Shown here piece after piece: positions 1 through 64,000 of a DNA stretch of 64,000 bases. The notes under the pieces were generated by a model, which was given only the letters and a program-made list of their open reading frames with translations, ran no database searches and was not told the origin of the DNA. Positions within the stretch are counted from its first letter, which is position 1, and every line of letters starts with the position of its first letter. The stretch lies in the IMG/VR virus record IMGVR_UViG_3300008117_000011, positions 1 to 64,000 of that record. The stretch is one strand, 5' to 3'. Made by a program: the position numbers and the translations under genes.

Positions 1-1671
1 AAGATTTATCCCTCTTTTTTTAGCTTCTTCCATTAACATCAACATAGAATTTGCGGCCTCATCAGCTAATTTCTTTTTTAGGGCTTCACCAAAAATACCA
101 TTCTCAACTAAATTCTTGGTGTCTTCATCTGATATTGTGAATTTTGGTGTTTTAATATTACCAGTTTCTCCATTTTTTCCAGATAAAAAGTATTTTGTCC
201 ATTCTGGTAATAATTTAATTTCCTCATCAATCTTTTTAATATTTTTTGCAATTTTTTCTTTTTGTTCTTTTGGTAATTGATTTAAATCAGTATTTTGTTT
301 TTTCTTTATTGATTCATAAACACCTAGTATGTTTTCAACTACTTTTATGTAAGTTAATGTTATACCAAAATCTTTTACAAGTGTTTTAAATAAACTTTCT
401 GTTGGCTTTTTAAGTAAAGCAACAATTTCTGCTTTATAAGCTAAATAATCCGCACCTTTATAAGATTTTTTGGCAATATTATCAACGGCTTTCATTATTT
501 TTGGAGATAGATTATTAGCTTCTTTAATAACTTGTGTGAATAATGCTTTTTCTTCCATTGTTAGTGTGTTCATAAAGGCTTTAATTTGTGCTTGAGTCAT
601 ATTTGTCTCAAGTTTATTTGCCATTATTTTTGTGGATATACCATAACAAGTCTGTAAACTAAAATCTGGTAATATATTAACAAGTGGTGTAAATCTTTGA
701 ACAACTGGTAATGCTATAAATGCTAATGATAACCATCCAGCGCTTTCATAACCTTCTCTATTGAAATAGTATATTGCAACTGGTGCGTTAACAATTGTCT
801 CAGATAATATTGAAGCAGCAAAAAGTCTAGATCTTATTGCATTTACAGAAGCAATTTCTTGAGCGGTTAATCGTGCTATAGCTAAATTTCTTGTAAGAAG
901 AGTTACACCAATTGCAAGACCAATTTGTGCTAAAATACCAACCCCGCTATCCATAAATTTATCAAACCCACCTCTGGTGTCCAAATCAAACGTTGAGTAA
1001 TCACCCGGAACAATAGGTGCTATTATGTTATATGGAATCTGCGTTTCTCCTTCTGTTCTATAGTAACCGGATCCACCATCATTACTTAACGCTGTTTTTG
1101 ATCCTGGGTAGCTTAAGGCCCAGCCACGACTTTTATTGTTTGGGTCTTCTAAATCAATAACAGATTTTGTTGGTTCAATTAGTTTTAAAATTAAATGAAA
1201 ATATTTTCCATCTGGTGTTTTAAATGAATAAGGAATTCCTTTTTTCTGAATAAATTTCCAATCTTCCCAATCATTTGTTGGGTAATACCTTCTTACCGGT
1301 TCTCCATAATTTTCAACGTCAATCTCATCATAGTAACCATATTTATCTTTTTTTGTTAATCCAAGAATTCTACCAGTATCTATATCTGTTAAACGATAAA
1401 ATTTGGTGCCAACAACATATGGTATTTTACTTAATCCACCAAAATCAAAATATTTTATTTTATCATCTTTTTTTTCTTTACCACTAATAGGTGTAAACTT
1501 ATTGAGTACTTCTTTTTGTTTTGCTGCTTTTGGGTCGTAGTTGAAGTTTACAGTACCATCTTGGTTATACTGATTTATATTATCAACAGATTGTTCAGAT
1601 AAAAAAATTGATTTATTAAAATAAATTAATTTATCAATTTCAGTTATTATATCATTTATTTTTTTATCCAT
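1..1671 (-). CDS. Large hypothetical protein, 3' end runs off the window (possible virion protein with hydrophobic segments)
   Basis: ATG at 1671 (MDKKINDIITEIDKLIYFNKSIFLSEQ); frame appears open to position 1; not in ORF track because it is truncated. Confidence 0.7.
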   Translation of the reverse strand, partial: MDKKINDIITEIDKLIYFNKSIFLSEQSVDNINQYNQDGTVNFNYDPKAAKQKEVLNKFTPISGKEKKDDKIKYFDFGGLSKIPYVVGTKFYRLTDIDTGRILGLTKKDKYGYYDEIDVENYGEPVRRYYPTNDWEDWKFIQKKGIPYSFKTPDGKYFHLILKLIEPTKSVIDLEDPNNKSRGWALSYPGSKTALSNDGGSGYYRTEGETQIPYNIIAPIVPGDYSTFDLDTRGGFDKFMDSGVGILAQIGLAIGVTLLTRNLAIARLTAQEIASVNAIRSRLFAASILSETIVNAPVAIYYFNREGYESAGWLSLAFIALPVVQRFTPLVNILPDFSLQTCYGISTKIMANKLETNMTQAQIKAFMNTLTMEEKALFTQVIKEANNLSPKIMKAVDNIAKKSYKGADYLAYKAEIVALLKKPTESLFKTLVKDFGITLTYIKVVENILGVYESIKKKQNTDLNQLPKEQKEKIAKNIKKIDEEIKLLPEWTKYFLSGKNGETGNIKTPKFTISDEDTKNLVENGIFGEALKKKLADEAANSMLMLMEEAKKRGINL

Positions 1672-1712
1672 TTTAAATTTTTATAATCTTTTGTTTAATA
1701 AATGTTTTAATC

Positions 1713-3218
1713 TTATCTTGGGTCGGCTAAAGGTTTAATTGGGACTCTTTTTAAAAATTCAACAGTATAATTTGTTTGTGACTCCATCTCGCTAGGTTTC
1801 TTGCAGAACTGAACGTTGTCTTCTCTAACCCAACCATATTTATAACCTAAACCACCTTCGTGCATATCCTGTTGTAGGTTTAAAAATTCTACTTGATACC
1901 AAAGCATATTTTTGTATTTTTTTGGTAATTTTTTGTAAAGTTCATCTGTGTAGAAGTCAATTGCATTATTAATACCCATCCCAAGTATATAGTTTTTTTG
2001 TTTTTGATTTCCTGTTAATAGAACATCTTTTATTGTTTTTCCTTTAAACCCTGGTGCTGGTTCATTTGAAACCCCTTTAGTATCTAAATGAGATATTAAT
2101 TTATTTAGTTCTGTTTTTGATCCTATAATATTTTTAAAAAACTTTAAAAGTGTGTTATCATCACGTATTTGTCCGTTGTAAAAGGCCGAAACCGGTCTTT
2201 GTCTTTTTTGTGAGATATATTTTCCAACAACTTCATCACTTGACCAATTAATAAAATTATCAGTAGGGTCTAAAAGTCCTGTGTCATCATTTACCTCATT
2301 TGTTGTTCTTAAATTTACATAATTAACACCTTGTTTTAAACAGATATATTCACCACCAATAAATTCATTATTTTGTGAAACTGGTGATTGACTTATTAAC
2401 ATTTTTTCATCATTTGTTAGTGGTAAATGTGATGCCAAATCAAACCCACCAATTGCGGTTGAATCCATTGATAATTTTTTACTTTCAGTGTCCAAGTTTA
2501 AGTCTTCAATGTCAATTTTTTTAACTTTACCTTGATCAGTGTAACTGTAACTCATATCTGAACGAATAAGATATGGTGCTTGAGGTGTATAATTATTATC
2601 TGCTTGATATTTTTTATATTCCGTTAAAAACCAACTTGTATATGATAAATATATTTCATAAAAAGGATTTTGATTACCCGTATTCTCTAGAGCTTTTGAA
2701 AAGACCGAAAAACTCATAGTACACCCTTTTGGTTTGTTTTGGACGACAAGGTAAGAGTTATTCATACAATTGTAGACCAATTCTTCAAATGAGCTGTTTA
2801 TTTGGTCTTGAATTATTTTATCATTACTCAGTTTTGCGTAAATACCGGTTTTTTTTGATATTTGATCTTTGATTATTTGTACGTAATAATTACAAGCAGT
2901 TAATTCATTAGCTTTATTTTGTGCTAATAAATCTTGTTGCTGTTGAATGTATTCACTGGTTGATTTATTTTTATATGGAACAACACTAGCAAAATTTGGG
3001 GATACGTATTGTTTACCTGTTTTACAATCAATTATTGTTCTATCAGTTAGATTCTGATTACCTTCACTTGATGTTATTTTTGGTGATTGGTTTGATTGTT
3101 TTTTTGCGGTAATAGTTACTTCTGGTTGTGCACTAACCGGTTGTTCAGACAAAGTCTTTCTTGAGTCATATTTCATATTAAGAAGTATTCTTTTCAGTAT
3201 TTCATCAGAATTATTCAT
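1713..3218 (-). CDS. Hypothetical protein, 501 aa
   Basis: Long ORF; leader-like N-terminus (EILKRILLNMKY...LSEQ); SH3b-like YVNLR...GWVR motifs near the C-terminus. Confidence 0.8.
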   Translation of the reverse strand: MNNSDEILKRILLNMKYDSRKTLSEQPVSAQPEVTITAKKQSNQSPKITSSEGNQNLTDRTIIDCKTGKQYVSPNFASVVPYKNKSTSEYIQQQQDLLAQNKANELTACNYYVQIIKDQISKKTGIYAKLSNDKIIQDQINSSFEELVYNCMNNSYLVVQNKPKGCTMSFSVFSKALENTGNQNPFYEIYLSYTSWFLTEYKKYQADNNYTPQAPYLIRSDMSYSYTDQGKVKKIDIEDLNLDTESKKLSMDSTAIGGFDLASHLPLTNDEKMLISQSPVSQNNEFIGGEYICLKQGVNYVNLRTTNEVNDDTGLLDPTDNFINWSSDEVVGKYISQKRQRPVSAFYNGQIRDDNTLLKFFKNIIGSKTELNKLISHLDTKGVSNEPAPGFKGKTIKDVLLTGNQKQKNYILGMGINNAIDFYTDELYKKLPKKYKNMLWYQVEFLNLQQDMHEGGLGYKYGWVREDNVQFCKKPSEMESQTNYTVEFLKRVPIKPLADPR

Positions 3219-3460
3219 AATAAAGTATTTGCTTTACCTCGTGTAATTTTATTTAATGATTTCCAAGTTACCTTATCATCAATTGTATTCGCATTACTTC
3301 TAACAAGCCCTGTTTCCCATTTTGTAACAGCAGGATATGCACCTCCACCACCAGATGATGTTGCACCTCCTCCAGCGTCATCCTCCTCGCCCAATTCACC
3401 ATTGTTTGTTGGGTTAAATGTGTATTTCTCAAGAAGTCCTATTAATTGGTCTAACTCCAT
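3215..3460 (-). CDS. Small hypothetical phage protein
   Basis: 81 aa, Gly-rich linker, ATGA overlap with downstream gene, TATTTAT upstream. Confidence 0.75.
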   Translation of the reverse strand: MELDQLIGLLEKYTFNPTNNGELGEEDDAGGGATSSGGGGAYPAVTKWETGLVRSNANTIDDKVTWKSLNKITRGKANTLL

Positions 3461-3482
3461 AAAAATTTTTCTTTTATAAATA

Positions 3483-3512
3483 TTTGTAAATAGAAAAAAA
3501 ATAGTATCTTTG
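3483..3512 (+). promoter_or_regulatory. Bacteroidota-type primary-sigma promoter
   Basis: TTTG-N18-TATCTTTG upstream of 3542. Confidence 0.55.
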
Positions 3513-3541
3513 TGATATAGATAATATTTAAATAATAAGAT

Positions 3542-4045
3542 ATGAAACGAATTTTTGTACTTTTCTTTTTGCTTGGACTTGTAACTTCTTGTACAAAATA
3601 TGCAGAACCTAGTCTTCTTAGTCTGAGTGGCGAGTATCGTGTAGATAAAATCACGTACGAACAGACTGATAATACAACTAACTCAAATAATATGGTATTT
3701 TACCCGGGTGATATGTATATTAACCCAAATGATTCACACCCATTTGATACGATTCCGGTTGGTTTTTACAAATTACATTTTGATTATTCTATTGTTAGTT
3801 TTTCACCAAATCAGAATATGGATGGGTCAACAACTTGGTCTGAACAATATTTCTATCACGTTCATAATCAAACAACACAATATGCTGGTGATTTAGAAAT
3901 TGAGATGAATGGTTCAAAAAGAATGTTCTCAATTATTGAAGATGGTCTTGAGCATATTGTAATTAGGTCAAAAGGGGCCTGGTTCTCAGGGTCGTCTGGA
4001 CCAAACGAATCTATTACATTATTTTTAACAAGAACTGGTCCGTGA
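3542..4045 (+). CDS. Lipoprotein (lipocalin-like beta-barrel possible)
   Basis: MKR + hydrophobic stretch + LVTSC lipobox; LSGEY motif. Confidence 0.75.
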   Translation: MKRIFVLFFLLGLVTSCTKYAEPSLLSLSGEYRVDKITYEQTDNTTNSNNMVFYPGDMYINPNDSHPFDTIPVGFYKLHFDYSIVSFSPNQNMDGSTTWSEQYFYHVHNQTTQYAGDLEIEMNGSKRMFSIIEDGLEHIVIRSKGAWFSGSSGPNESITLFLTRTGP

Positions 4046-4062
4046 TAAACGGGCCTTTTTTA

Positions 4063-4365
4063 TTATAGGATTTCTGACTTTGGAAGTTTGTCTTGATTTA
4101 CAATGTAATATTCATTTAGAAAGGATATAAGCTGCTCTTCATCTATTGACTGGAACTCTTCATCATAATAGTCATCTTCTTCGTCCTCAAACCCAAAAAA
4201 ATCATTGGTATCATCAACTAAATCATACCCAAAATCTTTTGCCTCATTTAAATCAACAATATCATTTCTGATTTCATCATCCGAATCACTAGATAACCTG
4301 AAAGAAATTTCAATTCTTTTAGTATCCTCAAAAAGATAGTACGAAACTAACTCCTGTATTTCCAT
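4063..4365 (-). CDS. Acidic hypothetical protein
   Basis: 100 aa ORF in operon. Confidence 0.75.
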   Translation of the reverse strand: MEIQELVSYYLFEDTKRIEISFRLSSDSDDEIRNDIVDLNEAKDFGYDLVDDTNDFFGFEDEEDDYYDEEFQSIDEEQLISFLNEYYIVNQDKLPKSEIL

Positions 4366-4367
4366 TT

Positions 4368-4937
4368 TTAATTGTAGTTTTTAAATCTCTTAAACATATC
4401 TAAAGATTTATTTACACTTTCCATTAGATTATTATCCTCATCAAATTCGTCTAATGGTTGTGAACTAAAATCATCAAGCTCATCAATATCATACTCATAA
4501 TAGTCCTCCATCATTTCTTCAGTATCAATATCAAAAACAATATCCAAATTGTCGTCATCACAATTTTTACACTCACCATCATCTTTCATTCCAAGAGACA
4601 TATAATCAATTTCATCCTCGTTTGGTGAAGGATATAAATCATGCATAAAATCTGGATTATCCAAATCAACAGTTCCATTTTCTAAATCATCCGAACCATC
4701 AGCAATTTGATCTCTTCTATCAATATCTTCGTTAATTTTTGTATTTGTATAATGTTTTACCTCACCTTTATTTGATACTGTAATTCCGTTCTTATCATTT
4801 GCCAGATCTTGCACATAAAGAGGTTGCATGTTGGACCCATTTGCGTATTCTGTTACATAACCATCATAAAGTGATTTATGTTTGTCTAGAATATCATTTT
4901 TCTCAGTTTGAGACATCTTAAAGAAATATTGTGCCAT
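4368..4937 (-). CDS. Acidic hypothetical protein with EK..IL-type leader
   Basis: MAQYFFKMSQTEKNDILDKH; C-terminal LMES motif. Confidence 0.75.
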   Translation of the reverse strand: MAQYFFKMSQTEKNDILDKHKSLYDGYVTEYANGSNMQPLYVQDLANDKNGITVSNKGEVKHYTNTKINEDIDRRDQIADGSDDLENGTVDLDNPDFMHDLYPSPNEDEIDYMSLGMKDDGECKNCDDDNLDIVFDIDTEEMMEDYYEYDIDELDDFSSQPLDEFDEDNNLMESVNKSLDMFKRFKNYN

Positions 4938-4941
4938 ATTA

Positions 4942-5328
4942 TTATTTTTTACATTCTTTTATTATTTGTTTTTTTGTTTTAAAAAACAAAACGCTTTCAT
5001 TTATATCTTCAACATCATCAATTTCAACTACCTTTCTCCACTGATCAATAGGTTCTAATTCTGTACTTCCACAATTTTTACACTCTGGAAATTCAGAACC
5101 TTGTTCGTTTCCACATTGTTTACATATTCTACCGTCAATAAGTGCTAAACTAGAACCACTTTTCCAATTTACATAGTACTGATTTAATCCGAAGACGTTT
5201 GAAACTGACTTTACGACACCCGGTGTTCCTCCGGCAACACCAGAGAATTTATCAGACATATTAATACAAATTACTTTGTCACCAGGTTCTAATAGTACGT
5301 TTTTTTCATATTTAACTTTCTTTGCCAT
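4942..5328 (-). CDS. DUF4314-like SH3-fold protein with inserted double CxxC zinc ribbon
   Basis: GDKVICINM..D..GTPGVV...VNWKSGSSLALI motif; CKQC...CKNC. Confidence 0.6.
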   Translation of the reverse strand: MAKKVKYEKNVLLEPGDKVICINMSDKFSGVAGGTPGVVKSVSNVFGLNQYYVNWKSGSSLALIDGRICKQCGNEQGSEFPECKNCGSTELEPIDQWRKVVEIDDVEDINESVLFFKTKKQIIKECKK

Positions 5329-5349
5329 ACAAATATAAATATAGCGTAA

Positions 5350-5356
5350 TATTTAT
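5350..5356 (+). promoter_or_regulatory. TATTTAT putative phage (late) promoter, example
   Basis: TATTTAT-N5-ATG at 5362; the motif recurs before dozens of genes. Confidence 0.6.
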
Positions 5357-5361
5357 TTGTT

Positions 5362-5979
5362 ATGAAGATAATACTTACAGAATCACAATATAAAAATTTA
5401 ATACTTGAAAACTTAGGTAGGGAAACAATTAATAAATTAAAATCTCTTCAGGAATTCTTTGATAACGTATCTTCTGAAAGTAAAAAACAAATAGGATTAG
5501 ACTTAGGATTTCTTGCGACCTGGGGTGTTACAATTGCTGGTTTTGTCAGACCGATTAGTGAATTTATGAAAGGTGAATTTCCGGAACTAACATCAACGGA
5601 AATAATTCTTTTGTCAACTGGTGTAATTTTAACTTACTTTACAACAAACAAGGATAAACTAAGAAAAGTTCTTGATTTAATAAAAGAAAAGAATCTTATT
5701 TTTGAGTTTGACATAGTTCTTGAAAAGGCGGATAAGTTAAAAAACGTATTTTTTGCTTTTATTGATAGTCTTGCAATCCCTATAAGTAAGATATCAAATA
5801 TGCTTGCTTATACATTCATTATTCCGATAATTCCTGAACTATATGAAATGGCTCAAGGAAATGAATCAATGGATGTATCTGAAATGGTTGGTAGAGTTCT
5901 TGGTTTTGTTGGTATCACATATGGTGGAAATTTAACAAAAAGACTTCTTAATGAAATTGTAAGAAGATTTAAATCTTAA
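5362..5979 (+). CDS. Leader-tagged membrane-associated hypothetical protein
   Basis: MKIILTESQYKNLILE leader; hydrophobic segments. Confidence 0.8.
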   Translation: MKIILTESQYKNLILENLGRETINKLKSLQEFFDNVSSESKKQIGLDLGFLATWGVTIAGFVRPISEFMKGEFPELTSTEIILLSTGVILTYFTTNKDKLRKVLDLIKEKNLIFEFDIVLEKADKLKNVFFAFIDSLAIPISKISNMLAYTFIIPIIPELYEMAQGNESMDVSEMVGRVLGFVGITYGGNLTKRLLNEIVRRFKS

Positions 5980-6410
5980 TAATTTGAGTAATCACCATAA
6001 GCTTCTTCTGGATCCCAGAATAGACCTAAAGTAATTTCACTAAATTCTGAATAAGATAAATTAACTTCGTGTATTATTATACCCCTAAATGAATTTGTCT
6101 TTTTATTAAGTTTTAAGTCTCTTGATAAACCCACTTGACAAATCTCTTGAACTACATTAAAATACCATTTTAAATTATCACCAATTGCGTCAGGTTCAAA
6201 ATCACAATTATCACAATCTGCGTTTTTTATTGTTAAACCTAAACTAATTTCATAAACTCGTTTTTTACCTTCTTTCCAATCAAAATCAATGTTGTCTAAT
6301 TGAATTAAAATATCACCTCTATCAATTTGTGGATTTAAACCAAGATTTACTGTTACATAGTTTTTTAATGTTTCAATTCTTGTTTGTAATTCTTGTGGGA
6401 TTTGTTTCAT
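5976..6410 (-). CDS. Hypothetical protein
   Basis: 144 aa ORF. Confidence 0.7.
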   Translation of the reverse strand: MKQIPQELQTRIETLKNYVTVNLGLNPQIDRGDILIQLDNIDFDWKEGKKRVYEISLGLTIKNADCDNCDFEPDAIGDNLKWYFNVVQEICQVGLSRDLKLNKKTNSFRGIIIHEVNLSYSEFSEITLGLFWDPEEAYGDYSNY

Positions 6411-7006
6411 TATCTATGATTTAATATTTTGTTTATCACATCTGGTATTTGCTCATCACTTAATCTGTGAACTTCTTTGTTTTTTTCAAACCAGTTCTTA
6501 ATTACAAAATCAAGAGGTTTTTGTGTTATTTTAGCAAGTCTTTTAAAACCGAATAATTGGGCATCAAGTTCTTTTGGTTGTGTGTAATACTCATAAGGGT
6601 CTTCCGGTTCATCCCCACCAAGTTCATAAGTTCCCTTTATGTTTTGATCTACGTGTCTTATTTCGTGAGCTATTAACTCATTTAGTTCACCAATTAAATC
6701 ATACATAATCTGCATTTTTACCTCTGGGTTATATTCAATACGGATAATAATTATATCATCCTCGTGTAAATATTCCCCATTGATTATAAATGATTGGATC
6801 TCATCATTTTTTACAAGTTGCATTTCAACCGATAGTGGTGTTGGGAGTTCTTTAAATTCATAAAAATCTTTTTCTTCATCAAAGTAATTTGGAAGGTAGA
6901 ATTCACCATCTTCTTCTATTTTAAAGACTTTTGTAATACCAGACACTATTTGTCTTATTACATTTCTTCTTCTGTTGTCTTCAAGTAAAATTTGTTCTTT
7001 GGTCAT
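6410..7006 (-). CDS. Zincin-like metallopeptidase-motif protein
   Basis: IAHEIRHVDQ (HExxH) plus downstream ELDA; start re-called at MTKEQ behind TATTTAT. Confidence 0.6.
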   Translation of the reverse strand: MTKEQILLEDNRRRNVIRQIVSGITKVFKIEEDGEFYLPNYFDEEKDFYEFKELPTPLSVEMQLVKNDEIQSFIINGEYLHEDDIIIIRIEYNPEVKMQIMYDLIGELNELIAHEIRHVDQNIKGTYELGGDEPEDPYEYYTQPKELDAQLFGFKRLAKITQKPLDFVIKNWFEKNKEVHRLSDEQIPDVINKILNHR

Positions 7007-7105
7007 ACAAATAAATATGTAAAGGTTATTAATATAACTATAAAAAAAATACACCAAAAATAAATTATGGTGTATTTTTTAATTTTTTATTAAAATAAAA
7101 TTATT

Positions 7106-7894
7106 TTAACCAAGAGTTTCAGTACATAACATTGTTATTTGTTCTGGCGTTAAAGATTCACCCATTTTCAATTGATTAAGAGCGTCTTGCGTTTTACAAC
7201 CCCAATAACCATCATCTTTAATACCAAGTGTTGGTAATTTTTTAGCTAAACATCTTTGTACTTCTTTTATTTTTTCACATTTATCACACTTGTGGTAATG
7301 TTGTGATTGTGAACAATCTTTGTATGCTGGACAAGCAGGAATTCCACTAGGGCATTTTTTAGTTGGGCTTACTTGTGATCCTTTACATTTATAACCATCC
7401 TCACCTAGTTTAGCCCAAGCTTTACTTCCAGGTCTATCGGTATCAGGCTTTAATTTTGTTCCACAACAAAACATTGATTTCATTTTTCCTATAAAATCAA
7501 CCGGGTCTGTATATATATACTCATATCTGTCAACCCAATTACCGCTATCGTCCTTCAATTTTCCAATTACTTTATTAGAATCACATTTTATTGTTAATAA
7601 CTCCCGATAAGCATAACCTCGTTGTAAATTATTCCAAAATGTTATCGCATTAAATCTTTCATCTCCCCAAACGACCGTTCCAAGTTTTAATTCAGCTGTT
7701 ACACCTTTACCACCTCCTTGTCCAATTTCTTGACCTCTAAAAGTAACATCGCCTTGAGTTATGTATTGACCTTTTTCGTTAAGAATATCCTTTTCTTTAC
7801 TATATTGCTCAAGAATTGGCTTTAAAGATAAGTTTTTGTGCATATCTAATATTCTTCTTTTTTCTTCTTCTGAAATTAAAATTCTTTTGTTCAT
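7106..7894 (-). CDS. Leader-tagged Cys-rich protein with C-terminal peptidoglycan-binding-like motif
   Basis: MNKRILISEEEKRRIL leader; IKEVQRCL...DGYWGCKTQDAL resembles PG_binding_1. Confidence 0.65.
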   Translation of the reverse strand: MNKRILISEEEKRRILDMHKNLSLKPILEQYSKEKDILNEKGQYITQGDVTFRGQEIGQGGGKGVTAELKLGTVVWGDERFNAITFWNNLQRGYAYRELLTIKCDSNKVIGKLKDDSGNWVDRYEYIYTDPVDFIGKMKSMFCCGTKLKPDTDRPGSKAWAKLGEDGYKCKGSQVSPTKKCPSGIPACPAYKDCSQSQHYHKCDKCEKIKEVQRCLAKKLPTLGIKDDGYWGCKTQDALNQLKMGESLTPEQITMLCTETLG

Positions 7895-7938
7895 AATTTA
7901 ACTTTTATTATAAATATATTTGATTATAAAAAAATAAT

Positions 7939-8859
7939 TTAAGTTTGATTTTTACTAGAGCAAAAATCACCATTTTGTACATAATAAGACCCAATGTCTG
8001 CAAGATTAAAAACATATGAAGGTATTTTCATTAATTCTTGGTATTTAGGATTGTTAATTACCCATTCTGGAACATTTATACAACCGGATGATAAATTTGA
8101 TGATTTATTTATACTTTCATCATCTAAATCAAAAATTGTTCTATCTTTTGCCTTAATTAATGCGTCTTTTCTTTCTGGATCATTTAATACTTTATGAATT
8201 GCTTGTGACAATAACTTACCATCTAATGTTTTTAAATATGTGTAGGGAACACTTAAATTACTTGTTGTATATATACCAGGATTTAAAGAGGCTCCACCAC
8301 TAAATTCAAAAACCTCTTTATCGGAAACATCACTAACTTTTTTATTTTTATATTTTGCAATATAAGCCCTTCTTTCTTCAAAATTTAAAAGATTAAATTT
8401 TTTAAATTCGTCTGATGTTGCTTGTTTTTCTCTACCGGTAATAATTGGAATTGGGGATTTTTTTTGTAAATCTTCATATGGCGTCACATCGTTTAATTCT
8501 TTATCAAAAAAATAAATTGTATGTCGCATAGAGTTTATAATTATTATATTTTTATCTCTAAATCTTGGTCTTATTGCAATGAGTCCCATTTCGCAAGCCG
8601 TATAAGTTTCAACCCCATCTGAAATTAATTTTGTTGCAAATAACTGAATATCATTATTTATTCCTGAAAAAACAACATTTAAATCATCAGTATTTAACTT
8701 TGTTTTGTACTTTGCAATAATTTCATCGTAATCAACAACATTAGTTTTTGATGATTCGTCAAATTTAAGACAAGAGTTTTCGGTCTGTTCAGTTACAATA
8801 CCATATAAATTTTTTATGTGGTTTTTTTCACTTTCTGTTATGACAAATCTTTTACTCAT
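7939..8859 (-). CDS. Leader-tagged L,D-transpeptidase (YkuD)-like protein
   Basis: AIH...LSSGCINV His/Cys catalytic motif; MSKRFVITESEK leader. Confidence 0.55.
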   Translation of the reverse strand: MSKRFVITESEKNHIKNLYGIVTEQTENSCLKFDESSKTNVVDYDEIIAKYKTKLNTDDLNVVFSGINNDIQLFATKLISDGVETYTACEMGLIAIRPRFRDKNIIIINSMRHTIYFFDKELNDVTPYEDLQKKSPIPIITGREKQATSDEFKKFNLLNFEERRAYIAKYKNKKVSDVSDKEVFEFSGGASLNPGIYTTSNLSVPYTYLKTLDGKLLSQAIHKVLNDPERKDALIKAKDRTIFDLDDESINKSSNLSSGCINVPEWVINNPKYQELMKIPSYVFNLADIGSYYVQNGDFCSSKNQT

Positions 8860-10095
8860 TTAAAATTCTTTAATTTTTACAATTAGTTCACCATCACCTT
8901 TGATTACTCTGTGGTAAACACCTTTAGGGATAAATATTGTTTGCCCTTCCTTTAGTTGTTTTGGTATTTCATTATCCATTTGTAGTTTCCACCCATTTGA
9001 TTTGACAACTTTTACTTTTCTATCCCTTTCGTCAAAATGCCATTTTAGTTCGTGTTCATTTATACCACTTTTAAATGTTCTACGTTTAACACCACTTTCA
9101 TTTACCTCATCAAATGGTAAGTCATCTGTATTTTGTTGTTTTGGTCCTAACTTGGGGTCTAGTAAATATTTTTCATTTAACCAGTTTCTTAATTCGTTTT
9201 CAACAAAGTATTCCGGAACCTCTTCATCTTCTGGTTTCGTACTTGCGATATCAGCAATATACCTAGCAAATTGAATTTTGTCGTTTTCTCTAATCATAGC
9301 TAAAAGGCCGTCCGATATAAAAAATATTTTAGATAATGGATCCTCAACGTTTAGTTCACCCTCAAATACATCAAAAGCCTTAAGGGTCATCTTTCCCCAC
9401 CAGGTTCTATATTTTTCAGTATCCTCAAGTGCCGGTCTTACAATTTTATTTATAGCCCTTGTAATTGATGCGGCGGCTCCAGCTAATGCAATTTGTGGTA
9501 AAAACCAGGGTAATAATCTTAATGTCGCTTTATACCCACCAACACCAAGATGTGTAAAAATTCTTTTTCTTGTTGCAGATTCAAATATTGCTTCTAGTTG
9601 ACCAAAAGTTATTTTTCCTTGTGCCTTACAAAACTTTTCAGAATCACAAATATTTTTTATGGCTCTTCCAGATGGGTTAACCTTTTCCTGGATGTTATTC
9701 CCAGTGACATATGTAATTGGGTTGGGTGGTCTTTGATTAAATAAAAAATTCACCATAAAGGTGCCTCCCAATCCAAAGTAATTATCCAGATTAAACTCCA
9801 ATATCTTTGAACCTCTGTCAAACATTACTTCTAAAAAAAAATTTTGAGGTATATCGTTTGATGTGCTATCAATAAAAAAAGTAACCCCTAACTCATCTGA
9901 CTTGTAATCAGAAAAATCTTCACCTGGTATATAAGGTTCCTTTGGTTTTATGTCAATTCCATATAAACTAAAGTCAAATTTACCACTATAATTTTTTTTA
10001 TACCTTTCACTAAAAGCCGGCTCAACCACTTTTTTTAAAAAGTAGTTAAATTTTTTAATGTAATTTGGGTTTGTAAATTTATCAAATAAATTCAT
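8860..10095 (-). CDS. Multi-module protein with C-terminal cupin domain
   Basis: WHFDERDR...GWKLQMD...IFIPKGVYHRVIKG cupin motif; modules separated by IQE/VNE. Confidence 0.7.
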   Translation of the reverse strand: MNLFDKFTNPNYIKKFNYFLKKVVEPAFSERYKKNYSGKFDFSLYGIDIKPKEPYIPGEDFSDYKSDELGVTFFIDSTSNDIPQNFFLEVMFDRGSKILEFNLDNYFGLGGTFMVNFLFNQRPPNPITYVTGNNIQEKVNPSGRAIKNICDSEKFCKAQGKITFGQLEAIFESATRKRIFTHLGVGGYKATLRLLPWFLPQIALAGAAASITRAINKIVRPALEDTEKYRTWWGKMTLKAFDVFEGELNVEDPLSKIFFISDGLLAMIRENDKIQFARYIADIASTKPEDEEVPEYFVENELRNWLNEKYLLDPKLGPKQQNTDDLPFDEVNESGVKRRTFKSGINEHELKWHFDERDRKVKVVKSNGWKLQMDNEIPKQLKEGQTIFIPKGVYHRVIKGDGELIVKIKEF

Positions 10096-10101
10096 TTTGT
10101 A

Positions 10102-10713
10102 TTACCAACTTCTTGATGACTTTAAGCCAAGTTTTTTTCTATATCTTGAGACATTACAACTCCAGTATCCGGCAGTTGTTCTATCTTTCTTTTGGTCACA
10201 TTTATGTCTTGCTCTAAAAGACTTTGCTCTTGCTTTACTTGCGTTTCTTACTCTCAAATTAGGATCTCCAAAAGTAACTTTTTTTACATTACCACCCGGG
10301 GTTTTAACATATACCGCAAATTTCTTTGGTCCTCCTGGGGTTCTAAATGGACTATTTAATTTAACATTTTTTCCACGATGTTTTACTTCAGTTAAAGTTT
10401 CCTCAATTTCAAATGGAGCGTCAAGATAAACAACTCTCCCATCATCAAGAGTTATAGATTTACCCAAATCACTTTCAATAATCCATTTATCATCTTTATT
10501 TAATTCAATCAGACCAAATTCATAAAGATTTCTAACTTCATTAATTAAATCAAAAAAAGATTCGGAATAAACTCTAAAAACGTTTTCCGAAAGTGTAATT
10601 TTATTGTCTAAATGATATTTTAAATTATCTGATATTTCAACCGATTCTTTTAATACCATTTTAGAATCCAATTCCTCAGAAAGTATTTTCTTTATATTAT
10701 TTTCTAAATTCAT
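10102..10713 (-). CDS. Leader-tagged DUF6321-like basic phage protein
   Basis: KKFAVYVK...VTFGDP...SFRARHKCD...AGYWSC motif; MNLENNIKKILSEE leader. Confidence 0.65.
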   Translation of the reverse strand: MNLENNIKKILSEELDSKMVLKESVEISDNLKYHLDNKITLSENVFRVYSESFFDLINEVRNLYEFGLIELNKDDKWIIESDLGKSITLDDGRVVYLDAPFEIEETLTEVKHRGKNVKLNSPFRTPGGPKKFAVYVKTPGGNVKKVTFGDPNLRVRNASKARAKSFRARHKCDQKKDRTTAGYWSCNVSRYRKKLGLKSSRSW

Positions 10714-10790
10714 ACCTTATTGTGATATTTATATCTATAAATACATTGAAAAATATTTAAATAAAAGATATTTATTATTAAAATCATTAT

Positions 10791-11327
10791 ATGAAAAGAA
10801 TTAGATTATCAGAAAATGATCTTGTCAAGGTGATAAAGAAGGTTCTTAGCGAAAACGAGCAGCCAGAATCAAATAAAGGTAAAAAAGAACCACCAAAACC
10901 TAGATGTATTCCGGAAAACATAATCCCACTTGATGAAATTGTTGGTCAAGCCGATGAATATGTTAAATATTCCCCTGGAATCACAAAAAGAAGAATGGGT
11001 GTTAACTCAATGGTTGATACGTTAGGAATCTTAAACAACATTAGATTATTTAAAGATGTAAAAGATGGTGGATCTCATCTTGCTTATGATATAATGCATA
11101 ACTTAAATCGTTTTAGAAATAAAAACTACTACGATGAAACAAGTGGTGAATGTCATAAAGCTATGGATAAAATCATTGAACTTTACAAAGAAAACGAACA
11201 CGGAACAGAACTTGTTAAAGATATTGAAAGGATTTTGAATCTACAGACTAAGGATGACGAATACACTCCATCCCCAAGAGCTAAAGAGTATTTAAAACAA
11301 TGCGTTAACCTAGTTAAAGGACAATAA
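10791..11327 (+). CDS. Leader-tagged hypothetical protein
   Basis: MKRIRLSENDLVKVIKKVLSE leader. Confidence 0.8.
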   Translation: MKRIRLSENDLVKVIKKVLSENEQPESNKGKKEPPKPRCIPENIIPLDEIVGQADEYVKYSPGITKRRMGVNSMVDTLGILNNIRLFKDVKDGGSHLAYDIMHNLNRFRNKNYYDETSGECHKAMDKIIELYKENEHGTELVKDIERILNLQTKDDEYTPSPRAKEYLKQCVNLVKGQ

Positions 11328-11363
11328 GAGTTTATTTAGGACCGTTGTCGTTAAGGCAACGAA

Positions 11364-11402
11364 CAAAAAGGGACAATTCGCTACTGTCCCTTTTCTTTTT
11401 TT
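11364..11402. terminator. Intrinsic terminator
   Basis: AAAAGGGACA...TGTCCCTTTT hairpin with T-run. Confidence 0.65.
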
Positions 11403-11439
11403 AAAAAGTAAATATTTATTGATATAAAAAACAATAATT

Positions 11440-11676
11440 ATGAAAGGATTTTTTAGAGAAATGTTAACGGATGAACACGGAGTTGTATCAACAAAGAGAA
11501 TTTCTGGGTTGATTTGTACACTAGGACTTGTTTTAGCTCTAGTTATAAACACCTTTACTCACGGAGATATTAAACCGTCTGATGCTTTAGTTGACGCAGT
11601 TGCTTTACTTGCTTTTGGTTGTCTTGGATTGACCTCAATTGACAAGTTTACAAAGAACAAATTTAAAAAAGATTAA
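11440..11676 (+). CDS. Small two-TM membrane protein
   Basis: Two hydrophobic segments, basic C-terminal tail. Confidence 0.75.
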   Translation: MKGFFREMLTDEHGVVSTKRISGLICTLGLVLALVINTFTHGDIKPSDALVDAVALLAFGCLGLTSIDKFTKNKFKKD

Positions 11677-11742
11677 AAATTTACTGGAAAATTGTTTGCT
11701 AAACCCTCATTATGTGAGGGTTTTTTATTATATTTGTAAACT

Positions 11743-11898
11743 ATGAGTAAAAGTAAGTCAAATACCAAAGGAGAACAAAAGAAATACGAAAGAACTTTTG
11801 TTTATGATGATTGTATTATCATCTGGAAATACGATAATTACAAAGCAACCTCTGGACCATACGAAATTGAGGTTAAAAATACACCTAAAAAGGGGTAA
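11743..11898 (+). CDS. Small hypothetical protein, 51 aa
   Basis: MSKSKSNTKG...KKG read by hand; TATATTTG promoter just upstream. Confidence 0.6.
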   Translation: MSKSKSNTKGEQKKYERTFVYDDCIIIWKYDNYKATSGPYEIEVKNTPKKG

Positions 11899-11991
11899 TT
11901 TTATACCTAATATGGCCTAAAAACAAGGGTTTTATCGGTGTTTTTTAACAATAAAACCCATTATTTTAGGTTAAAAAAGAGTAAAAATGGG

Positions 11992-12240
11992 TTATTTTTT
12001 TGGTTTTTTACCCATAATATCCTGTAACATCTTGATTTGTTGCTTATATTCATCAATATTTGGCATTTTTTTACCAAAATTAGCCGAAAATGCGTCATTT
12101 TTACCAAAATTTACCATATTTCCCATATTTTTTATGGTTTTAAAGAGATCTCTACCATATTTTCTCCACCAAAGGTACATCATAAGGGTCATTGTACCCA
12201 AAATTAACGTAAAAACGATTAAAACGATTGTAAATAACAT
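11992..12240 (-). CDS. Single-TM membrane protein
   Basis: N-terminal hydrophobic helix. Confidence 0.7.
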   Translation of the reverse strand: MLFTIVLIVFTLILGTMTLMMYLWWRKYGRDLFKTIKNMGNMVNFGKNDAFSANFGKKMPNIDEYKQQIKMLQDIMGKKPKK

Positions 12241-12332
12241 AATTTTCTTGTATTTTACCTAAAAATATGGTAATTTATAGGAAAAGTCAAACAAATACTG
12301 ACATTTTATATAAATTGTACTATATTTTAGGT

Positions 12333-12611
12333 ATGAAACAGAAAAAAACACTCCAAAAGTTTCTAAATACCCAGTTAAGGCCGACTATTGAGTCATATTT
12401 TGGTAAAAATAGTAAAATTAACATAAATAATGTGTTTTATGTGAGAAAATCAGATTCATATGCTATAGATGTTACCTTACATACCGATAATTTGGAAAAA
12501 TTGGAGGATTTATACCCAGATGGTGTTAATTTATGTGTTCAAACAGCCTGGAAAGTAGTAGGATTGGGTAATTCTATAATAATTAAGTCATCTTTTGATT
12601 TAAATGAGTAA
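12333..12611 (+). CDS. Hypothetical protein
   Basis: Start re-called at MKQKKTLQKFLN. Confidence 0.65.
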   Translation: MKQKKTLQKFLNTQLRPTIESYFGKNSKININNVFYVRKSDSYAIDVTLHTDNLEKLEDLYPDGVNLCVQTAWKVVGLGNSIIIKSSFDLNE

Positions 12612-12665
12612 AAACACATTTACAAATACATATAAAAGAATTAAAATTGATTAAAACATTAAATT

Positions 12666-12962
12666 ATGAGTAAAGTTAACGCAAACAGCACGGTGACTGT
12701 TCATTACACCGGGAGATTAGATGATGGTTCTATCTTTGATTCTTCTTTAAATGAGGGTAGAGAACCATTAAAAGCAACTTTAGGTCAAGGACAGCTGATT
12801 CCTGGGTTTGAGTCCGGTCTTATTGATATGACTATTGGTGATAAAAAAACAATTGAAATCCCACATACTGAAGCATATGGGGATGTTGTTGATGATTTGT
12901 TTATTACAGTCCCAAAAACACAAGTTCCTGAAGGGGTTCAAGTAGGTGCCCTACTAGAATAA
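12666..12962 (+). CDS. FKBP-type peptidyl-prolyl isomerase (SlyD/SlpA family), C-terminally truncated
   Basis: VTVHYTGRLDDGSIFDSS...GQGQLIPGFE...EAYG; lacks the usual NHPLAGK C-terminal part. Confidence 0.85.
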   Translation: MSKVNANSTVTVHYTGRLDDGSIFDSSLNEGREPLKATLGQGQLIPGFESGLIDMTIGDKKTIEIPHTEAYGDVVDDLFITVPKTQVPEGVQVGALLE

Positions 12963-12993
12963 AAAAAAGGAGGTTTTAAACCTCCTTTTTTTT
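12961..12993. terminator. Bidirectional intrinsic terminator
   Basis: A-run-GGAGGTTTTAAACCTCC-T-run between convergent genes. Confidence 0.8.
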
Positions 12994-13003
12994 ATTTATG
13001 TGT

Positions 13004-13723
13004 TTATCCTAATGTTTGCATACAAGGAGACCCATCTTTACGGGTAGCACCTAACTTTAATTTTTCAATAGCGCTAGCGTACTTTGTAGAGTCAAGTTTA
13101 ATCCATTTTATACCTTTATCTTTAGATGCGTACCAATTATTATTTTTAAAGGCGTAAGTCCATTCTTTATCACCACTTAGCGTACAATGTTGGTTAGCTG
13201 GTATGACAATTTGGTTATCAACCACTGGTCTTTTCTTTAATTTTGTTCCGTCGCAAAATAAAGTCAAAATTGTTTTAACAAATCCTTCTGGTGACCCAAG
13301 AGCTACTAGTTTTTTATTGTTATGATACATTATTGTTCCTTTACCACCACTTTGCATTCCTGTAACATCACCACAAGTCATTGAAAATTTTCCGTCTAAC
13401 TTTTGTGTTAAAGTTTCATTTCCGCGAGTATAATCAATATGACCATCAAACATTATATGTTTGTCATCTGCAGCTGGTGATAAAATAGTACCGGTTGGGA
13501 TTTTAATTTTAATACCTTTCATATCACCAGTTAATGTTACTGGTTTGCCTTCAATTGTTGCTTTTTGTGTGAAATCATCAGCATCAGTACCAGCCAAGCT
13601 TAATGTTTGTGTATTTTTTAAAGTGTAAGTTCCGTCGGAATTTAACTTATAAGTCTGTTCTTCTATAACTCTTCTTACAATTCTTGTAAGATCTGTTTCT
13701 GTAAGTGTAATTATTCTTTTCAT
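13004..13723 (-). CDS. Leader-tagged hypothetical protein, paralogue of 16888-17550
   Basis: MKRIITLTETDLTRIVRRVIEEQ; shared C-terminal WIKLD..KYASAIEKL.LGATR.DGSPC. Confidence 0.8.
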   Translation of the reverse strand: MKRIITLTETDLTRIVRRVIEEQTYKLNSDGTYTLKNTQTLSLAGTDADDFTQKATIEGKPVTLTGDMKGIKIKIPTGTILSPAADDKHIMFDGHIDYTRGNETLTQKLDGKFSMTCGDVTGMQSGGKGTIMYHNNKKLVALGSPEGFVKTILTLFCDGTKLKKRPVVDNQIVIPANQHCTLSGDKEWTYAFKNNNWYASKDKGIKWIKLDSTKYASAIEKLKLGATRKDGSPCMQTLG

Positions 13724-13761
13724 TGATTTTTATTTATAAATATTGGGTTTATATTGAAAAT

Positions 13762-14319
13762 TTACATATTTTTAGTTAAGTTCTTTGTTTCTTCATATAT
13801 TATTTGAGGATATGTTTCTTTAACCCAAGTTGTAAGGTCCTGGAATGTTTTAAAATTCATTGGTGTATCAATATAACTTTTAAAATCTATATTATAGTTT
13901 TTAACATCTTCTGTTTTATTATTATGTACGTATTTATCGCTAATTTCAATTGGTAACATTTCATCTCCTTCAAGAAAAGGTGTTGCATAACCATAATACG
14001 AAATCATTTCTTTGTCAGTAAAAACGTTTATCTCAATAGTTACGTAATAATTTCTATCACTACCAAAAACAATTTCAACGTTATCAAACATAAAATTAAC
14101 TTCAGTTAATTTATAACGAATTAAAAGAATAATAATATCACTAATTTTATCTACATCTAAATCAAAAACCTCTAAATCAACATCTTTTAGAATTTTATTA
14201 ATTCCAGTTAAGTTTAGATTAAATTTTTTCATAGTCTTAATAACCCCAATTTGATTAACTGAACTTATTATCATTTTTTGTGTTCTATTTATTTGTGATT
14301 CAGATAATATAACTTTCAT
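13762..14319 (-). CDS. Leader-tagged 'GYATP' family protein
   Basis: MKVILSESQ; YGYATPF shared with 33613 and 36537. Confidence 0.75.
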   Translation of the reverse strand: MKVILSESQINRTQKMIISSVNQIGVIKTMKKFNLNLTGINKILKDVDLEVFDLDVDKISDIIILLIRYKLTEVNFMFDNVEIVFGSDRNYYVTIEINVFTDKEMISYYGYATPFLEGDEMLPIEISDKYVHNNKTEDVKNYNIDFKSYIDTPMNFKTFQDLTTWVKETYPQIIYEETKNLTKNM

Positions 14320-14325
14320 AAAAAA

Positions 14326-14868
14326 TTAATTGTCTTCCGGTCTAGCCTGTGGTCTAAATTTATCAATTCTATTTTTAAAAGTTGTATGTGTTTTTAATAA
14401 CTCTTGATAATAACTAAGAAAATCGTCAAATAAATCATTAACTAACTTGGTTACTTTATTTATAACTTGTTTTTTATTTAAGTCTTCATCCCCAAATCGT
14501 AAAAGCGGTCTTGTTCTGTTTGTAAAAGATTTTAATTTATCAATTAAAATTTCACCTTTTTCTATTGTTAGTTTTTCAGAAAAGTCATTTAAGACAATCT
14601 CCATAATTTTAACTATTTCACCAATAAGATCGTTTGCTGCGGTTATATTTTCTTTTAAATCAACACTAGAAATGTCACCATCATTTAACATAATACGCAT
14701 TCCTTGTAAAACTTTAAGTAAGTCCTTTCCAGTTTCGTGAAGTAGTATCATTGAATGTCCTCCATGCATAATCATTGTATCAATGTCGTCATACCCAGAT
14801 ACCGCTTCGGCAATTAATTTTGCTAGTCTTTCTAGCTGACTTTCAGAAATTATAATTTTTTTTCCCAT
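14326..14868 (-). CDS. Leader-tagged helical hypothetical protein
   Basis: MGKKIIISESQLERLAKLIAE. Confidence 0.75.
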   Translation of the reverse strand: MGKKIIISESQLERLAKLIAEAVSGYDDIDTMIMHGGHSMILLHETGKDLLKVLQGMRIMLNDGDISSVDLKENITAANDLIGEIVKIMEIVLNDFSEKLTIEKGEILIDKLKSFTNRTRPLLRFGDEDLNKKQVINKVTKLVNDLFDDFLSYYQELLKTHTTFKNRIDKFRPQARPEDN

Positions 14869-14871
14869 AAT

Positions 14872-14985
14872 TTATTTTTTTAATTCTTTTGTATACTTGT
14901 TAAGTAACTCAACATTATTTTTAAGTCTTTTAAGAAATTTTTTTAAGTTTCTTTTGTTTCTTGGTTTTGATTCTTTTTTTTTCAT
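14872..14985 (-). CDS. Very basic 37 aa peptide
   Basis: MKKKESKPRNKRNLKKFLKRLK...; fills gap between genes; TATTTAT upstream. Confidence 0.5.
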   Translation of the reverse strand: MKKKESKPRNKRNLKKFLKRLKNNVELLNKYTKELKK

Positions 14986-14986
14986 A

Positions 14987-15505
14987 TTAATAAATACTTT
15001 CTACCATCTCATTAAGTTTATCAAAATCAACTTTTGGTTGCCAGTAAGAAATTTCCGTTTTAACTGGTTCTTTTTCGTTTTGCCATCTTTTTGCACCTTC
15101 TAAACTCATTGATACCGCTTTTTCTAATTGATCATCTGAATAACCTTCAAATATTGAATACCTCATATAATCTGGTAAGTGTGAGTAAAAACTATTCATA
15201 TGTTTTATAAATTCCGCATTATAATCTGACGAATAGTTTTCATCTGCTGATCCATCAACATATCTCATTAAATAATACCCCTCCTGCTCTAATATCTCCC
15301 ATAATGATTTATTTACAATATAATTTTTTGGGAATGGTGCTCCGGATTTATAAAATTTAACTAAGTCAAACTCAATATCAAAAGATAAAAAAGTTCCATA
15401 TCTTTCAAAAGCTTCAAAATTAGGTTTGAGTCCAGTTACAAATGGATACTTTTTTTTGATGTGGTTTAAAAGTAACTTGAAGCCGGCTTTTTTATATTTA
15501 TCCAT
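14987..15505 (-). CDS. Hypothetical protein
   Basis: 172 aa; IKKKYPFV motif similar to 20913. Confidence 0.75.
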   Translation of the reverse strand: MDKYKKAGFKLLLNHIKKKYPFVTGLKPNFEAFERYGTFLSFDIEFDLVKFYKSGAPFPKNYIVNKSLWEILEQEGYYLMRYVDGSADENYSSDYNAEFIKHMNSFYSHLPDYMRYSIFEGYSDDQLEKAVSMSLEGAKRWQNEKEPVKTEISYWQPKVDFDKLNEMVESIY

Positions 15506-15507
15506 AA

Positions 15508-15729
15508 TTAATCAATATCTATAATACCGATAATTTCTTGATCTTCCGGTAGGTTATCTTTAAATGATTCAAAATCAACTTCAGAGTCAAAAGTCATCAT
15601 TTTTGATTCATAAACTGGTTCTAAATTATCTTCGTGTGTGATTTTAAAGGCAATACCTTTTTTTATTTTATCCGAGTTCTCAGATAAAATATATTTAAGT
15701 TGACCTTCAGTGATAATATAATTTTTCAT
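15508..15729 (-). CDS. Leader-tagged small protein
   Basis: MKNYIITEGQLKYILSE. Confidence 0.75.
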   Translation of the reverse strand: MKNYIITEGQLKYILSENSDKIKKGIAFKITHEDNLEPVYESKMMTFDSEVDFESFKDNLPEDQEIIGIIDID

Positions 15730-15734
15730 ATAAA

Positions 15735-16025
15735 TTAAAAATCGTCTCCAGGTAGATTTTTATTTTTTGCCTTATCTAGATATTCATATGCTTTATCACC
15801 ATAGATTTCATATAGTCTGGCAAATATTTTTGCTGGACTTTTTCTCATATACCTTAAAACATCAATTGGAATGTAGGCACCATATTTTTGACCAAACACT
15901 TGTTTTACATCCTTTTCCCTTGATTGTGTTGGTATTTGTGGTTCAACAGAGTATTCGTTCTCCTTAACAATTTTTTCTATTAGGTTTATCAATTCAGATT
16001 CCGTTAGTCGTATTTGTTTTTTCAT
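15735..16025 (-). CDS. Leader-tagged small protein
   Basis: MKKQIRLTESELINLIEKIVKE. Confidence 0.8.
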   Translation of the reverse strand: MKKQIRLTESELINLIEKIVKENEYSVEPQIPTQSREKDVKQVFGQKYGAYIPIDVLRYMRKSPAKIFARLYEIYGDKAYEYLDKAKNKNLPGDDF

Positions 16026-16061
16026 TACTAGAGTTTTAATATAAATATCTAGTAAATAGAA

Positions 16062-16358
16062 TTACAAACCTTCAAATGTGATATAATCACTTAAATCCAT
16101 ATTGAATTTTGTTTCAACAACCCTAGTTGTTAGTCTATATAAAAGTTCTAACTCTATAAATCCAAATGTATTTGTAATTAAATCTAATAACATAGGACTT
16201 ATTCTATAGATTTTAACCCAACTATCAAATATAAATAATTGTCCTTCATTCCCAACTTTAATTATTTTAACATCTTTGATTATGTCAATGTCGGTAATTC
16301 TTGAATTTTTAAATATGTTATTAAGAAACTTCTGAATACTTTCTTCTTGATTAATCAT
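16062..16358 (-). CDS. Hypothetical protein
   Basis: 98 aa, ATGA-coupled. Confidence 0.6.
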   Translation of the reverse strand: MINQEESIQKFLNNIFKNSRITDIDIIKDVKIIKVGNEGQLFIFDSWVKIYRISPMLLDLITNTFGFIELELLYRLTTRVVETKFNMDLSDYITFEGL

Positions 16359-16597
16359 AGATTAAATAATTTATTCATATCGTAAGTATAAAGAAAATAA
16401 TTCATTTTTCTATTCCTCTTAACCTCACAGTCATCATACCCATTAATATATGCTCTATTAACAATGTCTTCTTCCATTTTTTTTAGTGTCTCAACCTCGG
16501 ATCTTAATTTATTCACATACTCAAGAGTCTCTGGAGAAAGATTATCCTCTTTTGATTTATCTAAAATATTAAAAAGTTTTTTTGTAACTGTTCCCAT
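16355..16597 (-). CDS. Hypothetical protein
   Basis: Start re-called at MGTVTKK; EEDIVNRAYINGY motif. Confidence 0.6.
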   Translation of the reverse strand: MGTVTKKLFNILDKSKEDNLSPETLEYVNKLRSEVETLKKMEEDIVNRAYINGYDDCEVKRNRKMNYFLYTYDMNKLFNL

Positions 16598-16602
16598 ATC
16601 AA

Positions 16603-16824
16603 TTAAAAAATTTTTAACCATTTATCTTCAAAGTTAGGGTAATACAAAACAAAGTTTCTATGTCTTGTTATTAACTCGTTTAGATCTGTTGCAACAACAA
16701 TTGATGATATAATTAAAAGTAAAATATCATTATTAATAAACGATAATATCATAACTGGGATAAAGATGTAAAGTAAGAATAAATCTAATAGAAATATTGC
16801 AAAATATTGATATAGTGTTTTCAT
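16603..16824 (-). CDS. Small membrane protein
   Basis: Two hydrophobic segments. Confidence 0.55.
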   Translation of the reverse strand: MKTLYQYFAIFLLDLFLLYIFIPVMILSFINNDILLLIISSIVVATDLNELITRHRNFVLYYPNFEDKWLKIF

Positions 16825-16854
16825 AAAATCAATTATATGAAATATTTTTTAAAT

Positions 16855-16888
16855 AAAAAACCCCTCCGGTTAGAGGGGATTGTTTTTT
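16855..16888 (-). terminator. Repeated intrinsic terminator CCCCTCCGGTTAGAGGGG (copy 1)
   Basis: Hairpin + T-run on minus strand; identical at 19681 and 21326, variants at 23675 and 25591. Confidence 0.8.
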
Positions 16889-17550
16889 TAACCTAAAGTT
16901 GGTGTACAAGGTGATCCATCACTACGTGTCGCACCTAATTCTAATTTTTCAATAGCACTAGCGTACTTAATTGGGTCTAATTTAATCCAATTTATTAAAT
17001 CTCTTTTGGTTGCGTACCAATCACTTCCAACTCTACCGTAAAACCATTTACTATCACCACCTAACATACAATATTTATCTTTTGGTATTTTTACTTTATC
17101 ATCAGTAATTGTTTTGTCTGTCAAATCTTCCCAAGGTTTTATTGTTGTACCATTACAGAAAGTTTTTTTCAAAAATGACATTAAACCATTTGATCCTGGA
17201 GTTATATTTTCGTGATATTGCTTATCTTCAATATAAAATTCATCTTTATCACAATACATAATAGCTTCATTATATATTTTACGCTCACCTTTTTTTACTT
17301 CACTAAAGAATACACCATTTTCTGGGTTGTTATTTTTAAAGTCTCTGTAAACTTTACTTCCCTTTGGTAGTGTATACTGTTTAGGTTCGTAAAATTCGCC
17401 AGCTCTTCTATCAACAACGTGGTCTCTAGTTAAAGTGTAAGTACCTTTTGTTTTATCAAATTGTTCACTAACAACTTTATTTTGGGGATAATATTTTGAT
17501 AATATTTCCTGTTTTTCTTTTTCTTCAATTAAAATTCTTTTGTAGCTCAT
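16888..17550 (-). CDS. Leader-tagged hypothetical protein, paralogue of 13004-13723
   Basis: MSYKRILIEEKEKQEIL...VSEQ; shared C-terminus. Confidence 0.8.
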   Translation of the reverse strand: MSYKRILIEEKEKQEILSKYYPQNKVVSEQFDKTKGTYTLTRDHVVDRRAGEFYEPKQYTLPKGSKVYRDFKNNNPENGVFFSEVKKGERKIYNEAIMYCDKDEFYIEDKQYHENITPGSNGLMSFLKKTFCNGTTIKPWEDLTDKTITDDKVKIPKDKYCMLGGDSKWFYGRVGSDWYATKRDLINWIKLDPIKYASAIEKLELGATRSDGSPCTPTLG

Positions 17551-17572
17551 AACATTTATAAATATTTAACTT

Positions 17573-18151
17573 TTATAAAAAATTCTTTTCAAGGTAATTC
17601 TTTAAATTAGCTTTCGCTTTAAATAGATTTGATTTAGACGTTCCGGTTGATATTCCAAGTTTTTTAGCAATTTCATCGTGTGTTAAATCATCAAAATAAT
17701 ATAACTCTAAAACTTTTTTATACATTGGTGATAGTGTGTCTATTGCATCTCTAATATCTTTTTCTGAATATTGACCCATAAATAAATCGTCATATTCTTC
17801 ATCCTTTGGATTGTATTTTGAAAAATCAAAATCTTTGACCTGTTTTTTATTTTTTTCTTTTCTTAATTCATCCAAAATATGATTTCTTATTACCATTGAT
17901 ACCCAACCGGCAACATTTTCACCTCTAAATTGATCAAATTTTTGATAAGCTTTAATAAACCCTGTTTGACAAAAATCTTGTGCTTTTTCATAATCACCAT
18001 CAGAATATTTTAAACAAACTGATTTTAACATTTTATCATAAAGTTCATTGTATATTTTATTAAAATTATGTTCTATTAAAATATTTTGTACTTTAGATTC
18101 TTTAATGTCAACAATTCTACTATATTGTGATTCGGTAATAATTATTTTCAT
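17573..18151 (-). CDS. ECF-type sigma-70 family RNA polymerase sigma factor with N-terminal leader
   Basis: Region 2 (AQDFCQTGFIKAY...GWVSMVIRNHILDELRK) and region 4 (LTHDEIAKKLGISTGTSKSNLFKAK). Confidence 0.9.
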   Translation of the reverse strand: MKIIITESQYSRIVDIKESKVQNILIEHNFNKIYNELYDKMLKSVCLKYSDGDYEKAQDFCQTGFIKAYQKFDQFRGENVAGWVSMVIRNHILDELRKEKNKKQVKDFDFSKYNPKDEEYDDLFMGQYSEKDIRDAIDTLSPMYKKVLELYYFDDLTHDEIAKKLGISTGTSKSNLFKAKANLKNYLEKNFL

Positions 18152-18188
18152 ATTTTATAAATATCCAAAAATTGTAAAATGATTGTTT

Positions 18189-19295
18189 TTACAAATCAAA
18201 AAATTCATTCATTAATCTTTTTGTTTCCGTCCAGTCTGGGTAATCCGGGAAACGCACATCTATCTGTTCAAAAACACCATTATAAAATAATTCGTTCATC
18301 ATTTCGGTATAACTCCCAATATACTCTAAAGTGTGAATGTAATAACCTTCTTGATTCTCTAAAAAAACTTTAACATCATATTTAAAATCTTTAATTCTTA
18401 TATAGGGAATATATCTTACCTTATCATTAACTTTAAATGGTTTTTCGTCAATTTTTGAACTAAAAAATTCTTCAAGACCATCATACACAGTTCTATAAAT
18501 TTCATCTTCGTAAGCTGAGTTTTCAGCGTTCCAGTAAAGATGTACAAGTTCACTATTTAATTCATCCAATTCTCCATTTAATAATTCATTTAAAGCTTTC
18601 TCATTTATAAAAAGTTCCATAACATTTTCATTTGTAATTTCAAATGTATTTTCAGTTCCCTGCTTTTCTGAAAGTTCTTTAAAAAATGAAGATGTATAAT
18701 CAAACGTTGACAATTTAACATTTCCAATTTCTTTAACAATTCTTTGACCTAGACGCTCAAGATTTACTTTATTTAAATTACTTATTACATCATCAAATAC
18801 ATTTACATTACTATCAAAATACCAATCGTGACTTAAACCGTGTTCACCAAATATTTTTTCAGCAATATATCTTGGACTTACATCTCTTCCGCGACTTTCT
18901 AAAAAATATTTGGCAAGTTCATCTCTATCTGTAAGTTTAAGCCAGTACCCATCATCTCTTATTTCAACATCATTTAATAAATTATTTGCAATAAAATTAA
19001 GAGTCTCAGTTGGATTTTTATCTAACCCCCAAAGTAAGTAACTATTTTTTACCTCATCTTCTAGTGGGTCATAATTCATATTTTTTAAAAAACCATTCTC
19101 AGATAAAAAATCCCAAAGTTCCGGATCATCGTTAAGTGCTTCAACTCTTAAATGTTCAATATCTACTTCGTCCTGTAAGTTATATTTAATAACCACTTTT
19201 AGGAAATTACGCAGCTTTACAAAGACTTTAATTAATCTTTCGTAGTCATCGTTATCTCCCTGGAAATCTTCTATGTATTGTCTTATATTTGCCAT
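18189..19295 (-). CDS. Acidic hypothetical protein, 368 aa
   Basis: Long ORF. Confidence 0.8.
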   Translation of the reverse strand: MANIRQYIEDFQGDNDDYERLIKVFVKLRNFLKVVIKYNLQDEVDIEHLRVEALNDDPELWDFLSENGFLKNMNYDPLEDEVKNSYLLWGLDKNPTETLNFIANNLLNDVEIRDDGYWLKLTDRDELAKYFLESRGRDVSPRYIAEKIFGEHGLSHDWYFDSNVNVFDDVISNLNKVNLERLGQRIVKEIGNVKLSTFDYTSSFFKELSEKQGTENTFEITNENVMELFINEKALNELLNGELDELNSELVHLYWNAENSAYEDEIYRTVYDGLEEFFSSKIDEKPFKVNDKVRYIPYIRIKDFKYDVKVFLENQEGYYIHTLEYIGSYTEMMNELFYNGVFEQIDVRFPDYPDWTETKRLMNEFFDL

Positions 19296-19301
19296 TACTA
19301 A

Positions 19302-19652
19302 TTACTCAACATCCAATAAAAATTCTGATAAGTCATCATCGTAATTTTCGGTACACTCCTCTTCTTTAATTAATCTATAAAAGTTATCTCTAATATAATC
19401 TAAAAAATTATGACGAACCCATTTATGTATTAGACTTGTTGTGTTATTTATTTCATCAGCCGAATCCTCAACTTCAATTCCAAAATCCTCTCTATTGTCA
19501 GAGACAAGCCAGCATACTTCGGTTACAAATTCCGCTAATGTAAAATCGCAAATATGAGATTTAAGTTCCTCAAATGTTTCGTCAATTACGTTTTGAATTT
19601 GTGTAAACCTACGGATTAATTCCTTTTGTGATTCGGAGATAATAATTTTCAT
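19302..19652 (-). CDS. Leader-tagged 'IRR' helical family protein
   Basis: Start re-called at MKIIISESQKELIRRF; TATTTAT-N4-ATG. Confidence 0.8.
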   Translation of the reverse strand: MKIIISESQKELIRRFTQIQNVIDETFEELKSHICDFTLAEFVTEVCWLVSDNREDFGIEVEDSADEINNTTSLIHKWVRHNFLDYIRDNFYRLIKEEECTENYDDDLSEFLLDVE

Positions 19653-19674
19653 ATAGATAAATACTTTATAAAAC

Positions 19675-19706
19675 AAAAAACCCCTCCGGTTAGAGGGGAT
19701 TGTTTT
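19675..19706 (-). terminator. Repeated intrinsic terminator (copy 2)
   Basis: Identical to the 16855 copy. Confidence 0.8.
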
Positions 19707-20068
19707 TAAGATCCTGGTAGTAGACTCATCATTATTACATCACCAACCCTAAAGCCATTTTTACTTTTTAAATCACATTGTGGATTCATAGTTTTTAAAG
19801 CTTCCTTTTGATCTATCTTCTCATAGACGTGACTTAACGTATCGCCTTGTTTTATTCTATATAATTCAATGTTGTGGTTTCCAGTATTTTTAATTTCTTT
19901 TATTAAATCAGAGTCTGAAAAACAATATTTACCACCTTGACCTGGTTTTGTAATTGATTTTTTATTCATAGCCATACTTTTAGCTTTTGAATCTGTTGGC
20001 TGTTCACTTATAACTCTTTTAACAATACGAACAAGGTCCGATTCTGTAAGTCTTATTACTTTTTTCAT
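19706..20068 (-). CDS. Leader-tagged LysM-domain protein
   Basis: YRIKQGDTLSHVY...MNP...FRVGDVI; MKKVIRLTESDLVRIVKRVISEQ leader. Confidence 0.7.
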   Translation of the reverse strand: MKKVIRLTESDLVRIVKRVISEQPTDSKAKSMAMNKKSITKPGQGGKYCFSDSDLIKEIKNTGNHNIELYRIKQGDTLSHVYEKIDQKEALKTMNPQCDLKSKNGFRVGDVIMMSLLPGS

Positions 20069-20112
20069 AAATTTTTTAATTAAAAATTATCACCAAAAAG
20101 GTTTTCATTTCT

Positions 20113-20550
20113 TTATTTTTCTAGTATTTTAAATATTTCATACATATCCATACCTTCGTTTGCAAGTTTTTTTGCCATTTCAAAAAAAGACTTTGCTTCG
20201 TCTGGATTTTCAGATATTCTCAATACTTGGTCTGGTACATCCTCATCAACACCAAATTCTATTTGTGGGAAATATATTGTATAATCACCATAATATGGGT
20301 CAAACGCAACAGAAATTTCAATACCATTTACGATGTCCTTATCACGATAATTTTCTTTTTTTTCTTCAGAACCAAATTCCGGATTATTAACATCAAAATC
20401 AATATCTTCATTGATTAATGGTTTAACATTTCCAAGTTGTGATTCAAGGAGTCTTTTAAAATTTTTAACATCAATTGTCTTTTCACCATTATATTGTTCA
20501 AGGATTCTATTTTTTTCATCCGAACTTAAATCATTTAATATATGTTTCAT
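20113..20550 (-). CDS. Leader-tagged hypothetical protein
   Basis: DEKNRILEQY...LLESQLGNVKPLINE. Confidence 0.75.
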   Translation of the reverse strand: MKHILNDLSSDEKNRILEQYNGEKTIDVKNFKRLLESQLGNVKPLINEDIDFDVNNPEFGSEEKKENYRDKDIVNGIEISVAFDPYYGDYTIYFPQIEFGVDEDVPDQVLRISENPDEAKSFFEMAKKLANEGMDMYEIFKILEK

Positions 20551-20581
20551 AATAATATTTTACTAATAAATATCTATAAGT

Positions 20582-20908
20582 TTAGTATTCTTCTTTATGA
20601 AGGGCGTAATAAAGTTTAAGATGTTTTTCATACACTTTTTTAATTACTGGAATAAGACCTTTCCATAAATCAATAGTTTTTTCTTCACCAATTGTATCAA
20701 TCTCATCATCTTTATATTCGTAAACAAATTCAACAATTGAATACTCAAGCACCAAATCAATATACTGGTCAGCATTTGGTGCGTTCCAGGTTTCGGCATT
20801 TTCACTTATAAACTTATGAAGATTTTTAAAATCTTCTTCATTTAATCTACGAAGTAAATCTCTTGGGATTTCATTAAAGTATGGTCTATATGCATCTATT
20901 CCTTTCAT
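20582..20908 (-). CDS. 'RR' helical family protein without leader
   Basis: IPRDLLRRLNEEDF, paralogue of 23777 and 24255. Confidence 0.7.
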   Translation of the reverse strand: MKGIDAYRPYFNEIPRDLLRRLNEEDFKNLHKFISENAETWNAPNADQYIDLVLEYSIVEFVYEYKDDEIDTIGEEKTIDLWKGLIPVIKKVYEKHLKLYYALHKEEY

Positions 20909-20912
20909 AATA

Positions 20913-21239
20913 TTAACGTACTGAATCAAGTCTTACTGTAAAAATAATAACTTCCCACTCTGTACCATATGAACCAAGGTTTAGTTTGAAAGTTTTATTT
21001 AACTCTTGTACTACTTCTTTTCCGAAATCCCCAACATATTCCCATCTCTTAGCAATGTTTCCTTCACCGACTTTGTAAGGATCTATAACAACCTCAAGAA
21101 CGTTTTTATCAATAATTTCACCATCAAATTTTTTAATTGGGTATGTACTATACCTAACACCTTTGACATATGGGAATCTCATCTTTAAGTACTTTCCTAT
21201 TGATCCGGCAAGTTTGCTTTCGGTTATTATATATTTCAT
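20913..21239 (-). CDS. Leader-tagged hypothetical protein
   Basis: Start re-called at MKYIITESKL. Confidence 0.75.
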   Translation of the reverse strand: MKYIITESKLAGSIGKYLKMRFPYVKGVRYSTYPIKKFDGEIIDKNVLEVVIDPYKVGEGNIAKRWEYVGDFGKEVVQELNKTFKLNLGSYGTEWEVIIFTVRLDSVR

Positions 21240-21319
21240 ATACGATAAATACTTTAAATTGTTGATAATTTTGTTGGTTCTAATAGATAATTTGGTTTTC
21301 ATAATTTCTATTATTAAAT

Positions 21320-21346
21320 AAAAAACCCCTCCGGTTAGAGGGGGAT
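21320..21346 (-). terminator. Repeated intrinsic terminator (copy 3)
   Basis: CCCCTCCGGTTAGAGGGGG. Confidence 0.75.
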
Positions 21347-21365
21347 TAATATTATTAAGATTAAA

Positions 21366-21935
21366 TTACCTTTTTCTTTTTCCTTTATAAGTAATTGTAA
21401 CTGTTCTCATACAGCCTTTACCTGTCTTCTTCTTCTTTGGTATCCGGCTTGTTAGTTTAACAATTGCAACAATTAATATTGTAAGAACAATTACACCAAT
21501 TGCAACCCAAGCCCATAGTGGTGCTGTAATGCCGGCAATTGTTGTACCAACGGCCGCCGCAGCAATAGTTTCGGCCTGTTCATTTGTTTCACCACTTTGT
21601 CCTTCTGTTTTTTGTTTATATTCTGATAAAAATGATTTTAATCCTTCTCTATCACCAGAATTAAAAAGTTGTTTAATTTTTTCTCTTACTTTAGTTAAAA
21701 GTTCTTCCGCTTGTGGTTTTAAATTTAAACTTACACCAGCCCCAACCTCATCTAAAGAACAAGATTCTGCCTCATTTTGTAAATCAACATCAATTTCAGT
21801 TCCAAGTTCCTGACCTAATTTATCATATGAGTCTTCAGTGAAAATTGGGTCACCCTCAACTTCCATTAATAATCTTTTTTCAAGACGCATATTCACTTCC
21901 TGAATATGTCTTATTTTGCTATAACTTTTATTCAT
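21366..21935 (-). CDS. C-terminally membrane-anchored protein
   Basis: MNKSYSKIRHIQEVN...LLME leader; TM helix followed by a basic tail. Confidence 0.75.
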   Translation of the reverse strand: MNKSYSKIRHIQEVNMRLEKRLLMEVEGDPIFTEDSYDKLGQELGTEIDVDLQNEAESCSLDEVGAGVSLNLKPQAEELLTKVREKIKQLFNSGDREGLKSFLSEYKQKTEGQSGETNEQAETIAAAAVGTTIAGITAPLWAWVAIGVIVLTILIVAIVKLTSRIPKKKKTGKGCMRTVTITYKGKRKR

Positions 21936-21963
21936 AATAATTTTTATTTATAAATATAAATAC

Positions 21964-22377
21964 TTAGAAAGATACGTTTTCGGCTTCCATCCCAAACTCT
22001 TTATTAAACCATTCAATAACGTAAAGCATTTTATCATCACCAAAAACAGTTTCAAGTCTTTCAAAAACCAATCTAAAAAGTTCTAAAGTTCTTTCACCTT
22101 CATAATATCTACAATAAGAGACTCCGGTTTTCTTATCTTTATATTCAATGGATCTTACGTGACGAAGTTCATTACCATAAGAATCTCTACCTTCAAAATA
22201 GTGTTTTATCTTTTCGGTATTTTTTTTAGTAAACCCCGGAAAATTCATTTTCATAAATCTTCCAATCATACGAACATTTTTTTCAAGCTCAGCGTAAAAA
22301 TCATCCTCTTCTTCAGATAAAACCTTTTTTACAATTCTATTTATATCCGATTCAGAAAGGTTTATAATATTTTTCAT
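21964..22377 (-). CDS. Leader-tagged hypothetical protein
   Basis: MKNIINLSESDINRIVKKVLSEE. Confidence 0.8.
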   Translation of the reverse strand: MKNIINLSESDINRIVKKVLSEEEDDFYAELEKNVRMIGRFMKMNFPGFTKKNTEKIKHYFEGRDSYGNELRHVRSIEYKDKKTGVSYCRYYEGERTLELFRLVFERLETVFGDDKMLYVIEWFNKEFGMEAENVSF

Positions 22378-22399
22378 ATATCAATAAATATATGACTAG

Positions 22400-23140
22400 T
22401 TAGAACTTACCAATTAAGTTAATATAGATATCTAGTTTGTCCTGATCTGTAATCTCTGGTGTTATAACATTGGAAATTTTAAAGTTAACTTCACCATTTA
22501 CAAGGTTTGATCTGTAGTACATACGAACAACGGTTCCATTTTTGTAATAAACATCAATTGTCCCATTACGACTATCAATAGCCTCGTGTCCCGGAAATCT
22601 TTTTTTAGCCACTTCAAGAGCCAAGTTAAGTTTATTTTGATGGTCCACAATTGAATTGTGTGCTCTATGAAGACTTTCAATCTCTTCATTAACTCTTTTA
22701 ATTAAACCTTTGGCTGATTTATAGTAAGTTGGCTTACCATAATTCATCTCAAGTTTAATTTTAAATCCGTGGTTTGTCGTACTAAAAGACCTTCTACCAT
22801 TATTTGTTTTATGCTCTTCAACACTAACATTAAAGTAAGCTCTTTGAGTTTCAGGAATTTTACCAACAAAACTAATTTGACAATGGTTCCACTCTTTTGA
22901 AACTTTGTCAACAACGGTTAATTTCCCATTTGGGTGTCTATAGTTAACATTCTGAGAATAAAACCTTTTTGTTTTAGTTAACGTAAAATCAGAAGACAAT
23001 TTTTGAATTTCAGAAAAGAACTTATCGTACTCCTTTTCAATAGTATTAAAAACATCAATATGAAAATCAACTTTTTTTGTAACACGATTTTTCTCTTCAA
23101 TTACGATGTCCCTTACTGATTTTGTTGTCTCTGTTGTCAT
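22400..23140 (-). CDS. Hypothetical protein, probably early
   Basis: 246 aa, no leader, host-type promoter upstream. Confidence 0.75.
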   Translation of the reverse strand: MTTETTKSVRDIVIEEKNRVTKKVDFHIDVFNTIEKEYDKFFSEIQKLSSDFTLTKTKRFYSQNVNYRHPNGKLTVVDKVSKEWNHCQISFVGKIPETQRAYFNVSVEEHKTNNGRRSFSTTNHGFKIKLEMNYGKPTYYKSAKGLIKRVNEEIESLHRAHNSIVDHQNKLNLALEVAKKRFPGHEAIDSRNGTIDVYYKNGTVVRMYYRSNLVNGEVNFKISNVITPEITDQDKLDIYINLIGKF

Positions 23141-23156
23141 ATCCGTTTATTTTTAA

Positions 23157-23187
23157 CAAATATACAAAATACATTTGACTTTCCAAA
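23157..23187 (-). promoter_or_regulatory. Bacteroidota-type promoter
   Basis: TTTG-N19-TATATTTG on minus strand. Confidence 0.7.
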
Positions 23188-23265
23188 ATATTTTTAAAAA
23201 AGAAACCTCATCTTTTTGGGATGAGGTCGGTCCGGCAATACTATCACCAGAGTGGTTTTTATAAT

Positions 23266-23646
23266 TTATTTATATTGTGACCACCTATCTTCGTCACTAT
23301 TCCCTCTTGGTCTCATTGGTCTTGGTTCAGGATCTCTTGGGGTACATCTATTTCTTTTAAATCTTCTTATTTTTCCACCACAAAGACTAAATTCATCAGA
23401 TCTCTCAACTCCATCAACTCTTTGAGTACCAAGTGCCCTGTTTAATAAATCCCACTTTTCTTCCATAACATTAATTTCAGAACAACTTGCAGATTCAATC
23501 ATTGAAACTTCATCACATAAAGAGTCAATTTCATCCATAAATTCACCGCTATTCATTTTAGAATATTTATGATGTTCATTTTCTTTAATAACCCTTTTAA
23601 CAATACGGGTTAAATCTGATTCAGTTAGTCTAATTACTTTTTTCAT
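23266..23646 (-). CDS. Leader-tagged hypothetical protein
   Basis: MKKVIRLTESDLTRIVKRVIKE. Confidence 0.8.
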   Translation of the reverse strand: MKKVIRLTESDLTRIVKRVIKENEHHKYSKMNSGEFMDEIDSLCDEVSMIESASCSEINVMEEKWDLLNRALGTQRVDGVERSDEFSLCGGKIRRFKRNRCTPRDPEPRPMRPRGNSDEDRWSQYK

Positions 23647-23776
23647 AATAATAAATATATCGTAAAATAAAAAACCCTCCGGCTGGAGGGTCTATGATGA
23701 GGTTTTATTTTTTAAATTGTTTATTATACCTCATCAACTGAAATATAAAAAATGATTTAAATATGGAAATGAAAAA

Positions 23777-24151
23777 TTATTGAATATCATTAAATCCATC
23801 TAGAATTATTGAATGATATATCTTTTCAAGATGGGGAATTAGCTGCCAGTACATATCAAAAACTCTATCCCTACTGTCATCGTTATAGACCATCCCATAC
23901 TCCGGGTCCATCTCGGTCTCAATTTCATCATCCTTTCTTTCAACAACAAACTCGTGAAGGGTACCGGCAATTATATCATATGAATAACCCTCAAAATCTT
24001 TTTTATAAGTATAATTTTTACCACCACTAATATTTTTATGAATTCTTCTTTCAATCCACTCAAGATCCTCCGTTGTTAATCTTCTTTTAAGATACACCGG
24101 AATACCTGAAAATAAAAGTTTGCTCTGGGATTCGGTTATAATGATTTTCAT
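23777..24151 (-). CDS. Leader-tagged 'RR' family protein
   Basis: MKIIITESQ...IPVYLKRRL; paralogue of 24255. Confidence 0.8.
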   Translation of the reverse strand: MKIIITESQSKLLFSGIPVYLKRRLTTEDLEWIERRIHKNISGGKNYTYKKDFEGYSYDIIAGTLHEFVVERKDDEIETEMDPEYGMVYNDDSRDRVFDMYWQLIPHLEKIYHSIILDGFNDIQ

Positions 24152-24254
24152 ATAAAATAAATATATTATAAACAATTAAAAAAAACGGCCCCCGCGAAAA
24201 AAAGACGGACGAAGTCCGGGTCCGGTTTATGTTAGGATTACAAAAGGAAGAAAA

Positions 24255-24620
24255 TTAGTTATATTGTTTCCAAATTTCATATAGTTTGTCACGATACATT
24301 TCAATTAGAAGCGGTGTCAAATCTTTATATAGTTCAACAACCTTATTAAAACTACTCTCATAAAACATTTCACCATAATCTGGATCAATAAAGGTTTCAA
24401 TTTCATCACCCTTTCTTTCCGTAACAAATTCGGTTATGGTATAACCAACAACATTATTAACAAAAGTCTCAAAACTAACATTTGCCGGTTCATAACGGGC
24501 CATACTGGGAATTTTATGTTCAATATAATCAAAATCATCAGCCGTTAATCGTCTCATTAGTGTGGGGGATAATTTACCTACTAGAGATTTGTGTTGTGAT
24601 TCTGTTATAATGATTTTCAT
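24255..24620 (-). CDS. Leader-tagged 'RR' family protein
   Basis: MKIIITESQ...LMRRL...EFVTERKGDEIET..DP.YG. Confidence 0.8.
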   Translation of the reverse strand: MKIIITESQHKSLVGKLSPTLMRRLTADDFDYIEHKIPSMARYEPANVSFETFVNNVVGYTITEFVTERKGDEIETFIDPDYGEMFYESSFNKVVELYKDLTPLLIEMYRDKLYEIWKQYN

Positions 24621-24639
24621 ATTACAAAAAAAATTTTAG

Positions 24640-24834
24640 TTAATTTAATAATCTAAACCTTAATAGTGGTTTTCCATTAATTGTAATATCCCCCTTGTCA
24701 TTTTTGCCAATGGTTTTAACAACAACCTTTTTGTTTTTAAATTTCCCACCCATAAGAGTGTCACCAACCTTAATATCAAGTTTAATCATTTCCAGGATGT
24801 TTTTATATTGTCTTTCAGTTAGGATGATTTTCAT
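24640..24834 (-). CDS. Leader-tagged KOW/SH3-like small basic protein
   Basis: MKIILTERQYKNILE then IKVGDTLMGGKFKNKKVVV. Confidence 0.7.
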   Translation of the reverse strand: MKIILTERQYKNILEMIKLDIKVGDTLMGGKFKNKKVVVKTIGKNDKGDITINGKPLLRFRLLN

Positions 24835-24906
24835 ATAAGATAAATATTAGATTAAATAAAAAACCCCACTCTTTAGGGAATGGGGATTTAAATTAATAGG
24901 TTAGGA

Positions 24907-25263
24907 TTACTTTGATGTGTGGGTTCTTAAACAATAAGCTCCCCACGCTCCCAGTCCCAAAATAAATGGAACAAGAACACCTTGTCCTCCCATCATAGAT
25001 AAGTGGATTGCCACAGCACCTGACAGATAAGAGGAAAGAAGTACCACACCATACTTAGCCGTTCTTGGAATAATGAGCAAAACAACCCCAAGTAGTTCCA
25101 CAACACCAAGCAATGCCAGGTAAGGTAGTAGATTCATAAATGTAAAGTTGTCAACCATTTCTTTGGTTCCAATAAGTTTGGACACCGCGGACATTCCCAG
25201 CATAAAGGAAACCAGAACGGTTAATAACCATCCCAAGTTTTTAAGTGTAAGATATTTTTTCAT
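24907..25263 (-). CDS. DoxX-family membrane protein
   Basis: Four TMs; SAVSKL...LGVVELLG.VLLIIPRT...GAVAIH. Confidence 0.8.
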   Translation of the reverse strand: MKKYLTLKNLGWLLTVLVSFMLGMSAVSKLIGTKEMVDNFTFMNLLPYLALLGVVELLGVVLLIIPRTAKYGVVLLSSYLSGAVAIHLSMMGGQGVLVPFILGLGAWGAYCLRTHTSK

Positions 25264-25369
25264 ATTAACAATTATATTAAATTTGTTTTGTTATGTAAAG
25301 ACCCATTTTCCAAAAATTTTTTTTTGAATAATAGGTTATTTTCTAGAAGGGGGGTCGTGTTTCTGGTAA

Positions 25370-25549
25370 TTACAAACGAGATGCTGTTTCCATAAGGAAT
25401 CTTAATTTGTTTTCTAGTTCCCTAATCTCATTTAATTGTTTTTGATTTAACTCAATTGATTCCCCCTTTATTGAAGAGATTTGATTCTGAGTTTTTGTAT
25501 ATTCATACATTAGTTGATTATACTGCCGTGCTTTTAGTTCGTTATCCAT
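25370..25549 (-). CDS. Small coiled-coil protein, 59 aa
   Basis: MDNELKARQY...ASRL read by hand. Confidence 0.55.
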   Translation of the reverse strand: MDNELKARQYNQLMYEYTKTQNQISSIKGESIELNQKQLNEIRELENKLRFLMETASRL

Positions 25550-25627
25550 AATTTATATATAGTTTATAAAAATAAAAAGGAAATAAAAAACCCCTCCGGT
25601 TATTGAAGGGGGGGATTAAAAGATAAA

Positions 25628-26374
25628 TTAAAAATCCAATGAGTTCTTTTTTATATCCCTATTTATGTGTGAACAAAGGGGTTGAAGGTTAGTATAATGG
25701 TTTAAACGAATAACATCTTCTTCTGTATTTGCAGAAGATACAGGTATTATATGATCAATGTCCCAACCATAACATTGTTGACCATTATATAATCCATGAT
25801 TATCCCAAGACATCCATGGATCAAACTTTGATTCAAGGTATAATTTGAAATCTTCGTAGGAACAACATAGTATTTCAATTGATTTAGAATTTTTCCTATG
25901 ATTTAATTTTTTTAATGATTTCAAAATTGTAACCCTACATTTATGTTTTAATTTAAAAATAATATCAGTATCGTATTTGTTTTTTACATAGATATTATTT
26001 TTAATTCTAAGTGATTCTTTGTTCTTTTCTTTATAAAGTTTAATTTGTTCTTTATTGTTTTTATTATAAAATTTAGTATATTCTTTTATTTTATCGTTAT
26101 TTAATTTTTTGTAGTTTTTTTTATAATCTTTTAATTTATTTCCATTATTTTTTAGGTACAACTTATTTTGTTCTTTGTAATAATTTAAATTATTGTAATA
26201 ATATTTTTTTCTTTTTTGTTTTATTGTTTCCTTATTTAGTTGGTAATTTTCTTTTTGCATGTTTTTATTGCATATTATACAATGTGCATACGTCCCCATT
26301 TTTCCTGTTTTTTTCTTGTAGTATTCCGACAACACCTTTTCCTCACCACATTTTGTACAAGTCTTCTTTTCCAT
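25628..26374 (-). CDS. HNH homing-endonuclease-like protein
   Basis: N-terminal CxxC pairs, K/Y-rich repeats, WDIDHIIP...NHYTNLQPLCSHIN. Confidence 0.85.
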   Translation of the reverse strand: MEKKTCTKCGEEKVLSEYYKKKTGKMGTYAHCIICNKNMQKENYQLNKETIKQKRKKYYYNNLNYYKEQNKLYLKNNGNKLKDYKKNYKKLNNDKIKEYTKFYNKNNKEQIKLYKEKNKESLRIKNNIYVKNKYDTDIIFKLKHKCRVTILKSLKKLNHRKNSKSIEILCCSYEDFKLYLESKFDPWMSWDNHGLYNGQQCYGWDIDHIIPVSSANTEEDVIRLNHYTNLQPLCSHINRDIKKNSLDF

Positions 26375-26379
26375 AAAAA

Positions 26380-26411
26380 CAAATATAAGAAATTATGAAA
26401 AAATTTCCAAA
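26380..26411 (-). promoter_or_regulatory. Bacteroidota-type promoter for HNH gene
   Basis: TTTG-N20-TATATTTG, 5 nt before ATG. Confidence 0.65.
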
Positions 26412-26671
26412 AATTTTTATTTCACTTTTACCCCTTTTTTTATCTATGTAGATTTTATGGGAAAAAATAAACATAGATACATCATATGTTTATCAAATGA
26501 ACATTCCCAAATTTTCTGAAAAAATTTCCCAAAAATTTTTTGCGAATATTTCATTTAAGGGATTGAGCCCCCTTATTGGGTGTCAAAATGTCATATATGG
26601 GGGGGATACCGGAGGGGGGAGGGGGTCATTATGTCATAAGGGTATAGGGGGGAGGGGGTATAAGGACCCTA

Positions 26672-26700
26672 TTGACAAATGTGAACTGATTGTTTACTAT
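26672..26700 (+). promoter_or_regulatory. TTGACA-N17-TACTAT sigma70-consensus promoter
   Basis: Read directly; ATG at 26707. Confidence 0.5.
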
Positions 26701-26706
26701 TGTAAT

Positions 26707-26868
26707 ATGTTTACAATGTTATTCCTAGTTATTGGTTTGATCTCCCTAATGTTCTGGGGGATGGTCATTATGTCAGTTCTTATTTTAAAGTATGGGAAAA
26801 AGGATGGGTATCTTTACCGGTGGGTTAATAGAAATATTATAACTGATAAGGACCTGGAGCAATCTTAG
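26707..26868 (+). CDS. Small single-TM protein
   Basis: MFTMLFLVIGLISLMFWG...; the upstream part of the track ORF crosses G-tracts and is probably non-coding. Confidence 0.55.
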   Translation: MFTMLFLVIGLISLMFWGMVIMSVLILKYGKKDGYLYRWVNRNIITDKDLEQS

Positions 26869-27332
26869 ATATCGTAGTCTGCTTCAGTAACCTCCGTATC
26901 ATATGGATCAACATTATATGGGTCTATATGCCAGGGACTTATGTATCCATCCCCTTCCAGGGTGTTAAGATAACTTCTTTCAACAATATCATTTGCAAGA
27001 TATGTGGGAAGTTTTATTTCCCTTGTTTCTACTTGGTGTACTACAATTGTTGCCACGTGATCTATTCTATCTACCGTAAACTCCGGTCTGTATACACCCT
27101 CTGAGAAATCATTTCCATTTAATACAAAACACATAAAGATATATTCCATATCAAGTCTTTCTAGTTCACCACCGAAAGGGCCGGCAATCTTTTTATAGTT
27201 TGGGGTCTCCTCAGTCATTTCAAAATAGAACTCTTCAATATTTGTTATTGAATCCTCATATACACTTAATACATAATTTAAGTATTTCTTAAGTTGGGAT
27301 TCCCCTAGTCTTTCAAGTCTTGATTTTTCCAT
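26865..27332 (-). CDS. Acidic hypothetical protein, paralogue of 27335
   Basis: LKKYL...PFG...MEYIF...YRP pattern shared. Confidence 0.75.
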   Translation of the reverse strand: MEKSRLERLGESQLKKYLNYVLSVYEDSITNIEEFYFEMTEETPNYKKIAGPFGGELERLDMEYIFMCFVLNGNDFSEGVYRPEFTVDRIDHVATIVVHQVETREIKLPTYLANDIVERSYLNTLEGDGYISPWHIDPYNVDPYDTEVTEADYDI

Positions 27333-27334
27333 AG

Positions 27335-27832
27335 TTATATTTCGTATATATCATAAAATTCTGAATCAAAGTAACCAAGGTCATCATCATCAGTGTCTAC
27401 TATCTCCCCATCATATATTTTAAACCAGTCACTCATTTCAAGTAAGTTAACGTACTCACTATCTGCATCACCCGGGTCTAAAAAAGATACTATGTCTTGT
27501 GTATATGTATCAGTTATCCTTACTTGTCTTTTAACTTCGTGTGTAACAGAGTATGATCTTTTCTTGGGAATATATAAATCTTCTTCAGTTTCATTTCCGT
27601 GCGTTATGTTTTCAATTAGAAACGCCCAGATAAATTCTAACATTAACCTCATCTCAGTTTTTTCCCACTGAAGGTTTTGTTTTCCAAATGGGGTCAATAA
27701 GAATGTGGTGTCAGCCTCGTCAATAAATGAATTAAATGATGAATAGTCAGATGGAAAGTCAATCCCCTTTGATTTAAAATACTTTTCACATACCTCCAGG
27801 TATTTTAAAAGCATCCTTTTTGAGTAGTCCAT
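27335..27832 (-). CDS. Acidic hypothetical protein, paralogue of 26865
   Basis: LLKYL...PFG...LEFIW...YIP. Confidence 0.75.
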   Translation of the reverse strand: MDYSKRMLLKYLEVCEKYFKSKGIDFPSDYSSFNSFIDEADTTFLLTPFGKQNLQWEKTEMRLMLEFIWAFLIENITHGNETEEDLYIPKKRSYSVTHEVKRQVRITDTYTQDIVSFLDPGDADSEYVNLLEMSDWFKIYDGEIVDTDDDDLGYFDSEFYDIYEI

Positions 27833-27853
27833 TTATTATATGATAGTAAAAAA

Positions 27854-27968
27854 TTATCCCCACAACTTAGTGTAAGGTTTACATTTGTTAATTGTTTTTG
27901 AACCCATCTTAATCTTTACGTATCACCGGGACTCCTGATTAACTAATTCCCTACCGTGGGGAAAATAA
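27854..27968 (-). ncRNA. Candidate structured small RNA
   Basis: ORF-free; TATTTAT immediately upstream on minus strand; ends pair (TCCCCAC 27857-63 / GTGGGGA 27956-62); T-run at 3' end. Confidence 0.35.
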
Positions 27969-28020
27969 GTTCTATTATAAATATACGAAACTCAAATAAA
28001 TTTTGTATCTTTGTAGTATT

Positions 28021-28305
28021 ATGCCACATAGAAAAATAGAAGCCGTTTTATCTTCAGCTGAAAATGCCTGTCACCAGATTGTTAGAAAAGATTTAACCGG
28101 AAAGAAAATTCAGATAGTTGAACTTAATAACAAATTCACAGCAATTGTTAAATCAGTTGACTTTGTAAAAATTGATGGTCCAAGACATATTCTTCTTTAT
28201 CTTACCCTTGATTTTGATGGTGATATTTTAGTTACAAGACAGCACCTTAGCTGCATTAAAGTTCTTTCAGATAATCATCAAGAACCTTCCTTGAGTGTGT
28301 CTTAA
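28021..28305 (+). CDS. Hypothetical protein
   Basis: Start re-called at MPHRK after TATCTTTG. Confidence 0.6.
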   Translation: MPHRKIEAVLSSAENACHQIVRKDLTGKKIQIVELNNKFTAIVKSVDFVKIDGPRHILLYLTLDFDGDILVTRQHLSCIKVLSDNHQEPSLSVS

Positions 28306-28555
28306 TAATATAATTTATTTTCTGTAGATCCTCAGCTCCCGTTATATGACCAACCTGGTATAAACACTCAATGATATCCTCCATATCAGTTTTTACTAGA
28401 AGGTATATTTCCTTTTTAAATTTTTTAATGTTTCCGGATATGACACATCTCTCATACTCACAAGTCCCGGAATATCCCTGGTACACATAAACTATAGTTA
28501 TAATACCATTCTCTGACACAATGTCAGTTGAAAAAATGTTCATTATCTCCATCAT
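28256..28555 (-). CDS. Hypothetical protein
   Basis: 99 aa; TATTTAT upstream. Confidence 0.6.
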   Translation of the reverse strand: MMEIMNIFSTDIVSENGIITIVYVYQGYSGTCEYERCVISGNIKKFKKEIYLLVKTDMEDIIECLYQVGHITGAEDLQKINYIIKTHSRKVLDDYLKEL

Positions 28556-29180
28556 AAATTGGGGTTTTGTTAATAAATATTTGTTAATTTTCTTGATTTT
28601 GTCAAAATGTCAGTCTCGTGTTAAACACCACACAATCCCCTTCCCCACTTTATTACCACTTTCTACCACCATTACACTCCCACTTTTTACCACACAATCA
28701 TTGTTTTAAATAGCTAAAAGAAGGATTTATCCCCTCTGTGGGTATCTAAAACAACACTTTTTTAAGTATACACATTTCCCAGTAAAAAGTGTATAGTTAT
28801 ATCCCCAGTGGCGTGGATAGACATTTATGTTGTTTAAATAGCTATTTACTGATCTTCAACCGGCAAACTTTAGTTGGTCCATAAGACATTTTGTTGGTAT
28901 ATTTTAAAGCAATAATAAACATATAATACTTAGTGGTAAATTGTGGGACAAGTTAAAATCATTAATGATTTCCATAGTGTCCCCTCACTTATTTACTTAT
29001 ATGTTCCTTTCATTAATTCCTTAAATAATAACTGTGTTATATGTAAATGAATATACTTTAGAACAACTAATATGTTACTTATTTGCTTACCTTACTTATT
29101 ACACAAAATGCGTTACACAAAATGTAGAATGGGGGACTATGTAAAGATGGGGGAAAAAGATTATAACATATGAGTGAATG

Positions 29181-29210
29181 AAAAAGGAGACCGGTTTGAG
29201 GTCTCCCTTT
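29181..29210. terminator. Intrinsic terminator
   Basis: AAAAGGAGACC...GGTCTCCCTTT; related hairpin at 32325-32354. Confidence 0.6.
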
Positions 29211-29258
29211 GTAATGAGTGAGTGTGTTGTAATGTTTTTACCTAACAATTTCTTTTAT

Positions 29259-29729
29259 CTAATCTATTTCTTCATCCTCACCATTCACTATTTGTTCGGA
29301 ATCTAATACCACCGTTACACTTCTACCAGCAAATGCAGGTTCCCAGGATGCCATTGTTCTAAATGGAAAAAACTTATTCATTTCATCACGTAATGTACTT
29401 ACAAGCCAAGATTCCATATTACTGGTCGGATTATTTGTGTTAAAATGTATTTTAATTCTTACTTTATCTGGTCTATCTTTATTAATTTCTAAATGTAATA
29501 TATCAACATCTTCTATATCTGCATGATAAATAAAACTTTTAACCAACATCTCCTGGGTTTTTAAATCATTTAAATCAAGGTTTAATACCTTTGATAAATT
29601 ATCTATCCCACCAACCGCTTTTGATGTTCTAACAACTCCTAGTGTTTTAATCATATTAGTTAACCTATCTTGACCTTTTTGTGATGTCTCTTCCCTTAAT
29701 ATTCTTCTTATGGATTCATGTATATTCAT
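29259..29729 (-). CDS. MNLQE-leader protein
   Basis: MNIHESIRRILREETS; KAVGGIDNL module. Confidence 0.8.
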   Translation of the reverse strand: MNIHESIRRILREETSQKGQDRLTNMIKTLGVVRTSKAVGGIDNLSKVLNLDLNDLKTQEMLVKSFIYHADIEDVDILHLEINKDRPDKVRIKIHFNTNNPTSNMESWLVSTLRDEMNKFFPFRTMASWEPAFAGRSVTVVLDSEQIVNGEDEEID

Positions 29730-29730
29730 A

Positions 29731-30414
29731 TTACATTACTTTATTTAAAAATATTTTGATTGCGTCTATTATTTTTTGTTCGTTATGGTCAAAATCTTTT
29801 TTGTAAATATTAAAAGGGTCAATTACTTCAAATGTAATTAAAACATCAAAGATTATTGCTATTTGGTGTCTTTCATTGATCCCTTTTTCTATAGCCCATG
29901 TTTTTCCATTTTTTTCAAAAAAAAGGGTTTTAACAATTCTAGATGTTTTTTCATCTCTAACGGGTATTTTTTTAACTTCAAAACGTCTTTTTAAAAAATT
30001 TAGTATTTTTTTAGTTATATATTCAGTTTCTTCTCTTAATACTTTTCTTATTGATTCTTGTAGGTTCGTATATAGTTCTGATATTAATCTTTCATATCTA
30101 ACCTTGATTCTATCTTTATAATATTCTTCTAAACTTTTTTTAGCGTCAACATACCATTGGATATCTCCCGGTATTGTACTATATAATTCATAATGGATCC
30201 CATCAATTAAAATTGAAATTGTTACTTCTACAAATCTTTTTAAACTCATAGCGTCCCCACCATTTTTAATTAAATTAAAAAACATATTTGATGCCATATC
30301 TAATGACTCCTCAAACTCTCTTTCTAAATCCTCGTGTGGTACTCTACGTCGGATTGCTAACATAAAATTGGTTTCTTCCCTTAATATTCTTCTTATGGAT
30401 TCTTGTAGGTTCAT
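29731..30414 (-). CDS. MNLQE-leader two-module fusion
   Basis: Leader + RRR domain, internal NLQESIRKVLREE, then a domain paralogous to 52956. Confidence 0.8.
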   Translation of the reverse strand: MNLQESIRRILREETNFMLAIRRRVPHEDLEREFEESLDMASNMFFNLIKNGGDAMSLKRFVEVTISILIDGIHYELYSTIPGDIQWYVDAKKSLEEYYKDRIKVRYERLISELYTNLQESIRKVLREETEYITKKILNFLKRRFEVKKIPVRDEKTSRIVKTLFFEKNGKTWAIEKGINERHQIAIIFDVLITFEVIDPFNIYKKDFDHNEQKIIDAIKIFLNKVM

Positions 30415-30418
30415 CTAT

Positions 30419-31522
30419 TTATGATTTAATTATTCTCATAATATTTTTAATCCTTTTAATATGTTCATTTAATCTTTGATTATTACCTAATTTTTGAAAA
30501 AACCAATTATACAATTTATTTTTTTTCATATTTTCAAGTGATTCATAATCTTCAAACTGAACATATCTGTCATGAACATCTTTTAATTTTTCAAAAGAAC
30601 AATCACATCTTTGACCTTCTTTATATATTTTATTTTCAAAATAATCAAGTTGTTCTTTGTATTCACTATTATTAGGATTATTATCTAATCTATTTTTCCA
30701 ATATTTTATATTATTAATATAAGTCTCATAATCACTATTAGTATTATCCACAACAGCCGTCATACTACGAGGATTTTGACAAATTGGGCAATAGTACCCC
30801 CATGACCAATCAGACATTTTTTCTGGTTTTTCTCCGTCAGGGTTACATTTTTTACAGACCTCAGATTTTTTTACCATTCCTTTTGGGTAATCGGCATCAG
30901 AACTCACCCATGGCATCATTGCGTCTGAACTACATTGATTACAAACATCTCTGTATTTACCTTCTTTTCTATTTTTGTAATATTCATCATTTTCTTTTCT
31001 TTTCTTATCTTGTTCTTTGTATGTTTTATAATGTCTACCACCAAACAAATAATCAAAATAAACTTTATTACCCATATAATTTACAACATCATCATTAGGT
31101 GTCCATATTGGAACATCTTCAACACTTTTAAAAATATTCATCTCTGAACCATCATAATCTGTGTAAGGTAAATATTCTCCCCTTTTTTTAAGCCATTCTT
31201 GATAAAACTTACCAGCGGCATCTTGATTTCCATTAAAAAATTTATCAACCAAAATATCTTGCATAATATACCTATCAAGTGGTCTATTATTTTTATCATC
31301 TTCTATTGCACTAATAGCCTTAAAATTATCTATTGCCCTCTGTCTAACATCATCAGTCCTACCAAAAGTATTGGGTCTTGTTGGACTAATTGGCTTTCCA
31401 TAACCTTTTTCTTTTAATACGGTTTCCAATTTATTTAAAAATTTTGATGGGTCACCTTTTACGTAGTTATCGTAAAAAACATTATCAATAATCTCATTCC
31501 AATTTATTTCTTTATCTTCCAT
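30419..31522 (-). CDS. Cys-rich (multiple CxxC) hypothetical protein with C-terminal leader-like motif
   Basis: CNQC, CKKC, CPIC, CDC; ends LNEHIKRIKNIMRII. Confidence 0.75.
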   Translation of the reverse strand: MEDKEINWNEIIDNVFYDNYVKGDPSKFLNKLETVLKEKGYGKPISPTRPNTFGRTDDVRQRAIDNFKAISAIEDDKNNRPLDRYIMQDILVDKFFNGNQDAAGKFYQEWLKKRGEYLPYTDYDGSEMNIFKSVEDVPIWTPNDDVVNYMGNKVYFDYLFGGRHYKTYKEQDKKRKENDEYYKNRKEGKYRDVCNQCSSDAMMPWVSSDADYPKGMVKKSEVCKKCNPDGEKPEKMSDWSWGYYCPICQNPRSMTAVVDNTNSDYETYINNIKYWKNRLDNNPNNSEYKEQLDYFENKIYKEGQRCDCSFEKLKDVHDRYVQFEDYESLENMKKNKLYNWFFQKLGNNQRLNEHIKRIKNIMRIIKS

Positions 31523-31532
31523 ACTATATAAT

Positions 31533-31571
31533 TTATTTTAATATTCTTCTTATGTTTTCTTGTAGGTTCAT
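31533..31571 (-). pseudogene. Orphan leader mini-ORF MNLQENIRRILK-stop
   Basis: DNA essentially identical to the leader of 34142-34657 but ends in TAA where E is expected. Confidence 0.6.
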
Positions 31572-31951
31572 ATTACTATATTTCTAATTTGTTTACCTCT
31601 CATTCCTTCAGTGGTCTGGCCAGAATAAAATGATTCACCCATAATAAATATTCTTTTTCCTTTATGTTCCTCCAAGAATGATAAAATAAATTCCATTGCC
31701 GTTAACACAGTATCTACCATTTCGTATTGAAGGCCATCTTGGTCAATAAGTTCTTTTCTTATAGAATTAAATTTTGATGTCAACTGGTGTTCTATAATTC
31801 TAAATACCGTATTTGTTCTAGCAATAAACTGTTTACCATCAATTGTAATCAAAGGAGAATCAATTATTTCAAATTCATATGTTGTATCTCTTCTTATAAT
31901 TGTCTCAATTTGATACTCCAATATTTCGTTAAGTTCTTCTTGTAGGTTCAT
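31568..31951 (-). CDS. MNLQE-leader protein
   Basis: MNLQEELNEILE. Confidence 0.75.
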   Translation of the reverse strand: MNLQEELNEILEYQIETIIRRDTTYEFEIIDSPLITIDGKQFIARTNTVFRIIEHQLTSKFNSIRKELIDQDGLQYEMVDTVLTAMEFILSFLEEHKGKRIFIMGESFYSGQTTEGMRGKQIRNIVI

Positions 31952-31995
31952 ATGTTATAAATATATCATACCTAGATTACCTAAGTATAATATAC

Positions 31996-32295
31996 CTATT
32001 TGTTGTATATCTTCCCCCTAATACTTTTACCATATTTATTTTTTATATATTCATATAACCCGGAATGAATTTTTTTCATCTCCTCTGTTTTTGAAAGCCA
32101 GACAATGAATGTATCCATATTAAGACTTTCGGTCATAATGTGATTTGAAATATCTGTTATTAGTCTATGTTCCCACACATCCGGTTTAAGTGTTTTAGAA
32201 AGCATCTTTGACCCATTACAATTTAAATATAAATTAAATACCTCATCAATTAATGGTACTCTTCTGGCAATTATGTGTTTTACGTCTGGACCCAT
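31996..32295 (-). CDS. 'RR' family protein without leader
   Basis: HIIARRV...YIKNKYGKSI. Confidence 0.65.
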   Translation of the reverse strand: MGPDVKHIIARRVPLIDEVFNLYLNCNGSKMLSKTLKPDVWEHRLITDISNHIMTESLNMDTFIVWLSKTEEMKKIHSGLYEYIKNKYGKSIRGKIYNK

Positions 32296-32373
32296 TTTTT
32301 AAAGATAATAAAACTACCCATAATAAAAAAGGGGACCTATATCTGGTCCCCTTTGTAATGTGTGATAAATATA

Positions 32374-32709
32374 TTAATCACCACAATGAAGGTGATAGTA
32401 TTGTTTTACTTTATCTCCGAATATATCTTTGATATAATTTTCCATTGCTTTGTATGCCTGTTCCCACTCCGGTGTTGCATAACTAATATGCTCCTCAAAA
32501 TATGCGTAGTACATATCTTCTATTACACCGGCTGTAAGATGTATTAAAACCTCATCCCCATTTCTATAGCGACAAATCTTCTCAGGACGATATGTTGTTG
32601 ACATATGGTAATATATCAAGTCTTCTAAATTAACAATTCTTCTTCTTATGTAGTGCGGAAGATTTGTTTCTTCTTTTAGAACTCTTCTTATGTTTTCTTG
32701 TTGGTTCAT
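32374..32709 (-). CDS. MNLQE-leader RRR family protein
   Basis: MNQQENIRRVLKEETNLPHYIRRRI. Confidence 0.8.
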   Translation of the reverse strand: MNQQENIRRVLKEETNLPHYIRRRIVNLEDLIYYHMSTTYRPEKICRYRNGDEVLIHLTAGVIEDMYYAYFEEHISYATPEWEQAYKAMENYIKDIFGDKVKQYYHLHCGD

Positions 32710-33572
32710 TATTTATTGTGATATATATTATATAACTCTTTAATTTCGTCCTCAAATACATTGGAAACTTCTGTAACAAATTCTATTTCTTCTTCCGATG
32801 GTAAATCTTCCCACCCAAGTTCATATTTATTCCAAATAATTGCTTCCACAGCCCTTAAAGTTAATTCATATTTAAATTGTTCATAACTTTCCGTTTCGTA
32901 ATATACTTGATCGGCATTTATTGGGAGCAGGTATTTAACCTCATCTAAATCAATTCTCCTATGAAAGAATTTTGATTCATTTAATATTCTTCTTATGGAT
33001 TCTTTTAATCCTAATAAATCATCCATACTAATTGTTGCACTATCATTACCTAGTTTATTAAGCATATCCGCAAATACATTAGGTTCTTCAGGTGTTTTTG
33101 GTTCTTCATATTTAGTTTTGTTACTTGGGTATTTTCCTGTTTTTTGATAAACCTCCATATCATCATCTTTTTGTTCGTCAGAACTAATTAATTTAAGAGC
33201 CGAAGGTGGTATTGGGTCTAAAGTTACATAGTATTTAAAATCATTCCCATCATCTTTATGTATTGGGTCATGAAACCATTGGTTATTTATTTTAGATAAA
33301 TCTATTTCCCATTCATCCCCACCAAAAAAACTATATTCAGGGTCTGAAGCAAAGACCATTGGTAATGGGTCTGAATCAGGAAAATTATGAGACATATAAT
33401 TTGAGGTGTATTTACCAACTTTGGGTAATAACCCGTGTTTTTGGATACTTTCTCTATTTTTATACGTTGTTCTATGTCGTAACACCCCTTTTGGATGTGC
33501 GGGAACTAAAACATCTCTTAATTGTTTAACCTCTTCCCTTAATATTCTTCTTATGGATTCTTTTAAGTTCAT
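32709..33572 (-). CDS. Leader-tagged ADP-ribosyltransferase-like (Tpt1/KptA-type fold) domain fused to RRR domain
   Basis: LRHRTT..NRESIQKHGLLPK...VFAS...WEIDL...IPPSAL; internal LKESIRRILNE; start re-called. Confidence 0.55.
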   Translation of the reverse strand: MNLKESIRRILREEVKQLRDVLVPAHPKGVLRHRTTYKNRESIQKHGLLPKVGKYTSNYMSHNFPDSDPLPMVFASDPEYSFFGGDEWEIDLSKINNQWFHDPIHKDDGNDFKYYVTLDPIPPSALKLISSDEQKDDDMEVYQKTGKYPSNKTKYEEPKTPEEPNVFADMLNKLGNDSATISMDDLLGLKESIRRILNESKFFHRRIDLDEVKYLLPINADQVYYETESYEQFKYELTLRAVEAIIWNKYELGWEDLPSEEEIEFVTEVSNVFEDEIKELYNIYHNK

Positions 33573-33612
33573 ATGTAATAAATATATTATTATTCTTATA
33601 TTTGTGGATATT

Positions 33613-34155
33613 ATGGATTGTATCGTCACCGAAAATAAAAAATCAAACACCATTAAACTTATTCATAGTAAAATAAGTGAGTGGGGAGTAATTGGTGCTA
33701 GTCAAAGACTTGGTCTTTCTATTGATAAGTTTGTTGAACTTGGTGTTTTTAACTATCGTTTTGACACATTTCTTAATTACACAGATCTTCTTTATTTATC
33801 ACTATATGTTGTTGAAAAGAGTGGTCTGGTAAGTAAAGTTGATGAGACTTATGATTTTATGTGGTGGGGTGGGAATTCTAGGATGTATTTTGATTGTGCT
33901 GACTTAATTAATAATAATACTATGGTCGGATATGGAACACCATATTATGATGATATTCCTTATCTGGAGATTGAATCTGAAGTTTTTAATAAGTATTCTA
34001 TTGATTTTCGTAGAACTTATAAGTTAAAGTCCATTTCAGAATTTAAATCATTTAATGAATTTGAATCTTATATCTTAAATGATGTGTCAAAACTTGTATC
34101 AGACACAATCTTTGATGTTATTGAAAGAGTTGAAAGGGAAATTAAGGAAGGGTAA
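33613..34155 (+). CDS. 'GYATP' family protein with degenerate leader
   Basis: MDCIVTENKK; VGYGTPYY; TATATTTG upstream. Confidence 0.7.
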   Translation: MDCIVTENKKSNTIKLIHSKISEWGVIGASQRLGLSIDKFVELGVFNYRFDTFLNYTDLLYLSLYVVEKSGLVSKVDETYDFMWWGGNSRMYFDCADLINNNTMVGYGTPYYDDIPYLEIESEVFNKYSIDFRRTYKLKSISEFKSFNEFESYILNDVSKLVSDTIFDVIERVEREIKEG

Positions 34156-34657
34156 CTGATGGTTCAAAACTTATAATATAATCATCTTCGTCTAATTTAA
34201 GTTGTCTTGCCAAATCATATGTAAAATCCTCAAATAGATATTTTAACTCCCATTTCATTGCTTTAAGATTAAAACCATCTTCACCATCTTTCAGATCTGC
34301 CAAATCATATGTTTTTTCCTCCCCATTCCTTAATGTAACTGTTACTGTTCCTTCTAATATCTTATAATAAAAGGTCATAGTCCCATACATATCAAGTTCT
34401 ACGTGTCTTATCTGGAATTTAAAATCGTATCCTTCTGTGTAGTCAGATTTAAAGTCATTTGATGAAAATATTTGATTCTGGAGATGTCGTCCAAGAAGTA
34501 TTGTTGGTCTTTCATTTAAAATCTTTCCCAGATTATTAATTCCATTTACTTTTTTTGCAACCGGAATGATACCATCCTTCTTAATCATCTTAAGTAGCCT
34601 GGACTGGATGGATGTTTCTTCTTTTAATATTCTTCTTATGTTTTCTTGTAGGTTCAT
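34142..34657 (-). CDS. MNLQE-leader protein (GYDF...EGTV family)
   Basis: Paralogous to the C-terminal half of 39709. Confidence 0.8.
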   Translation of the reverse strand: MNLQENIRRILKEETSIQSRLLKMIKKDGIIPVAKKVNGINNLGKILNERPTILLGRHLQNQIFSSNDFKSDYTEGYDFKFQIRHVELDMYGTMTFYYKILEGTVTVTLRNGEEKTYDLADLKDGEDGFNLKAMKWELKYLFEDFTYDLARQLKLDEDDYIISFEPSVTLP

Positions 34658-34983
34658 TTTTTTTTCATATTTCTATAATACATAATAAGAACTGGATCAT
34701 AAACTGATATCATATGTTTTACAAATGTATCTATATCTTCTTTTGGTAATTCTTTCTCAATCTCAATATTGTATTTGTTAAAAATATAGTTCTCTAGCGT
34801 TGCCTCAACTAATTTGTATTTGAACTCTTCTAGTGAGTTTGAATCGTAATACATATATGGAATTCCCTTTCTCATCATTTTCTCAAATTTATGATGATCA
34901 ACCCTTCTAGTGAAAAAATAAGGTAGTTTATTGTTTTCGGTTTCTTCTTTTAATATTTTTCTTATGGTTTCCTGTAAATTCAT
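34654..34983 (-). CDS. MNLQE-leader RR family protein
   Basis: MNLQETIRKILKEE...LPYFFTRRV. Confidence 0.8.
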   Translation of the reverse strand: MNLQETIRKILKEETENNKLPYFFTRRVDHHKFEKMMRKGIPYMYYDSNSLEEFKYKLVEATLENYIFNKYNIEIEKELPKEDIDTFVKHMISVYDPVLIMYYRNMKKK

Positions 34984-35176
34984 ATAACAATAAATATATA
35001 ACCGGGAGGTTTAATTAATACTTTTTTATTGTCATAAATGGGATATATACTCGGATTTTTTCCGATTATATATTTAAAATTCGTCATTAAGTCCGGCAAC
35101 TGTTATAAGTATAATCCCAACAATTAAAATTAGTGTCATATTATTTTTTACTGAGATATAAGTAAAAAATAATTAA

Positions 35177-35515
35177 TTATCTATAAATGTGTGTATACTC
35201 TTTTTTGATTTTATCATCAAAGTATTCCGAAAGGGCTGAAAAGGTCTCCTCATGCCATTCTTCATTTTCATCAAATGATGTATATAACTGCCAGTGAAGT
35301 CCATCAATTGTCATTGATATTACAACAAATTTATATCTATCTAAATCTGGTTTTGTTCCAGTTCTTGAGTATTCTCTTTGGAACATTTCTTTTGCTGAGT
35401 CTAATGACGATTCAAATTCTTCTTCAATATCCTCTTGTGAAACCCTACGTCTTATAAATGCCGGAAGTTTTGTTTCCTCTTTTAATATTCTTTTTATGGA
35501 TTCTTTTAAATTCAT
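35177..35515 (-). CDS. MNLQE-leader RRR family protein
   Basis: Start re-called; close paralogue of the first module of 29731 (IDGLHWQLY / IDGIHYELY). Confidence 0.8.
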   Translation of the reverse strand: MNLKESIKRILKEETKLPAFIRRRVSQEDIEEEFESSLDSAKEMFQREYSRTGTKPDLDRYKFVVISMTIDGLHWQLYTSFDENEEWHEETFSALSEYFDDKIKKEYTHIYR

Positions 35516-35665
35516 ATAATCATAAATACTATTAGAAATAAAAAACCCCATCTTTATCAGATGAGGTGATAAATTATTTCATCGTTTAGATTGAGGTAAT
35601 AAACCCACACCGTCACACCCGGTATTTGGCGGTCAGATTATTTATTAGGAGTTCTGACATCCTTT

Positions 35666-36040
35666 TTACATATCAAAGTATTTATACATACTACAATCAG
35701 CATTATTGTAATATTCTTTTATTTCTTTATCAAACATTCTTTTAATATTATAAAGTAACTCACCATAAACTGCATATTCCTCGTCCTCATCTTTTCTATA
35801 GTACTCCGGAAATATCTCAAGTGTTCTTTCAGCAACTGCTCTTACAACAACACTCCAGTAAAGTTGTAAACCATACTCAGGATCCTTATCTTTATACTTA
35901 TCTTTCCAGTAACAAGGTTCCTGGTCCTCAAGTTCTTGTTTTAATATTTTATCTACACTATCAAATCTTCTAATTATGAACATTTCATAATCATTTCTTT
36001 CTTCTCTTAGAACTTTTCTTATGGATTCTCTTAAATTCAC
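35666..36040 (-). CDS. MNLQE-leader RR family protein
   Basis: MNLRESIRKVLREE...FIIRRF. Confidence 0.8.
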   Translation of the reverse strand: MNLRESIRKVLREERNDYEMFIIRRFDSVDKILKQELEDQEPCYWKDKYKDKDPEYGLQLYWSVVVRAVAERTLEIFPEYYRKDEDEEYAVYGELLYNIKRMFDKEIKEYYNNADCSMYKYFDM

Positions 36041-36498
36041 TTATATGTTGTTTCAGGTATTTTATTAATATCTACATCATCTATTAGTAGCTGGACCACA
36101 TACTTTCTTCTAATAATTACTTCTATGTCCTCAATCAAATCTGAATAATATGAATGTATTCTTTTATCTGTTGATACAATTTTTGCACTTACACTAAATG
36201 TTGGCATTTTTTTACTAGTATAGTATTCTGCTTCACCTGTAACATTTTTAATTGATGTTATTTTAAATTCTTTAATTGTATCTATAATATCACAAGTAGT
36301 TGGTGACAACCATTCATTATTAATTGCAAAGTCAGCAAAGTCCATATATTGATCCTGGGTTTTACAAAGTTTGTTAGTTGAGGTGATTACCTCATCAATT
36401 ATCTTTTGAAATCTCTTAACTAGTTTATCGTCACTTTCATTAAGTTCAGATACATTCATTAAACCCTTTATTCTTGACAGCTCTTCATTTAATTTCAT
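36037..36498 (-). CDS. Leader-tagged protein, paralogue of 44659
   Basis: MKLNEELSRIKGLM; W.S...CD.I..I..(F/I)K shared. Confidence 0.75.
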   Translation of the reverse strand: MKLNEELSRIKGLMNVSELNESDDKLVKRFQKIIDEVITSTNKLCKTQDQYMDFADFAINNEWLSPTTCDIIDTIKEFKITSIKNVTGEAEYYTSKKMPTFSVSAKIVSTDKRIHSYYSDLIEDIEVIIRRKYVVQLLIDDVDINKIPETTYK

Positions 36499-36536
36499 AT
36501 ATATAAATATTTATATGTAACCTATTTTGTAAATAA

Positions 36537-37115
36537 ATGAAATATATAATCACAGAAAGTCAATTAAGTAGAACCAAAAACTTTGTTTTTAATAAGATAG
36601 ATGAGTGGGGTCTTTGGAAAACAATTGACAGACTTAATTTAAATATTGATACTCTTGATAGAATTTTTGATGGTGGTATGCCAGATTGGTTTAATTGTGG
36701 TGTACTTAATGATTTAATCAAGTTTTACTATAGTAAAGGAGAAATAAAACTAAATAAAACTAAAGAAATAGATGGTGTTTTATATGGTTTAAAATGTGAT
36801 TGGGATGACTTTGGTAATGCAAACTATTTTAAATTAACTAACTTTGAAACTAAAGAGGGTATTAGCGGTTATGCCACACCATACTGGGAAGGTAATTGTT
36901 ATTTACCAATTGATGCCGAATATTATACATACGATGCTGAAGAAGATTTTAACGAATTTAATTTTCACGAATACGAAACTTTTAATTTAAAAAGTAAATT
37001 TTCTTCTTTTAGGGAATTCAAAGAATACGCCGATAATGAAATCCCTGATATAATAATAAATTACATAGTAAGAATATTACCTAAGACAAGAGAAGAGTCC
37101 GGGAGTTGGGATTAA
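36537..37115 (+). CDS. Leader-tagged 'GYATP' family protein
   Basis: MKYIITESQL; SGYATPYWEG. Confidence 0.8.
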   Translation: MKYIITESQLSRTKNFVFNKIDEWGLWKTIDRLNLNIDTLDRIFDGGMPDWFNCGVLNDLIKFYYSKGEIKLNKTKEIDGVLYGLKCDWDDFGNANYFKLTNFETKEGISGYATPYWEGNCYLPIDAEYYTYDAEEDFNEFNFHEYETFNLKSKFSSFREFKEYADNEIPDIIINYIVRILPKTREESGSWD

Positions 37116-37116
37116 A

Positions 37117-37455
37117 TTATAAACTAATTGTAACCCCAACAAACATAACTAAAGCTCCGGTAACAATTGGGTAAAATCTTGGTTGAGAATAAAATGGTTT
37201 CTTTTCAGTTGTAGATCCTCCAACATAAACCGGTGGTGTTAGAACTCCGGCTAATATAAATGCTGCCCCACCCATTAACATTCCACCGCCAACCGAAATT
37301 CTAGATTGTGGTGAAGAATCATATGGAGGAAGATTAAGTTGCACCTTAGTTGTTTGTATTTCTTTTACTGGTGTAAAATCAAACGATTGGTACGAATCTT
37401 GAGAAAAACAAGTAAACGTAAATAAACTTAAAAGGATAACCAATATATTTTTCAT
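37117..37455 (-). CDS. Secreted/membrane protein with signal peptide
   Basis: MKNILVILLSLFTFTCFSQ; two C-terminal hydrophobic segments. Confidence 0.75.
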   Translation of the reverse strand: MKNILVILLSLFTFTCFSQDSYQSFDFTPVKEIQTTKVQLNLPPYDSSPQSRISVGGGMLMGGAAFILAGVLTPPVYVGGSTTEKKPFYSQPRFYPIVTGALVMFVGVTISL

Positions 37456-37586
37456 AGTTTTTGATAAATTTTAACGACAGTTGTTGTATCTGTTTTTTGT
37501 TTATGATTTCCGTAAGCATCACAATCAATTTTTTTTGATGATTTACAGGCAAATAGTAGTGGTAAAATAATTAATAGTTTTTTCAT
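37452..37586 (-). CDS. Small lipoprotein, 44 aa
   Basis: MKKLLIILPLLFAC...CDAYG; ATGA overlaps at both ends. Confidence 0.65.
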   Translation of the reverse strand: MKKLLIILPLLFACKSSKKIDCDAYGNHKQKTDTTTVVKIYQKL

Positions 37587-37744
37587 CCTTGAGGTTGTTT
37601 TTGAGTTTTCTTTTTATTTATAAATTTCCTAATCTCAACACCAAGGTCCTGATCATTAGCATATTGTTTAACTAGTTTTTCAATTATCTCCAGTTTTAAG
37701 TTCTCCTGGATATAACAAATTTTATTCAGACTATTGTTTTCCAT
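37583..37744 (-). CDS. Small hypothetical protein, 53 aa
   Basis: IEKLVKQYANDQDLGVEIRK read by hand. Confidence 0.6.
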   Translation of the reverse strand: MENNSLNKICYIQENLKLEIIEKLVKQYANDQDLGVEIRKFINKKKTQKQPQG

Positions 37745-37798
37745 CTTTCCAATCATTAAATGTCATATCAAATCCCATATCTTATCTTGTTTGTCTTA

Positions 37799-37830
37799 CA
37801 AAGATAAGAATATTATTTTATATTTCCAAA
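37799..37830 (-). promoter_or_regulatory. Bacteroidota-type promoter
   Basis: TTTG-N20-TATCTTTG. Confidence 0.7.
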
Positions 37831-37833
37831 TTT

Positions 37834-38322
37834 TTATTTAACAATTTCCCAACAAGTTTTATCAGCAACCCCCAAATCGTATGGACATCGTGTTTTAACC
37901 CCCTCTCTCAATCCAACAACACTATATTTATCACCACCTTTAATTATACTTGTTTTACCATTGGTATCTTGATACATACTACGAACATGAACAATACATT
38001 CTCCCCCAACAACTGAACAAAATACATCACCTCTGTTTGTTCCACTACTCGGTAATCTTAAAATTGTTCCCTTTGGTATGTCAATTGTTTCGGGTGTGTT
38101 ATATGAATTTGAAGTTCCTTTCAAATCTTTCTTTGCTCGGATAAGTATATCACCCTTTAATTCAAAATTGGGTTTCCTTTCCTCAAGAATATCCAAACTA
38201 TCTTTTGTTAATCGGCTTAACACTTGTTTGTCATCCAACTCATTTACCAATATCTCATTTAGAGTATCAGTATTACCACTCGCAAGTTCATCAGCAATTT
38301 GCTTAATCAATAAATCTCTCAT
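37834..38322 (-). CDS. Hypothetical protein, probably early
   Basis: Start re-called at MRDLLIKQ after host-type promoter. Confidence 0.7.
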   Translation of the reverse strand: MRDLLIKQIADELASGNTDTLNEILVNELDDKQVLSRLTKDSLDILEERKPNFELKGDILIRAKKDLKGTSNSYNTPETIDIPKGTILRLPSSGTNRGDVFCSVVGGECIVHVRSMYQDTNGKTSIIKGGDKYSVVGLREGVKTRCPYDLGVADKTCWEIVK

Positions 38323-38346
38323 AACGTTTGTTTTAATTAGAAAATA

Positions 38347-38377
38347 CAAAGATAAGAAAAATGTTTTGATTTGCAAA
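38347..38377 (-). promoter_or_regulatory. Bacteroidota-type promoter
   Basis: TTTG-N19-TATCTTTG. Confidence 0.7.
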
Positions 38378-38380
38378 GGA

Positions 38381-38707
38381 TTATTTTTGTTTGTTATACC
38401 AATTAATGAACTTCACAACACCATCATACGCAATATTAATTTCACAAGAAAAAACAGTTTCTTCAAGATCCCTAAGTATGTAAATATCATTTGCATCTTT
38501 TGGATTACTCAATAGGTTCTTACACGTTTTAACTACTGGCATCAACCATTCCCAAGACTTATTATATTTCATTTCATTAGGCTCTAAGAAAGGAAAATCC
38601 AAATCATAAAAATAGTATCTATCATCATTTATACCTTCGTGATATCTAAGTGTTTTAATACCCATAAAGTCCGCGATCATTACATTCTTTTCTTCAATTG
38701 TTACCAT
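38381..38707 (-). CDS. Conserved phage hypothetical protein
   Basis: N..IADFMG...KY..SW.WLMPVV...V.FI.WYN pattern common in Bacteroidota phages. Confidence 0.75.
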   Translation of the reverse strand: MVTIEEKNVMIADFMGIKTLRYHEGINDDRYYFYDLDFPFLEPNEMKYNKSWEWLMPVVKTCKNLLSNPKDANDIYILRDLEETVFSCEINIAYDGVVKFINWYNKQK

Positions 38708-38712
38708 ATCTC

Positions 38713-38793
38713 TTAGTCTTTTCTATTTATATTAATACCTATGATAATTCCCGTGATTATCCCAATCGCTAACATTAATGTTTCTATATTCAT
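38713..38793 (-). CDS. 26 aa hydrophobic micro-protein
   Basis: MNIETLMLAIGIITGIIIGININRKD; between repeated AAGAGATATG starts. Confidence 0.5.
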   Translation of the reverse strand: MNIETLMLAIGIITGIIIGININRKD

Positions 38794-38808
38794 ATCTCTT
38801 ATTGTTTA

Positions 38809-39030
38809 TTACTCATTAACTGAACCGTAGGTTTTACCCCAAAGACCAGTAACGATTACTTGTGTCTCTTTAAGCGGTAATGGTTCATTAATTTTGGTTT
38901 TACCTAACACCAATAACATACCTTCAATCGCACCCAATCGTCTTAGAATATCTTTACTATTGTGTTTTTGATCGTGCATGTTAATAATGATAATTGAAAT
39001 GTCTTTTTTGATTTCTTCTCTGGTCTTCAT
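38809..39030 (-). CDS. Small hypothetical protein
   Basis: Start re-called at MKTREEI after TATCTTTG. Confidence 0.6.
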   Translation of the reverse strand: MKTREEIKKDISIIIINMHDQKHNSKDILRRLGAIEGMLLVLGKTKINEPLPLKETQVIVTGLWGKTYGSVNE

Positions 39031-39121
39031 ATCTCTTATTGTTTCTACAAAGATACAACGCAAATAAAAAACCCACAACCTGTTAAAGTGTGGGTTTTGA
39101 TCTATTTTAATAGACAAAAAA

Positions 39122-39712
39122 TTACATAAGATTTTTAATTCTTTGGATTTCTTCTTTTACGATTTCGTGACCTCCACCATCTAACTTATCTGTAAAACCC
39201 ATAAGTTTGTCAAATGCCGGATGAGACTGAATTGGTTCTTTCTTTTTATCTTTCATTTGATTCCAGGTAGATGGTTTTACCTTCATATGGTTTTTAACAA
39301 GATATTTGATTTCATCAACATCTGTTCCTTCAAACGAACTAATCCACTCTTTGAATTGGTCAACATAGTCTGCTGACTTATCTTCGTGTCCATATGCTGT
39401 TGGTTGTCCGGTCTTTGGATTAATTGCATAAACATCCATCTTTCCAAGGTCGTGAAACAATGCTGCCATAATCATATTGGGGTCATCTGGGTAATGATGA
39501 TAAGCTCTTTTTAAAACAATAATGATATGTTTTAATGTGTTTCCTTCCGGATGCCATTCAGGGTTTTGTTTTGCACTCCATTGTTTAAATAATAATTCTT
39601 TTAATTCTGGTGTTAGATTTTTAATTAACTCTTGTGGTGTTGCGTGAAGTTTCTCTTCAGATATAATATTCATCATATTTTTAATTGTTTCTATATTTTC
39701 TCTTAAATTCAT
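39122..39712 (-). CDS. HD-domain phosphohydrolase with leader motifs at both termini
   Basis: QNPEWHPEGNTLKH...AALFHDLGK...GHE...NHM. Confidence 0.8.
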   Translation of the reverse strand: MNLRENIETIKNMMNIISEEKLHATPQELIKNLTPELKELLFKQWSAKQNPEWHPEGNTLKHIIIVLKRAYHHYPDDPNMIMAALFHDLGKMDVYAINPKTGQPTAYGHEDKSADYVDQFKEWISSFEGTDVDEIKYLVKNHMKVKPSTWNQMKDKKKEPIQSHPAFDKLMGFTDKLDGGGHEIVKEEIQRIKNLM

Positions 39713-40647
39713 TTTTTAAATATAACTCTAAATTTAACAAATCCTAAATCACTATCAAGTCTTAATTGTCTAAATAATTCACGATAATTATCATTTAATA
39801 TATCTTGTATTTCATATGTAACTTCCCAGAAATAATCAGCCTCTTGAAATTCCGGATCTAATAAATTGTGAGTTCTATCATCATTAGTCATTATTAATTC
39901 AACAGTTCCTTCCTGGACCTCAAAAATAAAATCAAATCTTCTAACACCAACATCACTATAATCATTATCTTGAATGTCTATAATTTTACCAACAAAGTCA
40001 TAACCACCAGTATCATTTAACTCGTAGGTTGATATTTCTTTTCCTAAAGCAAATTGTTTTAATAGTTCTAATACCGATGTGTCTAATACTTTTGCTAAAT
40101 TAAAAATTCCATTAACTTTTCTTGCGGTTCGGATAAGACCTTCCTTATCAATTAAATCTTTTAATTTTTTTTTTAATGAAGTTTCTTCTTTAAGTATTTT
40201 TGAGATGTGTTCTTTTAAACTATAACTTTCTTTAATGTCTTTACCTAAAAGTACGGCCCAAACACGAAAAAGATCTTCGGAATCCTTTTGTAAAGTTCTA
40301 TTAAAGTTGGCCATATATTTTCTATCAAACTCATCATAATCATCGGTTTCTTCATCGCCGGTATTTTCATTGGCCTTTGATATTTTCATTTGGACTCCAA
40401 CTTTCATAAGTCTTTCCATATTATCGGCCATATCTAGTAACTCTTCAAAATTTTCCTTATCTGGAATATGTTTATACTTAAATTCGTGTTCCAGTCTTTC
40501 TCTTCCGATATAAAGAAATGATGGTGCCTGCCACATATTAATAATCCCAGAATCTCTTAATACTTTAAAAAATTGTGATACCTTTTTAAAATTATAAAAT
40601 TTATTTAAGGTTGTCATTTTTTTTCTTGCCTCTGTTTTTGCATCCAT
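39709..40647 (-). CDS. Two-module fusion protein
   Basis: LRDSGIINMW module, internal LKEHISKILKEETS, then a 34142-like module. Confidence 0.75.
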   Translation of the reverse strand: MDAKTEARKKMTTLNKFYNFKKVSQFFKVLRDSGIINMWQAPSFLYIGRERLEHEFKYKHIPDKENFEELLDMADNMERLMKVGVQMKISKANENTGDEETDDYDEFDRKYMANFNRTLQKDSEDLFRVWAVLLGKDIKESYSLKEHISKILKEETSLKKKLKDLIDKEGLIRTARKVNGIFNLAKVLDTSVLELLKQFALGKEISTYELNDTGGYDFVGKIIDIQDNDYSDVGVRRFDFIFEVQEGTVELIMTNDDRTHNLLDPEFQEADYFWEVTYEIQDILNDNYRELFRQLRLDSDLGFVKFRVIFKK

Positions 40648-40683
40648 ACTAAATAAATATCAATTACAACGTAAATTATCATT

Positions 40684-40712
40684 TTGACAATAAGGATTAA
40701 TATTCCTATAAT
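40684..40712 (+). promoter_or_regulatory. Perfect TTGACA-N17-TATAAT promoter, overlapping a TAATTTTG element
   Basis: Read directly upstream of 40719. Confidence 0.6.
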
Positions 40713-40718
40713 TTTGTT

Positions 40719-41048
40719 ATGTCAAATTTAATAAATAATACGATTATGGAAGAAGAAAAGAAATCAGTTGTTGAAAAACTGAAGGTTATTGGGAAAAAAG
40801 TTGGTATAATTACCACACTTTGTGTTACTGTGTTAGGAGCCTTTTCTCTTGGGTATATCTATAGTAGAAGTACAACAAAAATAAAACCAATTGTTGTAAA
40901 TCATATTGATAATTCAGATGTCAATTTAGCTTTAGATCAAAATAATCATCTTATGGTTATTGATAAAAAAACTGGGAATTACACAATATATGATGATTCT
41001 GTTGGTGTTACAATTTTTAATATTTACGCAAGAAATCTAAGTCATTAA
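40719..41048 (+). CDS. Single-TM membrane protein
   Basis: One TM segment; start may be 40746. Confidence 0.75.
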   Translation: MSNLINNTIMEEEKKSVVEKLKVIGKKVGIITTLCVTVLGAFSLGYIYSRSTTKIKPIVVNHIDNSDVNLALDQNNHLMVIDKKTGNYTIYDDSVGVTIFNIYARNLSH

Positions 41049-41050
41049 TT

Positions 41051-41599
41051 ATGAAACCTAAATTTTATATATTGTTTTGTTATTTTACTATTGTGTTTGG
41101 TTTAGGTCTGTACGCATTTACTTTAAGTAAACAAGAAAGAGTACGTAAAATAGAATTGTCATATTGTTCAATGTATGATACAAGAACGCCAACATCTCTT
41201 AAAATGTACGCCTTAATTGAAAAGTACTCTTCAGAATATAATATACCAAAATATGTTGCTTATAACGTTGCGTACCGGGAAACAAGGTATATGGGTCCGT
41301 TCCATTGGAGATATAATCCCTATCAAACGTCTTGTGCCGGCGCTGAAGGGCCAATGCAGATTATGATTAAAACTTGTAATGGGTTAAATAAGTCAAGATA
41401 TTCAAAGAAGGAACTTAGAAGAAACCTTGAGTTAAATGTACGTACAAGTATGAAACTTCTTAATCGTTTACATAAAAAATATAAAAACTGGTCGGTTGTA
41501 TGTGGTTGGTACAATACCGGTAGACCTATTGTGAATGAGTATGGTAAGTACTGTGGTACAAATCTAAATTATAAAACCAAGTGGATTCAATTAGATTGA
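41051..41599 (+). CDS. Membrane-anchored lytic transglycosylase (SLT family)
   Basis: N-terminal TM; VAYRET (catalytic E), GAEGPMQI, GWYNTG. Confidence 0.8.
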   Translation: MKPKFYILFCYFTIVFGLGLYAFTLSKQERVRKIELSYCSMYDTRTPTSLKMYALIEKYSSEYNIPKYVAYNVAYRETRYMGPFHWRYNPYQTSCAGAEGPMQIMIKTCNGLNKSRYSKKELRRNLELNVRTSMKLLNRLHKKYKNWSVVCGWYNTGRPIVNEYGKYCGTNLNYKTKWIQLD

Positions 41600-44094
41600 T
41601 TCCCTCTATATATAACAATGTTGGCCCTAGTAATTCTTTTATTGGGTCCGACATTGTATCCTTTTTCTTTAAACTCCTCATTAAAGAATTCTCTAAAAGC
41701 TTCCTTAAATATATCCCCAATCCATCCTCTTGTTCTAATTTTACTCTCAGCTAAATCCATTATTTTAAAATCATAAGCCAGAGAGTTATTTTTAACATCA
41801 TAATATCCTAAACAATTCTCACCCTTATTATCCCCAAAAATAAAAAGTTTTGTCTTTGAGTCATTATAAGAATAAGATTTAAGTTCTTTTTTTAAAATCT
41901 TCTTAATTGCATTTTTTAATATTCTTTCACTTTTTTCTTCATTCTCATTAAGACCTCTTTTCTTTCTTCCCTGACAATGCGCTCTTTGTGAAAACCCTTG
42001 TGGATTATTACAATCAATACTTCTTTTATATTTTTCAGACCACTTTTCATTAACCTCTTTTTGGTTTGCAATTTTTCTGATACTTACAATTTTAACACCC
42101 TCACCTTTATTTTTAAGTGTGACCTCGTTTTCATTTGGGTAAAGTAAATTGTTATATATTGTTTGGTCAATATCCACCAATTCTTTTGGCGCAAGAACTG
42201 TGATCATAAATGAATTATCTCCAATACCATCAGCAAATGAGTGACTATCTAACAAATCTTTTTTGTTTTTTGCATAGTGATCTCCGGGTTTATCCGTATC
42301 AATATCTTTTCTATCGTCCGCTTTTATTATTCTAAATAATTTAATTTCTTCAGGTAGATTCTTAATTGATTTAATAATATATTCAATTTCTTCTTTTGAT
42401 TCTTCTTCAGAATAGCCCATATGTTTTTTACCTTGGTCTATTAAACTTTTCAATTGTTTTTTTGATAAGTTGAGTGGATCTTTTACTTCGGAAATAACTT
42501 TTTTTTTTCTTAACGATTCTGTAATCGTATTTTGTTTTTCAATTTCATCATTTAATACTCTTACAAATTCTCTTTGTATAGCTTTTGTTAGTTCAACATA
42601 AGTTCTAATTTCAGGTTCCTTTTCTTCACCCTCGGATCCAATTGATTGATTTTCTTTTTCAATAATTTTCATCGCAGCTTCAATTTGTTTATCTGACAAC
42701 GAACCAAATTTATTGTATTTGTATTGTAAATCATTTACAAATTTATTTGTCCCTAAATAATTTAAAATTGGTTTTACCTCATCTGGGGTATTCATTTCAA
42801 ATTTTACTGGGTTATTACGATACAAATATGAAAGACCTGAAATGTTTGTAATACATTTGTGACCACCGGAGTTTGCTTGAACTATATCCCAACCATTAAT
42901 AGATATTTTATTTAAAAGTTCTTTTTGTTTATCAGATAATGTTCTATATAGTTTTGTTGAGATGTTCTCAATAATTCTTAAAATATTTTCGTTCACACCT
43001 TTAGTACTAAAAGATTCTCTATTTCCATAAAGGGCCACAAAATCTTTATAGGTAAAACCAACAGAAGAATAATCTGTTTTAAATTCTGACAATTTTTTAA
43101 TCTCACCAAATGTAATCTTCATATCTTTAAGTAAAGTTTCAAATTTACTTAATACAACATCTTTCATTTTACCTAAATCAACCCCTTTAAGTGCTCTATC
43201 TTCTTTGAATGGGTTACAAGAAGCTTGGACTAGACCTAGTGGCCAAGCAATAACAATAAAGTCAGCATCTGGATTATTTTTAAATGGTGTGTATCTATCA
43301 TATGACCCAGGTTCTCTCATATTACCACCACCATATTGCACGATGATATTACCAAGCCTTTTTACTTCACCACTTTGTTTTTGTTTTTCAATATATGCTT
43401 CTTGGTTTTTTGTAAGTTCATCAGTATTAGCATAACCCTTATCTTTAATTTGTTTTTTAATATTATTTAAAATACTTAAAAGTGATGGTTGTGCATTCAT
43501 TACAATGTAATCTAGAAACCCCGGTTTGTTTTTAAATGCTAAAAGCAATTTATTTGCAACAAGACCCATCTTAATTTTATTTGCTCTTGACGTATCACTT
43601 GGGTCAAACTTGAATAGGTAGTTCATAACCATTTCTGGTGTAATCTTATTTACAGCAAAGTTTGCTGAGTCAACAATTGATATTAACTGAACATCTTCAT
43701 CCGGAAATATTAATGATGGTGATACAACTTGTGAAATAGTTTCAACGTTTGATCTTGATGGTCTAAAGTTTGTTGATGTTCCAGCTTCAACACCGGCTTG
43801 TGTGTCGTGATGATCTGTATGGATTTCAAACATTGGTTTTCCGTGGGCAAAGTCAACAAGTACTGGCATAACTTCTCCGTGAGCATCCGCTTTCTTAATT
43901 GACCATTCTTTATCACCATATTGGATTAATTCTGCGTCAACAACTTTGATTCCGTATTTTTCTAAATAGTTTTTCATTGCTAGGGCTGTAGTAACCCCAT
44001 CAAGATCCATATGATAATATATCTTAGCTTTCTTATATCTTTGTGCTAATTTATTTATATTTCTGATTCCAGATTCTTTTAAAATAGATTTCAT
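41587..44094 (-). CDS. DHH-family phosphoesterase-like polyprotein with appended modules
   Basis: HMDLDG, LVDF, HTDHH, GGH motifs; later modules follow ITES/ISE/VNE/LNE (e.g. KWSEKYKRSIDCNNPQGFSQRAHCQGRKK). Confidence 0.75.
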   Translation of the reverse strand: MKSILKESGIRNINKLAQRYKKAKIYYHMDLDGVTTALAMKNYLEKYGIKVVDAELIQYGDKEWSIKKADAHGEVMPVLVDFAHGKPMFEIHTDHHDTQAGVEAGTSTNFRPSRSNVETISQVVSPSLIFPDEDVQLISIVDSANFAVNKITPEMVMNYLFKFDPSDTSRANKIKMGLVANKLLLAFKNKPGFLDYIVMNAQPSLLSILNNIKKQIKDKGYANTDELTKNQEAYIEKQKQSGEVKRLGNIIVQYGGGNMREPGSYDRYTPFKNNPDADFIVIAWPLGLVQASCNPFKEDRALKGVDLGKMKDVVLSKFETLLKDMKITFGEIKKLSEFKTDYSSVGFTYKDFVALYGNRESFSTKGVNENILRIIENISTKLYRTLSDKQKELLNKISINGWDIVQANSGGHKCITNISGLSYLYRNNPVKFEMNTPDEVKPILNYLGTNKFVNDLQYKYNKFGSLSDKQIEAAMKIIEKENQSIGSEGEEKEPEIRTYVELTKAIQREFVRVLNDEIEKQNTITESLRKKKVISEVKDPLNLSKKQLKSLIDQGKKHMGYSEEESKEEIEYIIKSIKNLPEEIKLFRIIKADDRKDIDTDKPGDHYAKNKKDLLDSHSFADGIGDNSFMITVLAPKELVDIDQTIYNNLLYPNENEVTLKNKGEGVKIVSIRKIANQKEVNEKWSEKYKRSIDCNNPQGFSQRAHCQGRKKRGLNENEEKSERILKNAIKKILKKELKSYSYNDSKTKLFIFGDNKGENCLGYYDVKNNSLAYDFKIMDLAESKIRTRGWIGDIFKEAFREFFNEEFKEKGYNVGPNKRITRANIVIYRGNQSN

Positions 44095-44140
44095 AATAAT
44101 AAATAGTTGTAAATAAAATAAAAATGAAGTATATTTGGGT

Positions 44141-44464
44141 ATGATTGATTATAAAACGGAAAAACTACTTTTAAAATTTTTAAATCATAGTAGTGGTGGA
44201 AATATTGTGAGTATTCTTGGTTACACCCAAAAGCTTGAGTCTAGTGTATTAAACCTAGATGTATTTGAATTCCAAACAGCAAAAACATTTGTACCAAAAG
44301 TTGATAAAGTATTACAAATTAGATGTAATTGTAGGGATAATTTACATTTTAATGGAATGAATAATCTTTCACAAAGAACCTATCTAACTTTTAAAGATGT
44401 CTTAAAGGATTTTAGTAAAATAGAAATAGAATATAACTACTCTATGTATTGTTGTCGTGATTAA
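44141..44464 (+). CDS. Hypothetical protein
   Basis: TATATTTG-GGT-ATG; no leader. Confidence 0.6.
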   Translation: MIDYKTEKLLLKFLNHSSGGNIVSILGYTQKLESSVLNLDVFEFQTAKTFVPKVDKVLQIRCNCRDNLHFNGMNNLSQRTYLTFKDVLKDFSKIEIEYNYSMYCCRD

Positions 44465-44658
44465 GCTTTAAGATACTCCTTCCAGAACTTTAATAGTTCT
44501 TTATCGTTATATCTTTGTTCATCACTATCCCAACCACACATATGACAAAGGTTTGGGTGTTTGTCATCCTTTTCTTTTTTCCAGGAATGACCACACTTAC
44601 AACTTATTTTTTCTTCAAATAGTAATCTACTTTGTCTTTCTGTTATTATTATTTTCAT
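44461..44658 (-). CDS. Leader-tagged zinc-ribbon protein
   Basis: MKIIITERQ; CKCGH...CHMCG. Confidence 0.75.
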   Translation of the reverse strand: MKIIITERQSRLLFEEKISCKCGHSWKKEKDDKHPNLCHMCGWDSDEQRYNDKELLKFWKEYLKA

Positions 44659-45048
44659 TTACCAATTTCTATTTGTATTTGTATTCCATTCCTCGTGTGA
44701 GTTAATTATTAAATCCATTTTGTACTTTTGAAATACTCTGTAATTTATAACGTGTCTTAAACTTTCATAGTCTCTACTTTCAAAAATACTATAATAGTAT
44801 ATGTCAACCCAGACTCTAAACCTTGGGTAATTTTTACCTTGAAGGTTTGGTGTTGTTTCAACCTTTTCAATTTCAACTACTTTAATTTTTTCTAGACTCT
44901 CAACAAGGTCGCAATCATACCAGCTAAACCAATCACCATCCCCACCATCATTAAGTTTTTCACATTCGTTTTTCAATTCCTTTATGGTTTCCTGAATTGC
45001 ACGATTGATAAAATTATCTTGCTGTGATTCTGTTATTATAAATTTCAT
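44659..45048 (-). CDS. Leader-tagged protein, paralogue of 36037
   Basis: MKFIITESQ. Confidence 0.75.
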   Translation of the reverse strand: MKFIITESQQDNFINRAIQETIKELKNECEKLNDGGDGDWFSWYDCDLVESLEKIKVVEIEKVETTPNLQGKNYPRFRVWVDIYYYSIFESRDYESLRHVINYRVFQKYKMDLIINSHEEWNTNTNRNW

Positions 45049-45917
45049 TTAAACTTAATTTCTTCTGGTTTAATTGGCCCTGACTTAAATATAACTTTAT
45101 CATATGTAAATCCTTTTTTTGATTTGATTCCGGTTGTTATTTTCAAATCAGAATCATTTTCAAATATGTAATAAATACCTTTTGTTTTGTTTACAAAAAT
45201 TAAATAATCAACATCGTCTAAATTATATCCAGAAGCTGGATACTTTTGTGTTAAAACATCAAAAGATGTCTTGTTACCATTTAAAAACAAAAGTTGTTTA
45301 ACCTGAAATGTTGCTTTTGTATCTCCTTTTGTTAATATAAAATCAACACCTTGTTTTGCATCACTTTTAGATCCTGGACAAAAATTAATATTACCGGGTA
45401 ATTTAAGTGCGTTGATTAAAGTATCAAATACCGATTTTTCTGATTCAAAACCAAATCTGATTTTTTTTAAATTTTCAATTGCAAGGTTTTCAATCTTATC
45501 TGTATGTAGATTGTTCTTTATGTATTCTTTTACGTATTCAATAAAATTATCAACTGTTTCATCAACTGTTGTTTCAGCTCTAAATGATTTTAAAAGAGAA
45601 TCAAGTACTACACCACTTGTTATAAAGAAATTTATAACAGACCAGTTTGAGTTTGGGACATTCATTTTTTGACTATAATCAGTAAATGTATGTACACCAA
45701 TAACTCCATTAAGTGTATAACAATCAATTGCCGGATTATCAGCGGTTCCCCAATTTCCAAGTGGTATAAAAATTTCCTTAAGTACTCCTAAGAACTTGGA
45801 TTTAAAATCTTTGTTATTTTTTAATGAATCTGAAGTTAATACATTTCTAATTAACTCTTCTTCTTTTATAATTCCCATCAATTTTTTTATTCTACTATTT
45901 TCAACTATACTAGTCAT
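45045..45917 (-). CDS. PD-(D/E)xK nuclease-like protein
   Basis: E...GSKSDAKQGVDFI...FQVK; leader-like ENSRIKKLMGIIKEE; start re-called. Confidence 0.5.
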   Translation of the reverse strand: MTSIVENSRIKKLMGIIKEEELIRNVLTSDSLKNNKDFKSKFLGVLKEIFIPLGNWGTADNPAIDCYTLNGVIGVHTFTDYSQKMNVPNSNWSVINFFITSGVVLDSLLKSFRAETTVDETVDNFIEYVKEYIKNNLHTDKIENLAIENLKKIRFGFESEKSVFDTLINALKLPGNINFCPGSKSDAKQGVDFILTKGDTKATFQVKQLLFLNGNKTSFDVLTQKYPASGYNLDDVDYLIFVNKTKGIYYIFENDSDLKITTGIKSKKGFTYDKVIFKSGPIKPEEIKFK

Positions 45918-46611
45918 ATTTTTCCATATATTTACTATCAATTATGATTGTCTTTGCTTTTTTAGTTACAAGATTTATTTGATCAAGAACAATTCTGTTG
46001 TTACCATCTCTATTTAAAACTAAAGTCCCAGAACCACCCGGTTCGTTATGAATATTTAAATCAATAACTTCCTTTGCCACATTTAATACCCAATTATGAA
46101 ATGATGTTTCACCAAAAAACATTTCATAATATGATCTAACATTCATAATAGATTTGTTTGTTGATGTACTAACCTCATCTACTATAAAATCACCATACCC
46201 ATAAGTAAAATCAATAAGTAATGTATCATAACTTTTTATATAATTAAATAATCGTTCAGATGTGTTATCCGTGTATTGAAATTCTGTTGTCTTTTCTTTA
46301 TTTTCTCGTGCGTCATATTTTGCAACTAAAATTATTTGTCTTTTTTGTGGGTCTATTGTCACATCACACCACCAGGTATTATCCCAATATTCTACTTCCT
46401 CGGTAAACATTTCACTTCCGTGATCTTCTACTAATTTTATTATAAAATCTTCAAAGTAATCTAAAATAGGAACTTTAAATCCTTTTTCAGACCAAAATGC
46501 TGATGGAACATATTCAATTCTTTCAGAATACATATCAATATTAACCCCAATAGGTCCAATTGGATTAAGATATGCCATAAGTGCTTTAAATGTATTTTTA
46601 TAATTCATCAT
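45910..46611 (-). CDS. Tandem-array paralogue 6 (DUF6878-like, most diverged)
   Basis: FKALMAYL N-terminus; FTYGYGD; PGGSGTL. Confidence 0.65.
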   Translation of the reverse strand: MMNYKNTFKALMAYLNPIGPIGVNIDMYSERIEYVPSAFWSEKGFKVPILDYFEDFIIKLVEDHGSEMFTEEVEYWDNTWWCDVTIDPQKRQIILVAKYDARENKEKTTEFQYTDNTSERLFNYIKSYDTLLIDFTYGYGDFIVDEVSTSTNKSIMNVRSYYEMFFGETSFHNWVLNVAKEVIDLNIHNEPGGSGTLVLNRDGNNRIVLDQINLVTKKAKTIIIDSKYMEKYD

Positions 46612-47308
46612 TAAAATTATCTAGTGTTATTTGAATATTCATATCTGTAGGTTGATATTCTTCTTCAAATTCATATCCATCAATTAATACTTTACCATTT
46701 GCGTAAACAATAATTCTACCTTTAAAACCATTTTCACCATTCCAATAAAGATTTACATTACGTTTCATAATATCGTTTACAATGACCCAGTATCTATCTT
46801 CATCTTCACTATCAATTCTTGCGTCTATATCGTTTACATAAGCTTCAAATACTTCACCGTCATCCCATCTTCCATAAAAATGTAATTCAAGTTTTTTAAT
46901 AATATCATCTTCAAATATGTCATAAATAATTTCTTTTGTTCTTGTAGTAATATCATCAAGATTTACCATTTCCTTTTTTTTAATTGATATTTCTTGCTTA
47001 CACTCACTTGTAAAAACAATTCTATTTTCAAAAGGATATATTAAAGCGTATAAATACCAAAGTTCACTATATTCATAATCGTTATATTTTCTAAATTCTG
47101 GTGTAATTTTATTTAGTATTTCACTAAAAATTGAGATAATTGTGTCCGGAGGAGTTACAAGTGATTTTTGTCCGTCACTTTTTCTAAAGTAAAAATGCTT
47201 GTTCCAGTCTGGTTCAATTGTGTTTACATCAAATGGAATATCTGTGTCTACAGTTTTTACTTTTAGACCTTTAAAATACGAAAAAAACATTTTTAATTTA
47301 TTCTTCAT
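46598..47308 (-). CDS. Tandem-array paralogue 5 (DUF6878-like)
   Basis: MKNKLKMFFSYFKG; FYGRWDDGEV; YWNGENGFKG. Confidence 0.7.
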   Translation of the reverse strand: MKNKLKMFFSYFKGLKVKTVDTDIPFDVNTIEPDWNKHFYFRKSDGQKSLVTPPDTIISIFSEILNKITPEFRKYNDYEYSELWYLYALIYPFENRIVFTSECKQEISIKKKEMVNLDDITTRTKEIIYDIFEDDIIKKLELHFYGRWDDGEVFEAYVNDIDARIDSEDEDRYWVIVNDIMKRNVNLYWNGENGFKGRIIVYANGKVLIDGYEFEEEYQPTDMNIQITLDNFNDEL

Positions 47309-47993
47309 CTTCTTGTTTTAAATTATCTAGTGTAACTACAATGTCTAAACTTTCGGTAACATCATCATTTGTATTCCATTCGTGCATAACTTCAATATGG
47401 TTTCTTGTAACTTCAATTGTTCCTTGGGATCCTTCATTTATCTCCCAACCACCAAAATCTTCAAGTAACTGATAACAAATATTTTCAATTTCTCTAGTTA
47501 TTGTTCCAGATTTTTTTCTTGAAGAATAACTATCGTGAACTTGTCCACTATCGCCACCACCATCGTAAGTTATTTCAAGTGAATCAATTCCTTCTTTATC
47601 TAAAAATTTATCAAATTCTTCAAAATACTGAGAAACACTTTCACCATCTTCATCCCTATCATAATATATTCCAGAATCTTCTGTTCCATACTGAGTAAAA
47701 TCTGTACTTTCAAAAACTAATCTATCTGGATATATTGTCCCATCAACAGTAAAGTAATCACTTCCATCACCATAACTTCCAAGCCCACCATCATATAAAT
47801 CTTCAGCGTACAATTCAGCGATATCATAAAATATTTGCTCCATATTTGATGACATCTGAAATCCTGGGTTTTTTGCACAAGTAAAATCTATATAATCAAT
47901 TGAATCTCCATCATTATAAAATTGTATTGTAAAATCAATGTTACAATTTAGACCTCTAACATACCCTAAAAGGGCTTTAAATTTTTTATTCAT
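47298..47993 (-). CDS. Tandem-array paralogue 4 (DUF6878-like, intact motifs)
   Basis: YDGGGDSGQV...FGGWEINEGSQGTI. Confidence 0.75.
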   Translation of the reverse strand: MNKKFKALLGYVRGLNCNIDFTIQFYNDGDSIDYIDFTCAKNPGFQMSSNMEQIFYDIAELYAEDLYDGGLGSYGDGSDYFTVDGTIYPDRLVFESTDFTQYGTEDSGIYYDRDEDGESVSQYFEEFDKFLDKEGIDSLEITYDGGGDSGQVHDSYSSRKKSGTITREIENICYQLLEDFGGWEINEGSQGTIEVTRNHIEVMHEWNTNDDVTESLDIVVTLDNLKQEDEE

Positions 47994-48681
47994 AATCTTC
48001 TATATTATTTGGTGTTAATTCTATTCTCATATTACTCGGAAGTAATCTTTCTTGATGGTGTTTGTAGCTTACTTCTATTTTATTCTTTTCTATTCTCACG
48101 CTACCACTAACTCCGTCAATTCCCCATTCAATAGATTGATCTACAACATCCATAATGTTTTGAGCTATATCATAATATTTCTCTTCAATATTTGAGTCTA
48201 ATTCATAAATGTTTTTTTCATCACCATTTATATTCAAATTTGTAACTTCACCTTCATCTACACCCATCCAAAAATCAATTTCAATAAAATTATTATCGTC
48301 TTTTATATGTTTTTCTAATTCAACAATAGCCCAATCCTGCAATCTTTTTAAATATGTTTTTTTTTCTTTTTTTTCTGTAAATTTTTGATAGTCTTTGGCG
48401 GTAACAATTATTTGATTATCAAATGGTCTAATAGTAATACTTAAAATCCAATAATCAGAATACTCCCTTGAAACATTGTCTAAAATTTCTCTTTTTAATT
48501 TTCTACTAAAAAGTGATTTTATTGCATTGTTAATTGTTAAATTCGTATTCGTTTCTTTACCATCAATCATACAAAGTCCGTCATCATTAAATTCCCAATC
48601 AACCATATCAAATTCTATATCGGCTCGTGGTTTATTAAAACCCCTAAAATAGGCTAATATCATTTTTAATTTATTTTTCAT
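47986..48681 (-). CDS. Tandem-array paralogue 3 (DUF6878-like)
   Basis: MKNKLKMILAYFRG; FWMGVDEGEV; WGIDGVSG. Confidence 0.7.
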   Translation of the reverse strand: MKNKLKMILAYFRGFNKPRADIEFDMVDWEFNDDGLCMIDGKETNTNLTINNAIKSLFSRKLKREILDNVSREYSDYWILSITIRPFDNQIIVTAKDYQKFTEKKEKKTYLKRLQDWAIVELEKHIKDDNNFIEIDFWMGVDEGEVTNLNINGDEKNIYELDSNIEEKYYDIAQNIMDVVDQSIEWGIDGVSGSVRIEKNKIEVSYKHHQERLLPSNMRIELTPNNIEDYE

Positions 48682-49366
48682 CCGTATCATCAAAAAAATC
48701 TGGCGTTATTGTAATGTCCATATCTGTATTGCCCCATTCAACAAGTCTGTTCTCAAGGTCAAGGAAAATATCATCACCCCATATTGTGATATCTCCAGTA
48801 AAACCACCATCATCGGTCCAGTATTTTCCATAATTTTTTGACATTAACTCGTATGTTACATCGTGAAATAACATATCAAGTTCATTTGTTGTTTTAATAA
48901 ACTTGTCATCAAAAAGAATATTAAAAATTTCAACATCCCAAATACCTCTAAAATCAAACTGAATTTTTGTTAAATTATTTTCTTCTTCAATTTCGGTTAT
49001 CTTATCCTGGAATTCTTCAGATAAATCAGAAAACTCCATTTGTAGTTGTTCTGGAACTGAATTTGCGTATTTGCACTCACTTGTAAAATGTATCTCATTT
49101 TCAAATGGATAAATACTAACTTCTAATGACCACCAATCATCTTCGTTATAATCATTATAATGATGAAATGTTGGCATAAGTTTTTTAATAACCTCTTCTA
49201 TAATATCACGAATTGGTTTTGCCGGTTCTATAAACTTTCTAGTACCACCTAAAGATATATCACTAAACTCTTCAATTGTGTTATAACCAAAAGTTACGTT
49301 GAAAAACAACTCCTCTTGTTTAAACCCTCTAAAATATGCAAAAAGTGCTTTTAATTTATTTTTCAT
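48671..49366 (-). CDS. Tandem-array paralogue 2 (DUF6878-like)
   Basis: MKNKLKALFAYFRG; FRGIWD; YWTDDGGFTG. Confidence 0.7.
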   Translation of the reverse strand: MKNKLKALFAYFRGFKQEELFFNVTFGYNTIEEFSDISLGGTRKFIEPAKPIRDIIEEVIKKLMPTFHHYNDYNEDDWWSLEVSIYPFENEIHFTSECKYANSVPEQLQMEFSDLSEEFQDKITEIEEENNLTKIQFDFRGIWDVEIFNILFDDKFIKTTNELDMLFHDVTYELMSKNYGKYWTDDGGFTGDITIWGDDIFLDLENRLVEWGNTDMDITITPDFFDDTDEK

Positions 49367-50031
49367 TCGTTTAACATATCTTCGGTTATTTCAATTGGGT
49401 CCTGACAATCGTTCCAGACTCTCTGCTGCCAAGTTTGTTCTATTGTAATCATTTTTGTTGTTCCATAATACTCAGCAATTTCAAACTCACCTCTGGATCC
49501 GTCATCTATTTCCCATCCTCCAAATGCGGCTTCTAATCTGTCATAAAGATAATTTAATAGTTTTTCATATTCACCACCCCATCTTACAATTTCGGTTTGA
49601 CCATTAATTTCAATATCCTCGTGTATTTCACCGGAATCACCATAACCACTAAATTGTCCTTTTACAGATTCAATACCTTTTTCTTTAAGAAATTCTAAAA
49701 CTTCTTCATCTCTTATGTCATCAGAATATGTGTCAGGTTGTTCGTCAAAATTTTCACATCTAACACTATAAAACATTTTATTTTCAGATGGTTTTAAATC
49801 TAAAGTAATACTTTTATATTCTGTTTCACTATAAAGTTGTTCTATATCATATTCTTCAGCTAAAAATATTGCAATACCAGTTATTATATCTCTAATATTT
49901 CCTGGTACTGACATATTACTACTAAAGCTGTACCAGTCAACTTCTCCATCATAATATGCAAAAGAAAATGATATATTATCTTTCTTTAATGACTTAAAAA
50001 AAGACATTAGAACTTTAAATTTTTTTTTCAT
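49363..50031 (-). CDS. Tandem-array paralogue 1 (DUF6878-like, intact motifs)
   Basis: FSGYGDSGEI...FGGWEIDDGSRGEF. Confidence 0.75.
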   Translation of the reverse strand: MKKKFKVLMSFFKSLKKDNISFSFAYYDGEVDWYSFSSNMSVPGNIRDIITGIAIFLAEEYDIEQLYSETEYKSITLDLKPSENKMFYSVRCENFDEQPDTYSDDIRDEEVLEFLKEKGIESVKGQFSGYGDSGEIHEDIEINGQTEIVRWGGEYEKLLNYLYDRLEAAFGGWEIDDGSRGEFEIAEYYGTTKMITIEQTWQQRVWNDCQDPIEITEDMLNE

Positions 50032-50045
50032 ATTAAATAAATATC

Positions 50046-50399
50046 CTAGTCATCAAATTTAAGCTCTAAAGTTCTCATCATCCAGATAGGTTTCTCCTTG
50101 GATTCAATTGCTTTTATCCATTCTTTTGCTGATGGTACATAGTTGTAACAATCTTCCTTTACGTGATCTTCCCCAACGTATCTTGTATACACAGTTTTTC
50201 CATCACTATTAATAAAGGACTCTCCAAATATCTTTTCACATTCAAATATACCTTCTGAATGATGTCGGAACATTCTATGATATGAATGTCCAAACCAGGC
50301 CTTTGTCTGATCAAACCAATTGTGAATATGGATGTAGTCTTCTACTTTTCCTCCATATTTCTTAACTGAGCTTTTTGCGTGAATTAAAGGATGTGCCAT
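50046..50399 (-). CDS. DUF6915-like His-rich protein
   Basis: MAHP..HA.SS.KK.GG..EDY..IH.WFD..K......HR..RHH.EGIF...G...R..GE.HV.ED. Confidence 0.75.
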   Translation of the reverse strand: MAHPLIHAKSSVKKYGGKVEDYIHIHNWFDQTKAWFGHSYHRMFRHHSEGIFECEKIFGESFINSDGKTVYTRYVGEDHVKEDCYNYVPSAKEWIKAIESKEKPIWMMRTLELKFDD

Positions 50400-50458
50400 A
50401 ATGTGTCTTTTTGATAAGTATAACTTTAATAATCATATTTTTGAAGTATTTATTAGGT

Positions 50459-51079
50459 ATGAAAGATTTGATTCGTCAGGTTTTAAGGGAAACTATACAA
50501 AGTAAGTACAGAAGATTAAGTCCAGAACTTAATACTGTAATTATGAAAAAAATTACTTCTTTATTTAAAAATTTCAAAGTTGACTATAAAGACCCAAAAA
50601 AAACTTATGGAAATATTGATGTAGAATTTTGTTTAAATGGTAAAAAGGTTGTCAATTTTATTGGTGGTGATGAACCAGGGTGGGATGATTATGATACACC
50701 AGAAGGAACAAAAATTGACCCATATGGTCGTGTTACGTTTGATAAAAAGATTGTAAATCAATTAACTTCAACATTTAATATCAGAAAATCATTGGCCTTA
50801 CATCTTTTAACAGAATTTTTTGAGGATAATTATCTAAATACAATATCACAAAAATATGGAATTCAATTTAACGATTTAGATGATGGTCAAGAGTACGATT
50901 ATAAAAATGGTTTATGTCAATCTGAAATGGTAAAAAGTGTTCCAAATTATAATAGAGAACAAATGCTTGACTATATAGAATCAAGTGGAAGAGGAAGGAG
51001 ATATTGGGAAGAAATGGATGATGAGGAATTACAGAATTCTTTTGAGCAAATCTGGGTTATAATAAATTTTCGTGAGTAA
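50459..51079 (+). CDS. Leader-tagged hypothetical protein
   Basis: MKDLIRQVLRE; TATTTAT-N5-ATG. Confidence 0.8.
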   Translation: MKDLIRQVLRETIQSKYRRLSPELNTVIMKKITSLFKNFKVDYKDPKKTYGNIDVEFCLNGKKVVNFIGGDEPGWDDYDTPEGTKIDPYGRVTFDKKIVNQLTSTFNIRKSLALHLLTEFFEDNYLNTISQKYGIQFNDLDDGQEYDYKNGLCQSEMVKSVPNYNREQMLDYIESSGRGRRYWEEMDDEELQNSFEQIWVIINFRE

Positions 51080-52062
51080 TGAAAAAATTAATTAGACATA
51101 TATTACAAGAGGAAACCTCAATGTTTTTACCAGATAGATTTATTTACAATTCTATGATGGAAAGTAATGACGATATCATTAAGGCTTACCCTAAAAAGAA
51201 AAAACTAGCAATAAAATTTTTAGAGTCTTTTAAACTTGAGCACTGGGAAAATAAAAGATATCAAATGGAATACCTTGCGACACCAAAAGGTACTATTATT
51301 TTTATGTTAACGGATGCTGAGTTGTCTATTCAATCTGAAATTTATGATGTTTTAACACGGATTATGGATAATCCGGAATCTCTAACCTATTTCATAAATG
51401 ATTATGTTAGAAATAGAGGACTTTCTTTAGATTATATCTATGTAACTAGATCCGGTGGTATTGGTGAAATTGAGGATGATGATGACCGGGTAATTCAAAA
51501 CATTCAAGAATCAACTAGTAAAAACCCACTCAAACAATATTTTTTTAAAATCTGGGACAAAGAAAAAAAAGAAGGTAAAATTCCAATGATTGGTAATTTA
51601 GAAAGACTTGGTCTTATTGAAAAGCAAAATGAGATTATTCAATACTTTGCTGAGTATATGGGTTGGGACACAAACAGTAAATTGGAAGCAATTAAAATGT
51701 ATCTTTTAAACCAAACATTCACAGAAGATTATATTACTGGTATGAAAGATATCCCAGAAGGAAAAATAACAATTAAATTTACAGATATTCAAGTTGGTGA
51801 AAAGCCTAGTACAGATACGTATTTTGATGAAAGTTACATTGCTGGCGAATTTGTTGTTTTAGATGGTTCATTTTTAGAACCTGAAGTTGGTGAAACATTA
51901 CACTTTTCAAGTGGTGATATACCAATGTCTGATTTTCTTGAATACCACGATTTTAAAGATGCTGTTAGTGAGATTGTAGAAGGTTTTGTTGATAATATTT
52001 TAAAAACATTTGGTTATAAAAAGGGTGCCGTTAGTTATCCTTACGTTGATTTTAACTGGTAA
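51079..52062 (+). CDS. Leader-tagged two-module protein
   Basis: MKKLIRHILQEE; second module after IQES paralogous to 52062. Confidence 0.8.
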   Translation: MKKLIRHILQEETSMFLPDRFIYNSMMESNDDIIKAYPKKKKLAIKFLESFKLEHWENKRYQMEYLATPKGTIIFMLTDAELSIQSEIYDVLTRIMDNPESLTYFINDYVRNRGLSLDYIYVTRSGGIGEIEDDDDRVIQNIQESTSKNPLKQYFFKIWDKEKKEGKIPMIGNLERLGLIEKQNEIIQYFAEYMGWDTNSKLEAIKMYLLNQTFTEDYITGMKDIPEGKITIKFTDIQVGEKPSTDTYFDESYIAGEFVVLDGSFLEPEVGETLHFSSGDIPMSDFLEYHDFKDAVSEIVEGFVDNILKTFGYKKGAVSYPYVDFNW

Positions 52063-52619
52063 TGAAAGAGTTAATTAGAAATATATTAAGAGAAGATAAC
52101 AAAACTGAAATGGTGTTAAACTATTTTAGGAAGTTGTGGCAAAAGGATGTTGACTCTGGTAATGTTCCTACAATACCACATATTGATATTAAAAGAAAAA
52201 AATTAGATTCGTTCTATGATGATATAAAAGTTGCATATTTTGATTTTGTTGGTGGAAAAGAAAAAGCTTTTGAGTACTTTGAAAAATCAATTGAAAATAA
52301 AGTATTAACTGATAGGGACTTATCTAAGGTGCTTGATTTTCGTGGTCCGGATACTTTTACTTTTGAACTTTATGGTGTAACATCTGTTGATTACAAAGAT
52401 GGTGAAGTTGATGAAATTGAGTTTGTTTTTGATGTGTTAGATGGTAACTTTGAAACTGATGGTGGCGTTTTTGTTACCTGGTCTGAATTAATGCCTGAAG
52501 AAATGGATGATTTATACCACGATGTGTCAAATTGGATTAGGGGATTAATTGAGGACTACGTTGACACAATGGCGGAAAGTTATGGTTTTAAATTTGCATC
52601 ATATGGTTCCTGGGGATAA
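52062..52619 (+). CDS. Leader-tagged hypothetical protein
   Basis: MKELIRNILRED; YF.K.W.K....G..P shared with 51079. Confidence 0.8.
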   Translation: MKELIRNILREDNKTEMVLNYFRKLWQKDVDSGNVPTIPHIDIKRKKLDSFYDDIKVAYFDFVGGKEKAFEYFEKSIENKVLTDRDLSKVLDFRGPDTFTFELYGVTSVDYKDGEVDEIEFVFDVLDGNFETDGGVFVTWSELMPEEMDDLYHDVSNWIRGLIEDYVDTMAESYGFKFASYGSWG

Positions 52620-52620
52620 A

Positions 52621-52652
52621 AACAGAAAAGTCGGATTTCTCCGACTTTCTTT
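52621..52652. terminator. Bidirectional terminator
   Basis: AAAGTCGGA-TTTC-TCCGACTTT between convergent genes. Confidence 0.75.
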
Positions 52653-52903
52653 TATTTAATCCCGTATACTGTGGCTTTTTCCCCCAAAAGGAATTTTGCC
52701 ATATCAACTGCCTGATCTTTTGTCTTATAACCTTTCTCAACCAATTTTTTTGAGTGGTAGATGTTATAAACAGTTGATGCTACGTCCGGTTTAGCATACT
52801 TAAACTTACTTTCTTTTTTAGGTTTAAAACTGTCTTTAGCATAGACATCGTAAAAACCAACTTTGCAAATGTACCTTCCTCTTACTCCAGATTTTGTTGC
52901 CAT
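52652..52903 (-). CDS. Small basic hypothetical protein
   Basis: 83 aa ORF. Confidence 0.7.
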   Translation of the reverse strand: MATKSGVRGRYICKVGFYDVYAKDSFKPKKESKFKYAKPDVASTVYNIYHSKKLVEKGYKTKDQAVDMAKFLLGEKATVYGIK

Positions 52904-52955
52904 CTTTTTTTTAGATATTTAATGATTAATAATAAACAAATGTAATTCTTTTTTT

Positions 52956-53321
52956 TTAATTTTTCAAAACATTATTAAGAAATTTTCTAATTGTTTTGAT
53001 TATTTTCTGTTTTTTTGGGTGTTGATCCGGTAATTCAAAAAAATCATCACCAATCAAATCTGTTTCTTCAACAAGTAATGATAAAATATTATTCATCATT
53101 TCTTTTTTAGTTCTATAACTATTAAAACCATAACCTGGAAAACCTTCAAATGTATATTCAATTACCTTTAAAGGTTCTTCTTCCGTTTCAAAGTTAGACC
53201 AATTAAGTTTTTTTTCTTCAACTTTAATTCTTCTCATTAAAAAAAGTAAAATGTCAGAATCAAACTCCTCGTGTTTTGAGGAAATTTGATTCTTTTCATT
53301 TTCATTAATTATGATTTTCAT
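52956..53321 (-). CDS. Leader-tagged protein, paralogue of the second module of 29731
   Basis: MKIIINENEK; ILLFLMRR...QKIIKTIRKFLN. Confidence 0.75.
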   Translation of the reverse strand: MKIIINENEKNQISSKHEEFDSDILLFLMRRIKVEEKKLNWSNFETEEEPLKVIEYTFEGFPGYGFNSYRTKKEMMNNILSLLVEETDLIGDDFFELPDQHPKKQKIIKTIRKFLNNVLKN

Positions 53322-53845
53322 TTAAGAAATTTCAATTTATAAAGTGTTGAATTAACTAGTTCTTGAACTGTGTCAATCTGGTTTTGGATAAAACTATCGT
53401 CTACTGAATCTCTATTTTCTTCAATTATATCAAGTAGTCTTTCAAAATAAGAAATTGTCTTTTTACCATTCTTGTATTGCTCAATTTTGAATGACTTAAA
53501 GTTTTTCATTATACCATACTTTCCTTGGTAAGATTCAACTATCGCATCAAACAAAGGAACAACGGCATCATAATAACCATTAAGAGCAATATGTTCGGCG
53601 TATGATTTTGTTTGTAGGTGAAATACGTGAGCCTGATTTCTTGAGTGTAGTATATTACACATCATATCACAAAAGTCATCGTTTGAATCTGAATCATCTT
53701 CTACCTCATCAGTGTCGTCATCATCATCTTCGTCCTCTTCCTCGTCTTCCATTTCATCCTCAAGTTCGTCTTCATCTTCATCTTCCTCAAAGATATTTCT
53801 TTTTTTTAATTCTTCAAAAAGTTTATCACTTAGATTTTTTTCCAT
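53318..53845 (-). CDS. Ferritin/Dps-like (DUF5856-like) protein with acidic N-terminal extension
   Basis: QAHVFHLQTKSYAEHIALNGYYD...D.IVESYQGKYG...IQNQID...TLYKLKFL. Confidence 0.75.
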   Translation of the reverse strand: MEKNLSDKLFEELKKRNIFEEDEDEDELEDEMEDEEEDEDDDDDTDEVEDDSDSNDDFCDMMCNILHSRNQAHVFHLQTKSYAEHIALNGYYDAVVPLFDAIVESYQGKYGIMKNFKSFKIEQYKNGKKTISYFERLLDIIEENRDSVDDSFIQNQIDTVQELVNSTLYKLKFLK

Positions 53846-53882
53846 AATATTTAGTTTTTACTAATATATAAATATCATAAAA

Positions 53883-54587
53883 TTAGATAAATTCAAGAAT
53901 ATTTGTCACCTGATCCCACTCAAAAGTAACCGGTTTGTTGCGAAATTCATATCTTCCATTAAGAACCGCAGCATTGATGAAATGTGTTTGACCATCAAAT
54001 ACATAACCAAACCCTTCGTGAATATGGCCAAAAATATTGATTTTGGGTCTAATCTCCTCAATTCTTTTAAGAAGTTCTTCGCAACCAACATTCATATTGC
54101 CATAACCAACATAATCAAGTTTACCATAAGGAGGTCCGTGAGTAATAAGAATGTCAGTTCCGGCCGGAATCATATCCCACTTCTCTTTAAGTTTTTCACC
54201 ACGAGGAAGATTAAATGCCCAGTTATGAAATTCTGGCTGCCAAGGAGTTCCCCATATTTTAAGCATGTCATCATACTCAACTTCACCTTCACCAAGAAAC
54301 ATAAAATCATCTTGTAGGTAATCAATATTTTTGTAACCGGTAAGAATACCTTTCACCTTCAATAAATCATCCTGGAAGCCAAAATCGTGGTTTCCGGCAA
54401 TAAAAATCTTATGGTCGTAATTATCAATTTTATCATACCAAGTTGCAAAATTTTCAATTTCGGTAAGATATCCTCTACTAGTAATATCACCAGCACAAAT
54501 AAGAATATCACCACCGGGTAAAAAACCATCTAGTTTATTATGTTTAGTGTGAGTATCACTAATACAAGTTATTTTCCATTTTTTCAT
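53883..54587 (-). CDS. Calcineurin-like metallophosphoesterase (MPPED-type)
   Basis: ISDTH, AGD, IAGNHD, ITHGPP, FGHIHE. Confidence 0.9.
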   Translation of the reverse strand: MKKWKITCISDTHTKHNKLDGFLPGGDILICAGDITSRGYLTEIENFATWYDKIDNYDHKIFIAGNHDFGFQDDLLKVKGILTGYKNIDYLQDDFMFLGEGEVEYDDMLKIWGTPWQPEFHNWAFNLPRGEKLKEKWDMIPAGTDILITHGPPYGKLDYVGYGNMNVGCEELLKRIEEIRPKINIFGHIHEGFGYVFDGQTHFINAAVLNGRYEFRNKPVTFEWDQVTNILEFI

Positions 54588-54609
54588 AATACAAATATAA
54601 TAAAAAAAA

Positions 54610-54705
54610 TTAGATTGGTAATTTAATTTTAGATAATAATTGATTTGAGACGTGGGTGTATATCTCAGTTGTTTTTACATTACTATGACCGGCTATTTTT
54701 TGTAT
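54610..54705 (-). pseudogene. C-terminal relic of a tyrosine recombinase (IntI/Xer-like box II)
   Basis: Hand translation IQKIAGHSNVKTTEIYTHVSNQLLSKIKLPI*; contains catalytic His and Tyr; in-frame TGA just upstream, no start. Confidence 0.85.
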
Positions 54706-54787
54706 TGGTCAAAAAACCAATATTTTCCCATTTTGTGATTAATTCATTTGAGTTTTGTTCTTTTAATGTTTTTAATAATTCTCCCAT
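54683..54787 (-). pseudogene. Truncated ORF fused out of frame onto the integrase relic
   Basis: MGELLKTLKEQNSNELITKWENIGFLT then runs into integrase DNA and stops. Confidence 0.45.
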
Positions 54788-54798
54788 AATTTTTTTTA

Positions 54799-55005
54799 TT
54801 AATTAATTTTTTCATATTTAGTTTCCACAGCTCTTAGAATATCGTCACTGACAAAACAATTATTTTTTATTGACCATATTGATTCCATTTTTAAGAAGGG
54901 TTCATAACCACTAATTAAAACAATGTATTCTTCCATTTTTAAACCTTTTGTAGTTTTTTTAGTTGTTGTTAATCTATAACAACCAGCGTTAAATAGTGTT
55001 TTCAT
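54799..55005 (-). CDS. Small hypothetical protein
   Basis: 68 aa, ATGA-coupled. Confidence 0.6.
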   Translation of the reverse strand: MKTLFNAGCYRLTTTKKTTKGLKMEEYIVLISGYEPFLKMESIWSIKNNCFVSDDILRAVETKYEKIN

Positions 55006-55295
55006 TTTTTATTTATTTTTAAAATTTCATTAAACATTTCTTTAGTAGTTTTACCAACAAAATTATCATATTTACCTTCTTTAATTTCCTTACTTGTTTG
55101 ATGTTGGTCAATACATAATAAAGCTAATGAATCTATAGACATAGGATATATTCCACCAATTAAATTTAATGTGTTATTTATTGGTAAGTTTTTAATAAAA
55201 CCATCTTTAAATAATACAAAATCTTCATCGGTTACCCAACAATCACAACCAAAGTCTATTATTCTATTTTTAATTAATTCTATCTTATCACTCAT
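55002..55295 (-). CDS. Hypothetical protein
   Basis: Start re-called at MSDKIELIK after a TATATTTG promoter near 55313-55320. Confidence 0.6.
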   Translation of the reverse strand: MSDKIELIKNRIIDFGCDCWVTDEDFVLFKDGFIKNLPINNTLNLIGGIYPMSIDSLALLCIDQHQTSKEIKEGKYDNFVGKTTKEMFNEILKINKK

Positions 55296-55363
55296 ATAAC
55301 CAGTTTTATTCACAAATATACTAATTTATTTTGATAATATCAACCCAATGCACAAAATACTAT

Positions 55364-55417
55364 GTATAACAAATGATAAACAACATTAAAACGATTGTTT
55401 ATCATCGGACGTTAGCA
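55364..55417 (+). mobile_element. attC-like site A (short)
   Basis: GTATAAC-AA-ATGATAAACAA-cattaaaacga-TTGTTTATCAT-CGGAC-GTTAGCA. Confidence 0.75.
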
Positions 55418-55693
55418 AACATTAGACTGTGCTATAATTTTCAACCGAAGTTCTTTTATAATACCATCCCATTTATTAGCCATATCAAAGCAATATTGTT
55501 TTTCTTTACTTGATACAGTTCTTCTATATCCATCACCAGTATCATAAATATATCTAATTGAATAGTGTTGGAAATTATCTCTTGCATATTGCCATTGTTC
55601 AAACAACGTCATTTCATCCCAACTCTTAACACAACGTTTGCTAACAAAGTATAAACGTAATGTTTTCAGTCTTCCAATCAATCTTTTTATCAT
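55412..55693 (-). CDS. Cassette-1 gene (starts in site B loop, stops in site A core)
   Basis: MIKRLIGRLKTLRLYFV-SKRC...NVC*; the stop is the TAA of TAAC. Confidence 0.7.
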   Translation of the reverse strand: MIKRLIGRLKTLRLYFVSKRCVKSWDEMTLFEQWQYARDNFQHYSIRYIYDTGDGYRRTVSSKEKQYCFDMANKWDGIIKELRLKIIAQSNVC

Positions 55694-55759
55694 AATTTTT
55701 TAGTTTTGTATTTCAAATTAAGTTCAGTTAAACACTACGTTTATACTCAACCGTTATGT
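55639..55759 (+). mobile_element. attC-like site B (long)
   Basis: TGCTAAC-AA-AGTATAAACGTAATG...CACTACGTTTATACT-CAACC-GTTATGT. Confidence 0.8.
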
Positions 55760-55966
55760 GTAATAAGTTTTGTCTGTTTCATCTGAAAATCCTTTACTAA
55801 CATTTATACAATCATTTTTATCACACCACTTCATCCCACACCAGTTTTTACAACGAACATTATTATCGCTCAATCCATCTAATACTTTTTCTATATCAGA
55901 CTTATTACCACACATAACAAAGTATAAACGTAATGTTTTCAGTTTTTCAATCAATCTTTTTATCAT
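55754..55966 (-). CDS. Cassette-2 gene (Cys-rich; starts in site C loop, stops in site B core)
   Basis: MIKRLIEKLKTLRLYFV-MCG...YYT*. Confidence 0.7.
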   Translation of the reverse strand: MIKRLIEKLKTLRLYFVMCGNKSDIEKVLDGLSDNNVRCKNWCGMKWCDKNDCINVSKGFSDETDKTYYT

Positions 55967-56031
55967 AATTTCAAGTTTTGTATTTCAATTTAAGTTCAGT
56001 TAAGCACTACGTTTATACTCAACCGTTATAC
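55912..56031 (+). mobile_element. attC-like site C (long, near-copy of B)
   Basis: ACATAAC-AA-AGTATAAACGTAATG...CACTACGTTTATACT-CAACC-GTTATAC. Confidence 0.8.
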
Positions 56032-56043
56032 TCAATAAAAAAA

Positions 56044-56139
56044 TTATTTTAAGTTTTTAAGAGCCATAAACCCACAATATATTGCACCTAAACCACATAA
56101 AACCATTACAGCCAATAATATAATTTTAACTACTATCAT
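56044..56139 (-). CDS. Cassette-3 gene, 31 aa TM peptide
   Basis: MIVVKIILLAVMVLCGLGAIYCGFMALKNLK read by hand. Confidence 0.55.
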   Translation of the reverse strand: MIVVKIILLAVMVLCGLGAIYCGFMALKNLK

Positions 56140-56179
56140 TTTTTTTAATTTTTTAATTTGTAAATAATTTTTTAACTAA

Positions 56180-56233
56180 GTATAACAAAGAATATGTGTC
56201 ATTAAAACGAACACATATTCTCAACCGTTATAT
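56180..56233 (+). mobile_element. attC-like site D (short)
   Basis: GTATAAC-AA-AGAATATGTGT-cattaaaacga-ACACATATTCT-CAACC-GTTATAT. Confidence 0.75.
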
Positions 56234-56297
56234 ATACCTTACCGGTTGTTAATATTTTTTTAAATCCCATAATGTAAATATAGTAGTATTTATTGAT

Positions 56298-56891
56298 ATG
56301 AAAAAGTTTATATTATTTTTATTTTTAGTTTTTCCTTTTGTTTCTTTATCACAAAAAAAATTAAGAGATAGTGTCATTGTAAATGCTGACATATTCAAAA
56401 TCATTTATTCAGAAAAACTACAACAACCTCTTTCTGTAAAATATAATGTTCAATGTCCTTCTGGATCTGCGTCAAGAAAAGGTCTTGATTTTTTTACTTG
56501 TGATTCAATATTAACTTCAGATGGTAAGGATTATGATAACAATGTTTGGGATAAAGGTCATATGGCACCTGCCGCGGATTTTAATTGTACAAGAGATCTA
56601 ATGAAAAAAACTTTCACTTATTTAAATTGTACTTTACAACATCAAGATCTTAATAGAACCACTTGGAGGCTTTTAGAAACATATGAAAGATCGTTAGCTT
56701 TAAAATATAAAGTAGTTTCGGTTGAGGTTATTTGTGAATTTACTAAATCCTCTAAAGTGTTACCTTCAGGTGCAACTATACCCGATGGTTATTATAAAAT
56801 AATTAAATATAATAACACAACCGAAACCTATTATTTCAAAAACGAAAAACCTTCTTCAACTGATTATAAAAAATATCAAGTTAAAGGTTGA
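56298..56891 (+). CDS. Secreted DNA/RNA non-specific endonuclease (NucA/EndoG family)
   Basis: Signal peptide; WDKGHMAPAAD...TFTYLN..LQ...LN..TW..LE. Confidence 0.85.
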   Translation: MKKFILFLFLVFPFVSLSQKKLRDSVIVNADIFKIIYSEKLQQPLSVKYNVQCPSGSASRKGLDFFTCDSILTSDGKDYDNNVWDKGHMAPAADFNCTRDLMKKTFTYLNCTLQHQDLNRTTWRLLETYERSLALKYKVVSVEVICEFTKSSKVLPSGATIPDGYYKIIKYNNTTETYYFKNEKPSSTDYKKYQVKG

Positions 56892-57270
56892 TCTCAAACC
56901 GGGATTTCATCGTTTGAATCTTATCTTCCGGAACTCCGTGCTTATTCACACCTCCGTGTCTATTTTCAACAATTACTGAAAATACGGTGTATCCATATTC
57001 TTTGGCCATATTTACATAAGGCTCCATCTCCCACTCTTGTGTGAAAGTGTTTGACACAACAATTTTTGGGTATTCCAAAATCATATCCCCTTTAACCATT
57101 CCCTGACACCACTGGTGAGCATCTTTAATCTTTGTTGGGTCAAAATTGTAATTACCGGATTCACCAATAAAATACATATCAGCCTCATAGTGATTGCCAC
57201 CCAGTGTTTTTGCAAATGTTGATTTTCCGGATCCCGGAATTCCTCTTACGATATAAAGTACTTTTTCCAT
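56881..57270 (-). CDS. P-loop (AAA_33 / N4BP2-like) kinase
   Basis: VRGIPGSGKST, EADMYF, VSNTF, HGVP; start re-called at MEKVL. Confidence 0.85.
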   Translation of the reverse strand: MEKVLYIVRGIPGSGKSTFAKTLGGNHYEADMYFIGESGNYNFDPTKIKDAHQWCQGMVKGDMILEYPKIVVSNTFTQEWEMEPYVNMAKEYGYTVFSVIVENRHGGVNKHGVPEDKIQTMKSRFEINL

Positions 57271-57271
57271 C

Positions 57272-57481
57272 TTATTCTGATTTAAAGGTTTCGTTGTAGT
57301 ATTGTTCAACATTCCTATCCGCTTCCATTATAGCATCAACCCCTCCTTGCACATAGAAATTATATAAATGCTCCTTCTCCATTTCTTTGGCTTTTTCAAA
57401 TGCCTTTCCCATTTCTAATAAGTTGCCAGAATGTTTTATGTATTGCTCTTTTAACCATTCTACTGCTGTCTGTTTTTTCAT
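57272..57481 (-). CDS. 'KQTAVEWL...YYNETFKSE' small phage protein
   Basis: Common small-protein pattern in Bacteroidota phages. Confidence 0.7.
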   Translation of the reverse strand: MKKQTAVEWLKEQYIKHSGNLLEMGKAFEKAKEMEKEHLYNFYVQGGVDAIMEADRNVEQYYNETFKSE

Positions 57482-57493
57482 ATCATACACGTT

Positions 57494-57706
57494 TTAAAGG
57501 GTATCTCCTATTTGCCATTTACCACAATCAGCATAAAATCTAGTATAGTCCCATTTACCTATAAATACATATTCACACCTACCATTTCTATATTGTGTAA
57601 TCTCAGCACATATAGAAATTCCTTCTTTTATCTCCTTTCCATTATAATGATTGTCACAACTTACTAATATCATCATAATAAAAACTCCAATTAAGTATTT
57701 TCTCAT
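57494..57706 (-). CDS. Small lipoprotein
   Basis: MRKYLIGVFIMMILVSC lipobox. Confidence 0.65.
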   Translation of the reverse strand: MRKYLIGVFIMMILVSCDNHYNGKEIKEGISICAEITQYRNGRCEYVFIGKWDYTRFYADCGKWQIGDTL

Positions 57707-57825
57707 ATCACACACGTTTTATAAATTAGACATAAAAAAGCTGTAATTATACAACTCCCACATATAAACAAAAATCTTTTGTTGGGGGATAAATCTTCCC
57801 ATAACCATTTGTTAAATCTTTCCAT
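57703..57825 (-). CDS. 40 aa TM micro-protein
   Basis: MERFNKWLWEDLSPNKRFLFICGSCIITAFLCLIYKTCVI. Confidence 0.5.
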   Translation of the reverse strand: MERFNKWLWEDLSPNKRFLFICGSCIITAFLCLIYKTCVI

Positions 57826-57843
57826 ATCACACACGTTTTAAAA

Positions 57844-57906
57844 TTAAGGTCTATCACCCCAAGTAAACACTTGTTCTTCTAACCATTCTACTGCTGTCTT
57901 TTTCAT
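57844..57906 (-). pseudogene. Truncated KQTAVEWL paralogue, 20 aa
   Basis: MKKTAVEWLEEQVFTWGDRP*. Confidence 0.5.
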
Positions 57907-57921
57907 CTTATTCTGATTTAA

Positions 57922-57999
57922 TTATCTTTTCATTATGTTGTAACACATTGCGATTCCAGTAATCATTCCCATTAAAAAAAATATAATCTCTAGGTGCAT
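57922..57999 (-). CDS. 25 aa hydrophobic micro-protein
   Basis: MHLEIIFFLMGMITGIAMCYNIMKR. Confidence 0.45.
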   Translation of the reverse strand: MHLEIIFFLMGMITGIAMCYNIMKR

Positions 58000-58074
58000 C
58001 TTATTCTGATTTAAAGGTTAATAAATTTAATTACTACTAATGGTTGTTCTTCATTTTCTGATTTTATTCTCATC

Positions 58075-58221
58075 TTATTCTGATTTAAAGGTTAAAGGGT
58101 TTTCTGTCCAAATTGTGCCATCATCTTCTCTCATTGCTTCAATCATTGTCCAAGCAAACCAATAGGGTAAACTTACTGGAAGAAATATAATTGATAATAT
58201 TACTATTTGATATCTTTTCAT
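58075..58221 (-). CDS. 48 aa TM micro-protein ending TFKSE
   Basis: MKRYQIVILSIIFLPVSLPYWFAW...LTFKSE; TATATTTG 4 nt before ATG. Confidence 0.55.
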   Translation of the reverse strand: MKRYQIVILSIIFLPVSLPYWFAWTMIEAMREDDGTIWTENPLTFKSE

Positions 58222-58238
58222 ATCACAAATATAATAAA

Positions 58239-58652
58239 TTATTCTGATGTTTCTAATCTTTCAAGCATTTCTTTTATTCTCTTTACAGATTTTTCTTTTA
58301 ACGGTAATGGATTTCCATCTTCATCAATATATACAAATTTGGTATGTGTCTTTAGAACAACAGCTTGTCTACCGGTCCTTACATTGTGAGCTCTTGCTTC
58401 AATATATAATGTAACTGATGTATTTCCAATAGACGCCGGATATCCAAATATTTTAAGTAGTTGTCCTTCTTTACTTGGTTTTTCAAATACACATTTGTCA
58501 ATTGACACTGTGACCATTCTTGGTGTGTCACATAGTTGCATCGCATAAGCAACAGCGGCTGCGTCAAGCCATGCCAATAATTTTCCACCAAAAAGATTTC
58601 CGTGAAATCCAAGATCTGATTTTTTAATTGGGTGTGTTGTTATTAATTCCAT
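58239..58652 (-). CDS. Acyl-CoA thioesterase (hotdog fold, YciA-like)
   Basis: DLGFHGNLFGGKLLAWLD...MVTVSID...IGNTSVT...FVYIDEDG.P. Confidence 0.85.
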   Translation of the reverse strand: MELITTHPIKKSDLGFHGNLFGGKLLAWLDAAAVAYAMQLCDTPRMVTVSIDKCVFEKPSKEGQLLKIFGYPASIGNTSVTLYIEARAHNVRTGRQAVVLKTHTKFVYIDEDGNPLPLKEKSVKRIKEMLERLETSE

Positions 58653-58654
58653 TA

Positions 58655-59026
58655 TTATATCTTATCCCATTTATTATCGTGATTATATGAAAAAGAACCA
58701 ATATGTTCTTTATTCCATTGATTTGGTTCAATTAGTGATAAGAATATATCACCATTGTTAGAGTAATACAAATGATAAATTTGTCCAATTACCGGCTCAA
58801 AATTAAACTTTGCTTTATATACCAGTTCATTCCATTTGTATTCCTCAATTAGTTTTTCGTACTCCTTTTTCAAATTGTTAAATCTATCTTCAAATTGTTT
58901 ATTTACATTTTTAATTCTTGGTTCCTTCCAGGCTTGTATATTTTCTGTTCTAATAGCCGGAGCTCCAATATTTGACCCATATGGTAAAATACCCGGGTTG
59001 TCTGCAACGTTATCTGGTTTTTCCAT
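58655..59026 (-). CDS. DUF2452-like protein
   Basis: LPYGSNIGAP...VY.AKFNFEPVIGQIYHLY...FLSLIEP..W. Confidence 0.7.
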   Translation of the reverse strand: MEKPDNVADNPGILPYGSNIGAPAIRTENIQAWKEPRIKNVNKQFEDRFNNLKKEYEKLIEEYKWNELVYKAKFNFEPVIGQIYHLYYSNNGDIFLSLIEPNQWNKEHIGSFSYNHDNKWDKI

Positions 59027-59349
59027 TAATATGTGTCAATTTGTTTTTTTATTCTTTCAAGGATGTCCTCGTTCATAATATTCTCATTTATTATAATTTG
59101 TTCTAGAAGATCTTTGATGTCTCTTTTACTTCTTTCTTTTGACTTATATCTTGTTTTTAATTCAACTTGATATAAATGAAATGCAACCTCATCTACTTTT
59201 CTTAATTTTTGTAAGTATTTTTCAACTCTCTGGTCCAATTTTCTTTTTCTATTTAAATCAGAAATTGTTGGGAGCGCTTTAAATAGTTCATCTAGTCTTC
59301 CTTTAAGGTATTGAATTTCCCCGTATTTTAATATTTCCTGGTCCGTCAT
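59026..59349 (-). CDS. Basic helical hypothetical protein
   Basis: 107 aa ORF. Confidence 0.7.
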   Translation of the reverse strand: MTDQEILKYGEIQYLKGRLDELFKALPTISDLNRKRKLDQRVEKYLQKLRKVDEVAFHLYQVELKTRYKSKERSKRDIKDLLEQIIINENIMNEDILERIKKQIDTY

Positions 59350-59407
59350 AAAATATAATTTTTATAAAAAAAGTATAATGATTATTTATTATAAAATCAC
59401 CTGTTTT

Positions 59408-59602
59408 ATGAAATTTTTAAGATATCTTTTAATTGAGTTAACAAATAAATACGGATCCTTTGTTTGGTTTGGGACTCACGTATCAATGACACAAACAGAT
59501 TGGCACTGGATTTTAGAAAGTTTTTTATGTCTTTTTGTTAATATTATAATTATTTTTTCTTTATATTTGCAGTATAAAGACCTTGAGGATGGAAAAAGAT
59601 AA
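59408..59602 (+). CDS. Small membrane protein
   Basis: MKFLRYLL...; TM near C-terminus. Confidence 0.55.
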   Translation: MKFLRYLLIELTNKYGSFVWFGTHVSMTQTDWHWILESFLCLFVNIIIIFSLYLQYKDLEDGKR

Positions 59603-60179
59603 GATAAATGTACTTGAAAAAATATCTCTTTGGTGGAGATTTGAGGGTAGATATTACCACAAGGATTTTTATCGTGGAGTTAAAAATCTTATAAGATGGT
59701 TTCCTACTATTTGGAAAGATAGAGATTGGGATGATACCTTTATCTTTGAAATACTCCGTGTTAAATTGGAACATCAAGCAAAATACATTGGTGATAGGGG
59801 TATTCATATTAGTGCCAAAAGAGATTCTGAAAAGATGAGACTTGTTGCAAAACTTATCAAATTACAACAAGATGATTTCTACGGAATGGAGTATATGGAT
59901 TATCACGACACTAAATACGATTTTATTCCAACCGATGAAACAAAAAAATGGTTCAGAATGGAGGACTCTTTGATTTCTGAAAACTTTGATGATTACTTTA
60001 AAAAGTATCCTCGTCAGTACAAAAAAGTATTGTCAGGAGAAATTAATAGATTTGGTAAAGAAGTTGATGAAACTGACAAACAAAGAATTGCAATGGAAAT
60101 TGCCCACGAAAACCAAGACCGTTGTAGAAAACTTATTTTTAAAATTATGGAATCTGAAATTTCAAGATGGTGGGATTAA
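59589..60179 (+). CDS. Conserved phage hypothetical protein
   Basis: GVKNL.RW.PTIWKDRDWD...KL......I...WWD pattern. Confidence 0.8.
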   Translation: MEKDKINVLEKISLWWRFEGRYYHKDFYRGVKNLIRWFPTIWKDRDWDDTFIFEILRVKLEHQAKYIGDRGIHISAKRDSEKMRLVAKLIKLQQDDFYGMEYMDYHDTKYDFIPTDETKKWFRMEDSLISENFDDYFKKYPRQYKKVLSGEINRFGKEVDETDKQRIAMEIAHENQDRCRKLIFKIMESEISRWWD

Positions 60180-60412
60180 CGAATTATGTTAATCTCACTA
60201 TCAGTTTCAATAACTACTCTAGCACCACAACTTAAAATTGGTTTTTGGTCACCACTTCCACAATACTTTATAACACTAGGTCCAAGGATTTCAACCTCAT
60301 TACAATACGTATTTTTTCTCCCTTCCTTTATTGTTATAACCGGAAGGTCAGTATCTTTAGTTTTATTGGACCTAATGTGATGTTGATTAACGTGAATTCG
60401 TTTCTTTGCCAT
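60176..60412 (-). CDS. Conserved small phage protein
   Basis: MAKKRIHVNQH.IR.N...PVIT.K...V.I.GP...LSCGARV.IET; start re-called. Confidence 0.75.
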   Translation of the reverse strand: MAKKRIHVNQHHIRSNKTKDTDLPVITIKEGRKNTYCNEVEILGPSVIKYCGSGDQKPILSCGARVVIETDSEINIIR

Positions 60413-60434
60413 TAAAAATATGATAAAAAATAAA

Positions 60435-61253
60435 CTACTTAAGTAAATTATAAAACTCTTTAAAGTGTTTAATACGGTCTGAAAGTCCATTGGTACCACC
60501 ATTTACTCGTTTTGTTACGGCTGCAACGTCTGTGTCTGTAGTTCCTTTATCACATAGTGACCACAATTTATTTACGTCAAAGAAAAATGCGGCCGATGCC
60601 AATGGATATTTTGTTGCAACAAGATCTGGATTTGCAACACAATCTTCACCAATAAACTGTGTAAACTTTGAATAGTTTCCTTTACCTGTTAGTTGGATGT
60701 ATCCTCTTCCTCTAAATTTCCATCCTTCACCAGACGCTTCATTTCCATTTCCCATTCTATCGGCATATACTCTTGCAGCAATTTTTTCTGGTTGTCTAGC
60801 GTATTGTTCGGCAAGTGTTGATGGAAAGTATTTTCCAAATGTTCCTCTGAGTCCTTGAGCGGAATAATTAAGATTTTCGTTAACAGCTTTAAAGTTTCCG
60901 GATTCGTGAGCACATTGTGATAAGAAGTGTGCAAGTCTTAAATTATTTGTAATATTAAATTTCTTTGCGGTTTCTGGTATTTGTGTTAACACAGAATCTG
61001 GAATATGACCTTTAAGTTTATCAATGTTTAATCCTTCAACTTTTGCTATTACAACATCTTCTTTGATAACACCACCAAACATCTTTGACCAGGTTCCATC
61101 ACCAACAACACCATCGGCTTTTAATCCATTTTTATTTTGCCAGTCTTTAACAGCCGTTTCAGTTTTTGGTCCAAAGGAACCATCAGCTGTTAATCCTAAT
61201 TTTGATTGTAATTTTTTTACATCTTCACCGGTTGATCCTACTTTAAGTAACAT
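60435..61253 (-). CDS. Endolysin: PG-binding domain + glycoside hydrolase family 19
   Basis: LLKVGSTG.DVKKLQ...DG.FG..T; LAHFLSQCAHES...FRGRGYIQLTG...TKRVNGG.NGL.DR. Confidence 0.9.
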   Translation of the reverse strand: MLLKVGSTGEDVKKLQSKLGLTADGSFGPKTETAVKDWQNKNGLKADGVVGDGTWSKMFGGVIKEDVVIAKVEGLNIDKLKGHIPDSVLTQIPETAKKFNITNNLRLAHFLSQCAHESGNFKAVNENLNYSAQGLRGTFGKYFPSTLAEQYARQPEKIAARVYADRMGNGNEASGEGWKFRGRGYIQLTGKGNYSKFTQFIGEDCVANPDLVATKYPLASAAFFFDVNKLWSLCDKGTTDTDVAAVTKRVNGGTNGLSDRIKHFKEFYNLLK

Positions 61254-61264
61254 AATTTATAGTT

Positions 61265-61942
61265 TTAATTTTTATTTTCTGTTGCATATTTTATACCCAT
61301 AATTGTTCCTACAATTGAGAAAGCATTTGTTAATAAAATTCCAAATATATTAGACCAGGCCGCACTTATTACTTGTGTGTCTTTACCCATTATCATTGTA
61401 AACACATAAACCCCAGTTGTGACAATTCCGACCCCAACTATAATGTACAAAGCAACTCTTACAATTGTTGATATTAATTCAGTTTGATTTCTTTTTTGTA
61501 AAAGGTCAAGATCATTCTCAGCATTTTGTTTTGCTGTCTCGGCAGTAACTTTTGCTTGTTCGGCTTTTACCATTTCAATTTTTAATTCTTCGGTAAGTCT
61601 TAAATTATCTTGTTTCCATTCGTTAAGTTCCCGGTTTTGAACCTCAAAAGTTAGTCTTGATTCTTCAACTTCTTTTAATGTTTCCTGGAGTTCAGATAGA
61701 ATCCTTTCATTTTCTTGATTTGCAACAACCAACTCATCATTTTGTTTTTGAATTTGTTTTGTCATTTCAAGACGTTTTTTTCTTTTTTCTGTGTCATTTG
61801 TTAGACAATCTTCAAGGTACTTTTTGAACTCCGGGTCATTTTCATTATCAATAATTTTGGTAATATTTCCTTCAAGGCCTATTTTTTTCTTATTATATAG
61901 GTCAATAAGGGTACGTTTTGTATTACCATCAATTTTAATCAT
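61265..61942 (-). CDS. Coiled-coil protein with two C-terminal TM helices
   Basis: Long heptad region, then IVRVALYIIVGVGIVTTGVYVF and IFGILLTNAFSIVGTIMG. Confidence 0.8.
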   Translation of the reverse strand: MIKIDGNTKRTLIDLYNKKKIGLEGNITKIIDNENDPEFKKYLEDCLTNDTEKRKKRLEMTKQIQKQNDELVVANQENERILSELQETLKEVEESRLTFEVQNRELNEWKQDNLRLTEELKIEMVKAEQAKVTAETAKQNAENDLDLLQKRNQTELISTIVRVALYIIVGVGIVTTGVYVFTMIMGKDTQVISAAWSNIFGILLTNAFSIVGTIMGIKYATENKN

Positions 61943-62376
61943 CTGTAAATTTTAAATGGTGCTGTTCTATTTTTATAACCCTCAAAATCTTTTTTGAACT
62001 CTTCCAATCTTGGTTCTATTTCGTCCGATTTTATAATCCAAAACTGTGCTCCAGCCTGTAAAGCCTTTGCTTGTTCTTCCGGTTCATTTGAAGATGAAAT
62101 TATCCCAATAACTACGTGATTTCCGTATTGGAAGTTTATTCTTCTAATAAGTTCAATTCCATCAAACGAACTTCCAATTATGTTTAAATCAACAAACACA
62201 CATTCAGGTTTATCCTCTGTGTTGTTTTCTTCAAACCATTTTTTAAATCTTCTTTCCGCCTCGTCGGCGCTTGTTATAGAATTTAAAGAAAGACTTATGT
62301 CTAGTAGAGAACAGCTATCTTCAAATACCAAGTGGAAAAGATCCTCATCATCAACTAATAAAATAGATTCAATCAT
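61939..62376 (-). CDS. Stand-alone response-regulator receiver (CheY/Rcp1-like)
   Basis: ILLVDDED, VFVDLN (phospho-Asp), DGIELIR, IISSS, WIIK; no output domain. Confidence 0.9.
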   Translation of the reverse strand: MIESILLVDDEDLFHLVFEDSCSLLDISLSLNSITSADEAERRFKKWFEENNTEDKPECVFVDLNIIGSSFDGIELIRRINFQYGNHVVIGIISSSNEPEEQAKALQAGAQFWIIKSDEIEPRLEEFKKDFEGYKNRTAPFKIYR

Positions 62377-64000
62377 TTTTTTAATTTTATTTTCATTTTG
62401 GTCCCAATGTCATTCTTTTCACAAGAAACACTAAAACCGTGTTCATTTAATATCGCCAGACATATGTTTAAACCAAGTCCGGTTCCCGATTCCTTTTGTC
62501 CTTCTTTTCTAACATATGGTTTTGATAACAAGTTAAATTCTTCTTGTGTTAATCCTCTACCGTTATCCTGAACTACAAGGTCATTATTTTCTAAATAAAT
62601 ATGTACATATTTTGTATCGTTATCATTATATTTTAATCCGTTTCTAATAAGGTTGTCAACCGCAGTACAAAATAGTGGTTCGTTAACATCAATATTTAAT
62701 AATTCATCAATTTTAACTTGTGATTTATATGATGTTGTTGCAAGGTAATTTTCAAGTATTACTTTTAAATCACATTCTGTTTTATTTAAAACAACATCTT
62801 TTTTAACTAGATTTGTAAACTCAAACACACCTTTATACACTTTTTGTGTGTGTAACAATCCTTCTTTTAACATTTTTAATGGTGCTTCAAGTTTCAAATT
62901 AGAAATCACATCATCTGTTAATCTTCTTTCAAGGGATGAGATACCTCTTGGTATATATGTGTTAATTCCAGAATGCATATCGTGTCTTAATATTTTTGCG
63001 GCATGTTCTAGATATGTATTTTGTTTTTGTATTTGATTTGAGTTTTCAACTATTTCAGTAATATCCCTAGCAATTTTTAAAACTCTATATGGTTTGCCTT
63101 CATCATTTATAATTGGGTTATAAGTTGCACTTAAATGAATTGGTGACCCATCTTTTTTCTTTCTAATTATTTCCCCACTATAATACTTCCCTTCTTTTAA
63201 TTTTTTCCAAAAGTTTTTATATTCTTTTGAATTTATATCTTCATCATATAAGAATATACTGTGGTGTTTACCTTTTATTTCCTCATTTGTATATCCCATT
63301 GCGTCTAAAAAAGAATTATTTGCATAGCAAATTTCACCATCAATAGTGAATTCAATAACAGGACTTGATCTATTGATAGCATCCATTCTATTTGTTAATT
63401 CTGCTTCTTTTTGAATAACTTTTTTTGTTAAGGTGTCTCCTTCTTTTACCGAAAAAGCAAATGAATAAAGTGATGCTAGCATTTGAGCAAAATTTACTTC
63501 ATATTCTTTCCATTCCCTACTGGTCAAACTTTCAATACATATAACACCAAGAACATCTCCTTTATGAATGATTGGGACATCAAGCATTGATTTGATTCCA
63601 AGCGGTTTCAAATAACTTTCTGTAAAACAAGATGTCGCATGGTGCGTTTCGGCATTATTTGCAACTATTATTGGATTAATTAATAGTGCCAAAAAATACT
63701 CCTGGAAATCTTTTTTAAATAGTTCAATATCTTGATACCACTTATGCTCCGCTTTTATATATAACTGATGACAAATAATTGAAGTTCTATCGTTATTATA
63801 TAACCAAATAGAACACCTATCAGTATTAATTGTTTGTGTAACATCTTGAGTTAATGCCTTTGCTCCTTCATTTACATTTCCTTCATAAAATAAAGAATTG
63901 TGAGATTGTGAGATAATAACATCATTTAGTTCTTTTTGGTACAAACTAATAAATTTTGTTTTTTTACTTTTTTTGATGTACTCAAAAATGTTTACAATAA
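62373..64000 (-). CDS. Sensor histidine kinase GAF-PAS-HisKA-HATPase, 5' end outside window
   Basis: GAF (RCSIWL...GIKSMLDVPI..G.VLGVIC.E), PAS (ANNSFL..MGY...GKHHSIF), ILRHDM, NLIRNGLKY, DNGRG, GTGLGL; frame open to 64000. Confidence 0.92.
   Translation of the reverse strand, partial: IVNIFEYIKKSKKTKFISLYQKELNDVIISQSHNSLFYEGNVNEGAKALTQDVTQTINTDRCSIWLYNNDRTSIICHQLYIKAEHKWYQDIELFKKDFQEYFLALLINPIIVANNAETHHATSCFTESYLKPLGIKSMLDVPIIHKGDVLGVICIESLTSREWKEYEVNFAQMLASLYSFAFSVKEGDTLTKKVIQKEAELTNRMDAINRSSPVIEFTIDGEICYANNSFLDAMGYTNEEIKGKHHSIFLYDEDINSKEYKNFWKKLKEGKYYSGEIIRKKKDGSPIHLSATYNPIINDEGKPYRVLKIARDITEIVENSNQIQKQNTYLEHAAKILRHDMHSGINTYIPRGISSLERRLTDDVISNLKLEAPLKMLKEGLLHTQKVYKGVFEFTNLVKKDVVLNKTECDLKVILENYLATTSYKSQVKIDELLNIDVNEPLFCTAVDNLIRNGLKYNDNDTKYVHIYLENNDLVVQDNGRGLTQEEFNLLSKPYVRKEGQKESGTGLGLNICLAILNEHGFSVSCEKNDIGTKMKIKLKK

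What the first reader, a model, noticed from the sequence alone, without database searches (positions are those of the whole stretch)
60435..64000. Two-component sensor wired into a lysis operon
Seen: a GAF-PAS histidine kinase, a stand-alone receiver, a coiled-coil protein with two TM helices and a PG-binding/GH19 endolysin lie in one direction. There are ATGA overlaps at 62373-76 and 61939-42 and an 11 bp gap before the endolysin. The H-box, N/G boxes and phospho-Asp look intact. Established: receivers without an output domain act by protein-protein contact, a signal-less endolysin needs a membrane partner, and complete two-component systems are rare in phages. Inference: the phage may sense host or environmental state and gate lysis timing through the membrane protein, acting as a holin/antiholin-like effector.
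Basis: partly seen in the sequence, partly recalled or inferred. Interest (0 to 1): 0.8.

Follow-up and report, generated by a model that had tools for sequence, protein, structure and literature searches.

The report
Phage sensor system wired to lysis
A large freshwater phage carries its own sensor kinase and receiver, coupled to an undescribed two-helix membrane protein that sits beside cell-wall-degrading enzymes in many related phages, so these phages may sense a signal to decide when to burst the host.

Summary
On the minus strand lie a GAF-PAS histidine kinase, a stand-alone receiver (RR), a 225-aa coiled-coil protein with a C-terminal two-helix membrane hairpin (MP), and a PG_binding_1/GH19 endolysin. 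The overlaps and the 11-bp gap are as stated. One correction: the kinase runs off the window end and has two further N-terminal membrane helices.

Comparative data partly support the interpretation.
- HK-RR-MP is a conserved trio in 63 unique IMG/VR loci. A lysin is linked in 44. Direct adjacency belongs mostly to one clade, and deep branches lack it.
- MP is modular. Its C-terminal hairpin also occurs fused directly to PAS or GAF sensors. Of 64 unique such fusion genes, 49 lie within about 1.5 kb of a GH19 or M15 lysin, often among holin-like and spanin-like genes.
- MP's N-terminal module always follows the RR. In Bacteroidota it is fused to a kinase core instead of the hairpin.

Best reading: the N-module docks the RR and the hairpin is a signal-gated lysis-cassette effector, either a holin or a holin regulator. 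No function has been tested. The MP family matches nothing in Pfam, PHROGs, NCBIfam or PADLOC, and GenBank phages lack it.

The parts
62373..64000 (-). Histidine kinase, cut by the window end. The true start is about 154 nt beyond the window. Full protein: 593 aa = 2 TM + GAF + PAS + DHp (H-box RHDMHSGIN) + HATPase_c.
61939..62376 (-). Stand-alone receiver (RR), 145 aa, with D9/D10, phospho-acceptor D63, S94/S95 and K116. It overlaps the HK stop and the MP start by ATGA.
61733..61942 (-). MP N-terminal module (aa 1-70): a small domain plus the start of the long helix. Conserved motifs LEGN..K..D..F..Y and RKKRLEITKQIQxQN. Proposed RR-docking input module.
61478..61732 (-). MP central coiled-coil stalk (about aa 71-155). 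Variable in length and sequence between relatives.
61286..61477 (-). MP membrane hairpin (aa 156-219): TM1, a roughly 13-residue loop, and TM2 (WSNxFGILLTNAFSIVGTIMGxKY, nearly invariant). Proposed output module.
60435..61253 (-). Endolysin with an N-terminal PG_binding_1 domain and a GH19 catalytic domain. No hydrophobic N-terminal segment is visible in the sequence.
60176..60412 (-). P78, a small soluble protein of unknown function (phrog_8676). It is the last gene of the minus-strand block, and its stop overlaps the stop of a convergent plus-strand gene (59583..60179).
11440..11676 (+). hol78, a 78-aa protein with two TM helices and a lysine-rich tail. It is a holin candidate. In relatives its homologues lie directly beside the MP-type hairpin gene and/or a lysin; here it is 50 kb away.
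61342..61349 (-). The only Bacteroidota-type -7 promoter motif (TAnnTTTG) on the minus strand of the block. It lies 96 nt before the lysin start, inside MP codons, and occurs no more often than chance.

Best explanation
The block encodes a phage two-component pathway whose output is a membrane protein of the lysis machinery, not a transcription factor.

Proposed chain of events:
1. The membrane-anchored GAF-PAS kinase senses a cytoplasmic or membrane-linked cue and phosphorylates the stand-alone receiver on D63.
2. The receiver docks on the small N-terminal module of MP.
3. The signal travels down MP's long, probably dimeric, coiled coil. That helix runs without a break into TM1.
4. This changes how the highly conserved TM hairpin packs or oligomerises. 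The hairpin then either forms or helps to form the membrane lesion that releases the signal-less GH19 endolysin, or holds back or releases a separate small holin (the hol78 family).

The net effect is to advance or delay lysis.

Shown here: the domain content, the intact motifs, the gene order, the modularity of MP, and the recurrent placement of the hairpin in lysis cassettes.

Inferred: phosphotransfer, RR-to-N-module docking, the direction of the effect, the nature of the signal, and any action on the membrane.
For: 1. Operon-like island. Five co-directional genes have junctions of -4, -4, +11 and +22 nt. They are bounded by opposite-strand genes on both sides, and no terminator-like site lies on their strand.

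2. The kinase and receiver motifs are intact and invariant.

3. RR and MP overlap in all 63 unique trio loci, and in a divergent trio (P0159).

4. In a Bacteroidota MAG contig (L102, with T9SS-substrate and CreD neighbours) and in unbinned metagenome contigs with non-phage neighbours such as an AraC-type regulator (L100, P0243 contigs), the same RR (69% identical to the window RR in L100) is followed, overlapping, by a protein with MP's N-module fused to HisKA-HATPase_c. Hairpin proteins that lack the N-module have no homologue of this RR within 6 kb. For the three checked by Pfam, none has any Response_reg gene. The N-module therefore tracks the RR.

5. The hairpin behaves as an output module. 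It is fused through one continuous helix to PAS-PAS, PAS or GAF sensors (AlphaFold2 model), and other N-terminal parts also occur. The hairpin is the most conserved part of the protein. TM2 is nearly invariant at 44-86% overall identity, and a 33-residue stretch is invariant in 16 fusion proteins.

6. Lysis context.
- 44 of 63 unique trio loci are lysin-linked: 34 directly adjacent, 6 after three ORFs, 2 divergent next to the HK, and 2 with a convergent M15 lysin plus hol78.
- 49 of 64 unique sensor-hairpin fusion genes lie within about 1.5 kb of a GH19 or Peptidase_M15_3 lysin. In 48 of these the lysin is on the same strand, and there are at least nine different arrangements. Examples are hol78-FUS-M15, FUS-hol78-GH19, and GH19-hol78-TM-FUS followed by an i-spanin-like and then a lipoprotein gene.

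7. The lysin has no signal or SAR segment, so it needs a membrane partner (sequence; established holin-endolysin logic).
Against: - The earliest-branching trio lineages and about 30% of trio loci have no lysin within up to 8 kb. Their neighbours are DnaK, an aaRS-like gene, Mom, a nucleotidyltransferase and the like. Direct adjacency could therefore be clade-inherited synteny.
- 11 of 64 fusion genes also lack a detectable lysin. In one of these the next gene is a 5'-3' exonuclease.
- MP matches no holin, antiholin or defence-effector family. It is not homologous to hol78.
- The near-invariance of TM2 is unlike typical fast-evolving holins. It would also fit binding to a conserved host membrane target.
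- A separate holin candidate exists, so MP is not needed as the hole-former.
- An internal lysin promoter cannot be excluded.
- The only RNA run gave four short contigs and says nothing about operon structure.
- There is no experimental evidence of any kind.
Confidence: 0.55

Rival explanations
1. The HK-RR-MP trio is a phage signalling module with a membrane output unrelated to lysis. Examples would be superinfection exclusion, control of host envelope, secretion or motility functions, or controlled depolarisation. The lysin next to it in the window is a neighbour by descent.
For: Deep-branching trio lineages and 19 of 63 loci have no lysin nearby. The neighbours there are heterogeneous accessory genes. 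TM2 is conserved far more strongly than is usual for holins, which fits a conserved host target. MP matches no holin family.
Against: The same hairpin, when fused to PAS or GAF sensors in a different phage group, lies within 1.5 kb of GH19 or M15 lysins in 77% of unique genes, in many different orders. It is interleaved with holin-like, i-spanin-like and lipoprotein genes. Linkage to two or three non-homologous lysin families is hard to explain by descent alone.
Confidence: 0.25
2. MP is a membrane-tethered decoy or eavesdropper on a host pathway. It copies the RR-binding N-module of a Bacteroidota kinase. With the phage kinase and RR, it captures or rewires the host HK-RR-HK2 cascade. The hairpin serves mainly as an anchor.
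For: The phage RR is 69% identical to the RR of the HK-RR-HK2 context in L100. The kinase DHp segment is invariant across the aligned phage and non-phage kinases. The N-module is shared with kinases in a Bacteroidota MAG and similar contigs.
Against: An anchor would not be the most conserved part of the protein. Sensor-hairpin fusions have neither the N-module nor an RR, yet they keep the hairpin and the lysis context. The phage carries a complete pathway of its own.
Confidence: 0.12
3. MP is itself the sole holin of this phage, a large class-II-like holin with a regulatory cytoplasmic domain. The small hol78 protein has another role.
For: MP has a two-TM topology with both ends predicted inside. 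Its helices are rich in small and polar residues. In the window clade it lies immediately upstream of the lysin, where no other TM gene is in the block.
Against: hol78 lies directly downstream of an M15 lysin in L042 and between the fusion gene and lysins in several loci. It has the classic small-holin look. This rival is a sub-case of the best explanation, and sequence alone cannot separate it from a regulator role.
Confidence: 0.2

Closest known systems
Phage T4 lysis inhibition: holin T with antiholins RI and RIII (own knowledge)
   Same: A large holin-type membrane protein of about 220 aa is controlled after translation, through protein contacts on its soluble domains, in response to an environmental signal. 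The outcome is a shift in lysis timing. The genes act together with a cytoplasmic endolysin.
   Different: There is no sequence relationship (no PHROG or Pfam hit). T has one TM helix and a periplasmic domain, whereas MP has a cytoplasmic coiled coil and a TM hairpin. In T4 the signal is superinfection sensed in the periplasm. Here the sensors are cytoplasmic GAF/PAS domains acting through phosphotransfer or direct fusion.
Staphylococcus aureus LytSR controlling lrgAB/cidABC holin-like and antiholin-like genes (own knowledge)
   Same: A two-component system is functionally tied to holin-like membrane proteins and to murein hydrolase activity.
   Different: LytSR is bacterial and acts through transcription (LytR has a LytTR DNA-binding domain). 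Here the RR has no output domain and the link would be protein to protein. MP has no LrgA or CidA similarity.
Sensor-TM effector proteins of abortive-infection systems such as Pycsar PycTM and CBASS 2TM/4TM effectors (own knowledge)
   Same: A ligand-binding cytoplasmic sensor is fused to a short TM module that damages the membrane when the sensor is activated. This is the same logic as the PAS/GAF-hairpin fusions.
   Different: Those are host defence genes. No PADLOC model matches MP or the fusions. The sensors here are PAS, GAF or an RR-docking module. The genes are phage-borne and sit in lysis cassettes.
Single-domain receivers that regulate a kinase by binding it, such as DivK with DivL/CckA (own knowledge)
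   Same: A stand-alone receiver acts by docking on a partner. The HK-RR-(N-module-HisKA-HATPase_c) version found in a Bacteroidota MAG and similar contigs looks like such a cascade.
   Different: The N-module is an undescribed domain with no Pfam or PDB relative. In the phage the downstream partner is a membrane hairpin instead of a kinase.
Class II holins and pinholins such as phage 21 S68 (own knowledge)
   Same: Two TM helices with both ends predicted in the cytoplasm, glycine- and small-residue-rich helices, and a gene next to the endolysin.
   Different: MP is three times longer, with a 155-residue cytoplasmic N-terminal part, a very short C-terminal tail and an unusually conserved TM2. 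There is no sequence similarity.

Membership tests
Two-component system (histidine kinase + response regulator) | Kinase has a DHp helix with a phospho-accepting His (H-box) | tested here: met
   RHDMHSGIN within KNTYLEHAAKILRHDMHSGINTYIPRG is invariant in 14 kinases from phage, Bacteroidota-MAG and unbinned metagenome contigs. The Pfam HisKA model itself does not match, so this is a divergent DHp subfamily.
Two-component system (histidine kinase + response regulator) | Kinase has a HATPase_c domain with N, G1 and G2 boxes | tested here: met
   HATPase_c at E 1e-13. DNLIRNGLKYN, DNGRG and GLGL are conserved. It aligns to QseC, KdpD and HK853 structures.
Two-component system (histidine kinase + response regulator) | Receiver has the acidic pair, the phospho-acceptor Asp, a Ser/Thr and a Lys | tested here: met
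   Response_reg match over residues 5-117. D9, D10, D63, S94/S95 and K116 were read from the sequence. All are kept in the 69%-identical RR of L100.
Two-component system (histidine kinase + response regulator) | Phosphotransfer from kinase to receiver | not testable with these tools
   This needs purified proteins. Only adjacency and overlap of the genes are shown.
Holins (functional class) | Membrane protein with at least one TM helix encoded in a lysis cassette beside the endolysin | tested here: met
   Two TM segments. MP is directly upstream of the lysin in the window and in 34 of 63 trio loci. The hairpin fusions lie within 1.5 kb of a lysin in 49 of 64 unique genes.
Holins (functional class) | Small size with a hydrophilic, charged C-terminal tail | tested here: inconclusive
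   MP has 225 aa with a 155-residue cytoplasmic N-terminal part, and its tail is only about 6-9 residues (KYATENKN). The co-occurring hol78 fits this feature better.
Holins (functional class) | Sequence membership in a described holin family | tested here: not met
   No hit in Pfam, PHROGs or NCBIfam. The ESM Atlas hits for the hairpin score only about 0.6. Foldseek against PDB found nothing at E below 1.
Holins (functional class) | Forms lethal membrane lesions that release endolysin | not testable with these tools
   Requires expression and lysis assays.
T4-type antiholins (RI, RIII) | Homology to RI or RIII | tested here: not met
   No PHROG or Pfam match for MP.
LytSR / Cid-Lrg system | LytTR-type DNA-binding receiver and LrgA/CidA-type membrane proteins | tested here: not met
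   The RR has a receiver domain only. MP has no LrgA/CidA-type Pfam hit.
Anti-phage defence sensor-TM effectors | Match to a known defence-system protein model | tested here: not met
   No PADLOC hit for MP, the RR, the HK or the PAS and GAF fusions at E <= 0.05.
GH19 phage endolysins with a PG_binding_1 domain | N-terminal peptidoglycan-binding domain plus a GH19 catalytic domain | tested here: met
   PG_binding_1 at E 1e-13, Glyco_hydro_19 at E 5e-8, and phrog_181 endolysin at E 1e-72. The nearest DNA matches are lysins or chitinases of Flavobacterium, Cellulophaga and Olleya phages.

The most novel reading that the evidence does not exclude
A widespread, undescribed family of freshwater Bacteroidota phages gates host lysis after translation with sensory proteins. 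A conserved TM-hairpin lysis effector is driven either directly by fused PAS or GAF sensors (one-component form) or, in jumbo phages like this one, by a complete phage two-component system. In the latter, the stand-alone receiver docks on a new adaptor domain that was borrowed from a host kinase cascade. This would be a new output class for two-component signalling and a sensory lysis clock in phages.
Probability: 0.4. Interest if true: 0.88.

Novelty: new variant of a known kind. Interest (0 to 1): 0.8.

Why it matters
Lysis timing is a central life-history trait of phages. Apart from T4 lysis inhibition and holin/antiholin ratios, little is known about how it responds to signals.

If the hairpin is a signal-gated lysis component, it would show several things:
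- Phages use PAS, GAF and two-component sensing to decide when to burst the cell.
- A receiver domain can act on a membrane effector through a dedicated docking module.
- This module was exchanged between Bacteroidota kinases and phage lysis proteins.

The system offers compact parts for experiments: a sensor, a coiled coil and a TM hairpin. It would give a testable handle on what intracellular cues matter to environmental phages. Several full tests are now well defined, because natural short-circuit variants (sensor fused to hairpin) exist alongside the three-protein version.

Tried and rejected
- DNA and protein searches of 50,697 GenBank phage records: only the lysin has relatives. MP and the hairpin have none, and the HK gives only partial PAS or ATPase matches.
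- Family libraries for MP (Pfam, PHROGs, NCBIfam, PADLOC): nothing.
- ESM Atlas for MP and for its hairpin alone: only MP's own viral clusters, or scores near 0.6.
- Foldseek of the MP model against PDB: no match at E below 1, as expected for a long helix.
- Profile of the N-module against PDB: nothing.
- Profile-profile test of MP against the hol78 family: no homology, probability 0.8%. The idea that MP is a holin domain fused to a regulator domain of the hol78 kind is therefore rejected.
- Metatranscriptome look-up: one run held four exact 151-nt contigs (two in MP, two in the HK). This is no evidence on operon structure.
- Sigma-70 promoter and terminator scan: counts are at chance. A Bacteroidota -7 motif lies before the lysin but is not significant.
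- LOV photoreceptor idea for the PAS domain: rejected. GKHHSIF stands in place of the Cys-containing LOV motif. Partial, sub-threshold NifL- and YtvA-type PAS matches are leads only.
- CheZ- or CheC-like phosphatase motif in the MP helix (E59xxxQ63): position 59 varies (E, D, K, S) in alignment A2, so this was not pursued.
- Alternative lysins downstream of MP in lysin-less loci: the genes there are DnaK, an aaRS-like gene, Mom-like, a nucleotidyltransferase and unknowns. M15 lysins were found only in L042 and L049.
- Four genes next to lysin-less fusion genes were searched against PDB: one is a 5'-3' exonuclease and three have no match.
- Literature searches found no description of a phage two-component system with a membrane or lysis output.
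- Co-folding of the RR with MP was not possible with the tools, which predict single chains only.


Full report
**1. What is in the window**

The ORF listing shows four tightly packed minus-strand genes: HK (62373 to the window end), RR (61939..62376), MP (61265..61942) and LYS (60435..61253).
- Pfam gives GAF, PAS and HATPase_c for the kinase, and Response_reg alone for the 145-aa RR.
- Pfam gives nothing for the 225-aa MP, and PG_binding_1 plus Glyco_hydro_19 for the lysin.
- PHROGs gives phrog_181 endolysin (E 1e-72) for LYS and nothing for MP.
- The two ATGA overlaps and the 11-nt gap were read directly.
- A fifth gene, P78 (60176..60412, phrog_8676, function unknown), follows after 22 nt. 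Its stop overlaps a convergent plus-strand gene.

**2. Correction to the kinase**

The window is part of IMG/VR contig UViG_3300008117_000011, which is 223,671 bp long. On that contig (L082) the kinase frame continues upstream of the TTG at 63944 to an ATG about 154 nt beyond the window end. This adds 70 residues with two hydrophobic helices. The real protein has 593 aa: 2 TM, GAF, PAS, DHp and HATPase_c.

The next gene upstream is on the other strand. HK-RR-MP-LYS-P78 therefore forms a five-gene island bounded by opposite-strand genes, and no terminator-like site lies on its strand. This fits one transcription unit but does not prove it. The only RNA run with matches gave four 151-nt contigs. 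A single Bacteroidota-type -7 motif lies 96 nt before the lysin start, at chance frequency.

**3. The signalling proteins look functional**

- In an alignment of 14 kinases, from phage contigs, a Bacteroidota MAG contig (L102) and an unbinned metagenome contig (L100), the DHp segment KNTYLEHAAKILRHDMHSGINTYIPRG is invariant. So are the N, G1 and G2 boxes. Pfam's HisKA model does not match, so this is a divergent DHp type.
- The RR carries D9, D10, D63, S94/S95 and K116.
- Sensor parts are shuffled among relatives: TM-GAF-PAS, GAF-PAS-PAS, PAS-PAS or PAS alone. Some loci carry a second kinase between the HK and the RR.

**4. Synteny of the trio**

A total of 97 related IMG/VR loci were fetched.
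- In every locus that holds MP, the RR lies directly upstream and overlaps it, and a kinase lies upstream of the RR.
- Among 63 unique loci, the GH19 lysin follows MP directly in 34 (gaps of 11-37 nt). It follows after three small ORFs in 6, and lies divergently beside the kinase in 2.
- Two more loci (L042, L049) have a Peptidase_M15_3 lysin plus a small two-TM gene converging on the end of MP.
- The remaining 19 show no lysin within the available flank. In 5 of them that flank is the full 8 kb on both sides. Their downstream genes are DnaK, a class II aaRS-like gene, Mom-like, a nucleotidyltransferase or unknowns.
- On a tree of RR+MP, direct adjacency is concentrated in one well-supported clade of 34 rows that includes the window. 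The deepest branches lack a nearby GH19 lysin.
- A still more divergent trio (P0159) also has no lysin within 7 kb.

So the trio is the conserved unit. The window's exact arrangement is frequent but clade-bound.

**5. Anatomy of MP**

AlphaFold2 with a 14-sequence alignment (mean pLDDT 84.6) gives three elements:
- a small N-terminal domain (residues 1-36);
- one uninterrupted helix from residue 37 to 185, which runs into TM1;
- a short loop and a second helix, 190-222.

Heptad periodicity of residues 37-150 exceeds 299 of 300 shuffles.

Conservation is bipolar. The N-terminal module (LEGN..K..D..F..Y, RKKRLEITKQIQxQN) and above all TM2 (WSNxFGILLTNAFSIVGTIMGxKY, 17 invariant positions) are conserved. 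The stalk varies in sequence and length.

The family is large: 6,410 proteins at E <= 1e-3 in the 90% database and 264 representatives at 50% identity.

**6. MP is built from two separable modules**

Among the representatives:
- The C-terminal stalk-plus-hairpin is found fused to a GAF domain like that of the window kinase (P0139), and to one or two PAS domains like that of the kinase (P0180, P0176). Other N-terminal parts also occur.
- The N-terminal module is found fused to HisKA-HATPase_c in soluble kinases of 318-349 aa (P0243, P0248, P0251, P0259).

The N-module kinases lie in non-phage-looking contexts. In a Bacteroidetes MAG contig (L102) the order is PAS3-HK, RR (143 aa), N-module kinase, with T9SS-substrate and CreD genes around it. 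In L100 the order is HK, RR, N-module kinase, AraC-type regulator. The L100 RR is 69% identical to the window RR, and there too it overlaps the start of the N-module gene.

None of the 83 hairpin-fusion loci has a homologue of this RR within 6 kb. The three whose gene tables carry Pfam marks have no Response_reg gene at all. The N-module and the RR therefore occur together or not at all.

This is the main basis for inferring that the N-module is the RR's docking site and the hairpin is the output.

**7. The hairpin sits in lysis cassettes**

The PAS-PAS-hairpin family is abundant in a second group of phage contigs of about 50-135 kb: 253 IMG/VR stretches, of which 80 were fetched. Three GAF fusions were also fetched.

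Of 64 unique fusion genes, 49 have a GH19 or Peptidase_M15_3 lysin within about 1.5 kb, and 44 within 800 nt. In 48 of the 49 the lysin is on the same strand. The orders differ widely:
- lysin directly after the fusion gene (+20 to +140 nt);
- lysin directly before it (-14 to -29 nt);
- an M15 lysin overlapping the fusion stop by 4 nt (P0180 contigs);
- hol78, fusion, M15;
- fusion, hol78, GH19;
- GH19, hol78, TM protein, fusion, then an N-terminal-TM coiled-coil protein (i-spanin-like) and a lipoprotein with a lipobox (o-spanin-like).

For a random gene in a genome of about 100 kb with one or two lysins, proximity of this kind would be expected in a few per cent of cases. Shared ancestry inflates the count. 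However, the many arrangements and the use of non-homologous lysins argue that the linkage is maintained.

Eleven fusion genes with adequate flanks show no lysin from my panel. In one the neighbour is a 5'-3' exonuclease.

AlphaFold2 of P0176 (pLDDT 77) shows two PAS folds, then one continuous helix (246-326) into TM1 and the hairpin. A 33-residue stretch covering the loop and TM2 is invariant in 16 fusion proteins of 75-91% identity.

**8. A separate holin candidate**

A family of 78-93-aa proteins (hol78) has two TM helices and a lysine-rich tail. It lies directly after an M15 lysin in L042 and L049, directly after MP (convergent) in L083, and beside the fusion gene in many loci.
- The window's copy is at 11440..11676 on the plus strand, 50 kb from the lysin.
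- It matches no PHROG or NCBIfam family.
- It is not homologous to the MP hairpin.
- Its presence makes a regulator (antiholin-like) or co-holin role for MP at least as likely as a sole-holin role.

**9. Mechanism proposed**

Shown:
- an intact kinase and receiver;
- conserved overlap of the RR and MP genes;
- co-distribution of the RR and the N-module;
- the hairpin as a conserved, transferable C-terminal module joined to cytoplasmic sensors by one helix;
- recurrent placement among lysis genes;
- a lysin without an export signal.

Inferred: the kinase phosphorylates the RR. RR~P (or the unphosphorylated RR) binds the N-module. A change in coiled-coil register or rotation is passed into TM1. 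This alters hairpin packing or oligomerisation, and thereby hole formation or holin inhibition, which shifts the time of lysis.

The cue is unknown. The sensors are cytoplasmic, and the PAS domain gives partial, sub-threshold matches to NifL- and YtvA-type PAS models without the LOV cysteine. A metabolic or redox state of the infected cell is therefore a reasonable guess, no more. Because the phage RR and kinase are so close to those of the L100/L102 cascade, cross-talk with a host pathway is possible.

**10. Rivals**

- (a) The trio has a membrane output unrelated to lysis, and the lysin is a neighbour by descent. This is favoured by the lysin-less deep branches and by the unusually strong conservation of TM2. 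It is disfavoured by the lysis-cassette context of the fusions.
- (b) MP is a decoy for a host pathway and the hairpin is a mere anchor. This is disfavoured because the hairpin is the best-conserved part and persists without the N-module.
- (c) MP is the only holin. This cannot be separated from a regulator role by sequence.

**11. Comparison with known systems and novelty**

In function, the nearest analogue is T4 lysis inhibition, where a large holin is controlled through its soluble domains in response to a signal. In logic, the fusions resemble the sensor-TM effectors of abortive-infection systems. LytSR-Cid/Lrg is the known case of a two-component system tied to holin-like proteins, but it acts through transcription. 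None is related by sequence, and all library tests for membership failed.

Literature searches found no description of a phage two-component system with a membrane or lysis output. No GenBank phage in the collection carries the module.

I rate it a new variant of a known kind (signal-controlled lysis), built from an undescribed protein family and an undescribed receiver-docking module.

**12. Limits**

Everything about function rests on gene context and domain architecture. Spanin-like and holin-like labels are based on topology only. Host assignment to Bacteroidota rests on three things: the lysin's nearest relatives, the Bacteroidetes-MAG homologues and the low G+C content.

Noticed in passing
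window 62373-64000 and beyond (L082:7791-8000): The kinase gene runs off the window end. The missing 70 N-terminal residues contain two TM helices, so the kinase is membrane-anchored and not soluble.
   Followed up: yes
window 11440-11676 (+): A 78-aa two-TM protein with a lysine-rich tail (hol78 family) is a holin candidate. In relatives it lies beside lysins and the MP-type hairpin gene. Here it sits next to a conserved 178-aa unknown gene (10791-11327), and the pair is also syntenic in L063.
   Followed up: partly
window 45910-50031 (-): A tandem array of five to six diverged paralogues of about 230 aa (21-33% identity). One member tested against PHROGs had no hit.
   Followed up: partly
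window 1-64000: None of the ten ORFs tested (nine of the largest, 306-835 aa, plus one 231-aa array member) matches any PHROG at 1e-5. There is no tRNA gene. G+C is about 29% throughout. This part of the genome is almost entirely of unknown function.
   Followed up: partly
window 56298-58652: Accessory genes just downstream of the block: a DNA/RNA non-specific endonuclease (56298-56891, +), an AAA_33 kinase-like protein (56881-57312, -), a 4HBT thioesterase (58239-58652, -) and a DUF2452 protein (58655-59026, -).
   Followed up: no
L016:5545-7559, L049:6164-7555: Some relatives carry a second histidine kinase (about 465 aa, with the same DHp motif), with or without a 204-aa unknown ORF, inserted between the first kinase and the RR. 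This suggests that several inputs converge on one receiver.
   Followed up: partly
L102:3669-7050; L100:179-2523: A Bacteroidetes MAG contig (L102) and an unbinned metagenome contig (L100) encode HK, a single-domain RR, and a second kinase whose N-terminus is the MP N-module. This looks like an undescribed receiver-regulated kinase cascade.
   Followed up: partly
L082:4923-5675: A GIY-YIG / I-TevI-like homing endonuclease gene lies about 2 kb upstream of the kinase on the same contig, outside the window.
   Followed up: no
L103 (WBXG01000047.1): A contig binned as a Verrucomicrobia MAG carries the HK-RR-MP trio followed by a 611-aa ORF, in the position where trio phage contigs such as L006 carry a DnaK-type gene. 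It is probably a phage contig mis-binned into the MAG.
   Followed up: no
P0200, P0166, P0185 (representative proteins): A few database proteins join MP parts to unrelated sequence. P0200 carries a Pfam FecCD permease. By eye, P0166 starts like a glycosyltransferase and P0185 like TsaD. These are probably assembly or gene-calling chimeras and were not used as evidence.
   Followed up: no
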